From NCBI GenBank assembly GCA_904063045.1, contig CAJFCJ010000006.1:3116408-3180407 (forward strand): 64,000 bases of DNA, given 5' to 3'. Below the pieces are notes generated by a model. It was not told the DNA's origin, made no database searches, and saw nothing but the letters and a program-made list of their open reading frames with translations. This DNA comes from Dimorphilus gyrociliatus. Taxonomy: Eukaryota > Animalia > Annelida. A program made the translations under genes and the position numbers. Shown in pieces: positions 1-64,000 of the stretch (the first letter of the stretch is position 1; every line of letters starts with the position of its first letter).

Positions 1-3000
1 ATCATCATCTTCATCATCCTCCTCATCAGATGATCCTATTGAATAATTATTTATCTCTTCGCTTTTCGTATTCGAACTAGAATCGTTTTTGGTTATATTG
101 GACGGTGAAATCGAACTATCTGGCATCATTAATGAAGATTCTTCCCCAGCACTCGTTTCGGTGGATTCTACTTGTTTTTTTAATAATTTTCCCCTTTCCT
201 TTCTCGTCTTCGATTTTGAACTTTTCACCCTCACAGTAGTTTTATCCGAAGGGTCCGGCTTATATTCTTTATCGAATTTTTGCATATAGGTTTCAATAAA
301 CGACTTTGCTTTAGACTTTACATCCAAATTAACTTCCAAGTCTTGAATATTTCTACAATGTTTTAATTCTTTCATCATAATTAAATGAGTCAATTTTCGT
401 GCTAAGGTCTTAAAATCATCATTGTTTTTTATTCTGCCCTGCTTGCAATCCGTTTTATGATAAGGATTTAAAACGTGGACAACATAGGCCGATATCTGGA
501 ACAATTTTGAAAAATAAACAATATACATATATAGAGAAAATATAAGAAACATACGGCTTTTTTAAATTTATCTTTAAATTTCTTTTCTCGTTTTATCATA
601 TTTTCTTTCTCATCTTTAATTCTTTTCCTTTTTTCTTTTTCTTTTGTCTTCTCTTGCAACTGATTGATGGTAGTAAATGTAGGAATAAAAAAAAGCTTAA
701 TTAATATTTGCAATTTAAAAAAACATTAATATTGTGACAGATTTTTATATTATTATCAAAAGATAATGAAATTATTTTCCATATAGATAGAGAAATTATA
801 AAACTGTTTAATCCTTCATTAGGTAATTGATTAATAGAAATATTTATTTTTTAAGGTATTATATAATTAATAATAAATAATAAAAAATAAATAAAGCCAA
901 TAAAGGTTTTCAATAAAGCATTAGCTAAATAGTTAATAAGTTCAATCACCCCGGAATAAATTTTGGTGAAATTAAAATGGAGAAATAATTTGTGAGACAT
1001 ATCAGAAGGATCAAGACAAATTTTGGCATAAAGCAGTAAAAAAATATTAGGGAAAAAAATTATGTGTCATTACATGATGAATTGTAAGAGGACTTAATTC
1101 GCCATCGCTGACAATCTGTAAATGGCGCTAGTTATAAAATTCACTAATAAAAGAAGACTATATAAAAAACTTTGTTTATAAAAAGAAATACATTATTTAA
1201 TTGAAGATTAATTTAAAATTGAAAAAATAAAATTAAAAACTATTGGAAATACACGTACATTGGTTTCAGTTGATTCAGGACTAGGAGGTGGAGGGGACCA
1301 TCGTGTTTCCCTGTTGATATATTTTTAATGCAACATTCTATATATATCATCTTAAAAAAATAACTTACTTTGTTTTTATATTATAATAATATGGTGTTCC
1401 GTCACCGTCATGAGCAATTTTCCAACTTTTTGGCAACTTTTTGCTAATAGATATGGGCTTGGGGGGAGGAGGAGGTACCTATTATACGAAGATAATATAT
1501 ATATATATATATTTATATTTATTATCTCAATCAAATATTAATATGTATATATAGATATTTACTTTTGGTCTTGCTCTAGGATCTGATGGAGGTGTACCCT
1601 GAGAAGCAAAAACATCGGATAGCCTTTCTTCAAAATTGGATACCGACGATGAAGGTTCCTGAGGAGGCGGCGCTGGGTTCCACGAAACAAATGTATGATC
1701 AGAAGGAACGGTAGGAGCTCCGTATACTACAGGCACTTGATGACCTGCATAAACCACAGGCACTGTAAAAGCAGAAGGCTGAACGACGGGTGGAAGATTT
1801 GTTCTGGGCTGAAAGATAACAGAATAGGTTTAATATAACTTTAGATTAATATTGAAATCAATGATACTTACTGTATTAACTTCGAAAAATTCTTGACCGG
1901 ATAGTTTAAAGCTTGACACAGGTGTTACCTAATAAACGGTAGTTTAAAATCAGCATTAGCATTTATAAAATATATAAAATTTACTTCATTCATGCTTTCC
2001 CGAAGTTCTTCTTGTTTAACGGCTTCTTCAAAGGCCCTTCGTCTTTCCTCTTTCGATATGCCCCTTTTTTGATTGTAGTTTGGAAGAAATCTTGCTGTTC
2101 GTCGATATCTCTCAACTTCAGGTTTATCATCTTTTTTCCTGTCGAATTTCAGGGTTTCTCTTTCGGGGGGTTTAGATCTTGAAGAGGGATAAGGTTCGGC
2201 CTCTTCTTCACTTTTCTTCCTTGTTTTTTTAGGAATTTTAAATTCCTCATTTAATTCATTCCATATAGCCAATAGTTTATCACAGAGTGCTGTAACCTTT
2301 TTGGTTAAAGCTAACTTTTCTTTCAATTTGTCATGTTTATCTTCATCTTCCGCCTCTTCAACTTTCTTTTCTTCCTGTTTTTCCTCTTTGGGTTCTTCGG
2401 GTGGCTCTCCACTAGTACTATCGACAACAGATTCTTCTTTCTCTTCGTGGTCTTTTTCACCTTCCTGTTGGTCCATTTTTTCTTCATCATCTTCGACTGG
2501 GATCGATCTTTCAAGTTCATTCTCACTTGTAAATAATTGACAGTCTCGTTTCCATTTTTCTAATGTTTCAATAATTCGACTTTCGCGAACACCAGTTTTG
2601 TGTAGAATTGGCAGTTTTTCTAGTATTTCCAGAATCTCAAGCTTATCGTTTTCGGAATCAAAGTTCGGATCAACAGCGAGACTCCAGAGTAATTTTAATC
2701 CATGAAAATCCAGAAAAGATCTCAAACAAGCTAATTCAGTGGTTTGCTTAAGTATTTCTAATAAAATTTCCCTGCACTTTGGCGTATCAGCATGTAACAT
2801 AAACCTACTTAATTGTAAAACATGTTCCTTTCTCCTCAATTTCCCATGGCATTTTTGTTCAAACTTTGTCACAGCATCAAATATTTCAGTTAATTTTTCA
2901 TCCCTTCTCATGCTAGCCGATGCAGCATTTTGTTGTTTAATTTCGCCCTCGGTTGGCAAGTTACTCTTTTGTCCAATAACCCCCCTACAATTTCCGGCTT

Positions 3001-6000
3001 TACAATAGCATTTTTGCTCTGTTCCACCAAATCTTTCAAATTTGTAATCGAAAGTTATCTCTTCCCCTGCTTTTATTGACCTTATAGCAAAAAACCCAAT
3101 TCTAACAGCACCATTCACAGTCCACTTATCGGTTTTACAATTAGGATCACAGCTATGATTAATAAACCTGGATCTATTCCCCTTTCTTGTTGCGTCAACA
3201 ACTTCTTCAGCACTTAATTGCAGCAAATAATGATGAGTTAACTTTTGTTTTTTATATTCTTTTAATCTTTTATGCATGTTTTTAAAATGTATAACTTCTC
3301 CGACATATTCAATAATGAATCCACCTCTGTTTATGAAGATATAAATATACGCATAAAATAATTTAAACTAGAGAATATCTTTGAAAGAAAATTAAACATA
3401 CGCATATATATCTTCAAGAGCTTTAAGACCTTTGCCTTTTAGTCCAGCATCAAACGTTTCAGTTTTAGGATATTCATGCTGTTTTTTTTTGTTTATTAAA
3501 AATATTAAAACTAGACTGGAAAATCTTATTTAAGCTTACTTTACTAAATCTCTGATTTGAGCACAAATCTTTCCATTTACATTGAGATCGATTGCTAAAA
3601 AAATAATAATAATTATGAGCAATAATTTATAATTATCAGCAATTTTCAATAAATTGAATTTACCATTCAATTTGTAACATTCGATTTATGCAATCATCTC
3701 CACATCCTTTAATACCCTCTAAAATATCATCTTTACTTGGAGGATCACATTCACACTGCATATCTTCATTTTGCTTTTTTCGTTTCCTTCTAAAATTTAG
3801 TAGTTTATTAAAAATTAAAGTATTGGATGTTAAAAGAAATATAAATGACTTACTTATCAACCCACAAGTATAAATTATCTATTATTTCTTCATATCCGAT
3901 AGTATGGCAAATTGGTTTATTTCCGGCTTCCTCTTTAACTTCTTCCACTTGAGAATATCTTGTCCATCTTGATTTTACTTTTTCGGGCGTTGTTTGCTGC
4001 GGTTTTCCTGTATCAGATTCAGGGTCTTCAAAATCTCTTAGCCAGCTCTTTTTGGGAGGCCCTCTTGGAGATTTTGCAGGTGTTGTTTGGCCGGAAGCTG
4101 GTGTTGAATCCTTACGATTTGTTAAGGGTGTCTTTTGGCGGGATCTGCTGCTTGACCTTGATAGCGATCGTCTGTAACTTCGAGAGTCTTTACTCCAAGA
4201 TCTTGATGCTCTATCATATTTTCTATCTCTAGACCTTGATCTAGTTCTGTAATAACTTCGCTTCGATTTATAAGGCGAATGAGACCTGGTTCTAGATCGA
4301 GACTTTAATCTGGATCTGGATCGAGATCGACTTCTAGACCTGTACCGATATCGTGATCTAGATCTTGATCTTGATCTTGAATGCGACTTCGAGCTTGACC
4401 TATATCGTTGCCGAGATCTTGATCGGTACCGTCTCCTAGATCTAGAACGAGAACTATACCTCGATCTGGAAATTGATCGTGACCGTGATCGTGACCTAGA
4501 CGAAGATCTTGATCTAGACCTCGATGTTGATGACGATCTTCGGGAACTCCTATGATAATCTGTCCGATTTTGCATTATTTGTTGTTTATTGTGCTCTGTT
4601 GTTTCTTTTTTTTCTGGTGTACATAATGTTAAGTTGGTTACAACTCCAGGTGGAGCAATATTAACTGGAGGGGCTCGAGAGAATCCTCTTTCAAGCAAAA
4701 GCTTATCAGTTTCATCTTTCTTACGTTCATTTTCCCCTTCTTTTTTAGCCTCTAATTTATTTTCTGGTGATTTAACGATATTGGACGGTTCTGGTATTGG
4801 AATTTTTTCATATAATTTATCGTTTTGTTCGTGTTTTCCCAAATCAGCATTTGCATTATCCGCATTTTTATTTGACACAGGGGATTGCATCGATTTTTCA
4901 TGACCGTCATCCGATAATGACATATTAGAAGAGCTGAAGGACGCTTTAGCTGCAATGTGCGATTGAGTTACTCTATGTTCTGATGGAAGAGTAGGCGTGT
5001 GCTTTCTTTCATCCTTGTCATTGGCTGGGCTGGGCGAGCGTGTCTTCCTCCGATTATAACTTGGAGAGTAAGAAGGACCGCATGGCCTCCTAGTTCTGTA
5101 GTCAGTATCCCCGTGGTGTGCATTACTTCTACTATTAGACGAATAAAAGTTCGATCGTCTATCCCTGGGTGAATTTATATTTTCGTGATATGGCCCACTT
5201 CGACGTTTGTCATAATTCTTATGATATCTGAAAGACGACTCTCGTCTATACGGAGATTTTGATCTTCTAGACCGAGAGCTTAATCCTTTATCATAATAAT
5301 CATTTCTATGGTATGATGAATGTTTCTTTTCGTAAAAGTTAAATCTATTTTTTCTTCTATCTTCTTTTGATCTACTCCTACCTCGTGGATTCCATTTTCT
5401 ATGATTGTATTCAGTACTCTTAGATCTAGACCTTCTTTGTCTACGATACGAATTTTCTTGAGAAATAGATCTTCTTCTATCACTTGTTTTTTCATACCTT
5501 CTATCGGTTTCATTATCGTTTAATCTTTCATATCTTCTATCATGTTCGCTATCATTATCATCTCTCTTATAAAATTTTCCCCTATCATTTGGGCTAATTC
5601 TTTCATTTTTTGATCGATTCCTTTCGGCTTCACTATCACTTTCGTCCGACCAAAATAGCTTAGGTGGCTTATTCCGAGACTTGGGGCTCTTATACAGATT
5701 TTCATCGGTTCTTGAATCACTATCACTTTCTTTTTCTTCTACCCAAGTGGGCTTTGATATTTGACCTGGTCCCTTTGGACTCTTTTTAGGAGAAATTTCG
5801 TTATTGACTGATCTACCCATCTTCGGCTTAATAGCAAATGAAATTTTAACAGGAGATTTTGTCGGGGGACGCTCTTCATCTGCCAGTAGTGTTTCAGTTG
5901 GATCATAGTCGTCTTCACCCATAGTTGGCTTTTCTTTGTTATCGGATATAATGGCATTTTCAGCTTGCAATTGAGTCTCAGCTTTAGGCTCATCAGTATG

Positions 6001-6966
6001 ATTTAAATCATTATCACTTTTAGCATCATAACTTTTCTCTCTTTGTTCTTCGATTGATTGGCTGCAATCATTCTGTGCATCCTCATCATCTTTATTTACA
6101 TGACTATACCGATAATCATCACGGCGATCATCTCGAGATATTAGTCTATCTCTTTGGCGCTTTTGCTGATCTTGTTCTCGATATTTTTTATCAGACGATC
6201 GTGAAAGATCAGAATAACTATTTTCCTTTCTATAATCATCTCTGTGCCTCCTTTCAGTTGATCTATCAGAATGACGTCTCTCATTAATGTCAGATTTCCT
6301 TTCAGTATATTCGTGACTCTGTCTGCTGTTTCGATAGTTGTAATTTTGAATATCTGATTTAGCAAAAGAAGGCTTCATTCTCTTTGAATAAGGTGAACTT
6401 GATCGAGAACTTCTATGATCACCGCTTCCATCTGATCTGGGTACAGTCTCGTCTTTCTCCTGCCAATAACCCTCCTTTTCTCTGCCAGGTGATCTAGCTG
6501 TTGGTCGCGAGGGGGGTAAAGGAATATCAGAGAGAATGGGTTCGCTACTGAAAGAGTTAGATGCGTCTCTCTTGTTTTTCCAAGTATTATCGGATTTTTT
6601 GTATTTATTAAAATAGGCACCATTTTCACTGCTATCACTGTTCACTTCATAATTTCCATGCCTATTATGACCAACATCCTTTCTTCTTCCTGTATCGATC
6701 GCTTGATGCGAATAGTCATCACGATTTCTTCCTTCACGGCCTCTTTCCGATCTCGATCTCATTGAGTCTCTTCTTCCATCCTCTTCTTCCATACTAGATA
6801 CGGAAAAATGACGACTGGAACGATCTGTTCTAGATCTATCTTTTTCACTTTCCATTCGATAGTCATTTTTATAGCTCCGACCCCAACCTGAACTATCCCT
6901 TTTAGAATTATCTTCTTTTCTATTTGTTTTGAAGGCAAATTTTATTTTCCCTCTTTCCGGATCCAT
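1..6966 (-). CDS. SETD2: Histone H3K36 methyltransferase SETD2/Set2 (multi-exon; 3' end lies beyond position 1)
   Basis: A long Arg/Ser-rich first coding exon (6966-~3855) is followed by AWS (MQCEC...GCGDDCINR), SET (EYVGEV...RFINHSCDPNC...EITFDYKF), post-SET (CYCKAGNCRG), a WW domain (KLPKSWKIAHDGDGTPYYYN...ETRWSPP, exons ~1490-1370 and ~1311-1257) and an SRI domain (ISAYVVHVLNPYHKTDCKQGRI...LARKLTHLIM...YMQKF, ~512-270). All are joined by GT-AG introns. Confidence 0.97.
4225..4545 (-). repeat. Low-complexity coding repeat encoding an Arg-Ser dipeptide tract in SETD2
   Basis: Degenerate (AGATCT/AGATCA/CGATCT)n translates to SRSRSRSSSRSRSRSRSISRSRYSSRSRSRRRYRSRSR in the 1038-aa ORF. Confidence 0.9.
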
Positions 6967-9092
6967 TTAAGTCGATCTAAATAAGATTATGCTCCCTATC
7001 ACCTGAAAAATTACACAAAAGTTTATTTAAAGCAAAGGGAATTTTAAATTAAATTTTAAAAAATTATTAAAAACACTTCTTTAGACAAAAATAGTTTATC
7101 TATATAAAAAAAGATTTTAACGAATTTGTCATTAATCAAACGCACTTTCTTAAAAAGAACAATTTTAACGTCAATGAGTACTAAAACCATTTTTGATTCT
7201 GGAATATACAAAATAGAAACTTTAAAAAAAAATAAATAAAAACAAAAAAAATATGGAAAATAGATTAAACAAACGGAATACTTTTGATTATATTATAATA
7301 TTCGAAGATATACTATAAAGATTAATGACTTTATATTTTAAAAAATATGCATATTTATAAGAGTTTTTCTACTTTTATACAAAAAAAAATCCATATTTTA
7401 TATAAAAGCGACTAAGTTGCAAAGAAAATTATAAGACTGCATTTTGTTATATTTTACAATACAAGGAATTTTTAAGAACGTATTCTCTTCATATCCAACT
7501 ATATTCAATTCCTGTAGGCTCGAGTTAAAAATTGTAGATCTATAAAATGGTTAGCTTAGACCAAGGTGTAACGTAACTTTCAAATATTTAACTTAATATG
7601 ATGTCCTAAAATCTATACTTTGATTTGAAACATTTTAAATAAATTTTATAAATTATTAATACTTCGTTTTATTATTTTACCAACCCAATATTTCAAATTT
7701 CAGGAAATTTGGAAGTATGCTATGTCCAAAATATCCCGTATGTAGATTTTAAAAATGGCGTCGATTAAAAAAAAACCTACGATTTTTTGAAACCCTTGAT
7801 TTAATATTGAAGTATTATGCTGAATCATGTAATAAATATAATAAATATTTTGCAGATTGTTTTCAACCTATTAATAGAAATTCCAATTACTTGAAATCGG
7901 CAAAACTAATTACCTTGCATAGGCGATCGTGATGTTTTAATCTTTTCCTTGTTCAAATTAAAGCTATTTTAGACTTCTAATATTTCTTTAATTTTAATGA
8001 CGTATAATATCAGTTTTAGAGTCCTCTTAAATACAAAAATGCATTTGTTTATCGTGTTACAGCTCCATCTTTCGGTAAAGAGTACCAAAATTACTACTTT
8101 CTGCAAATAGCACTATATTAGAGATCTATTAAATTTATAGTTGAGGAATAATACCCACTTTATCACTAGAGTCTTTCTAAATTCGTATGGTTTATATCAA
8201 CAGAAATTTAATCGATTCTTTTTAACAGGCGTGTTTCAGAAGCTAACATAGATATTTTCAAATTTCAATATGGCGGAGGGTAATCCGGATCCCTGTCGTA
8301 TTTTAACATAATAGCAAGCTTAAAGAAGTAACAAAAAAGTAACAAAATACTCCTCCAAACTTTTTATAGTACCTTTTTTTATCAAAAATAAAATGCTAAT
8401 TTGAACGGGTTGATTCACTCCAGTAGAACACTACAGTTTCAATGATTGTTGGTTACCTATTCGGCGCTTTAATGTATCACGTGTTCCTTTTCAAATGCAA
8501 AAATATCGAGTTTTAACTTGAAGAGTTTTAAAGCGTTATCGTTATAGAAATGAATACCTTTATAAAAAAAATAGTTACATTTTTGTACTGTACTGCGGTC
8601 AATGACTATTTATACTTTGAATAGATCTAATTTTGATTTAATTTCCGCAGTATTACACTCATCGTTCTCATTAACGAAATAGTTAGAATTGCAATCTTTT
8701 TTTTTCATAGACTTTCTACATTCATTCTAATTTATAATATATTATTTTCCGATTATCTAAAAATAAATATTAAAATAAAGGCCTATATATGCAAAAGAAA
8801 ATGCTTTATACAACTTTCATAAATCTGGAAAGATAATATGAAACTATGCCCTCAATAATATTCAAAGATTTATTCTATCTATTTATCAATTGGCAATAGA
8901 GGTATATGTACACTATTAATATAATTTAACAAGTATTATCTCTTATAAATTCAATTCCATTTTAAGCTTTAAAAAAAATTACTTAAAGTTCTCTCCTTCT
9001 TCATCTTATTATTGAAAAGTATTAATTTTTGTAAGATCTAATAGAGATTTATAATATCAATATTGTGGTTATTCTAACACGCCGGCTATCTG

Positions 9093-9100
9093 TGACGTCA
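9093..9100. promoter_or_regulatory. CRE/ATF palindrome TGACGTCA upstream of ROMO1
   Basis: Exact TGACGTCA about 130 bp 5' of the ROMO1 ATG. Confidence 0.45.
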
Positions 9101-9230
9101 TTCATCTTGCTATAACCTGGTGGTGTTTGAATATTTTGCCATCGGTGAAAGACACTCTGTCAAGAGGCATATTACTTTTATAAAATATCAGAGTTAATAG
9201 TTCATACTTTGTAAACAGTCTAGTTAAAAA

Positions 9231-9470
9231 ATGCCAGCTCCTCCATCAGCTTATGGCCAACACGGCCCCTCATGTTTTAATAAAATAAAAACCGGCTTTA
9301 TGATGGGATTTTGCGTCGGACTCGGAGCAGGAGCGATCTTTGGTGGATTTGGCGGTTTAAGAATGGGATTTCGCGGTGCAGAATTAATCGGTCAAGTTGG
9401 AAAAGCAATGATTCAAGGTGGCGGAACTTTTGGTACATTTATGGCAATCGGTTCTGGAATTAGATGCTAA
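9231..9470 (+). CDS. ROMO1: Reactive oxygen species modulator 1 (ROMO1/Mgr2), intronless CDS
   Basis: 79 aa: MP...[18 protein letters not shown]...[16 protein letters not shown], the ROMO1 family signature, length and C-terminal IRC. Confidence 0.97.
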
Positions 9471-9900
9471 ACTATAAAAATTCAGAATTCATTCTACTGC
9501 AAAGACTTCATATTCATTTTTCCTTATCGTTTAATAAATTTGTTACTATAGAGTTATGAAAGGAAATTGTATTATCTAAGAAAAAAGTAATTTGTGTGCT
9601 ATATTTCAAAGATCATGAAAGTCAATATATAAAGATAGTTCGAAGGTCATTTTTGTCACCTTAACATAAATTTAGGTGTAAATGCAAGATATGCCAAAAC
9701 ATATGAGAAGCACATACTTCATAATATTGTTTAAAGTATATCGTGTTCATGCGTATTGTATGAACCTACCAAAAATCTTCAAAACATTGACACAATAAAT
9801 AATACAAAATCCTAAGATCTGTATTAAAAAAAAACCACATTGTTTGTTTTAAGCTACAGTTGAATGTTCTAACACATTTAGCAGTTAAAAAATGTCCTTA

Positions 9901-10253
9901 TTATTGAGCCACTTCTGTAATGAAAAAGGAGATAGTTTTTAAAAAATTTGATAAATTTATCATCACTTACTAATAGGCTTTCCATCTTTCCATGATGTAA
10001 TTTTTATTGTAGTTGCGTCCCTTTTTAGGGCCTCTACTCTCTGCTCTGGTTTAAGGCTTCTTCTAACTATCTGGGCGCATATTTTAGAATATTGGATATA
10101 GCTGAAACGAGTACATCTCTTTAGACGTGACTATATACGATTTTATATGTTATTACATGTATTTTTTTATCAATGAAACTATTTTATTATTAATTTTATC
10201 CATATATGTGAAAAGTATATTTACTTTAACCCTGCTTGTCGCCAAAAAGTCAT
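9901..10253 (-). CDS. ATP5F1E: Mitochondrial ATP synthase F1 subunit epsilon (3 exons; not in ORF track)
   Basis: Exons 10253-10225, 10101-9971 and 9914-9901 splice phase-consistently to MTFWRQAGLNYIQYSKICAQIVRRSLKPEQRVEALKRDATTIKITSWKDGKPIKVAQ*, matching the WRQAGL.YI.YS.ICA motif. Confidence 0.93.
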
Positions 10254-10371
10254 AATTCTTGATTTCTTATTCGACCTTCTGTCTGAGCGAAATAAGGAGA
10301 AGTAGGCGAAGATATGTTCGTAAGGACAATATAGTAGTTAAGATTGATTTAGTCGTACACTTTAAAATAAT

Positions 10372-10412
10372 TTTAAATGGCAGCTTTAAAAAAAATTAGT
10401 CTACGCCATTTT
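10372..10412. promoter_or_regulatory. Paired YY1/Pho-like motifs in the ATP5F1E-CHMP1A bidirectional promoter
   Basis: AAATGGCAGC (~10376) and CGCCATTTT (10404-10412) lie in the ~320 bp between the divergent ATGs. Confidence 0.4.
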
Positions 10413-10571
10413 GAAATTCCATTTTCTTCTTATAACAGTTTTCTTATGTTTATTAAGCTACTTTACTATCAAAGTGAGTCAGAGTCATCGAGATTGAAAT
10501 AATACTGTCATCGTGCAAGTAACTCATTTTAATTCTGTTTAGTAAACGCTACAAAAAATCCTACAGCATAT

Positions 10572-11748
10572 ATGGATGGTTTGTATACTTTTTCTAGCGT
10601 TATTATTGAACTAACTAAAGTTTAATTCTTCTTTCGGTTTTATCGCTCATACATCTAAAAAATTATTTGTTTTCTACAGACGTGCTATTTCAATTGAAGG
10701 TTTGTATCAAGTTCATATGAATTTACAGTATTATTTTTATCGTATAAATCATTTCAGTTTACGGCTAAACAGTTGGATCGACTGTCCCGTAAAGCGGAGA
10801 AAGAACAAAAATCTGAGCAAGCTAAAGTCAAAAAGGTATTTCATCCTTATTGAAAATTTCTATTGAAACATAACATGAAACTTTATTGTATCATCTTTAA
10901 AAATTCCATCTTTTCAAATGAGCGAATATAACTTAATTAAAAAATATGTATATATTTCTTTTTTGAATTAATGTGTATGAGTCACACTTAACTATGATTT
11001 AATGGAGGAGGAAGCTTTACCTTTTATCTAAAATATAACTCATTTTATTCTTCTTTTATAAACTTTAGATGAGAGTAATATGACGATCTTACAATATCAT
11101 TATATCATTATATCATTTCAGTATATAGCCGCAAAGGATTTAGAACGAGCAAAAATATATGCAGAAAATGCCATCCGCAAGAAGAATGAAAGTTTAAATT
11201 ATCTTCGTTATTCGGCTAAAGTTGATGGCGTAGCCTCCAGAGTAAAACAGGGATTAGCTATGAAGGATATAGCTAAAAAAATAGGTGGTGTAACAAAAGC
11301 TCTTGATCGGGCTATGGCCAGTATGGATTTGACGAAAATATCTTCTATTATGGAAAAGTTTGAATCTCAATTTGAAGATTTAGACGTTAGAACGAATGTT
11401 GTGGAAGGAGCAATGGGTGAAGCAACTACGCTGTCGACTCCAATGGAATCTGTTGAAGCTTTAATTAAGCAAGTTGCAGATGAGAACGATCTAGAATTGA
11501 CAGGTCAAATGCATCAAGCACCGTCAGCAACTGTAACCAATCCTGGAGAATCGGTTGGCTCTAAAAATGCTGAGGATGCTTTATCTAGACGGTAAGTCTT
11601 GAAATTAATGACCCTATATATACATATATTAATTAGCGGCAAACGCCGTTGGGATAATTCTAATTTCATATATTCTAGAATCTTAAAATATAGTTAATTA
11701 ATCTATATTCCGCGTTTTTTTTACAGATTGCAAGCACTAAGAAATTGA
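10572..11748 (+). CDS. CHMP1A: ESCRT-III subunit CHMP1A
   Basis: Exons 10572-10578, 10680-10699, 10758-10835, ~11121-11591 and 11727-11748 give MDDVLFQLKFTAKQLDRLSRKAEK...YAENAIRKKNE...EDALSRRLQALRN* (C-terminal MIM1). Confidence 0.95.
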
Positions 11749-12181
11749 AATAATGTGATAGACAACTAAATTTTTATGGTATCTTATATGCACTGATCAA
11801 CTGTACATTCTGAAGAATGAACTTATTATTTTTTATTTGATCAATTGGCTTGAAAATTTACATACTTCTGATTGCGGACGATTGTACATTTTGAGAAATA
11901 AAAGAAATTTTAACTGGGGAAAAAACCTTGTATTTGATATCAAAAAATCCCTAAGGTATTTCAATGAATTCGCAAATTTTCGTTGAAGACGTAAAGTTTC
12001 TTGTATTATTAAATTTTTCATTTCTTGCACCTTAATTTTAAATATTTGCAATTTACATTTTTAATATGAAAATAGCAGACTAAATACGCTAAAGATTGTT
12101 GCTTTAACGAAACGTATTATCGAATAGCTTATTCAAAAAACTAACATAAAACTCTGGGGAGTCTGTCTTAAAATTATAAAG

Positions 12182-13407
12182 TTACCTAAGTCTATCAATA
12201 ATACTCTCTATATAATGAAAAAGAGGACTAGCATTGTTTTGCTGGCACATCATTTTACACCATCGATCACCTTTGGGCAATAGGTATTTTCTACGCCATT
12301 CTTTAGCCGTTTTCCATTGCTTCCGTAAACTTTCCGTATGATTGTCGCGATCGTTAACGAAAGAAATTTGAGCTGGAGATTTCATTGGAGGAAGGATTGT
12401 AGTTGTAGTTAGATAATGAGGTTCCATATCTTTTTCGTTGATTAACGGAGAAAGAAAAAAGCTTTTATCCAATTTAACTGATTTACTCTGCAAAGTTATA
12501 TAGTATAAATATTTTATAAAGTAATTTAAAAGTAAATAATGCATACTGGAGTTTCAAACGTATCGAAAGGTTTCTTATTTTCTTCGTCGTTAACTTCTTG
12601 AGTGTCACCGCGGCTGATTGAAAACTTTGGTGTAGTTGGCAATTTTGCAATATTAATAAGGGGTGATTTGTCGGGAAAAACTTGAGGCAGTTCCTGCAAA
12701 GTTAAAGCGGTTACATTTTCGGTTGTGAGATAAAATGATAGAAATTTAATGAGGGATTATACACAAGGTCGTGAAGGCGCCAAGAACTTTATAAAATGCT
12801 GTCTACGAACCTTCTCTCGTTTAGGTGTTTTGGGAGAAAGTTGTCCACCAATACAATTTATTTCCTCTTTTTCACTAACACTACTGTTCATAATTGGGCA
12901 AACTAGTATCACTGAGGGAATAACTCTATTAACTGCTTCAGTGTTAGGCTTACTGTTTTCCTTGTTTACTGTCACTTCGTCTTCGAACTTGGGAAATTCG
13001 TCGTCTTCTTGTTCTCTATTGTCTGTCATCTTACGCTTAAGTGTGGAATTCCACCTGTTTTTAACGCCATTCTCTGTCCTACCAGACAAATGTTTTGCGA
13101 TCATAGTCCACTTGTTACCATACTTTACATGTAATTTACATATCAAATCATCCTCTTCCATAGTCCATCTAGCTTTACTTATATTCGGTTGTAAGTGATT
13201 GTGCCACCTCTCTCTGCATTGTTTCGAAGTTCTATAAGTAATCTTTTCAGCTATCAAGCTCCATTTTTTGGGCCCATGTTTATTCACTAGGATTTTCAAA
13301 GCTTCATCCTCCGAGTTGGACCAGGGTCCTTTTTTTACTATTTGTTTTGAACCTTTCTCTCTTTTGCCATTTAACTTCGAAATATCGCTTTTATAACTAC
13401 TTATCAT
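12182..13407 (-). CDS. Myb-family transcription factor with only two repeats (R2R3), 3 coding exons
   Basis: KKGPWSNSEDE...KQCRERWHNHLQP...ARWTMEED...GRTENGVKNRWNSTLKRK. Predicted donor after KREK (~12808), exon ~12695-12549, last exon ~12490-12182. SP/TP sites occur in the tail. Confidence 0.85.
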
Positions 13408-13883
13408 CGCTTTTTTTTCGACACAAAGTGATAGAAATTCCACCAAGCAGACGACAAACGTAGTAAGGGCTGATAAGGGGTGTCAACTTTGGACGAGTTT
13501 AAAGACTTAAAACTTTCCAAAATAATGCTAATTATAATTGCTTAAGTTTTCAAATTATAATAAATAAATGAACCATACTTAATAAATGTTTGTATTAAAG
13601 TTCAATTTGCTGATTTATCGCAATTTAATAGATAAAAAAATTCAAAGACTTATCCGATAGGTGTCAGACACGCCGTATTAAAATTTCGTATTACGCAATA
13701 CATTCATTGACTTGAATTCATTTCTTCATTCATTAAGATAAACTATAATGATAAGTGCAATGTAAATTCAAGTTTTATCCATTTTGATGCTAATCTATTA
13801 ATTGGGCAAAAATAACGGTAAAATATGAATTTTTGATGCAATTTATTAATTTCTATCGTAGAGATAAAAATGAACTGTACAAT

Positions 13884-15948
13884 TCATTTATTATTATTAA
13901 GCATTGTTAATAATTTTGTATTACTCTCGTTATCATTGTAGACAAAAACTGTTGCAATTTCGTCAAATTCGTGTAAACGCCCTAAAAACGTATCCAATAT
14001 CCTTAAACCGGAAATAGGCTAAAAAATGAAAGCATTCAGTAAAAAGTAAAAGGGTGTCGTAATGTTACATAAATTATCCCTTTAGTTTCTCTTCTCACCT
14101 GAATTCCTAGTTTCATTGGAAAGAGCGTAAAATTTAGCACAATAGACCCATTAGACGGAAGTGTGTCAAGTACATGGTTACATTTTCCGCACCATTGAAT
14201 ACCATCGGATGTTGAATGATGAAAGAAAACTCTGAGATCCATTGATCTTTCACTATTTAAATAACAATATTTGGATTAATAATCTATTAATTAAAATCTG
14301 CTACAAAAGTGAATAAAAACTCAAACCTTGAATTCATAATTTTTAATTGAATTGTAAATTTTTCTTCAATTTTACTTGACGTTGGAATATCTTCTATAAA
14401 TATTCTGATATCACCAAAATCTGGTGCCTATATTTCACATGTTATTTTTTAATAATGACCTAATTAATTATTAGAAGAATTTCTTTACCGCTCTTTGAAG
14501 AGCACTTGTTTGCAACCGTGCTCTTTCACCTAAACTAGTTTTCCATATGATATCCAATTTTCCTATTTGAGTACTAGCTGAAAGTACATATATACTTATA
14601 TATATATATATATATACTGTATATATACTCATTTATCAATGAATACAATATACCTTTTAATAACTTATGATCAGCATATAAGTGAGGTTTTGGTTTGAAA
14701 CGATATAAAAATTGATGAACATCTTGAGCATTTATTAATTTTGCAAGATTATCTTCTTCTTGTCTAATTGAATAATAAAAAGAAAAATCTAATTTTAAAT
14801 CGAGATTATTCATTAGAACTAATAATAGAAACTTACTGGAACGCATTATATTCTTTTACCAAGAAATTTTCGCTGGGATGCATAGAAACTTCTTCTAAAT
14901 ACATAGGACTTAAAGTTAAATTTTGTATCTGAGCCTCTAAAAACATTTCATCTGACGGAGAATTGTAAAATGTTGTCCTAACATCCAAAGGTTTATGGAC
15001 CTATATAAACAATTAATTACGTAATATGATATATCAGTGTAATTGATGAATGTTTACATTAAATTTAAAGAATTTCTTAAAGTTTTTCTCTCCAGACGGC
15101 GTATTATATTGAACAGTGCAGACTAGACTGGAAAAATAATAGAATATTAACGAGTGGAGGGGAGAGGACTATTTTCATAATATTCTCATTTACATATGCA
15201 TTCCAAGCTCTTTAATTTCGTGATTAATAACGTCATCTATACTTTGCCCAGATCCCAATTCGGCAACTATTGGCGTCGTTGATAAATTTGTTCTGGTAGA
15301 ACTTGTTGCTGTTTGAAGGTCAGTCTGGTAAGAATAGAGAGTGTTTATTTAACAACACACTGATTTTGTTTGCTTATTTGTTGTTTGTTTTTTTATGGAT
15401 AGGCTAATGTGTTTACCTTTACGAATACGTCTTTACAGCCTTGTTTACTGTCATTATGAACGCTTATATAGCTGGAGAATACTTCACCCAAAAATATATT
15501 CCTTTTCAAATGAAACATTAAAATTATAATCATTCTGTTTTTTTTAAATATTCCAATAGAAAAAAAGAACATTTCTTACCCAAAATTTTGTGGAAGTGTT
15601 AAAAATTTACTTAGAGATATTTCTTCATTGTTTTCTATAAGAGTCATGTTACTTTTGGCAGCTTGATCGAAAGCTTTTCCTGGAAGATCCCTTGTTTCGT
15701 TGGGATTTATATGATTCGTTAGAAAAGTTGGCTTCGTTAGACGCATAACTAAACAAGAAAATAGTTGGTTTAGCTACACTGTCAATTATATTATTTCATT
15801 CTTTCGATACATATTGAGTAGTTTTTATATATGTAAATAACCCCATACATTTTACCAAATTTTTCACATGGATACAAACATTGTTAGTAAACAATTCTTT
15901 ACCTTTTAAAGCTAACGGATGCTCCCGGTTACTAGACGAATTATCCAT
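13884..15948 (-). CDS. TRAPPC13: Trafficking protein particle complex subunit 13 (~11 exons)
   Basis: Spliced translation [15 protein letters not shown]...[25 protein letters not shown]...KKFFKF...KPLDVRT...FLEAQIQN...[25 protein letters not shown]...[11 protein letters not shown] matches TRAPPC13 along its full length. Confidence 0.95.
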
Positions 15949-16613
15949 TATGACTATAATAATACTTTTAACTAATAGTTGAGGATTTTATACTTAATAT
16001 TTATGTAAGAGGAAATACTATGATGGGTATGACTAAATAATGTATGGTTTTATTCTTACTATGTTGCAATTTGTGTAATATGATCCTTGTACATATGTAT
16101 GTTACATATGTACAGATGTATAAATATATATTGAGGTGAAAATAACAAATATGTCATGTTCAAATGTTATTCAATTCTAAATTTAAGCTCTCTAAAAATA
16201 TCTCAAGTGGGGAAGTAAACTTCAGAAAATTTAATTGAATTTAAACCGATTGATTTATTTTTCAGCGATATACTCAGTATTCAATCTTATAACCGAAAAA
16301 AGGATATTTTATTATAAAAGTTTGCAGTAAAAATTGCGTAATTCCCAGGTAACATAGTTTAGGCTTACCTACGAAATTTTATATATAAAAAATACGTGGC
16401 AACACATGATTCGTTAATTTTTTACTCTAAAATTTAGAACATAGGATGCTCTGAAGCTCACTTGTCAATTGTAAAATTGAATGATAGCGAGCACAAGCTT
16501 CTGGTTGGCATCACGTTCTTTACTTTATTTAAAAACATTGCTACGTAATTTGGCATCGTTTACGTTTCGTAGTGATCTTTAATATCGTTTCCAAAACAGA
16601 TCTATTGGAGGAT

Positions 16614-17571
16614 ATGATATTTGATCGACGAGCGTTACTGCAATTCTCTGCTATATTTCTGCTCGTTCCCGTACAGTACTTAGTAACTAAGTATTCTTCA
16701 AATACCGCGACTGAACAAACACAATCGATTAAACAGTAAGTCTTAATTTAAAATTACCTTTAGAGATATTCAAGCGTTTCTTTTCTAAAGATTGGTTCGA
16801 TCGATAAGAACATTCAGTGACAAATATCTCTCTCTGTATTCTTGGAAAACCTGGTCAAAAGAACTTATTTTAAAGTTTTCAGGACTTAAAAAGCGAAAAT
16901 TAAAAGTAGATAAAGCCGCGAAGAATAAGAAAGAAATGGGTGGTGAAAGCTTCGGTCAGAGTCCTGCTGTTGAAGTTCGAAAGATGAAAGATCCAAACGG
17001 ATATTTTGCTTGTAAATAGAAATAATAACAAATATATCAGAACCTTTTTTTATATTACGAAATATTGTTCAACAGCGTCTCCAGAAGTTAGAAGTCCAAG
17101 ACCAGCGCACGTTAAATATCGTATCGGTCAAGTTATGAAGCACAAGAAATGGGGCTATAGGGGTATAATTGTTGGTTGGGATGTTAGAGCAAGAGTATGA
17201 ATATTTTACATTTATTAATTCAATATGTAAATTAACAATTCAAGTTTTTTAAAAAGGCGCCGGAAGAATGGCTAAGACAAATGCATCCTCCAGATAAACC
17301 AGTATGTTGATAGATATTTTAATATTCTTGATTTTTTTTTAACAACATTTATGCTTTTACATAGCATTGGAGGGATTATCCTAATTACTCGATAATAGTC
17401 GATACAAGAGATAGGCCTGATGGACAAACGACATACGTGGCAGAAGAAAATATTGAAATTGTTTCCAATACAAAGGTAATGCACCCGCAAACGGATAAAC
17501 ATTTTGAATCTTGGGACGGGGCTCAATACATAGCTAGGCCTTGGCTAAAGGAGTTATATCCGCACGACTAG
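16614..17571 (+). CDS. HspQ/YccV-like (hemimethylated-DNA-binding-like) domain protein with a hydrophobic N-terminus, 5 exons
   Basis: MIFDRRALLQFSAIFLLVPVQYLV... followed by VKYRIGQVMKHKKWGYRGIIVGWD...PNYSIIVDTRDRPDGQTTYVAEENI...HP...HFESWDGAQYI...YPHD*, the YccV consensus. Confidence 0.85.
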
Positions 17572-17943
17572 CAAAGTGTTAAAAAAAAGAAACTGTTACA
17601 ATGAAATAATATGTGTATGTCTTTATCATTTTTTTCCTTATATAATACTTTTTATTGCAAATTTTACTAATTTAAAAAGTATAATTTGCTTATTTTAATT
17701 TATGCAAATATGATATACAGTATATATATGCTGTATACTGTATACTGCATATATGTGTTATTTTAATATTCTTATATATATATTTAAAGAAATAGACAGC
17801 AAAAAGTGGTTTTTTTGGCATAATTCGTTTGCATGAGAGTGTGCAGATTTTTATTAACAATATGGAAAATATTCGTAATCCATACTATAGACGTAAAAAG
17901 ACAATTGAAAACAATTTTAGTAGAAAAAAAGAAAATCCTTGAC

Positions 17944-20900
17944 CTAGGATGTATCTCTTATCAAATTTAGGGCTTCAGGCTTTACCCTCTCTGGATCAAT
18001 AAGATCTCCAATCTTTAATATATGCATTTTAAGACGATCAAATTCTGATTCCGGACAAGAGCGTAGTCTTTCAAGTAAATAGTCTAAAATTGCTTTAAAA
18101 GTTTCGTCAGCTGGGCGTGAACAATAACAAATATTAACGATAGCTGGGAGAGAATCTTCCAAATTTGAATTCTTCAATTCAGATAATAGCTTTTCAAGAC
18201 ATAAAGTCCGTAATTTCCGATGATCGATCAATGATAACCAAATAATTACACAATGTTGAACACATGGCCAGTCTTTTTCAAATAGTTCTTTTAATAATTT
18301 TTCCAAGTTTGCTTTATGTTGAGGTTTCCACTGTATTAGCTGTCTAATAATATTTCTGTGCTTTATATAAGACGTAGGCCTTGATTTTAATTTATAAGTC
18401 CAACTAAATTCCAGTATTTTTAATAAATAACATTCTGTAAAATGATTTTCAATCAGTATTATAATAATGTAAATTATGAATAGCCTAAATACCTTTATTT
18501 TTATTGAAGATATCCGGCCAAATGGCTGCAATACTTATCAGTAAATCGTCTATAGAAAATATTCTTGTTTCAATAAGGCTCACAATTAAATTTTTACATA
18601 TAACATCTTCATTTAAAACCCTCAATAGGCCAGCAACATAACGTCTGTAAAGATGGGTATAAAGGTATAATATATTTTTTAAAAATGTGTAATAATACTT
18701 ACATTACACTGGATTTTCTATCGCAATCACCATTATTAACAGTCATAAATTCAAGTGTCTTGGGTACAATTATCGTCTTTAATTCATCCATCTGTTGAAA
18801 ATCATAAAACGTATAATTATTAAAAATTTACATTTAAAAAATATAAGTAATTCACCTTGTCGGGTAACATTTTTAAAATATGTTGAGTAACAATTATCAT
18901 ACGCTCTTCATAAAAGTATAAAACAGGTGTCCATTCATTTTTATTAAATGATTTCGATTGAATTCGATGAAATATATCCAGGGTAGATTTCTTTCCGTGA
19001 ATTGCTACAATTTCGAAAGCTGCATCGACTAATTTACTAATATCTTGAATATGGGTTGAAATATTTTCAATAAATTTATCGATATTCTTCTCTTCTAAAG
19101 TTGGTAAACTAATGCGAATTTTTAATTCTAAACCATTTTCAAAATGTGGTAAAATTGTTTCTGATGGCTTGTCAATTTTAATATTCTGATTGAAAAGAGT
19201 TTTTTCTGATGATTTATCAACATTTGGATTGCTAGTCGAAATATTTTTTTCAAACTTCACATCTAATCTTGGCTTTTTAGCAGAAATTTCACTCGCCAAA
19301 TCTTTTTCAGGAGATGATGATATAACCATTTTTCGTTTTTGCCTTCCTCTTGTGTTTTCTGACGTTGTTTGTTCATTTGAGGAATCAAGATTTTCATCAA
19401 AATTTTTAAATATTGGGTCATCATTTAAATTTTTTCTTCTCTGCCTATTTCCCCATTCCTCCACAATGGTGTTCAGTCCTTCATCAATAACTAATTGTTC
19501 TTCTTCGGTATCATCATCAGAACATAAAATTGGTGCAGTGTAATTTTCAAGTGTATCTTTATCTTCATCTTTTAAAACTTGTTGACTATTCTTGTGCTCT
19601 GCTTTTTCGTTTTCGTGAGAGATACAATTATCTAGAGTTCGATCATATTCTTCTGCTACATTTAATTCTGGTGTTTCTTGACTTAATGAGTCTTTAATGA
19701 TTGAATCATGAGTTTTATCCATTTTGGCATTTGTTAATAATTTTTCATTTGATGTGGACTTTTCAATTGGATTTTTGGCTTCATTCTCACTTTTAACTTT
19801 ATCTAATTGATGGCGATTACTGTCTTCCTCGTTAATTTCTTTCATTCGAACATCTTCAATGCTATTGTTCGAACTGATATTCAGAGATTTTGTTATTTCA
19901 AGTTTCTTGTTCTCCTCTATGCTAGTAGTCTTGCTTGGTGCTTCTATCTTCTGCCTATCATTAGCTTCAATTTTTTTGTTGTCTTCCATGTTAGTGATCT
20001 TGCTTGATGCTTCAACCTTCTGGCTGTTATCAGTTTCGATGTTCTTGTTATCTTTCATGTTAGTTGTCTTGCTTGCTGCTTCAACTTTCTGGCTGTTATC
20101 AGTTTCAATTTTCTTGTTGTCTTTCATGTTAGTAGTCTTGCTTGCTGCTTCAACCTTCTCCCTGTCATCAGAACCATCTATAGTACTTGTCACTTTCAGC
20201 CTCTTGGTAACTTGAGTACTCGTCTGTTTGCCTGCCACTTCAATCTTGCTACTCGCTTCCCGATGTTTCGGCTTCCTTCTATCTATCAGCTCCTTTTCAG
20301 CAGCCATATTGTTATTCATCTTGCATGGTTTTTCCGTTTCCTCACTGGCCTCAGCTATATTCGTTTTGTTCAACTTCTCATCTTCACCTATATTATTCGT
20401 CTGGCTTCCCTCTTCCAACTCTTCGTAATCGTCCTCCATATTCTCATCATCTTCTATATTATTTGTATCGCTTGGAATATCATATTCTTCAGCAATGTTC
20501 GTATTATTTTTTACTTTATGCTCCTGATCATCCTTTGAATGCTCTATATTGCTTGTTACTCCAATACTCTTTTCGTCTTCGCTGCAATTCGCCCGATTCG
20601 GCAGCTCAACATCATGGTTCTCCTCTGAGTCTACATTCATATCCTCAACCGAATTGTCCGAGTCCTCATCTAAGTCATCTTGATCACTGCTTTCAGAATC
20701 ATCAAAAACGGATCTGTAAGTTGGTTCTTGATTTTCGAATTTTTCACTATTTCCTGAGGTGTCCGATTTTTCTTTGGCAAGTGACTAAAATCGTGAACAG
20801 TGAATAGAAAATAGATAAACGTTTAATAAGATTTAATATAAGTTTAATACCTGAGTTTTTAATGGTGATAGGCAGAGTGGAACAAGCATTTCCTGGAAAA

Positions 20901-23900
20901 TGTCGGATGGATCAATAAGCGATTGTTTCTTTTGAAGAGAATCATAGTCAGGTTTGTCAGATAGAGATTTTCGAGAAGTTTGCCGGCTCATAGGAGGTTT
21001 TGAAGAACTTTCTTTAAAGACGTTTTGCGGTTGTTTTACTACATCTTGTTGGTTTTGAACCTGCTGTTCCACAATTTCTTCCTGTTCTTTATGCTTCGAC
21101 GTTTCTTGTTGCTGTGGTGTACAATTTACTCCTTCTTGTTCTTGTTTTGCTATTTCCTGCTCTGAGTGTTGTTTTAAAGGTTGAGGTAGAAGTGGAGTTG
21201 AACTTGGGACAAATGAAATTGGTTTCCTGGGTATAGGTTTTTTTTGGGGAGATTGCCGCTTGCTGGTTTGACTATGTACAGCCGTCGGTGGAGATGTTTT
21301 TGTTGTAATACTAATTTCTGAATTTATAGTCGGTTGAGGAGGTTGACCATGACCTTGAGGAGGCAAAGATGTTGCTGGTGAAAGAAGAGGCGGAAGGAGT
21401 TGAGAAGGTAAAATATGTTTTGTTTGAGATTTCAACGAAGTTGTTGGTTGTATAGTAGAGACATTTGTTGAATTTTTTAAATTAAAAAAGATTTTTTCAA
21501 GAGCTCTTTTAGTGTCTAATTCATCTTGAAGTCGTTTTTCAGCCTGTTGCCTATCTTTTTCATGTCGTTTAATATTTTCCGAATTAACTGAAATATAAAT
21601 AATTACGGTCATTGACTATTATTTTTATATACGAATAACATACTTGAAATAAGTTGCTCTAATTGTTTTTGAATTTGATTATCAATGGCAAAATTACAAT
21701 TTTTATTTCTTCTTTCATTTTCCAATTTATCTCGAGCAATTTTTAATTCATCTATAAAAAAGAAATAGCTCAATTTAAAAGTATCAAAAAATTTTCTTAT
21801 AGGTCTAAATTGAATGAGTCATTTTATTCTTATATATATACAGTATATATATATAGACTTTATATATATTTCAATACGACTGTTTTCGCAGGCCAAAGTA
21901 AACGTTCTAAATCGGTTGAATTCGTAATCAGATAAACATCGGATATGTAAATGATAACAGAAGTGAAATCTGGACTTATTTGAAAAAATGACCGAATTGT
22001 TAAAACTATCCGTAATTCTAATGTTAATTTTCAGTGTACATTCGAATTCATCTAATATCACGATAAAATCATCGAGAGATAATTGGGGTACTGGGAGACA
22101 AGCAAAATATGAATGTAGCTCGAAAATAATTAAGGATATAACATGGTACGATGAAACCGCAACCGAAATAAACATCTTTAACAGTACAAGAAAATATCAA
22201 GTAAAGAATGATTTAATCATTAAGGATATAAGATTAAACGACTCTGGGATATATATATGCTCTGATGGTTACACAAGTCAAAATGTAACAGTAAACGTAT
22301 TCATAATGCCCAGTTATCTTGTGGCTGGGATTGTTATAATAAGTATAAATCTAGCGTTAATTATACTTTTTGTAGGCTGTCTCATTAGATCTTATTTTAC
22401 AAACAAAAAGACGAAAAAAAAGAAAAATTTGCCTTTATAAATAAAATTTTATCACGGTGACACCTGATCATCTCAATTACTATTTAAAATTCAATGGCAA
22501 AATTCTCTTATAGAATCGAATTAGTATTACTATGCTAACGACTTCACAACTATTTACTACTTACCTTGGAATTTTGAACATTTTATCTTTAGAGCTTCAA
22601 CTTCAGTTTCAGCGTGTGATTTGGACTTTTGCAATAGTTGACATTCTTTTAATTGTTGGTTTTTTTCGTATGTCAGTTGTTTAATAGTTTCTTTAAGTTC
22701 ATTAATACTGTGAAGTTAAATTTACGTGAAAGTAAAAACTACATATGTTCTTTAAAATATAAACAGTCTTTATATATATATATATATAACTTACATATTA
22801 GACCAATCAGTGAGCTCTTCTACTGGTTTTACAATATCTTGAAAATCTTTGCGACTTGAATGAAATTTCGTATTAGCTTCTTCCAGTAGTTGAATGCTAA
22901 AAATAAATATTTCATCTAATTGAATTTTACTCTAAAAAATAAAAAATATAAACAAACCGTTGTTGGAATGTTTCGTTAGCTTCAAACAACTCGTCTCGTC
23001 TCATGGTTAATTTACTAATTGTTTCTTGAAGTTCTTTAATGCTGAAAAAATAATAATTAAAATTATTTAATGAATTTTTAAAATAATAAATTAATTAAAT
23101 TTCTATTACGATTGATCTTGAATATTCAATCTTTTGTTTTCTTCCAATATTCTTCTATTTTCTTTTTTTACTTCCTGTAATGATGCTTTTAGATCTTCGA
23201 TCCTAAGATTAAATATCAAGAATAATTGTTAATATGCTTATTTAATAAAAAATCAAAAAGAGCTTTTTACGTTTTCGTGTAGTCTTTATTATCTTTTTGT
23301 TTCTTTTTTGTTTCTTTTAATTCTTGCTTTATTAGTTTTTCTTTACGTTCGTAATCTTTAACTTTCTCTTCAAAGTCTTCAAATATGGATTTATATTGTT
23401 TGTCTTTTGACTATTGATTTATATATGTATATTAGTAATTAGTTGTGTTTTGAATATAACAACAACAATATTTGTATTTTTACCTCTGAAGCACTTATTG
23501 TCAATTCTAATTCTTCAATTTTTTTTTGAAGAGTTTCAACGGCGGCAACCTGTAAGGAAACAAGGTATATTACATATTATAAATAGGTATTTATATTATT
23601 ATTGTAAAGCTTACAAGCATATAGAGTACTTACGTTTTTCTTGCTTTGTTTCTCACTACTAGTTAATCGTTGTATTTGAGCTTTAAATATGGAAATTTCG
23701 CTTAAAAGATACAAAATTGTATTAGTATTGTTAAAAAATATGCCATTAGCTGCTACCTTTCTAAATGAGAAATTGTGTTATCCTTTTTTTTACTTTCTTC
23801 TTTTAGTCCGTTAGCTTCTGAAATAATTGGTCTGCCAAAAAATTTTTGATTTAAATAATTGTTACAAAATTTTAAAGTAACGATCTCACCTATCTTTAAA

Positions 23901-24067
23901 TAGCACAGTTTTCAAGTTAGTTATTGTTTTCACAAGAGATTGAGTTTGCTGTAAAATATCGCACGAGAATTCAAATTAAGGAATCGAACGAATTTGAGAT
24001 ATATACTTACTCTCTGTAATAAATGACACTTTTCGCAATTATTTGACCCACTCACAAGGTTTTGCAT
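17944..24067 (-). CDS. ICE1: ICE1-like (little elongation complex subunit 1 / KIAA0947-like) coiled-coil protein, many exons
   Basis: N-terminal CEKCHLLQ followed by multi-exon coiled coil, a long low-complexity middle (ORFs 21612-20833 and 20640-18820), and a helical C-terminus with RYVAGLLRVL...LLISIAAIWPDIF, resembling ICE1 RVYVGICRQL...LFIANMWHDIF. The start codon and exact exon boundaries are approximate. Confidence 0.6.
19895..20163 (-). repeat. 69-bp (23-aa) coding tandem repeat, ~4 copies
   Basis: Unit KVEAASKTTNMKDNKKIETDNSQ. The plus-strand anchor gcttg(c/a/g)tgct recurs at 19933, 20002, 20071 and 20140, exactly 69 bp apart. Confidence 0.93.
21988..22440 (+). CDS. Intronless single-Ig-domain type I membrane protein nested antisense in an intron of the ICE1-like gene
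   Basis: Signal peptide, Ig core (YEC...ITW...LIIKDIRLNDSGIYIC), five N-X-S/T sites, a TM helix and a basic tail. AATAAA lies at the stop. The ORF sits inside the host intron ~21754-22563. Confidence 0.85.
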   Translation: MTELLKLSVILMLIFSVHSNSSNITIKSSRDNWGTGRQAKYECSSKIIKDITWYDETATEINIFNSTRKYQVKNDLIIKDIRLNDSGIYICSDGYTSQNVTVNVFIMPSYLVAGIVIISINLALIILFVGCLIRSYFTNKKTKKKKNLPL

Positions 24068-24414
24068 ATTTATTCAAAATGAATTGGTTAAAGGAACTTT
24101 ATCTGCAGATTTTCTGTTTTCGAAGGAGTTCTGTTGAACGCATCCCTAACGAAGTTTGCTAATGTCAAGGACGATACTTTCTATTCCGCCAGAACCATAC
24201 TTATTTGAAAGTTTTTTTAGGCTAAATGGCGGGAAGATTGTTTTGAAATGTAATGGTATGTTTTTAAAAAGTATTTCGAAAGATGCGAGTAAACCTAAGT
24301 ATCAACAGATTCAAATACCTACGATAGATTACAATCGAAAATTGAAACAATAAGATTTTTTGTAATAGATAATATAAATATGATAAAAGTTATATATTCT
24401 TCAATGAACCAAAA

Positions 24415-26229
24415 TCAGCCTTGTAATTCAATCGTTTCCAAATCTTCTTCTAAATCTTGAAGATCCTCGTCCGCAAATAAGTTTTCATCTATAGGAACGC
24501 CATCTATCTCATTTTCTTTTGGTAGTGAAATGGCTTCGTCAGTTGGTTTTTCTTTATCGCATCCTCCTGCAGCTTCTGATAACCTGTTTTCTTCCTCCTT
24601 ATCAACTAAAAAAAATCGAATTGATAGTTTTATTGATATATTTTTTGATAAATTTACCGATTTCGCCGTTTGTAGTTGCTTTTTCTTGCTTAATTTCATA
24701 AATTCGTTGATCTGGAGCTTTAGTTCCAGAATTGTCAACCTAAAGAAACGAGTGCTTTTAAAATATAGCTACTCAATAAACTTGCAACACAAACCTCAGT
24801 GGCAAATGAAGTCAAATCATTAAAATCGATTTCTCTAACTTTCTCATCTTCCTCCTGTATATGTTAATATTTTAATTTAAGGTTTATATACACATAAATG
24901 CCAGATTACTAAAATGAGAGATGTTTACCTCATCTTTAGGTATTTCGTAGACTATATCTTCCACTGCATCATCATCACCTTCTATAAGATTTGGGTCAAA
25001 TTCAAACAAATCTTTTCCGCTAAGCTATATTTTAATATAATATGAATAAGTCCAACTTGTTATAACATATGTGTAAAATTCTTACTCCAAGAGCTTTTCC
25101 GGCTTTAAAGTCAGCCTTCTTCTTGTCCAAATCAGCTTTATGTTTAGCAATTTTCTCTTTGCGCTTTCGTTCCTTCCATTTTAAGAAAGACTCAAGAGTT
25201 ACTTTTGTCAAATTTTTGGAGCTCAAAGAGGCTCTCTCCTTTTCTACCAAATCTTCTAAGGTCAATTTATCTCCTACATCTTCTTTTTTCTTATCCTTTT
25301 TAAGTACAAATCCAGGAGGAAGACAATGTCTATAGATACATTTATCTCCACCGCTTGGACATTGCCAAAACCAACCATATTTAGAATTTTCTACAGCCTC
25401 CAAAAAGAACTTGCAAATCTGAATTATTGATATTAAACTATTATTCTCTGCTATGCAAGATGATGAAAATATACTTTCAACTACTTACAATCGCTGTTTT
25501 CGGCTTACTCTTATTACTTTCTCCGTGCTTTTGGTTAACGACCTCTTCGAGTTTATTTTCATCCCAGTCATCCATAGTTTCTGAAAAATAAAAGGTGATA
25601 AATGATACTTTAAAGATATATAAAAGTTTATAATATATCATACCTTCCTCGTCTCTTGTGTCGGAATACATATTTTTTTTTTCACTCTTCCTACCAATAT
25701 TCAAATCATGAGAGAATTTACATTTCGCTCCTTTACCACACTGGCCTTGCTTGAAAAAGGCGCAAACAACACTCTTTGGATCCACACCTGTTATATATTA
25801 GAATCAATATTAACTAGTTTCTTTACCTATAAAACTGTGCATTATTATGAATTAGAATTTTAGATAAACATAAAACATGAAAGTAAATTTTACCTTTTCC
25901 AATTTTTTGTTCGACAGGTTTAAAAAGCATGTTTAATTCTTCAGCTTGTTTCTTCTTATCATCCTTTCCACCAAGCTTTTGCTTTTCAAGTTCAAGCTGT
26001 TTAGCGCTCTTCTGGTTTCCATGATGAACTTGCTTTTGAACTTGTTGAATAAATTTCTGCTGTTTAGCTCCTCGTTTATTTTTTAGACCAAATGTCTTAT
26101 CCTGCGGTGAAATTCTTATATTATCGCTAAGCAAAGTAAAACGTGGCTAGTGAATACCTCAACAATTTTATCCTTTTTCTTTTGTTCAGTTTTCTTACTG
26201 ACTTTGTCACCTCCTTTCTTCGGTGGCAT
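24415..26229 (-). CDS. ZC3H15: Zinc finger CCCH domain-containing protein 15 (DFRP1)
   Basis: MPPKK...[21 protein letters not shown]; [26 protein letters not shown]; [29 protein letters not shown]; C-terminal PIDENLF. Confidence 0.96.
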
Positions 26230-26691
26230 TATTTCATTTATTTAAATCTACTGTTTTACCTAAAATAACGATTATTTCACAATCAATGAAATCGGAAATG
26301 TAAGACAGAAGTGTCAGCTTATCTTCCGGTGAAATATATAGACTGGTTTTAATATGGTTCATATGATGGTGAATATAAAGTATATCGAACAAAAGTTTTT
26401 TCTGACTAGTTAAAATCTTAGTAGTTTATTATGAATAGTTAAAAAAAAAGAACACAGTTTCACTCAAATAAATTGATTAGCTAAATCCTTTATTTTTATT
26501 ACGGCATTTCAAAGCATTCTAGATAGGACGCGGTAGCAGTAGAAAATGAAAGCATTTCGATAAAATCAAAAAAAAATAAACGCTTACAAAGCCTCTGTAC
26601 ATAAACTATATGCTACATTTCCAAAATAAGGAAGCGGCTTTAATTTTTGTAAATTAGTAAATATGGGTTCAACTTCTAGACAGAGTTAGAC

Positions 26692-29377
26692 TTAAATATT
26701 ATCAATTTCACTTGAGAGCCGGTCCCATTCTTCCTTAAGTTTTTTGTATTCTTGTTTTTCTCTAATTAGTTCCTCTGTTGAAAAAAGAGTGCATGAATAA
26801 TTTGAAAAAAGTTAATTGAAGATAGTTTTTATACCATCTAAGCGGTCAATCTGTCGTTGTTGTTGTGTAACTTGTCTTTCAAGCATTTCGTTATGCGCAT
26901 CAGACTGAAAAAAAAAAGAAAATTTTAAAAAAGTTAAATCTAGTAAAAACATTTGATTCGGTAGCTCGGTTTAGAATTACTTATCGTAAAAAAGAACAGT
27001 GTGAAAGACGCGATATATTTTTGATTTGAACTAAAACGATAATAAATATCATTTAAATTACCTCTTTCAATCTACACTTCCAATCTCTAAGCGTTTCTTC
27101 ATAGTAATTCTCCTTTTTCATAGCTTTTTCTTCTCCAATTTCTAAAGATCTCAAGCTAGAACTTAATCCGTGAAGTTCACGTTCCAGATCTTTAATTTTA
27201 CTTTCAGCCGAGTCAGCCTTCGATTCTTGTTGCATGAGTGATTCTTCAGTACTCTTCAATCTGCAGGCGACCTGAAAGAATTGTAAATTCAGTACATGTC
27301 GGTAGTAACAGTTTTTCGGAGTCAAACTAATAAAGAACTAGAAATGTCAAACAATGCTGCTCATGCTGTAAAATAAGGAGACAGTTAATCGAATAGTTTT
27401 TCTTTTAGTTGCAACTGTATATAAATATTTATAAATATTTGCCATATCTATAATAAGCATTAAAGCTTTAAATTTGTTAAAATGTAACGAGGTTTCATTC
27501 TTAACTCACTGGGTAAGAAATTACCTAAATTTAATGAAAATACCCTAAGGTTCTAACTTCTTTATTAAACTTGGTCTTGGTCTCAGTTCTCGTTACATCT
27601 TTATAAATTTTTTTTTTTGGTAAAACAAGTAATTAGTAGGGATATGATTTTCACAGCTGAAAATCTTAAACGGCAGCCCAACATTCGTACCAGTCTTTTT
27701 TAATGAGATAAGCCTGAAAAATGCCGAAGTGAATATAGCATTTGTAAAAGCGCAGCAGCTCATAGAGGTTTGGCTAGAGTTTTGCTTGCAAACCTCCTCT
27801 AGCTTTTTTTCCGCATTATGCTTATCGGTTTCAGCTAGGCGCCACCTCTCTTCAAACTCCATAGACCTACTCTCGGCTTGATCGCGTTGTGCAGACGCTG
27901 TCCGATTGTTTCTAAATTATAGAAGAAAAATAATTAGATTTTTCAGTTCATTCTTACCTCTTCAAACATCCGCTCGCGTTCTTCTGCAATCAAACGTGAT
28001 TGCTTTGCATCGTCATCTAGCTGAGTAACGCGGTCTTCAGCAAATTCTAAACGGCGCTCCAAAGTTCTTCTAGCTCTAGATAACAAGTCTGGTTAGGCCT
28101 AATCTATTTCTCAATTTAAACAATAGTAACATTTGGTGAGCATTAATTACAGATGCTATTAACATTGTAATGTCATACATTTGAAATTTAGGCTCCCTAA
28201 GAACTATCATCTGACATATTGATGAATTGCATTTATTTTTAGGTAATTGAAAATATTTTACTATAGTTTCCGTAATCCTTAAATAGTTTCATACCAGTTA
28301 GAATTATATCCATATATATTTTAGCTAATATAAGATAAATATTGATAAAAACAGATAGCCTGGTGTCATTGGCCCTAAAACGAAAAAAAAACTCTTTTTT
28401 CCACTCCCAACATCAAATAATCAAATAAAGTCTAAGCTTATCCATATTATCATATATAAACGTGCAAAAATGGTGATTATATTCAATATCAAATGGCATT
28501 GAGCAATAGAAAGCTCTTTTAACCCTCTCCGAGACTCAATAAAATGGAAAAATAGGCCTGTATAAAAAAGCCATCTGTATTGAATATCCCAGCTTTGTTA
28601 TTCAGAAATGCTTGGAAAGTGTTATCCCTACATTTGTATACAAAAATTCCTCTTCTCAATTTCAATTGAATAGAGAAAAAGTAAATTATAAGCAATGAGT
28701 CTACAAGGAATATGTTTTTCATTATAATATTCGATTCTTTAAGTGCATTTCTTACAATTTAATATTAAATTTCTCTATATTAAATTTTTTTATCTGGAAT
28801 ATTTCTACAAAAAAATGTAGTCTGATGTCCAGTCTTATCAAAAATATAAAAAATGTGACTTAAAAATAACATATCTGCCCCTTTGTCTAATTCTAAGCTA
28901 ATATTCTACTTGCTTTTGATAGAGAAGATAACAATCCTGCATTATCCAATTACATTCCACGCCCAATAAAAAAAAAATCCTTAAATAGGCATCTTAAAAA
29001 TCCTTATAATCTTATCTTTTTACTAATATGAACTGTCATAAGATTTTTACCTTTCGCTCTCATCTACAGCGTTAGTAACCTCCTGCAATTTTTCAGTAGT
29101 TGTTTGCAGACGCTTTTCGTACTGTGTTGCCTCTTCTTCAACTCTTCCAAGAGTTCTTTTCAACGACATATTCTCATTTTCCAACTATTAAATTTAAGAA
29201 AAACTTATTAAAGAGAAATTCTAGGTCTCGAAAACGAACTTCATTGCACTTCTCTTCCTTCTTCTTCATCTCAGCGCAAACGTCTTCGTACATTTGACGA
29301 TATTCTTCACATTCTGTTTTCAGTTTATTCATACGATCTTTTAGCTGACCTAGAACACCGGTTGATGGATTAGCCAT
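26692..29377 (-). CDS. Tropomyosin, short (~247 aa) non-muscle-type isoform with mutually exclusive exons
   Basis: Continuous heptad coiled coil with tropomyosin landmarks (DESER, EEVACRL, ENYYEETLRD, IDRLDEEL). Exons 29377-~29240, ~29182-29050, 28075-27958 or 27911-27794, ~27271-27062, ~26905-26836 and ~26775-26692. Confidence 0.88.
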
Positions 29378-31004
29378 GTTTTACTGTATGTGTAATCCTC
29401 TTTTCCGGCTAAGTGGTAAGACGAATTTGCAAGATGGCCGACTTACAGGTTCGTGTTATTTAGTATTATTGCGCGTATATTTTTAAGACTTACTCATTCT
29501 TACTTATAGAAATGGAAATTTAAAAAATAGTTATCTATCCTTTATAATTAAATTTTTATGAAAAAAAAATAAATTCGAAAAAAGTAAAGATTTTTGTAAA
29601 GAACTACTTTTTCTTCGGCTGTTATTAGGTGTCACTAGGAGTTTTTTTTAAAACGACGTGATTAACTCCGCCCCCAAATATTTGGAATAGGCCTAAAGTT
29701 ACCTTAAATGGAAATTAGGAATGAGGAAAGAATTTCAAAAGATAATGAATAATGTAATATTTTTTAAGTAATAAATATAGTCCGCAGTAAAGTTTCAACA
29801 AAATAAATATATTGACATATCGAATTCCAATAAAAAATTCCAAGGTAAACGAAAAGACAATATTTATTTAAGTTACTATTGATGCTAAGGGAATGTTAAA
29901 GTTTATTTATAGTTTGGAAAAAGACAATTGACAAAATGGCAACTATGTTTAAACAGTAGAAAGAGAGAGAGAAAGAAAACTTGATTTTTTAAAAAATACA
30001 AAAAAGAATATAAAAAACTTTAAACATTAAACAATGGATAACTATGTATAAAGTAATAAGTAATTAAGTTAACTAAAAGTTTCTGTCTCTCTTTCTTCTT
30101 TCTAATATTTACTAAAAAAGATAAGATTTCTTTTTTATATTTTTTTTAATAACGGAAATAGTCGGCATTTTTGAAGCTCTCCAGGTATAACAAACAGGGA
30201 AAAAAAATCCCCGCTTACCCGACGCCTCCTTTCATTAAAAATAGAAAAAAAATCTCCTACGGAAGAGTGAAAATGTCATATTGTATAATTCAATACCGTT
30301 AACAGTATAATAGGGAAAGAAACTACTCTTTAAGAAAATATTTTCAACAATTAAAAAAAAATAGCTAACTAGGTCAGATGTGTCTATTTGCCCAGTAATT
30401 TGCAGTTATTTACTCATTCATTATAAAGACAATTTATTGATACTTGACTAGAAAAGGAGGTCGAATTATATACAATATATATATATATATATATATTAAT
30501 TATTACAAATGAGAATAAAGCATAGTAGATAGTATATCTGCGTAGATCTAATGAAATATTTAAAAAGAGACAATATACGAAAATCATAATTCGTAATGGC
30601 ATGCATAAGTATGTGTTTTTCTCTATAGTTATTTATGTTGACGTTTTTAATTGACTAGAAGATCGATTATTAGTAAAGGAATGTTGTATATGTGAAGAAA
30701 AAAAAACCTGCGTGAGAGTTGACACTCAAAGTAGATATACTCTTAAAGAGAACGACTAATATAGAGTATTTAGTAAGTAAGAAAGAAAGAATTATAATTT
30801 ACCATTTCTATATCTATTCACTTAGAATATCATATTTAATAAAAAAGTAATTAATTGTATAATTTATTATTAAACGTGATCAATATTGAAGCTTATCAAT
30901 AAATATATTTAAGGTTAGTCTATATTAAATGTTAATATTTGAATTCTATGATACCAAAAAACTCATTAGACAAAGCACACTGTTCAAACGGGATTTATAT
31001 ATTC

Positions 31005-31055
31005 TTATAAATATATATATATATATATATATATCTTTCTCTCTCTCTCTCTTCT
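31005..31055. repeat. (TA)n-(TC)n compound microsatellite; similar TA/GA runs near 31900-31960 and 32190-32245
   Basis: Visible dinucleotide runs in intergenic DNA. Confidence 0.85.
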
Positions 31056-32704
31056 TCAAAATTACATATTTTGGAACTGTAAGATAGCAAAATGATATAG
31101 AAAAAAATATTCCTCATCAAATATAATTGACCCTTTTGTCAGGTCAAGTACTGATAGCATGGATCTACAATACATTTAAATAGACAATAGATAAACCTTT
31201 TTCATCAACTTTAATAGTAGTTTTTAAACATCAGTAAGTGTTTATTGTATTATTGTTTCTTTTTTTCTTCTTGATGATTAAATAAAATGTATACTTTTTA
31301 TAATCAATTTTCAATTTTAATGACTAATTAAAAGTATGACAAGGTCGCTATTAATAAAAGGATTTTGAGTACATTTTATTCTGTATGAATAACATAAAAG
31401 AGTCCAAAAGTAACTCCTTTTTATCTAAACATTTTATGTATTTTTTTTCCTTTTCTTTAGAATTCTTCAATGAAATTAGCTCAAACTTTTACGTAACATA
31501 CGAGGATATGATTCATTTTACATAAAAACTCGTTTATTTACATAACCGCAAAAGAGAGGGATTTTTTAAAAGCTTCCGCCTAGCTACGTTTTGGGGTCAC
31601 GAATGCTGAACAATACGTAATATGGAAGATTTGTAGTTAAGAGTAAATCACGGCTGAATAATGTAGGACGATATCATAAATGGACTTTTACTACTAGCTA
31701 AAAGCAGTAAAGAGTAAGACAAGTCACACTTTTTATATTGTTGACCTTTTGTTGTAAAATATAAAAATTAAAATACAAAAAAGTCAAATTTTATGCTTAA
31801 ATGTTATCTATATATGACCTGAATAAACGTTTAATGTTTTGATCGTCTAAATTAGGTCCAGAACAAATATAATTAATGGATTAATAGACCAAACAGCTAT
31901 ATATAGTCATATACTGTATATACTGTATATATATATAAAGAGTGAGAGAGAGAGAGAGAGTATAATCATTCCTTTTTGTGTAGCGGACGAAAACGATCTA
32001 TTAAATATTATTAAAATATCTTAAACCCGTAAAATATTGCTATTATTGTCATTTATTCATTATTTATTGTCTGATTTATATACTAATCTTTATAAATTGA
32101 CAATTACTGCCCTCTATCGTACTTGTTCAAAGTACAACGAATGGAAGTTTTTATGGGGGAGACAGTTCATTAGGATGAATGCGTGAGAAAGATATATATA
32201 TATACAGTATATATATATAGAGAGAGAGAGATAGAGAGAGAGAAACTAATATAGAACAATTAACAAGATATATAATTTTATAGTTTGTTATTTTTTTAGT
32301 CTTTTATTAAGCAAAAAGTATTGTTTATTTCTAACAAATGAACTTTCTCACATACAAAGAAAGATATGTGCTTAATGCGAACCAAAATTTCTCTTGTTTT
32401 TAAATAGCGATGAAGTTAGATTCTTTCGTTCATTCGTATTGTGAGGAAGAGGGAGGGACGTACATTAAAGAGTACAATTTGTAACAAACATGATTGAATA
32501 CAAAAAAAAAAAAAAATAAAGAAGAATATCCTTAGCCAAGCTCATTTTCATTCGTTCTCCAAGTTAAAAAAACTTTATTATTGGTGAAAAATTATTTAAC
32601 ATATATCTAGTGTTAGTTAGCTTCTATATTTTGTTGTATTTTGTGTTTTTTTTCCTTCTATTTTGATTAAATCACTATGGAAATTAATTTTTTTATCATT
32701 TTTA

Positions 32705-35700
32705 TTAATTTCCATTTTGTTCTAGTTCTGTAACAAAAGAGTGCGGGAAATATCCTATACTTCCATGCAATCTACCTTTCCACCATCCTCTTGAATCAGT
32801 TGCTTTAGATATTATTTCAATTATTTCTCCAGTATGGATAGTAAGTTGATTTAGAGCAGTTGCTGAATAGTTGAATTCGACTCTACACTTGCCGATTATT
32901 GGGATTCTATGCGAAGTACTGGGAGGGAGTGGTGGAGGTTGCTGATAAGCCTGTTCAAGGGTTGTATCTAACTCTGCAAAGGAGTGCTTCAGGTTATTCG
33001 ATTCGTAGTATTGAACTAGTAATTTGATGGAAGTAAATTTTTTGCATTCTGCTATGTAGTATTCTCTTGAATTTGTGTCATGTATCTTAATGTGTTTCAC
33101 AGAATTTTCAAACTTAATGCTTAAGGCGTAGCCAGATAATTCTCTTTCTCTTACAAGGAATGTTCCGCTTGGTGAATTCATCAATGTTTTACAAGCTACA
33201 TCTCTCGTCATTTTTCCAATGAACCTAAATAAATAAAAAATAAAATATTACAGGAACAATTACGATAATTTATTTGGAACCAAATGCGATAAAATTCCCA
33301 TTACGGATAGAACAAGAGGTTTATCGCGTCTGTTACCAAGCAAATTTCATTAAAGAACATACGATATATGTTATTTCTAATAGATGATAGCCAGATAGAT
33401 TAAAAAGCAAAGACAAGCTTACCAAGGGTAATTAAGCATTTCCAGATTTGACTGATTTTCGCGTCGACTGGATATCATATCGGATGGATCAACACTCCGC
33501 CGATTTGGCACTAAAGGAGGTCGAACAGGGCGTGTCTCGCGATATGACTCGCTTCTTTCGCAGTCGTGTAACTATTAAATAGTGAAAAAAAAAGCAACAT
33601 GGGGATAGATGAAAGGTTGAGGTAAAATTAATATAAACAAAAAATAAATATAAATAAAAGGATCTAAGATTTTCTATGAACGTTTTGCGCGTTTAATAAA
33701 ATGTTGTCTTACACCAATAGATAATTGAAAACAATTTGTTTTATAGATCCTTTCATTAGATTAAACATCGACTCAACATATGTTAATAAAGTTATAAACA
33801 GCGTCTGAAATAGGAAAAAAAGGAGAAAAAATATTTTGACGATTGAAGCGTTAGTAAGCGCCTGTCTCCATGACAAAAGTTCTGCTCACCATATCTCTTT
33901 ATAAAGTTCAGTAGAATCTCTCGGTCGATTCTCATTTTGTTGAATAATCGATGTACGCTCGTAACCGTCAACCTATTTAAATTTTCATGCAGAAAACAAA
34001 AAAAACACCCGCAATTCTTCAACAGAATGTTTTACAAGAAAGTAAAAAAGAAAGCTATCGGATTTTTTATTTAATAGAAAATCTTTTTTTTATATGTTTT
34101 GTTAATAATTTTAGAAATAATACATTTTTAAACTTAGAAATAGTTGAAAAATTAAAACTTACTGATCGCACATAGTTGAGGGGAAACAATCCCTCTTGAC
34201 CCCTAAGAGTTCCTTTCGACCATTCCGAATTTATTCTGTCGATCACTTGAATAACATCATCTTTCCTGAAAGTTAAGTAGGTGTTGCTATCACCATTTTC
34301 CAAAATACTCCTAGTAGGAAAATCAGCTATGGCTCTGACGGTGGTAATATTTTGATGTGTGTCCGATGCTATCGTTGCAGCACAATGGGGTTTTCTGGCA
34401 TTATTTACACATTCCAAATGTAAATTTATTTCACACTTTTTACATTTATATCCTTGGTAAAAAGCTCCTCTTAATAATCTTTTACAGAAGGAGCATTCAG
34501 TTGGATCTTTATAACTGAACATTAAAAAGTCGTGACCTTTTTCTTGTGCTCTCATAGGTATAGTATGGTTATGGGCTTCTGTGATGGCATGTTGCCATCT
34601 TCCTTGACTTTCAAAATTTCTGGCATAGAGTTTAAAACATTCAGGTTTAGCATTTTCCTCATCAGTTTTTTTCTCAAGTCGAAGACAGAAAGTCCAAGGT
34701 CTACCTTGCTTACTTGAGTTTTCAATAAAAAGCGAATAGTGACTCAGAACAACGGCACCTTTGTATTTGTAGGTATCATTCTGTTAAGATACAAATAAGA
34801 GAAAGTTAATAATGTAGAGAAGAACGACATCTTCATGAAATATAGTATCTATAATAATAGTGTCTTTTTCTTTTAGAATAAAATTTGTTTGTTCTAATTA
34901 ATAAAAGAATTAAAATAACAAAAATAACCAAAGCATAAAGGGTTCCAAAAAAAAATAATGACAAAAAGCGTCGTAAATATGCTATAACAAAAATCATGCA
35001 TAAAGTATGAAATACGTAAGTTTCCACATGCAAATAAAAATAATATTAAAAGCGATTTCTGTTTGTTTTTTTTAAAATGAAAAAAATATATATAGATAGA
35101 TTGTATATCTTCAAATCAATGGGTTTTTTATACATATATATAATGTATAGTATATAGCATTGTTAATAAACAAAAAGCACCTCCGTCATATCTCATAACT
35201 GAAATGATTAATGCCTAACCATGTTGAACGTAAAGAAAAGTGCTTACCGAAGACCAAAAGTCTAAAACCTATAATATAAACGTAAAAAAAAGCAAAAATG
35301 TGAAAGAAAAAAAAAAAGAAAAAAAAACTTCATGACAAAATGCAAAAAAAAATGTTCATTTTTTTAGAGCTTCAAGAACAACAGCATCTCCATATTTGGC
35401 AAAATATTATTATTACTATTTTTCGAAAGGTCGAATAGTAATAATAATAATAACAATAATAATAAATAAATAGAAAATAAGGTGTATAAAGAAAATGCTA
35501 AGAAAAAAAGTGAAGAAATAAACACATTGAAGAGATAAATAAAAATCCTATTTGTTTTTGTTAATATCAAACAAAGGCCTATATTTTAAAATGCCTTCGT
35601 AAAGATAACAAACGTCGTTATATATTGTGGAAGAATATTGACCTTGAAGTTCTATTTTTAAAAATTATGTGTAATAAAGTGGATATATATACTGTATAAT

Positions 35701-37892
35701 ATATAAGTGAAGACAAGTATAAATTGGTGAATAGGAGAAAAATTAAAGGCCCATGCCTGTTTCTTTTTTTAAATAAGAAACAGGAGAGAATAATAAATAA
35801 TAAATATAAAAAAAAATAATGGACTTACTTTGGCACCTTTTACTAAAACCATTACTTTATCAAATAGGAATATTGTTCTGGTTTTCTTGTCATTGCTAGT
35901 TCCTTCCGCAACCTAAAAGTAATCATTATTTACGTTTTGCTTTCATCTTAATTATTATTTGAAGAAACATCAAGTATCTTACAAAGAAGATAGAGAGACT
36001 AAGAATACAAAATTTATAAAATGTATAGGATAACGTATAAACATACTATGAAGAATTTAAGCTGGATTTATATTCCATTCTCTTATAATGAAATTTTGAC
36101 AAATTAAGGAAAAGAAGGGCGAAAAATGAGACCTACCTTCAACTCACCATCCATAAGAAGTCTTCCGTAATCTTTTAATTCAGTGTTTACTGGCATATCA
36201 AAACAGCAAATACTACTCTCAATGTGCTTTATATTATTTAACATTTCCGTATCTCTCTTCATTTCATTTATGTAATTACCCAAATCTTTCATTGCGTTTA
36301 AACCAGCTTTGATTGATTCCTCGTCGTTATGTGATGAATCAGTTTTCTTTAAAATTGTATCCAATAGTAATGAATATTTGAGCGACCTTTGCATTGGGAC
36401 CTTAAGGATTTCGTTCAGGGGAAAAGTAGAACCGCATTCTTCACCCATTTTTACTTCGAACGCCTGGATTTTTTGTCTATACACTTCGCATCTCTTCATA
36501 AGATCTTGCAGCACTTCTTCAGCGAGTGGTAAATTTGAACAATAATAACCGTAGACAGTGAATTTCATTTTATTCCTTTCGAATGGTGCACCAATGCTCG
36601 AATTTTGTTCTTTAGCATTAATTAGATCCCTGCATAACTCTGTATGAACTTTTATAAGGTCGTCAATCATGTAAAATATACTTTCAAAATCATCTTTTGG
36701 AATAATACTCCTCAAAGGATCCATAAAGTGCTTTTTAATCATCTTTAAATTTAACTCTAAATATCGTTTTTCTGTTTCGACAAGTTCATCAATTGGATAA
36801 TTTCTTACGTCAGTAATTGACGGCAAGGTTCTTCGTCTTTGATAAACAATAGCTTCGTAGATTTCTTCTTCTTTGTCGTCATTTTCTCCGTAGTCATCGT
36901 AGGCGTGAATTTGTTCGAATGAACTATATCTATCTGCTAAGTCGAAATAATCTTCGTTGTGACTGGCGGAGATTCCAAATCCTTCTATGCCCGATTGCCT
37001 AGCCTTTGGGGATCTTGACAGTTTTGATAACGTTCGAAGAACTTTTCCAATATCTTCTAACTCGTAAAGGTCATTTGGCATAAATATATCATCTGGGTTT
37101 AAATCGAATTCATTGCAGGCTTGAATAAAGGCTTTTATATTTTTGACGCTTAAGAACTGTTTAAAAAATTATTTTTTATTAATTTATTGCTCCAATCTTA
37201 TCAGTAGGAAAAAGATTTATTTCCCTTGTAAGAAAAAAACTTATTGCCTTTGATCATTTCTTTGTTTTATATATACAAAAATATGTACAATATCGGTATG
37301 ATTTAGTTAAATAGTGTTATATTTGCTTATGTAAGCTTTGCTGTACTATTTTTCTTCCACGTACATTTCACTTCCGTGATATAAATAGAGGGGTAAGAAA
37401 AGAAAACTCTTGAAAATAATCACTTAAAAATATACATTACGATAAATTACTGCAATTTGGATTAAGAACTTGAAATATTATTCTATCGTCTACAATTACT
37501 CGGTGGAAAGTGATCTCTCCACGCTGGTGAATGCCCGCCAATATTTCTCGATATTTGTTGTTACTTACCAAAAGAAATATATGTTAAATAACTAATTAAT
37601 TAAAATAAAAGTCTTACAATTCTTGTTAAGAAATTGTTATTTAAGTTTAATTATCATCGTATGTAAAACTGACCTGTGAATTATTAGGTCTCTGTGAGAA
37701 ATTTTTTGAAGGAATTGATTCTGGGCTTAATACATTGCATAAATTGCATAATATTACACCATCGCGTAGCAAATGAACAAATTCGCACACTTGGTCGGAT
37801 GCGTTAACTCGATGGTCATCGCTAATTAATTTGCAGCGAATTAGCCATGAAACGCATTTTCTCCACTCATCTCCTGTGACCAGGTCCGCCAT
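32705..37892 (-). CDS. VAV: Vav guanine nucleotide exchange factor (CH-acidic-DH-PH-C1-SH3-SH2-SH3)
   Basis: CH (LRDGVILCNL), acidic Tyr motifs (EEEIYEAI), DH (ELVETEKRY...PMQRSLKYSLLL), PH, C1 (HDFLMFSY...C..C...GYKCKKC...HLEC), SH3, SH2 (FLVRER) and C-terminal SH3 (WWKG...GYFP). Confidence 0.96.
35248..35268 (-). CDS. Predicted 21-nt alternative microexon (VLDFWSS) in the Vav PH domain
   Basis: Polypyrimidine tract-TAG|GTTTTAGACTTTTGGTCTTCG|GTAAGC, phase 0-0, matching the flanking exons. Confidence 0.6.
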
Positions 37893-38652
37893 CTTTGTTT
37901 TCCACTTTAGTCATGTGACCTCCGTCACGAAGCGATAGTAGTTTTCGTACAATCCCGATATATTAAAAAAATTACATGTCATATATTTTAATTAAAATAA
38001 TTGAAGCTTCATTCCATTTATTAGAAAAAGTATAAAATGTGAAAAGAAGATATATTAGGGAACAAAATTCAATTACGCAAGAAATACACTATATCTAATA
38101 TAGCTTTAAACAAATAGTAAAGTTATTGTTTTTCTTTTCAAAAATTTGATAATATTTATACGAATTCTATGGTTAAAGTATTGAAATTTTTAAATAACAT
38201 TTCCAAGCTTGTTCTATAGAATAGACAATTAATATTCGTGTTAATTCGTTTAATTACGAAATAGTTAATCATATCTGAAGATAAATGAAGTCTTTAGGTG
38301 CAAAATAGAACAACAAAAACAAAAACAAAGGAAAATTCAATTTATTTACTATTAGCTTCAAATCATCTCAAATTTTAGTAGGAGCAGGAAGCAATTTTCT
38401 CTATCTTCAAAGTAAAACAAATGGTTTGTACAGGATATAAATGCATATCATTTATATATATATCGTGACTAGAAAGGGAATGATATTTGTAAATAACTAT
38501 AATCCTAGACAAAGCACTGAATCATTTAGAAAATCATGGTGATATTCAGGCTTGGTTTTATTTGTTTGTTATAGTTTATTCTGTTTATTTCAATGAATTA
38601 TGAAATAATAGAAAGTAAAAATAAAGAAATTTATAAGTAATCAATTAATTCA

Positions 38653-41092
38653 TTAAGCTTTATAAGGATATTTTAAAGTCATATTCTCAAAAATAACATT
38701 TTCAGAGTAATATTGAACAAGTTCGACAATCGACGGAAACATAAAGTCTTTATATACATAAACACAATTAGCCCTTTTTTCAATTCTAACATGCTTCGGA
38801 TTATGTTTCACTCTTACAGTTATAGTGAAAAAACTTTGATTATTCAACCTCGTCTCTCTAACAAGGAATTTCCCTTGTACAGAGGCAGTTAAAATATTTT
38901 TTGCTTCCTCCTTAGTCATAAATCCTGCATACCTATATTTGAATAATACAAATTATTATTACAAACAATACAATTAATAATATAAATGTATATCTAACCA
39001 AGGCATATTTGTTAAATCTTCAGTATGGCCCAGTTTAGTTTCGTTAAAAATACAATCGTATTTATCACCTTGATTTAGACATTCGAAATGAGACTTGATA
39101 AAGCAATTGGAGCATTGATATCCTTGACGAATAATACCTTTTAATGTATAAGTACAAAAATTACAGAAAACAGGAGTTTTCGTTTGAAATGTTTTTAGAG
39201 AAAAGTTATGATTTTTAACAAAATAATGATCAAACTTTTCGAATAATGTTTTAACACTACTCTCTAAACTTTCAAAAGCTGTATTATCTCTTGCGTTTAT
39301 AATCAATTTTTCTGTAGGATTATCCACGGAAGATAACTTTATTCCATATTGCCATTTTTTAGATTTGGAATTATCTAGTAGTGAATATTTATAATCGCGT
39401 AGATAATATTGCCTTTTAACTTTATATTGATTACCATTATTCTGTAGGAAAGGAATAAAAATAGGAATTTATAATGATGAAGACTATAGAAACAATAAAC
39501 AGTTTAAGGATATCTTATCAATAAAATATTTCATTTTAAATGGTAATAAAAGATAGAGTATATCGTAAACTTACCTGCTTCTTTTTTAAAACGAATAGAA
39601 CATCGTCAAATAACAGAATATATCTGCGTTTATCGTCAATCTATTAAGGGAATAATAAAATAGTCGTTTATTTCTTAGTTATGCGTAAGAAAAATAAGCA
39701 TGTTATCATTAGTTGAAAAAAAAATTGGTATCTTATCTGTTTCCTTCCAGTAAAAAAAGTGTCAAGTTGTTTTTTATTGTATTTTGCAAAGTTGTTCTTT
39801 GTACTTACCATAAATTCACCATCCAATAAGAAATGTCCAAAATCTGTTAAATTCTGACTTGAAGGTAAAAGTCCTTCGACTTCTTTTTGTATTTGGGAGG
39901 TGTTTATCAGCATCTCAGTGTCTCTTAGCATTTCATTCGTGTATTTTAATATATCTTCTATTGCGTATTGCGCCTTTTTAATGGTACCCTTCTCCTTAGG
40001 AGAATAGTTGTCGGATAGGTATAAATTTGAAAGGATTAACGGATATTTTGTTAATCTCATCATTGGAACTTTCAATAGTTCCATTGTGGAGAAACAATAG
40101 TCAATTGAGTCACTCATATTCTTTTCGCAATCAAAGAAAAGCTGCAAATTTGCTTTCGAAAATTTCATCAAAGTATCCTCAATAACAGGAATATTTGCAC
40201 AATAATCGCCGTACATGGAAAAATTTACTCTATTATTCAAAAATATTTGTCCTATATTGTTTTTGGAGTTGATCACTTCTTGGAGTTGTTGTAAAAATAC
40301 TTTGTGAAAGGATATTAGCCGATCAATACCATTAAAAATGATCTTGTGATCACTTTCACAAATTTTACCTTTCAGCGGAATCATAAAAAACGTTTTTATC
40401 GGAAGTAAACTCTTATTCAAATATATTTCTTCCGTTTCGAGAAGTTCATTGAGGGCATAGTTTATTCCATCTGTAGAATCTGTCGAATTTAGGTTGGTTT
40501 TACCGAGTAATTTCTGATAGATGCTATCCTCTTCCTCCTCCCTATTTGAGTTACTAACTGAAAGATTTATATAAATTGCTCCTGGTCGGGATGGAGAAGA
40601 ACCGTTTTCGTCTTCTGGTAGACTGTAGCCATATGGATCCCAATCTTTAGAAAATTTACTTTCTGAAAGTTTGTATAAAGTTCGAAGAATAGGAAAGCCG
40701 TTAACTTTAAAAAAATCGGTTATTTCAAATATATCCTTTGATTCTAATCCAAAATATGAGCATGTTTCTCTAAATGCGTTAATATTTCTGGTGCTAAGAA
40801 ACTGGAAATAAAAGTAAGCATTGTTCAGCCTTCCAGATAGTGTATAAAATGAACAAAAAAACAAACAATAAAGTTTTATTACCTTTGAATTATTCGGTCT
40901 GTAAGAGAAATGTGTTAATGGTAGAATATCGGGCTTTAAAACATTGCATAGATTACATAGAATGACACCATCCTTAAGTAAATTGATAAATTCTTCCAAT
41001 GTACTATTCGGTAAGTTAATCGGATGATCTTTGCTAATTAATTTACAAACAGTAAACCATCGAACGTATTTCTTCCAATCATTGGCAGCCAT
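38653..41092 (-). CDS. Divergent Vav paralogue (CH-acidic-DH-PH-C1-SH2) lacking both SH3 domains
   Basis: CH start homologous to neighbouring Vav (LLKDGVILCNLCNVL), EEEEDSIYQKL, DH (ELLETEEIY...PMMRLTKYPLIL), PH (RRYILLFDDVLFVLKK), C1, then W|YAG SH2 ending YPYKA*. Four intron positions are shared with Vav. Confidence 0.9.
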
Positions 41093-41570
41093 GCGAACCT
41101 ATGCAACTGTAGAATAGTTTTAAATGATATGCTACCTTAGTGACGTAGCCGTATAAAAGATAACAGATATTAATAATACAGTAGATTAGTAGAGGTACGA
41201 AGTTGTGACAATATTAAAAACATTAGAGTTAGATAAATATGCTGTGTTTGAAAGAGTAAATAGCTTACAAGTATAAATAGAAACATTAAAAGAGAAAGCT
41301 TCATCAAAGTTTCAATAGAAGCAGGAAATTATATACATAATTACAGATAAAAGAGAAGGAATATAATAAAAGTACTAGCAAATATCGACAGACTCTGATA
41401 CTGTTAATTATTAGATATATTTAGATATCTAATGTCCCTTTTTACTGTCAGTAAACTATTACTTTTATCCCTCTTTATCAGCGGTTTTTAGATGCTAAAT
41501 ATTAAAAAAGATAAATATATAATTAATAATACAAATATTAAAGGATAAAATAAATATTATCAGTTCATAT

Positions 41571-43466
41571 CTAACTCCTATTTCGTAGTTTGTTTTTGTT
41601 TTGTTTTTTACTAACATTTGGTAAGAAATTCAATTGTGGAAACATTCTATAAAATTTTTGAACGTTATATCCATCAGTTGAAATTGATTTTTCATTTCCT
41701 TTAACAAACAATTTTATATTCTTAGAATTTTTTATTACTCTGCCTTCTTCCGCTTTGAAATGGTTGTTGAAGACTAAATTTCTAAGAAACTGAATACGGT
41801 CTTTTCTAGTATTCTTTTGGGAATATTCCCTCTGGAGGGAGTGTAACCTTAATGTATAAATAACAGAAAAAATTTCATTAGGAGAGAAGTCTTTTCATCT
41901 CATTTTTCATGATTAAATATAAATGATAATAGAGGGGAAAATAATGATATATCTTTGTATATATATATATATATATCTATATATGATGTAAAAGTATACC
42001 TTGTTTTTATTTGTGATATTACTAAAACAGGTTCTTTAAATGTTGAATCATCTAAAATATCCTCATTATTTTCGCTAATTCTTTTAGAACCGATAAATTT
42101 GACTTTTCTAGTAAAATTAATGAAAGGTGGATGCCCTATGTTAATCGGCTTAAGAACTCCTGAGAATCTATATATAGAACGATTGGTTTATCTCTTAAAT
42201 GTGAATATGTTATATATATATATATATATAATGTATATATTAATTAATTTTTATACTGTCTTCCAGAATCTAATCTTTTACTTATTACTTCGGGTCTGAA
42301 GAACAGGCAATGGGATAGAATATCTTTGAAGGGCTTATTTAAACAGCTTAGCGCAAACTATTATAACGTAAGATAAATATTTATGAATAATATTGATATA
42401 TACATATATATGCGAACTATAGTAGAGTAACCATAACCAAATATTCCATATGAGAAACAGTATTCCAATTCAACTGATGCAGTTACAGCATCGTGTTCTT
42501 TTAGTTCCAAAATATCAATGCGATAAGGATTCTAGGAAATTATAAATTATGTGGTGGTTTCTCATATGCTATTTTACATAAAAAAAGAGGCGTATGTTGT
42601 GTATTTAATAATTACTTGGATAATTTCAAACATGTCAAGGTCTCGGGAGGCAAATACGAAATGATCTTTATCAATATTGTCAGGTTCAGGGATAATAATA
42701 AACTCTATTCTAACATTATTAGGCGATGATATATTCTTTGAAATAATCTAAAATTATTAATTTTGTTTAATTAATAAGGAAGAAATAAAATCAATTGTTT
42801 GATATACAAACTCTTGGTAAGCTAAAATGAAACACCTCATCAATAGTAAAGGAATGAGGTAAATTTTCGCAGTCTATAGCTTGAGAAGCTTTTATATAAT
42901 CCTGAATACATATCCGCAAATACACTTTTAATGGATATTTAATGGAGTCTAGGTATTAAACAATAATACTATCAAATAAAATTCATTTTTTTATTATATT
43001 TTCTGTCCTACAAATATCTTGAAGCATGTAGCTTAAAATATGAGCCTTCTTTATGTGTATTGCCAACACTCCAGACTTGTCAGGAAGAGGAGAATTATTA
43101 ATGGTGCTATAGAATTACGATGTTTTATGTCTATACTAAACTGGGTAAGTTTGTAATGAAGGGGATAAAATACTATGAGCATTGACACTTTGACCATACG
43201 TAAGGCTACTGCTAATAAAATAGTGCAATTATTCTTTGCTACTTTAGTAGTTTCTCTTCTCACTGTTTACTTACACTCGAGAACTTTCCACCGATTCTGA
43301 GAAATACCGTTTAATGCATATAAAACAGATAAAATATCAACAACTTTTAATATAAATGTTTTATATTAATTTTAGGGAACTGACCAGAAGGTAATAATTT
43401 TGTTTTACTCATTGTTAGTATTAGATTGTTGATGGAGAATTTGAACTTAGAAATCATTGATGACAT
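41571..43466 (-). CDS. C2CD6: C2CD6 / ALS2CR11 (CatSper tau)-like C2-domain protein; not in ORF track; 5' end uncertain
   Basis: Phase-consistent exons 43106-43012, 42948-42812, 42747-42616, 42531-42418, 42357-42257, 42167-42000 and 41847-41571 encode SGVLAIHIKK...VYLRICI...IDEVFHFSLPR...DMFEIIQ...ELEYCFSYGIFGYGYS...RLHSLQREY...DRIQFLRNL. This is collinear with recalled C2CD6 motifs (GCLGIHIKN, FDEVKYFSVQVPR, LYEIIQ, EFMFSYGNFGYGFS, RLEKMKKEY). Confidence 0.75.
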
Positions 43467-43717
43467 CAAACACTTTTCAATTAAAAAGTGCAAAAAGAAA
43501 AAGAGAATTATAAGTGACAAATAAAGCTTAATACAATTGAAGCTTTCCATATTGACCAAAAACCAGTACAATGTCAATAAATTATGATCTTTCAAAACTT
43601 TACTCCTCTCTGTCTATAGTTTTTATGATTGTATCTACTAATAATGCTAGACATACTAGCGTATACATATATATGCATGTATCTATGTGTTAGCATACAA
43701 TTTTTCAAGCGTTTTTT

Positions 43718-45004
43718 TCAGATCCTGTTGTAACGGCCTAACATTTGATGACAATTAGGACAAGTATGTACGACATCCTTTGTTGAATCCAAACAAAATG
43801 GTATCAAACAACACAGCAGCCACCAAAAAAAGAAACATAATACTGCAGCCAAAACCCAAGTCAGAGCTCCTACTTCGTAGTCGGTGGCAGTGAGTATTTG
43901 AGCATTGCAACGAGTACAATTCATTTGAACTGGAAATTCACGAAATTGATGAACTAATACTGCAGTGGGTTGAGTTGTTACAACAGTAACGTTCGAGTGC
44001 ATGGTACCTGAATGGGATATAATATTTTAGTTTAATTTTTTTCAATAGATATTTAAAAATTGAGGCACAACAAATATCTAGATTAAAATATGATACAATT
44101 TGTTGATTTGTGATCGATAAGTCTAATTGCTTTAATACTTCACTTAATCCCATACTATAAAGTATAATTTAACTGACAACTTTGTTAACAACATAGTCAG
44201 CTAGACAAGATTCACTGAAAAGATATCGTGCATGGAAACTTTATAAGGCTACAAGACATTGTATAATTGACAATATAAAAGAAAAAAATGAGTTAGCATC
44301 CATTGCAAACATGCAACCAGCGAACTACTGCAATCTCTTCGTACAACATATTTGATTTGCTAATTGTATACATTTTTTACCCTGTGTGTAGATTGGATAT
44401 CCTGATGTACAAATTATAGAGAGTTATATTGATAGCTTTGTTAAGATTCTTGTTAAATAATACAAATATAAGACTCAATATAGTTGTAAAATTTACCAGT
44501 TTGTCCGGGAATCTGTCCATAAGCTGGCGGAGCTGGAGTTAAAGACGAATAACCTGCTGGAAATGTATAAATGTCATAATCTTTAAACAAGATAAAGTTA
44601 AAATGAAAAAATATCAGGGAAAATTATGCAATATTACTTAGCATTACAGTTATTCTATTATTAACTTAAACTAGTTTTAATCTCAACCTTTAGTTAAAAG
44701 TGATAATCTTTGTGTGATGTGTCTAGAATAATGAAAATGGAATTAATTAGATAAACTCTCCCTACTTCTAGTCTTATTCTCAGGAAGCAAGTCTCAAAGC
44801 CGATTTTGTACAGCTCGTTTGCACATCAAAAAGAATAGAATGTGGTATGAGGACGAGTGTGATGATAGCAGTATCACATTCCGGAAACCAATTCCGTATA
44901 CAAGTAATTTGACATAGAGATAAATATTCATTCATACCTTGATTCACGAGAGGTGGTGGAGGAAACTGCTCCTTTGTCTCAGAATAAGGCGGAGGTGCGG
45001 ACAT
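43718..45004 (-). CDS. LITAF/CDIP1-family zinc-binding monotopic membrane protein
   Basis: PPxY motifs (PPPY, PPAY) then a LITAF domain (CTRC...hydrophobic...CLIPFC...KDVVHTCPNC). Exons 45004-~44938, ~44553-44497, 44401-44381 and ~44008-43718. Confidence 0.93.
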
Positions 45005-45193
45005 GTTTACTGACAAAAGTACTTGAAAACAGAAAAGATGCTTTTCTAAAATATCCCAGACCTATTAATCAGAATTGTATATTTACACAGTGAATAAAAT
45101 GCTCAATCATTTATTTTTTAGTTCTATAGAACATTATTATGACACTTACCAAGCAGCAGGGATAGTGCTTTTGCTAACCACAGCTTCGAAGAA

Positions 45194-45201
45194 TGACGTC
45201 A
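45194..45201. promoter_or_regulatory. CRE/ATF palindrome upstream of the LITAF-family gene
   Basis: Exact TGACGTCA about 190 bp 5' of the ATG at 45004. Confidence 0.45.
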
Positions 45202-47359
45202 AATCTCAGAACGGCGTGTGGTTACATATTCTCGCGCATCTTGTTATGATAAGTGTTTGAAGCGGATTAACGTACCAGTTTACTATAAGTTTATCATGGC
45301 TTATGCTCCAGAACTTTACCTATAATAGTAATATAGAAGATATTGTGTTAAATTGAAAACTTTCGAATAAATCACAAAGAGTTAATAGAAATCATTTTAC
45401 TAAAGAAAATGTATTAGTACAAAAAGTTAAAGAAATGAGACTATTCGATCCAGTTCATTCGAAAAATTGAAATTCTCTTTTTGGAACAAGAAGAGTGATT
45501 CAATGAATTTTTAAATCTAAGTTACATGACCAGTGTATAAGATACTTTTCCATAAGAAATTTCTAATAAAAGTATAGCTTGTGCCATTCTTTAGTCAGAT
45601 GAAACTTTTAAATTGGATTCTTTTTTATTACTTTTTTGAAAATATTTCTTAATTGAAAGTTTATTTTATCCTAATTATCTTTATGTATAAGAATATAATT
45701 AATATAATTAAATAATATTTATATGTATACTTGTCAAAAGTAAACACTATCCCAATAGATTTAAGATAAACCTACCAGTAGATGGGGCTACGCTAAATCC
45801 TTGGAATAAATGATAGAATAAGCCGGGGAAGGGAAAAAAAACAAGATAGAACCATAAAGAGTAATAGAAAACTCGAATCAGTCTAGCTAATGGATGATGG
45901 GATTATCCTTGAGATAATAATATTAGTAATAACTTGAATTATTTGTACACATTTTTGAAGGAACGGTAAAATAGCTATAGTTAAATTATGCAATACTCCA
46001 TAATTGGTTGGATATATGGGTGTTTTTATATATCTAAAAAAGAAAAAGTATATAGTATAAGGAACAGTAAACTGTAAATATATTATATTATCCATATATC
46101 GTTAACAGATCCAATCAGATGGTGAAAAAAGTGGCAGTATGAGATGATACCTAAGAAAACGGCCTGAAATTAATCGGTCCAACTTAAAAAAGATAAGGGG
46201 AAATTCTTATGAAGAAGTCTTTTAAGATAGCTGTTGGACTGTAAATTGGATATTTCTTCTCTCGCTATAAGCATCACTACGTGAGAAATAGAGAATGAAA
46301 GAGGATTGAAAAATATAAAACAAAATAAAACAGATAGATTAGCAGTTGCATTGAGAAACTTGTCTACAGGAAATTGATAAAACTGTACGTAAAAGTAAAA
46401 AGACTATGACCTTCATTATAAAAGATTTGTCTCTGTTTTGGGACATTATACGGTTTGTATTCCCTCCAAAGAACAGTTATGGCGGAGGAAAAAGAAAATA
46501 GTATTTTGTAAATTTTTATGGTACTTTTTTCAAGTCTAAAAATACATTCTTTTTGTTGATAAAATGTTACTAAATCAATAATGTTCTCCATTGTTATCTA
46601 AATGTAAAATGAGAATTAACGAGATTTTGTGGTTGTTAGTAAATTATTCCTTGGAATTGATTACAATCACAATTTTTTTGAGTCTCTTAAAAATTTGGTC
46701 AAGAACAAATTTATTTAATGATTTTTAATGGTTTAATTTATAGTTAAAAGGTTTAAGAAAGAATTGTACAACCTAATGTGGAAATTATATTTTAAAATAA
46801 ATTATGCTTAATTTTTACTTTAAAAGAATGTAAAAAGTTAAGAAAATTGAAAAACTTTGAAGAAAATTAATAAAATAATCAATTTATTCGACTTGCGTGC
46901 GTTTATGTTACTATTTATATGAAAAGAACAAAAAAATCGTTAAGCAAACAATTGTAGCAGACGAAGAAACAATTGCTTAACTATTCAAACGCCATTTTGT
47001 TTTCCCGTCTTCAGTCATCTGTGGCTTTCCTCTTTTCGAAACAAAATTATGCGCGGCATTTTCAATCCAAGCTATTCGTTGTTCTTAAGCATCACAAATT
47101 TGAGTCTTCTACAAGCCAGTTAATCATGATATACTGGGCAACATCCAGTTAACTGCCAAGATATTGGAAACGCATAAAGAGAAAAAATAAGCATCGAAAA
47201 AAAAGGAACGACAGAAAGAATAAGGGATAGAGAGAAGAAAAATAAAAGAAAATTAAGCAAGGGTTCAACGATAAAATTGCTTAAAATCTGATTAAATTAT
47301 TAATTGAATTAGCAGTCAAGAAATATTTGGCATAAAAGACACCGAATAAATACAATCAA

Positions 47360-47392
47360 ATGATGCCTATGCTGCCTATGGACGAAGTGAAG
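47360..47392 (+). CDS. Candidate alternative first coding exon A of ECE (MMPMLPMDEVK)
   Basis: ATG-open to AAG|GTAAGC, phase 0, compatible with the acceptor at 50464/50465. Confidence 0.5.
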
Positions 47393-48658
47393 GTAAGCTT
47401 CTAAGGAACATAATGATGTATACGGCTATACCTAGATATGAGAATATTGATTTATTTGGCAAGGGTGCGCAGTAGTGTCAGCTTTAGTTTAAAATATTGT
47501 CGTAATCTTAACGCTAACCTTGTATTAAATTTTTCTAAAGGCCTATGTACAATAAAACAGACAGTGTTATCATTTTTATATTCTTTAAATGGAACGCATT
47601 AGTGCGATTTATGCGATTCAATTCTCTATAACATTTTACAAGGAACGTTGAAGGGATAGTTAGCTGGTAATTTAGACGAACTGATTAGGTCGATTTGTAA
47701 TACGATCAATTTAATATTACCATCAGCCAGAGTGGGCTTGTTAAATGAATTTATTATATAAAATCTGATGTTGGTATATATATATATATAAATATAGATA
47801 TATATATATATACTGTATATATGTAAATGTATCTTCTCTCCGCCTGCAATTAAAGTCTACTTAGAATATGATGTATCGTTTAAATCGTGTAAATTTTCAA
47901 TTCATTTTCTTAATACACTGTTTTTGTAATGGAGATAAAACACTACCATCATTTTTGAAAAATTAAGGTGTTTCTATTACAAATCATGCTTTTCAACAGC
48001 TATAAATAAAGAATTTATACGTATCGGCACACAAATTTAGATGTGAACCATTAAATTATTAATATTTACAGAGAAAATATATTCTTAACATGAATTAGAA
48101 TCTAAAAAAAATTTTCATCACTCTTTCTCTATCTATCTCTCGTCTCTGTCTCACTATTTATTTCATTTCTCATTCATTGTACGAATGAATCAATATAACT
48201 TTAGAATTGATACTTGTTTAAAAGAATCAAATTGTTTATTTATCATTTAGAAAAGATGAATATAGAGAATAAGTAAGATTGAGATATATATAAATTTATA
48301 TACATGCTAAGAGAGAAAGAAAAGGAAAGGATAAAACATTGAAGAAAATCAAGGTAATTTCCAGTTGTAATATTAATTTTTGTACTTAATATGAAAATAA
48401 CCTAATGAAACAGCTGAAAAAATATTAAATAAAACTTGTAGGTATATAGTGTTTAATATTGTTCACAGACTGAATTTTATTATTAATTTAATATCGAAAA
48501 AGGCAAAGTGATCTTCGAAGATAATTTCTGTTTACTGAAAAAGCCGATTGTTTTGAGAATACCTTTGATTGTATTACTTTAATTTATATATTTATAAAAC
48601 GTATCAATTTAATTGCTACGGAGAGAAGAATCAATTGCATAAAAAAAAGGGGAGGACA

Positions 48659-48751
48659 ATGTCTTATTTGAAAAAATTTCTGTTGCGAATAAATTCGACT
48701 CACTCTGGTATAAAGTATCAGAAATTGGAGAAGCATCTTGATATACCACTG
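48659..48751 (+). CDS. Candidate alternative first coding exon B of ECE (MSYLKKFLLRINSTHSGIKYQKLEKHLDIPL)
   Basis: ATG-open 31 codons to CTG|GTAAGA, phase 0. Confidence 0.5.
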
Positions 48752-49514
48752 GTAAGATTCGTCAAACTAAATTAGATACCGATTCGTCCTGGCCAAAGAT
48801 TGTCAAATAGGTTGAAAAAGGATAAGGTTAATAGTTTAAACAATGTATCGTCATCAGTATCTTTATGCTGTACAGTATTTAGAAATATAAAAGGAACAGA
48901 TTCAATCCGCGTAACTTTTACATATTATGTTTGTTATTATGTTATTGTACATCAAAGACAAGGAAACTTAGGGAGATTGCGTACTTTATCTACCGATTAG
49001 AATTTTTTTTTTCGTTTCCTAAGGAATTTCAATGTTTGAGAAAAAGAGCAGACTTTGTAAAAGTTTTCTAACTGATATAAAAGTGATAGGGAATGACTAC
49101 CATCCTCCTCCCTATCTCACACTCATTCTCTTTCGGCTATTTTGCTGAAATTCTTTCATTGTTAGAGGAAAAGGTCGAAGTAGTTTGGAAGTAAAATTAA
49201 TCACGGGGTGTCTTTATTATGTAAATGTCACAGCTAGAAACGTCGAATATTTTTCCATTTCTCTGTGTATACCGTCTTTTATTGTTTTTTCATTCTCCTT
49301 CTTTTTTTATTATTTGCACGAACAACATATACTTTTTCCGAAATAGACGAGAGAGAGAGAGAGTGAGAGAAGAAATGAAGATACCAGTCGCCTTTTTTTT
49401 CTTTTTAACTAATTTCACTAATTAATTATTGAGAAAGAAAAGGAAAGTAGATTTTTTTGCTTTCTCTGTCTTTTTCTATATAAATCTGATTTTCGTGATG
49501 GAGAAGGAAAAACA

Positions 49515-49544
49515 ATGAGCGAGGAAAAGATAAGTTTAATAAGA
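49515..49544 (+). CDS. Candidate alternative first coding exon C of ECE (MSEEKISLIR)
   Basis: ATG-open 10 codons to AGA|GTAAGC, phase 0. Confidence 0.45.
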
Positions 49545-50464
49545 GTAAGCTATTATTTTTAACTTTAAACTAGTTTATTGTAAAAAATTGTGTTACGTTT
49601 TTCTTTTTCGCTTCCTGCACCATTTTTTTTCACACCTACTAAAACAATCCCATGTTCAGACATCATATATTCTAACATACGGATTTATTCTCATTAACTT
49701 ATCATATTTTATATCTACATTGCATATGTGCACAATAGGTGTATTGAATACATACATATTAATATTATATATATATATATGAATATTGTGAATAAAAAGT
49801 AGAATATGTGGGTTTCTACTCAATTTGGCTAATAGTATTCAATTGATTTAAAGGTTAATAAAAAAATCTAAATTCATTTGGTAGTTTAAGCTAGACGTTG
49901 TGTTTAAAATGAAGCGAAGGAGGAGTTCGAGAGGGAGCTGAATTGGAATAATTTGCTGTTCGGATTGTAGAATTACTATGTGGGTAGATATTAAATATAT
50001 ATGAATATATGGTTGAGAATAAGAGTATAAAAGAGAGAAGGGCATGACTATATTGCTAATTGAAATTATTACGATTATAATCAGGTGTCCAAGCCAGACG
50101 TTTTTCATGTCTTCTTCAGATTTACAGTATATTCTGTTTGTTCGTATTCTAGCTAGCGTCCTGTTAGCGTTTATTTACCAACAAATCACGATCTACAAAA
50201 TTATAAAAGATTAATTGAATTTTCTCTTAGATACAAGTATTATCATAGGCAAAGATGTTTTTGTAATTAAATAAAAGATGTTTAGAATTTCGTATGTATC
50301 AAGTCTTGTTCTCTTTATAGGCGTACACAGAATATAACTGAGTTACTTAAACTAGCTAGTCTATTTCCCATTATAATCTATCAGGAGGGGGCGCTGTTAG
50401 TGTCGGGATTCTATTTATTCCCAATTGCTTAACAGTTACTAACGTGTTTTCTCAACGCTTCCAG

Positions 50465-53400
50465 ATGTCCGGTCAGAGATATAAACGAACGAATTTCGAA
50501 GACGACGAAGCTTCATCGCCAGCAGGTACTCCCCCAGGAATTACCTACGACCCCTCTGTTGCTTTCAAAGTGGGCGCATCTTTCTGGCAAAAAAGAACAA
50601 ATCTAGAGAAACTATTAGCTGTGGCCCTTGTCATTTGGTCGATTACAATGTTAGTTCTTTTTATAATGGTCGTCTCAAGGACGTCTGTCGCAGCTCCTAC
50701 ACCAAACGAGAAAGTTTGCATGAGCAAATCTTGCGTGACAACTTCATCTTCAATTTTGAAAGCGTTGGATGTAAAGTAAGGATGAAGTCTTAGAAAATCA
50801 TAAAGCACAATTTTTTTTATTTCTCTTATCAGAGAATATCTTCAAACAGAGTTTTATTCAATAGGCCATTTATTATTGAATAGACAAGAATATAAGACTT
50901 CATCCTTACTTTAAAATGAATAAATAAATAGCGCCGATCCCTGCACAGATTTTTTTCAGTATTCTTGTGGAGGTTGGCTCAGTTCTCATTCAATCCCTAG
51001 CGGTTTACGAAGATGGGGAACGTTTAACGAAATATCTTATCGGAATCACCTAGTGGTAAAGAAAGTGTTGGAACAGCACGCCAATAAAACTTTTGAAAAT
51101 AAAGCAGAAGAGAAGGCCAGAAAATTTTATGAGTCGTGCTTAGACGGCTCGAAAACGATAGAGAGATTAGGAGCGAAACCTCTGCTTGCTCTAATCGAAA
51201 AACTCGGAGGTTGGAGTGTGTCTGATAAGGATTTTGACATTTCAACATTCGATTTTCAGGATATGATGGAGAAATTGTCGGCACATAGCGAAATGCCTTT
51301 ATTCTCTTTCTGGATTGGTGAGGATGAGAAAGATTCATCAAGACATGTATTCCAATTGAGTCAAGGAGGTTTGCAATTAAATAGGGATCAGCTATTAAAC
51401 GGAACAGAACCTAGGGATATAAATAGTAACGATATACTGATGGCTTTTGTTAACTATTTGACGGAATTAAGTGTACTATTAGGAGGGGAGAGGAACTCTT
51501 CCCGCGAAATGGTCATTGATATTGTAAAATTCCAGCAAGAGATAGCAAAAGTAAGCCTCTCTTTCAATTTTTTTTCCGATCGACTAGTAGCAAATTATAA
51601 AAAACACTAATAAACAAAAGAGTACACCAACTCTAGTCCTGGAAATGACAACTAGGCCAAATATAGAGAAAAACAAATAGTTTAATTCATTGCCGTAAGG
51701 TGACACGCAATGAGATTTCTTGGTATCTAATTAACTAATTTAATTCAAATATCATACAGATTATATCAAATAATCGTTCTCATTTTATTTAATGTTTATA
51801 TTATCGTTTTATATTTTATTAGTGTTAAAGAAATTTTGGTTATACTATATATCTTCCTATCGTCCCTATCCAATTAAATTTGTCGAAATTCATTTATTTT
51901 GAAGTCATTTAAATAGGCAAGACAAGTAATAAAATTTCTTTACTATATTTATTATAATTAATAGTTTACCCAACCGGAAGAAGAGAGAAGAAATGATCTC
52001 GAGTTGTATCATTTATATACGTTTGACAAATTACAAAAAGAGTTCCCATTTGTAAGTATTTTCACTTTTCATTGACTTTTCCTATAAATAGTTTTAATAC
52101 TTAAAATAAATGAAAAATTGATTGTCTCATTGTTTGTTTATTTGTTTTAGATGGATTGGGTGCAGTTTGTTAATAACCAATTTAAATTCCATAAAATTAA
52201 TAAAGTTATTAATAAGAATGAACCTGCTGTTGTACACGCTGTCGAATTCCTTCGAAATATGACGAATTTGCTCAAAGAAACCCAAAAGACTAAAGAAGGA
52301 AAAATAACTGTACACAATTATTTAATGTGGTCAGTCGTTCAAACGATGAGCTCTACACTATCAAAGCCATTCAGAGATGCTAGAAAGCAATTTGCTGAAA
52401 TAATGACCGGAAGTGAGGGCCATAGAGAAAGGTGGCGTCGCTGTTTAACCGATACTGGTAAGTGGAATTGTAAACTAGAGGGTAATTTTATCTTAATAAT
52501 TTATATATTTAAAGAGGGAAGCGTCGGATTTGCTCTTGGACGAATATTTGTTGATGCGGCTTTCTTTGGAGAGAGTAAGAAAGAAGCTAGAGTTATGATT
52601 GGTAATATAAAGGATGCGTTCATTAATAACCTGCAGAATTTGAAATGGATGACCTCTGAAACCAAGAAAAGGGCAAAGAGAAAAGCATCAACCGTTTACG
52701 ATATGATCGGTTATCCAGCTTACATAAGAAATAAAACTGAATTGGAGGCAAAATATAAAGATTTACATGTTACCAATGATGCATATTTTAATAATACACT
52801 TAGTTCAATGCTCTTTTCAAAGAGGAAAGAACTACTTAAATTAAGGAAAAAACCAGATCGAAAAGAATGGAATATGACTCCTCAAACAGTTAACGCATAT
52901 TATCAACCAACTAAAAATCAAATTGTTTTTCCCGCTGGTATATTGCAAACGCCATTTTACGATGCTCATCACCCAAAATCCCTCAACTACGGTGGAATTG
53001 GTGTCGTCTTAGGACACGAATTAACGCACGGTTTCGACGATCAAGTAAGTAAGATTACTTTCTAAGAAAAACGCATCAAGTTAATTATAATTTACGATTA
53101 ACGCCCAAATTAACGACAGAAATATTTATACGTTTCTTTTATTACTGATTTTAATTTGTTAAATAAGGAATAAGACCTCTAGATTATAAATCAACAAAAT
53201 GAAGAAAATATTTTCCATTAGTTTTCATTACTCTCTCTCTCTCTCTTTTCTCTCTCCTATCTTAGATTTTAGTAGGTTATTTTGTTATTTTCATAATAAC
53301 GTCATTTATTGAAGTCGTCTAGTTTTTTAACGCATATATAGAAGAATTATTAAAAGTGGTAGATATATTTATATTACGCGAGATAATATAGATTAACCTC

Positions 53401-53948
53401 TTTCAATATTGTTTTCTATATATAAATTGTGAAAATAAGGTTTTTTTTTTCTTTTATTTTGTTTTATCTTTAAAAAATAGGGTCGAAAATACAATGAGAC
53501 AGGCATGCTTAGTGACTGGTGGAATAAGGAAGATGATGAGAAGTTTAAGAAAAAAGCCGAATGCATGGTTAAGCAATATAATAATTACACTTTAAATGGT
53601 AAGTCAGTTAGAGGCAGGCAAACGTTAGGAGAGAATATCGCTGATAATGGAGGTCTAAAAGCGGCCTTTACATCTTATCAAAAATGGGTCAAGGAAAATG
53701 GAGAAGAAATAAAGTTACCTGGCCTCCTCAATTACACGCATGAGCAACTCTTTTTCATCTCTTTTGCGCAAGTGTGGTGTTCTATGGAAACACCTAAAGC
53801 TGCTGATTTGTCTCTAATAACCGATCCTCATACACCTGACAAATATAGAGTTATCGGCACGTTGTCAAATTCAAAAGAGTTTTCAGAGCATTTCTCCTGT
53901 CCTTTAGGATCACCAATGAATCCAAAACATAAATGCATTGTTTGGTAG
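50465..53948 (+). CDS. ECE1: Endothelin-converting-enzyme-type M13 zinc metallopeptidase (ECE1/2, Nep3-like), type II membrane protein
   Basis: [15 protein letters not shown] (cf. ECE1 MSTYKRATLDEED), WQKRTNLEK before the [31 protein letters not shown] (HExxH), GENIAD and terminal KCIVW*. Confidence 0.92.
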
Positions 53949-56900
53949 AAGAAAGCAAAAAAAAAAGAAAAATGGAAAAGAAGGGAAGAATATTATCTAA
54001 TAAAAAATCCCTCAATAATTTATAATAGGAATTTCTTCCTTCCTTTTCTTCTTTTTTGCGGTTGTTTTACTACTCATCTTTTCTTTTTTCTGTTCCTTTA
54101 TTGAAAAAAAAACGTATTACTAATATTGTCGTTTTTATATTTTATTTTAAAAGACATTCTATCAGCGTGTTTTTGCCATTTTATCATTGTTGAGAAATTT
54201 TTCATATCAAAAATAACAAAAACAAACATACCGTATACAAACACTATGACTATGGACATTATTTCGTAATTTATATAGTAAATATAACTATGAAATATGT
54301 TGAATGGAAGAGAAACCTTAAACCAAAAATAAGGACAAGAGTTTCTCTTATCATGAATAAAACTGCTATTATATGAATAAAGGAACAATAAAAATTATTA
54401 TACCTAAAAAAGAAAGTGTTATCTCTTTTGTTTTTTATTGTCATTTCTTTCATTTTCTTTTTTAAAGCAAATCTTAAAAAAGAAAAAGTATAACCTTGGT
54501 TTGCAGTACTTTAATGGAGCTTGTATTTTACTTTTTCAAAGGATTCTATAATTTGAATTTCCCTCTCATTTCCCATTATATACTTTATTAGAGGATCTAT
54601 TACCATTATATGCTATTTTTCCTTTGCAGTCTTATCAAGAGAGACACTCTTATGATTTGCTCCAATCTTCCTTATTACTCTTTTTGAATTGTTCTTTTTG
54701 TATTGAAAATTTATAATAAGAATACCCATCCTTGTTCATGTTCCTAATTCTGTCTTTTATTTCTTTAGAGTACTCTATTGTTGTCAGAATTAGTCTAGAA
54801 TGAAACGTAATGTAATATTCTGTAAACAATTAGACGACCTAGAATAATTTTTAGTCAAAAAACACAAGCGTACAAACACCTTTGACCCAAATTTTATATT
54901 CATTTTCCAAAAAAAACATAAATTAAAAAGCTCTTAAATATTCCAAATATAGAAGATATTGAAAAATGAGAAAAAATAGTTGTTATCTTCTATTTTTTAT
55001 ATAGTACTGATATTTTTGACACATGTTATAAATTGGAGACATTTTATCATAGTATATCGTTCGTGGTTATCGTTTGTAGCCTCTAAAATGTGTCAATATT
55101 ATGACGAGATGATCACTCTATGCTGAAAGCGAAGCTTTATAGCTATACTCTTATCTACAGTGTAAATTTGTATTAAAGTCATAAAACTTCTAGGAAGTGA
55201 GAATACTAGGAAATAGTGTGTGCGATGTTGAGTTCGTTGCCTAGTAGATTTTATAGCATATAGTGATAAGGATAAAATCTATTCTGTCCTTGAAAAATCA
55301 CTGAAAGAATTATCAATAGAAAAGGTAATTTTAAGAAAACCGAAATATGGCGTACAATTTGAAAAAAGAGAGAAGTTTAGTTGATGAGCTTGAGAGAGCC
55401 ACAGTCTTGGCAAATCGAATAGTAGAACAATTGTATGAATACGTCCAAAAGGAAGCCCATTACAATGGACTAGTTGATTGTGTTGTATGGGCCATAGAGA
55501 AATTGTCCAGTACTTACAAACTGGAAGATGACTACTCGAACGATGGATGAGCAAAAGAGATTTGCAAAGAGTACTAAGAGACAATATTCAACTAGTGATT
55601 ATCAATATAGAATTGCTCGTTGTACTATCCGTAGGCAATACTATGAATAAAAATTCTAGCTTATATGAGATGTCTCGTAATCAAGCGAAACAACTAGAAA
55701 CTGGATGAATGAATGAGAAACTAACTTTCACAACCTAATAAGTATTAAGCTAAGGATCTGGCAACCGAGTCGATAGCTTCATAGAACACTTAAAGGTAAA
55801 TGCTGAAAGTCTTTTACAACAAAATAGACTTGAGCTAGAAAGACCTAGCTGAAGGAATTGATGTGTTGCAAGAATGGAGATAATTGCACTAAGACTGTTT
55901 ACTAAATACATTAGATTGAAAGGTTAAGATTACTTTGAGAGGGATCTCTCCTTGTTTTAGGTAAGATACTTAGAAAGAAAACCCAGTTGGAGAGATGGCT
56001 ACAGAGAGATTTACTCAGCTGGCAAGGAGAAATGCGGCATTCCTCTTCATAGAAATTCCAATCAAGGATAGAGTACAGTTATTTTTTAAGTAACAAATAT
56101 AAATTGTAGCTTGTTATCTAAGTAGATATTTCCTAATGAGATTAATTAGTACAAATATGCTAATTTATTATATTAAGGTAAAGATTCAATCAGATGTAAA
56201 TTAAGGATGAAGGATGCATGTTTTATCTTTCCTTTTTCTATTCACTTGGAGGTTTTTTATGCGTATAAAATAGAAACCTTTTTTTAGATGAGTGAAGGGG
56301 AAATCGGAAGAACGTGAAATGTTTTCCAAACGTAATTATACGCACGTCAATAAGACGAAAATAGTTCCCTTTGGTCTCCGAAACCTGATTACTCTTTCTG
56401 GCGGATGACTCGATGCCAATGTCTCTCATTCTACTTTCCGTTTATAAAAGTTATCTTCGACCTTTCTATCTATTAATCAAGTAACAAATATCCTCAAATC
56501 TTTAATTATCGTACAAAATTTAAATTTTGAATATGATGTACTGTATATTTGAAGAATAACATACACTGCTATATACAGTATATACTGTATAGCGAAGCAA
56601 AACGAAAGAGAACACAAAAAAAGCATATAAGATCATAATAAAAACAAAAAAAATGAAACTTTTCGTACAAATAAGAATAAATAAAAACATTATTGTTTTA
56701 GGGGATAAAAAGAGTTAAAAGTTTCATAGAAAAGAGGAAGAAGGATGCTTAATAATTATTAATTTTTCGATATTAATAATTAAACATATACAAGTTAACA
56801 ATTGAAAAGAATAAAATAACTTGTTCCTATTCCTAATCATGGCTTGCTTTGAACAGTTTTTTTGTTTGTTTTTGTTTCTTATTTAGATTATTGCAGGTTT

Positions 56901-56970
56901 GTGAATAATAAATGTAAATATTTAAAATGCATATACTCCAAATATTTTTGACTTTTACAAAATGCTTGCC

Positions 56971-59320
56971 TTATAGTCTGGTATTGTTATCGAGTAGTTG
57001 GGTACTATAGCTTAATTGGTCGTCTCTACTCGTCATATCACTAAATTCTTCTTCTTCCATACCGACTATTTGTTTTGGAACATAAAATGGAAATGCAGAG
57101 GAAACTACAGATTTTTTGCATGCCCTTAACTCGTCAACGATTGTGTATCTTTTCGGTTGAATACTATCATCAAATTTATCAAGAAGTCCAACCTCAACTA
57201 GTTGACAGAATTCATCTCTAATGCTATTTACAAGATTCGCTTCTGCTAGAAATTTTGAAATATAATCACCTTGCTCTATGGTCATATAAGGTACAAATCT
57301 AAAGAAGCATTCTCTCCAAAAATCTAAAGGTGTAGGAGCTTGGAGAACCTTAGGAGGGGGTTCGTAATTTAAAATAGCCCCGAAACAGAGTTGTGTCACA
57401 TATGATGGACTAGAGAACAACTCTGTATTATACTTCCAAGCCCAAGCTGGATCTGCTTGACTCTTTTCACGATGTATACCATAATTACCAGCGAAAGTTG
57501 AAGTTAATCCAGAACATGCCACCTCCCACAGGGTAATAAGGTAGTATTCAGTCATCTCAATATATTGCGGATAGCATTTCGCTAATTGCACAACGCAATC
57601 CAGGAAAAGAAGAAAAACAGGCTGAATATGCCGGGGGGATGTATTTAATGTGGCTAGGCGATCTGCGAAAGGATGGTCACCGCATACGAATTCGCGCTGT
57701 ATAAGTTCTTCGAATCCTTTTCTCGAACGGCAATAAGGATCTAGGAAGACTTGCGCTAAACAGGATATTAATAGGACAAGATCAACAGGATTCTCTTCGG
57801 TTAACCATATCCATTTCCCATTTTTAACATCGTTAGCTAGTTTTTCAGCTGTTATCAAACAAATATTAACATAGAGCAACCATTCGCTTTTTTCAACAAT
57901 CGAAAGAAAATTAGCGTCTCTAGCTTTCAACTTCTTCCTTCTAGGAAAGCAAGTTTTTCTAATAATTTCAATCGATGCTGTTAATTGTTCAATATTCGGT
58001 AATTTCATATCTTCAATTTGATAACAAAGCAATTCCTTTTTTTCACCTCTGTTTAAATGATACAATAGAATTCTAACGTGTTCTTCCATATTTCTACGAT
58101 TATTATTAGTTGAACGTAACATTCCACCGCCGAAAATATTAGCATTTTCGGTAAAATAGAAACAAAACGTCGGCATTTGCGAATTAGCCGTTAATTTTAA
58201 TTTAATATTTGGAGGTAAACCTCTACCACTCGATGTTCTTTGTTCGTGAGGACATAAAAAGAATTTAGATCCACTAAAAACTGCTGAATCTCGATTATTT
58301 TGCACATTGAAAAAAACTGTAGCATGATTTCTATTTAATTCATCTCTCCAATCGTCTATTGAATAAAATAATTTGAAATTATAATTTGGTCCATCGGACA
58401 TTTCATTGGATTGTTTTAAAACAGCTTGATTCGTTACTTGATCATTAACAAGGCTAGTTGTTAATATATTATCTCTTGCTATTTCATTATTAATATTTTT
58501 TGATTCTCTAAATTGGGCAAAAGAATGAACGGATTTATCATTATCCTCTTTCAAATACGAATTACGCGTATTATAGTGAATAAATTCATTAAACACAAGC
58601 GTATTTTCAATTTTTGTTGGAAAAGCATAAGTTAGTAGGCCAGCTATCAAATCGGCGCAATTCTTTCTATCAGCTTTTGTGGAATGTTTTTCGAAAGAGA
58701 GGAATATAGTATTAAAATCCTTACAAACAATTTGGAGACGTTTTACGTATTTCGGCGTTCTTCCGTACTGACTTAGCTTTTTCACAGTTTTATAGCTTCT
58801 AGACATTTCATACATTTCTAATATGTTTGGAAGCATAATTGAAAGAGAGTGATAGATTGAATTTCTTATAACACAATCTGGAACATTTACCATCTCGTAA
58901 TAACGATCCAATATAAACACCAAACGATGGTTAGTTAAGCAAAGTGTGCCTCCTTTAACACTTTCAATTGCGTATTTCTTATAAGGATTCATTAATAGGA
59001 CATTATTAACATGGCACAAGCGCACTTCGGTTACTGAAATTAAATTTAATGATGATTTAATTTATAATTGTAAGATCCTGATAGTAATTTTACCAGGCAT
59101 CGATTGTTCAAGATCATTAGTATCATCTTCAGTAAATTCCGTATCTTTCTGTAATAAAAAAAAGACAAATCAATTAATTACATATTATTTTACATTATTA
59201 AAAACATAAGAAGGAATAATAATAAACTACCAGATTATCGCTCAACTGATATAATTATACTCATTTACAATGACAAAACAATGGACAAGTACATACCTCG
59301 TAAAAAGTGGAGGAGGCCAT
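56971..59320 (-). CDS. Myotubularin-related pseudophosphatase (MTMR10/11/12 family)
   Basis: GRAM-like N-terminus (GTLCLTNHRLVF). The catalytic-loop region WIWLTEENPVDLVLLISCLAQVFLDPYCRSRKGFEELIQREF lacks HCSDGWDRT. Small 5' exons 59320-59297, 59245-59231 and ~59149-59095 precede a ~2 kb terminal exon. Confidence 0.88.
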
Positions 59321-59656
59321 CGTCAATTTTTAAAAACTATAAAATTCAACGTTAAAGATTACTCTAACAATCACATTACCAAGGATGTAAACGCCCTTAA
59401 TTAATATAGGCATTTACATAGACAAATATACTTATATATATATACATGTATATATGTATCTTTATACATATATTGTATATTTATGCTGTCTATATATATA
59501 TATGTATATATACATATATATAGTATATATGCGATAGACAGTGAACCGGAAATGAATGGTACGAAATATTCCAAATTTCAATGTTAACCAGTTTTCGGCG
59601 GCGTTTTTAGCAGACGGTTTATGACAAAGAATATGAATATGTGACTTTTGTTAAAA

Positions 59657-61161
59657 ATGGAACTATCTCATGTGGGGGAGCAAGTTTTTGCTGCCGAATG
59701 CATAACTAAAAAACGAACGAGAAAGGTGCGTAAAAATTTTTTGCTTAAAACAAATTTTGGCTATTTTAACAATGTTTAGACGGGTTGTGCTAGGACTGTG
59801 TAAATAAACTATTTTTTAACAGGGAAAAGTCGAATATTGTATAAAGTGGAAAGGCTGGAGTACTAAGTATGTATTAATTTATAAAATGATTTATTTTTCT
59901 AGTTCAGATCTGTTCTTTTTACTAATTGGATTTCTCTTTCTTAGATATAATACATGGGAGCCGGAAGAAAATATACTTGACGAACGTCTGATCGAACAGT
60001 ATTTAGAAGAGTAAGTTTAAAGAAAATTACTATTATTTTAAATTATTTTGCTGATCGCTCTAAAATAAGCAAAAAAAAACGAAAAGGAAGTACCCATTGT
60101 ATTTTATCAATTTGCATAAAAATCTAGGCATAACCTGCTTCGGGGTTATTATTTTCAGATTAATTTGGAATTTGTATATCAAAAGAAGTTTAATTTTATC
60201 TTCTTTCAAATTTTGATTAAAGTGTCAATCCGCATGATTATGCATCAATAATTTTTGTTTGTGCCGTAAGCAGATATATTCCATCTTATAAAAATTTAAA
60301 TTTTTAAGATTCCTTATTCACTATGAATTTTTTTCAAAGCAATAGTAAAGCAAATATTTCATTTAACATTTACAAATTTTGATCCCTTAGCACGTTTACA
60401 ATCCAAATTAATAATAGGCTGTAAATAATTTATTAGCTATTTATTATGCTATTTAAAGTTGTACAATTAATTTAATTAGTAATTAATTTTTCAAGTGGTA
60501 CTCCCTTTTATGTTTTATTGAAGGGCAATAACCGTAGAGTGTTATATTTCAATTCAGCTATTGACAATATAATAAAAGTATTACATTTTTATTATTCTAT
60601 CATTTTTAGAAATGAAAAGGAGAAGGAAAGTGCGAAACCTGAGAAGGATAAAAAACCAACAACTCGAAGCGATGTCAAAACAAAAACACCTCGAGTAAGC
60701 TGACAGATATGTTTATTCATATTACAGTGTTAAAATACATTTTGACATTTTTCCAGGGCAAACGGCAGAGATCTCCGTCCACTGACCTAGACAAAGAAAA
60801 GTCAGAAACCCCACGAGGTAGGGGGAGACCTCGTGGGAGGCCACCAAAGAGTGTTCTTCTTAAAAAATCTACTCAAATACGCAATCGCGCTCTACAAGTT
60901 GTTAGATCAACAAATTCGACACGACGAACGCCGACTCCAAAGAAGGAAGCCGCTAAATCTCCTACTCCTGCAACTTCATCTTCATCATCTTCTTCATCTT
61001 CTTCCTCATCTTCATCAGCATCTTCGTCATCGTCCAGCGATGAAAGCGAAGACGAAAACTTAAAATCTTTGGATGTGATTATTACAGATGTAACAACCAA
61101 TGATCAGACGATAACATTTATTACTTCTAATACGGATCAGGGATTTTTTAGACGGAGATAA
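59657..61161 (+). CDS. Pc: Polycomb / CBX2-4-6-7-8 family chromobox protein
   Basis: [23 protein letters not shown]|[15 protein letters not shown]|[12 protein letters not shown] chromodomain, AT-hook GRGRPRGRP, poly-Ser tract and C-terminal Pc box [15 protein letters not shown]...GFF. Confidence 0.95.
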
Positions 61162-61663
61162 ACTTTAAAAATCTATTTTTTAGGTTTTTTTTACTTGTTT
61201 TATAAAATTGTGCTTTTTTGCTCAGTTGTCCTTAGATATTAGATTTAAAAAATCGCAACATTTAGAATAAATCCAAATATTTGATAAAATAACGCTTTAA
61301 GCTTTATATCCAAGATATATTTTATAAAAATAAAGTAAAAGTATATGTGCCGTATAATATTTATTTTTAGATGTAAAAGAAGCCATCATCTCGTAAGGAT
61401 ATCGAATGCATCTGTCAAATGTGAACTCTCGCTATCATTATACTTGTGTATATATGGCACAGCGTGCTTGCCTTAGTCTTCATTACCCATATATTTTTAG
61501 AATAAGCAAAGTAGTATTACTTTATTAAAACAAATGACAAGATTGCAAATTTGTATTTGACGCTTTTTCACATGTTTAAACAAATAACAAAATATCACGA
61601 AGACTTCAAAAAGGCTAGAAAAAATTCACAACATTATGTTAAGAATAAATAAATGCGATTTTT

Positions 61664-62677
61664 TCAAACTTCTTCTTCATTCAAAAGCATGTTAGGTATT
61701 CCATTGGATACAGGAAACTTACGTCCTGTTTCAGGACATACTAAATTCCCCTCTTTAATTTCTACCTGTATAAGTAATTTCATATTAAAAACGTATAAAA
61801 AATAATAATTCCAGGTTTTCGTACTTTTAAAAGGACACGGTGTAATTCTTTCATGAATTCTTCATTATAGTCAGAGGTTTCGGGTAAGACTTTAGGTAAA
61901 TCCCCTAAATGACCAATCTGCAAAATTAGATATTTTAGCAATTATCAATAAATTAACCTGGTATTTAGACTAAATCGTGTCTTTAAATTGGGCAAGAAAT
62001 AAATTATATGCGTTTAGAATAATGAAAGAAAAGGTTGCCTTATTAGATGTGGAGAATATTTCAAAAGAATACTAGAAATATTTGGTGAAGTTTTCACAAA
62101 ACAGATAATTTTATTGTCATTGCTGTTCTATTGTTCATCTTTTTAAAAGCTTGACATTTAATAACAAGGCTAATAAGCAGCTTTGGACTGATGCTTAGAA
62201 TATTTTATACTACAATTCAGTTGGATCAATAATACGTTTAACGGGTACTAGCATATTTGCATAGCTATTAAAAACTCTCCGATGTCTACATATACCTTAA
62301 ACTCTTGGTAAACCCACCGACAACATTGCTATATTCGGCATCGGTATTTTTTTCATTCAAATTGCGTCATCGTATTGAACCGACACATACATTGCGTATA
62401 AGTTGCAATCTTTGGATAGCACAAGCGTTAAGTTATGTACCTGATCAGCAGCTCTACAAAGCACTCCATAATCAATTTTAGGAATCATTTTTTCCAAAAA
62501 TTCCTTATTAAATTCTGTTTCGACTATTTCAATTTGTTGGCACTGTTTGAGAGCGATAATAAAGGAAATGGTTTTATTTTAAAAATTAGTTGATTATACC
62601 TCAATTTTTAAGGGGTATCCTTTTGTTACACCCTTTATAATGTTTGATGTCAACATATTGTGAGTTAATAATTTCAT
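61664..62677 (-). CDS. TRMT112: Methyltransferase activator TRMT112 (4 exons; not in ORF track)
   Basis: [11 protein letters not shown]...KGYPLKIE|...[11 protein letters not shown]...|...LHRVLLK|[33 protein letters not shown]. Confidence 0.96.
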
Positions 62678-63117
62678 CTTGCAGTATTAAACGATAAAGT
62701 AAATCAATTGTTAACACGTATCGGGAGCCAAATTATCTATATCGTATTATTCGATTTCGATTTAGTAAGGGCCTAGACTTTAAGTATGTTCCAAAAATAA
62801 GTAATTATTTATAAATTATTAATAGGCGTTTTTTATATCCATTAAACACTTAGAGAATTTTCTTTTATTATGTGATATACATGTGAAATTTTTTTTTTTT
62901 GGTAGTACTAGAAATTTTACACTGAATTTTGAATAAAGATTGAGAAGCCTGAGAAAATAATATTCTCATTACATAAGATAAAATAAATGAGTACATTCTA
63001 TAGTTTGTTAAACAAAAAGGTTCTATATTTTCGATTTTATGTAATTGGTAGTGAATACGCTCTTTTAGATAGATTAGGCGTATCATAAGTAACATTCTTA
63101 GAAATTGAAGCCTCGTT

Positions 63118-63181
63118 TATCGATATAGCTATTATTTGAAACGATTAATTTGAAGACCACATGGGAATTTGCGCATGCGTA
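63118..63181. promoter_or_regulatory. DRE-like TATCGATA and NRF1/Ewg-like TGCGCATGCGTA in the TRMT112-PET117 divergent promoter
   Basis: TATCGATA at 63118-63125 and TGCGCATGCGTA at 63170-63181 (one mismatch to YGCGCAYGCGCR), midway between the head-to-head ATGs. Confidence 0.5.
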
Positions 63182-63606
63182 CTAAAGAATTAGCAGAAAA
63201 CACCGCAAATTTTATCCCCCAAGCAGTGTCCAAAATTTTAGTTGTAGTTTATCTTTGAAAAAATCAAATTATTTTCATTTGCGGACAAGAGCCAATCTCA
63301 TTAGTCTAACTATTTCATAAAATTGGTTAAAGTATGATCTTAATTTTTACTCGATAAACTATTTACTTTCAATAACAAATTTTTGTTTTTCGTTATTTTT
63401 ATAAGAAAATTATTTTCTTTAGTGCAAATTTATATGCTTAAAGAAAAATAATCTATCCATCAAATCTCATTAGAAAGCGTGTTTGTTCTTGTTCAAATAT
63501 TGTAATTTACAAATGGGGAACAACTGCAACATTAACCTTTTTAACCTACAGACTGGTATTTGTATTTCGAGATCACGAACGTGACGTGTTTTTAATTGCT
63601 CAAAAG

Positions 63607-63908
63607 ATGAGTCTAGGATCGAAAGTAGCTTTGGCAGGATCAATCGTTTTCACAACAGGAATCATTACGTATGTCCATAATAAACAGAAGCAAGACATTG
63701 AGGTAATTGTTCTTAAATCTAGTATATTTTCGGATAAGATTGTTATAATCGACTTATTATCGTTCAGCGTCTACACGACGGAGTTATAAAAGATGCTGAA
63801 AGACAGGAGATGAGAAAAATAGCTAATCTAAAACACCTACAAGAACAAATTGATCTAACAAAAGCTTTAAAAGCTCAAAGAGATAAGGAGATGAAAACTG
63901 AGAGCTGA
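63607..63908 (+). CDS. PET117: Cytochrome c oxidase assembly factor PET117 (2 exons)
   Basis: MSLGSKVALAGSIVFTTGIITYVHNKQKQDIE|RLHDGVIKDAERQ...LQEQIDLTKAL matches the PET117 pattern. Confidence 0.93.
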
Positions 63909-64000
63909 TATAATAAAACATTCAATAGAAAAGACTAAAATAACTTTTCTGCATATGTGCTTCTAAAATGAAATATATTATACCTGTCTGTTAAGTATTT

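Follow-up and report, generated by a model that had tools for sequence, protein, structure and literature searches.

The window analysed here, a 64,000-nucleotide, AT-rich stretch (~30% GC) of the 77.9 Mb genome of the annelid Dimorphilus gyrociliatus, carries on its minus strand a nine-exon gene. We consider it likely that this gene is a single-copy, short member of the CTSRT family (CatSper-tau, C2CD6, PF15729), with a putative role in targeting to the sperm flagellum. The predicted protein would begin with a short N-terminal lead (exons 1-2), followed by a tau-type C2 domain (exons 3-6) that closes with the motif F-S-Y-G-x-F-G-Y-G-Y-S. Exons 7-8 would supply a linker with prolines, and exon 9 a conserved helix at its start and then a basic tail.

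Structure and conservation of the nine-exon gene

Judged from its sequence, the nine-exon gene is real. Its reading frame opens with an ATG at 43466 and closes with a stop codon at 41571-41573, and the exons in between (Table 1) were joined by tracing acceptors, donors and phases across the three minus-strand frames. All eight introns have GT..AG borders, none of the nine exons contains an in-frame stop, and the phase chain (0>1>2>1>0>0>0>1>2>0) is unbroken. Together the exons sum to 1095 nt, equal to 364 codons plus the stop. Microexon 2 was included because the frame of exon 1 otherwise fails to link with exon 3; both exons are tentative, since they were placed by frame logic alone and lack comparative support. 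The exons are missing from the ORF track because none of them forms a long ATG-initiated ORF. The first-pass annotation had drawn a gene over exactly the span 41571-43466, with consistent splice phases and with its exons outside the ORF track, and all of this holds in the model presented here. Its seven exons and ~340 aa give way to nine exons and 364 aa. It had also described the long acidic tail of the mammalian protein as absent, in agreement with the basic, Lys/Asn-rich C-terminus in which the open frame ends. Short (TA)n microsatellites lie within introns 7 and 8 (window 42215-42245 and 41960-41990).

Table 1. Exons of the CTSRT-family candidate gene in window coordinates, with amino-acid identity to the orthologous exon of a related species (contig L001) and hhalign matches to the family alignment A2. 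A slash marks the splice point.
Feature	Position	Strand	Content	Identity to L001	Family match
Exon 1	43385..43466	-	start codon 43466; open frame; donor G/GTCAGT; phase 1 at end; tentative		
Exon 2	43275..43296	-	22-nt microexon; acceptor ttctcag/, donor /GTAAGT; phase 1 in, 2 out; tentative		
Exon 3	43012..43106	-	C2 strand 1 (G-V-L-A-I-H-I-K-K)		P 0.042, positions 27-41
Exon 4	42812..42948	-	C2 strands 2-4 (Y-L-R-I-C-I-Q-D ... D-E-V-F-H-F-S)		P 0.001, positions 53-87
Exon 5	42616..42747	-	mid-C2	65%	not significant individually; family likeness by eye only
Exon 6	42418..42531	-	last C2 strands, F-S-Y-G-x-F-G-Y-G-Y-S motif at end	92%	P 1.2e-8, positions 140-167
Exon 7	42282..42357	-	linker with L-F-F-R-P-E	58%	not significant individually
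Exon 8	42000..42159	-	P-P-F-I-N-F region, lead-in to conserved helix	64%	P 0.51, positions 209-238
Exon 9	41571..41847	-	conserved helix (R-E-Y-S-Q-x-x-T-R-x-D-R-I-Q-F-L), Lys/Asn-rich tail, stop	56%	P 2.2e-5, positions 251-277

The same-strand neighbors of the gene, each confirmed by Pfam, are a LITAF-type gene on one side and a Vav-type gene on the other. Directly upstream, a LITAF-like zinc-ribbon gene occupies window 43718-44002 (-) and scores 91 bits; an ORF with a P-P-A-Y motif at 44453-44590 (-) looks like a possible N-terminal exon of this LITAF-like gene. The Vav-type gene directly downstream is represented by a large exon (window 39668-41092, -) with CH and RhoGEF domains. We considered a fusion with the upstream LITAF gene and rejected it: the LITAF ORF terminates by itself, at a stop codon 250 bp upstream, which makes the nine-exon gene a separate one.

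Evidence that the exons are coding and maintained comes from a related species. When exon 6 was used as a phmmer query against 1.84 billion representative proteins, it returned two short ORF fragments (P0001 and P0002) at 92% identity. The contigs behind these fragments, L001 and L002, are genomic DNA of a related species with ~68% nucleotide identity to the window. A third match, the bacterial repeat protein P0003, was dismissed as spurious, and no named C2CD6 was among the matches. In tblastn searches with the separate exons, exons 5, 6, 7, 8 and 9 were found in this order on L001, with AG acceptors and GT donors at the matching exon borders. Summed over these five exons, pN is 0.21 and pS 0.73, the latter saturated, giving a pN/pS of 0.29. 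The conserved order, the conserved splice positions and this ratio indicate that purifying selection acts on exons 5-9 as coding sequence. The L001 contig ends short of exons 3 and 4, which are instead backed by the family-profile matches described below.

Exon 6 occurs as a single copy in the genome. A word search of protein collections with a stretch of exon 9 had one match, the related species' fragment P0004. No transcript-derived protein spanning a junction was found by this search or by the exon 6 phmmer search of 1.84 billion representatives, and the protein collections searched yielded no annotated protein that holds these exons.

These observations bear on the least favorable view of the locus, namely that it is a decaying or never-expressed relic, or simply a chance chain of open exons. 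The missing transcript-derived or annotated protein would fit such a view, as would the two 5' exons that comparison does not back. Against it stand the canonical splice sites of nine open exons whose summed length is divisible by three, the conservation of coding sequence and splice positions in the face of saturated synonymous sites (pN/pS 0.29), and a homology to a known family that runs along the gene. We therefore judge a relic or chance chain to be very improbable, and we take the gene to be intact. The practical upshot is a re-annotation: a true gene was overlooked by ORF tracks and unseen by exon-level Pfam scans.

Relationship to the CTSRT family

Direct tests of family membership were negative at the level of single exons. 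As a check of its C2CD6 reading, the first-pass annotation had named a search with the ALS2CR11 family profile; run exon by exon, an insensitive test, this gave no match to CTSRT (PF15729) or to any C2 family at E up to 10. Pfam scans of the L001 orthologs, carried to the same E value, likewise had neither CTSRT nor C2. PF15729 found nothing when the whole genome was scanned in six frames, no exon matched the classical C2 domain (PF00168, cut-off 22 bits), and an Atlas search with exon 6 produced no usable match. How little these exon-level negatives weigh can be seen from a 69-aa, motif-bearing exon of a clear family member (L010:2273-2479:-), which is also missed by the Pfam CTSRT model, yet scores 46.6 bits on the family HMM described below. 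Exon-level Pfam scans are blind to the CTSRT family in intron-rich genomes.

Intron-poor relatives provided a bridge to PF15729. We scanned metagenome contigs with a degenerate DNA pattern for F-S-Y-G-x-F-G-Y-G-Y and obtained 22 loci, six of which (L007, L008, L010, L011, L019 and L024) are similar to the annelid gene outside the motif or at other exons. The remaining 16 are chance matches, including two loci from human-gut metagenomes that had no match in the bulk comparison and were used no further. Two of the six, L024 (1214-2428:+) and L011 (450-1382:-), each hold one long uninterrupted frame, of 405 and 311 aa respectively; both exceed the curated PF15729 cut-off of 24.4 bits, with 33.5 and 28.3. 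When L024 alone served as the query of a word search, it retrieved nothing but itself. A profile search started from the two frames led to three proteins, all tagged PF15729: P0005 (the L024 gene), P0006 (373 aa) and P0007, a 484-aa product listed as 'C2 domain-containing protein' (J8273_6642) in the metamonad flagellate Carpediemonas membranifera. P0005, P0006 and P0007 score 33.2, 27.1 and 32.8 bits over PF15729 profile positions 7-143. Short, intron-poor PF15729 genes thus occur in a metamonad and in two environmental eukaryotes.

The aromatic/glycine motif ties these proteins to exon 6. In the relatives, the last position of the Pfam CTSRT model falls within a few residues of this motif, and its residues F, Y, G, F, G, Y, G and Y are invariant in the alignment of PF15729-positive proteins (A2). 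The C2 domain of the family ends in F-S/T-Y-G-x-F-G-Y-G-Y, and exon 6 carries the corresponding sequence, E-Y-C-F-S-Y-G-I-F-G-Y-G-Y-S. In human C2CD6, a very similar stretch, F-S-Y-G-x-F-G-Y-G-F-S, presumably closes the C2 domain.

The other four loci, L007, L008, L010 and L019 (ERZ17400xx assemblies), contain the same intron-containing homologue, with exon 3-, exon 6/7- and exon 8-like pieces in order and weaker exon 4- and exon 9-like pieces; the equivalents of exons 6 and 7 are fused in it. Examples are L010:2273-2479:-, L010:1690-1983:- and L008:2484-2672:-. An exon 3-like exon is present in the animal-like contig L008, and the four contigs probably stem from the DNA of an animal host within a host-associated metagenome. 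For P0007, an AlphaFold model built from four sequences has low confidence (pLDDT 42; 65-75 over the helix); in it, residues 59-192 form eight strands and the conserved block after them is helical.

We then compared the window with a family HMM built from P0005, P0006, P0007 and the L011 frame, with the window sequence excluded. Among 2688 stop-free window segments in six frames, the best match was exon 6, at profile positions 140-167 with E 1.3e-5, followed by exon 9 at positions 248-284 with E 7.5e-4; no other segment fell below E 2. The L001 ortholog of exon 9 matches the same family positions. A search of the whole genome (78 Mb) with the family profile gave one match, exon 6. Alignment to A2 with hhalign (Table 1) ranked exons 6, 9 and 4 as the best three window segments, against a background in which 0 of 380 window segments reached P 0.01 or below. 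All aligned exons (3, 4, 6, 8 and 9) are collinear with the family, including exon 8, whose match lies at the collinear place. In the linker, the L-F-F-R-P-E of exon 7 resembles the family's L-F-P/Y-R and the P-P-F-I of exon 8 resembles P-x-F, at similar spacing when compared by eye; the exon 7 stretch begins 19 residues after the motif, the corresponding distance being 17 in P0006 and L010.

For exon 6 the match is biased, since the relatives were discovered with its motif as bait. Exons 4 and 9 are independent of this bait, and exon 9 was not used in the motif scan. The gene thus shows significant collinear homology to proteins that pass the PF15729 cut-off. Its tie to vertebrate tau is transitive, since it is routed through protist and environmental proteins. 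With this qualification, the earlier claim of a C2CD6-type C2 gene gains support from the PF15729-passing relatives, to which exons 3, 4, 6 and 9 match collinearly.

The same matches could be read differently. The gene might encode a ciliary or flagellar C2-like protein of a wider superfamily that includes CTSRT, MAP10_N and similar domains, acting independently of CatSper and not orthologous to vertebrate tau. The sole Pfam signal on any exon points in this direction, a weak MAP10_N (PF14924) match on exon 4 with 13.1-13.7 bits (cut-off 21.5) and E 0.06-0.09. The protist relatives clear the PF15729 cut-off narrowly, by 3-9 bits, and a MAP10_N cluster is the second-nearest Atlas neighbor of P0006, the nearest being a mostly chordate cluster that is 100% PF15729. 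However, the exon 4 match falls on MAP10_N profile positions 90-123, which is out of exon order. In P0005-P0007, PF15729 leads every other family by four to five orders of magnitude; the next matches, to classical C2 and NT-C2, are weak (PF00168 at 18-20 bits, cut-off 22), and MAP10_N has no match at E 0.1. It is with the PF15729-positive set specifically that the gene shares the motif and the downstream helix, and the genome also contains CATSPERB, a CatSper helper gene. Taken together, we regard a CatSper-independent protein of a wider superfamily as unlikely, and membership in the CTSRT family as the better reading of this gene.

CatSper, proposed function and age of the family

The genome of this annelid very probably keeps CatSper, as far as its sequence can tell. 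Three collinear exons matching CATSPERB_C (PF15149; loci L003-L005) lie at G000:C14:946777-947617 (+); the cut-off is 27 bits, and two of the exons reach 54.2 and 45.2 bits. Genome scans for the CATSPERD and CATSPERG beta-propellers (PF15020 and PF15064) were blank; given the insensitivity of searches at the exon level, this leaves their absence unproven. The first-pass annotation had offered two branches, that this animal retains CatSper or that tau has an older, CatSper-independent ciliary or flagellar role. Because the CATSPERB exons score far above the cut-off, the retained-CatSper branch is the better one. In another annelid, Platynereis, 'CatSper complex' genes are male-biased (PMC11195272), and some molluscs and arthropods retain sNHE and sAC without CatSper, as reported by Romero and Nishigaki (PMC6660944).

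A function in the worm can be proposed by homology to mouse CatSper-tau. In the mouse, the C2 domain is required to bring pre-assembled channel complexes into flagellar nanodomains, and loss of CatSper-tau results in male infertility (PMC8857959). C2CD6 is absent from the solved CatSper structures as described in the literature. By analogy, the C2 domain of the annelid protein may bind membrane or vesicles bearing pre-assembled CatSper channels, and the remainder of the protein may couple this channel cargo to the flagellar transport machinery, which would deliver it to the sperm flagellum. Male germ-cell expression, membrane binding and a link to the channel are all inferred from the mouse protein.

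Databases already tag the Carpediemonas protein with PF15729, and its occurrence in this metamonad flagellate makes the PF15729 family older than animals. The founding C2CD6 papers, one of which (bioRxiv 10.1101/2021.07.06.451342) describes the gene as conserved among vertebrates, cover mouse and human alone; our literature searches found no paper on C2CD6 outside vertebrates. What is new here is a compact, probable protostome member of the tau family in a genome that very probably keeps CatSper. We propose tentatively, and with slightly less than even confidence, that tau is an ancient eukaryotic flagellar C2 protein, ancestrally short (about 360-480 aa, consisting of the C2 domain and one conserved helix), and present from metamonads to annelids. 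The long mammalian tail would be a later addition, and the annelid gene would be expressed mainly in dwarf males. Such male-biased expression would account for the failure to find an annotated or transcript-derived protein. Should the family occur in lineages that lack CatSper as well, a CatSper-independent membrane-targeting role of tau in cilia would have come first.

The core that the annelid gene conserves with Carpediemonas and the environmental relatives comprises the tau-type C2 module with the motif at its end and the helix downstream. It could serve as a small, tractable version of tau for studying the delivery of CatSper to flagella. It also offers a handle on a question for phylogenetic profiling, whether tau always accompanies CatSper.

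Comparison with known proteins

MAP10_N (PF14924) and the classical C2 domain (PF00168) would share with the annelid protein a beta-sandwich, C2-like fold, and show weak, sub-threshold similarity. All of their scores remain below the respective cut-offs, the position of the MAP10_N match breaks the exon order, and the family motif and downstream helix were matched only to the PF15729-positive set.

P0007 of Carpediemonas and the environmental proteins P0005 and P0006 share the overall layout of the annelid protein. A lead is followed by a C2 domain that closes with F-S/T-Y-G-x-F-G-Y-G-Y, by L-F-P-R and P-x-F, and by a helix with R-E-x-S-Q..R-x-D-R-L-x-Y-L; at 373-484 aa they are near the 364 aa of the annelid protein in size. 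Outside the motifs, pairwise identity is low. Their genes are single-exon or intron-poor, whereas the annelid gene has eight introns. The tails of P0005 and P0007 are acidic, in contrast to the basic or neutral tails of the annelid protein and P0006.

Mammalian CatSper-tau (C2CD6, formerly ALS2CR11) differs from the annelid protein in size. Mouse isoforms of about 70 kDa and over 200 kDa have been described (PMC8857959), compared to 364 aa in the annelid, and the mammalian long isoform has a long acidic tail that the annelid protein is without. Moreover, no annelid exon alone reaches the Pfam model. What the two proteins would have in common is an N-terminally placed tau-type C2 domain, matched in the annelid via the PF15729-passing proteins, and both are encoded in genomes that keep, in the annelid very probably, CatSper subunits.
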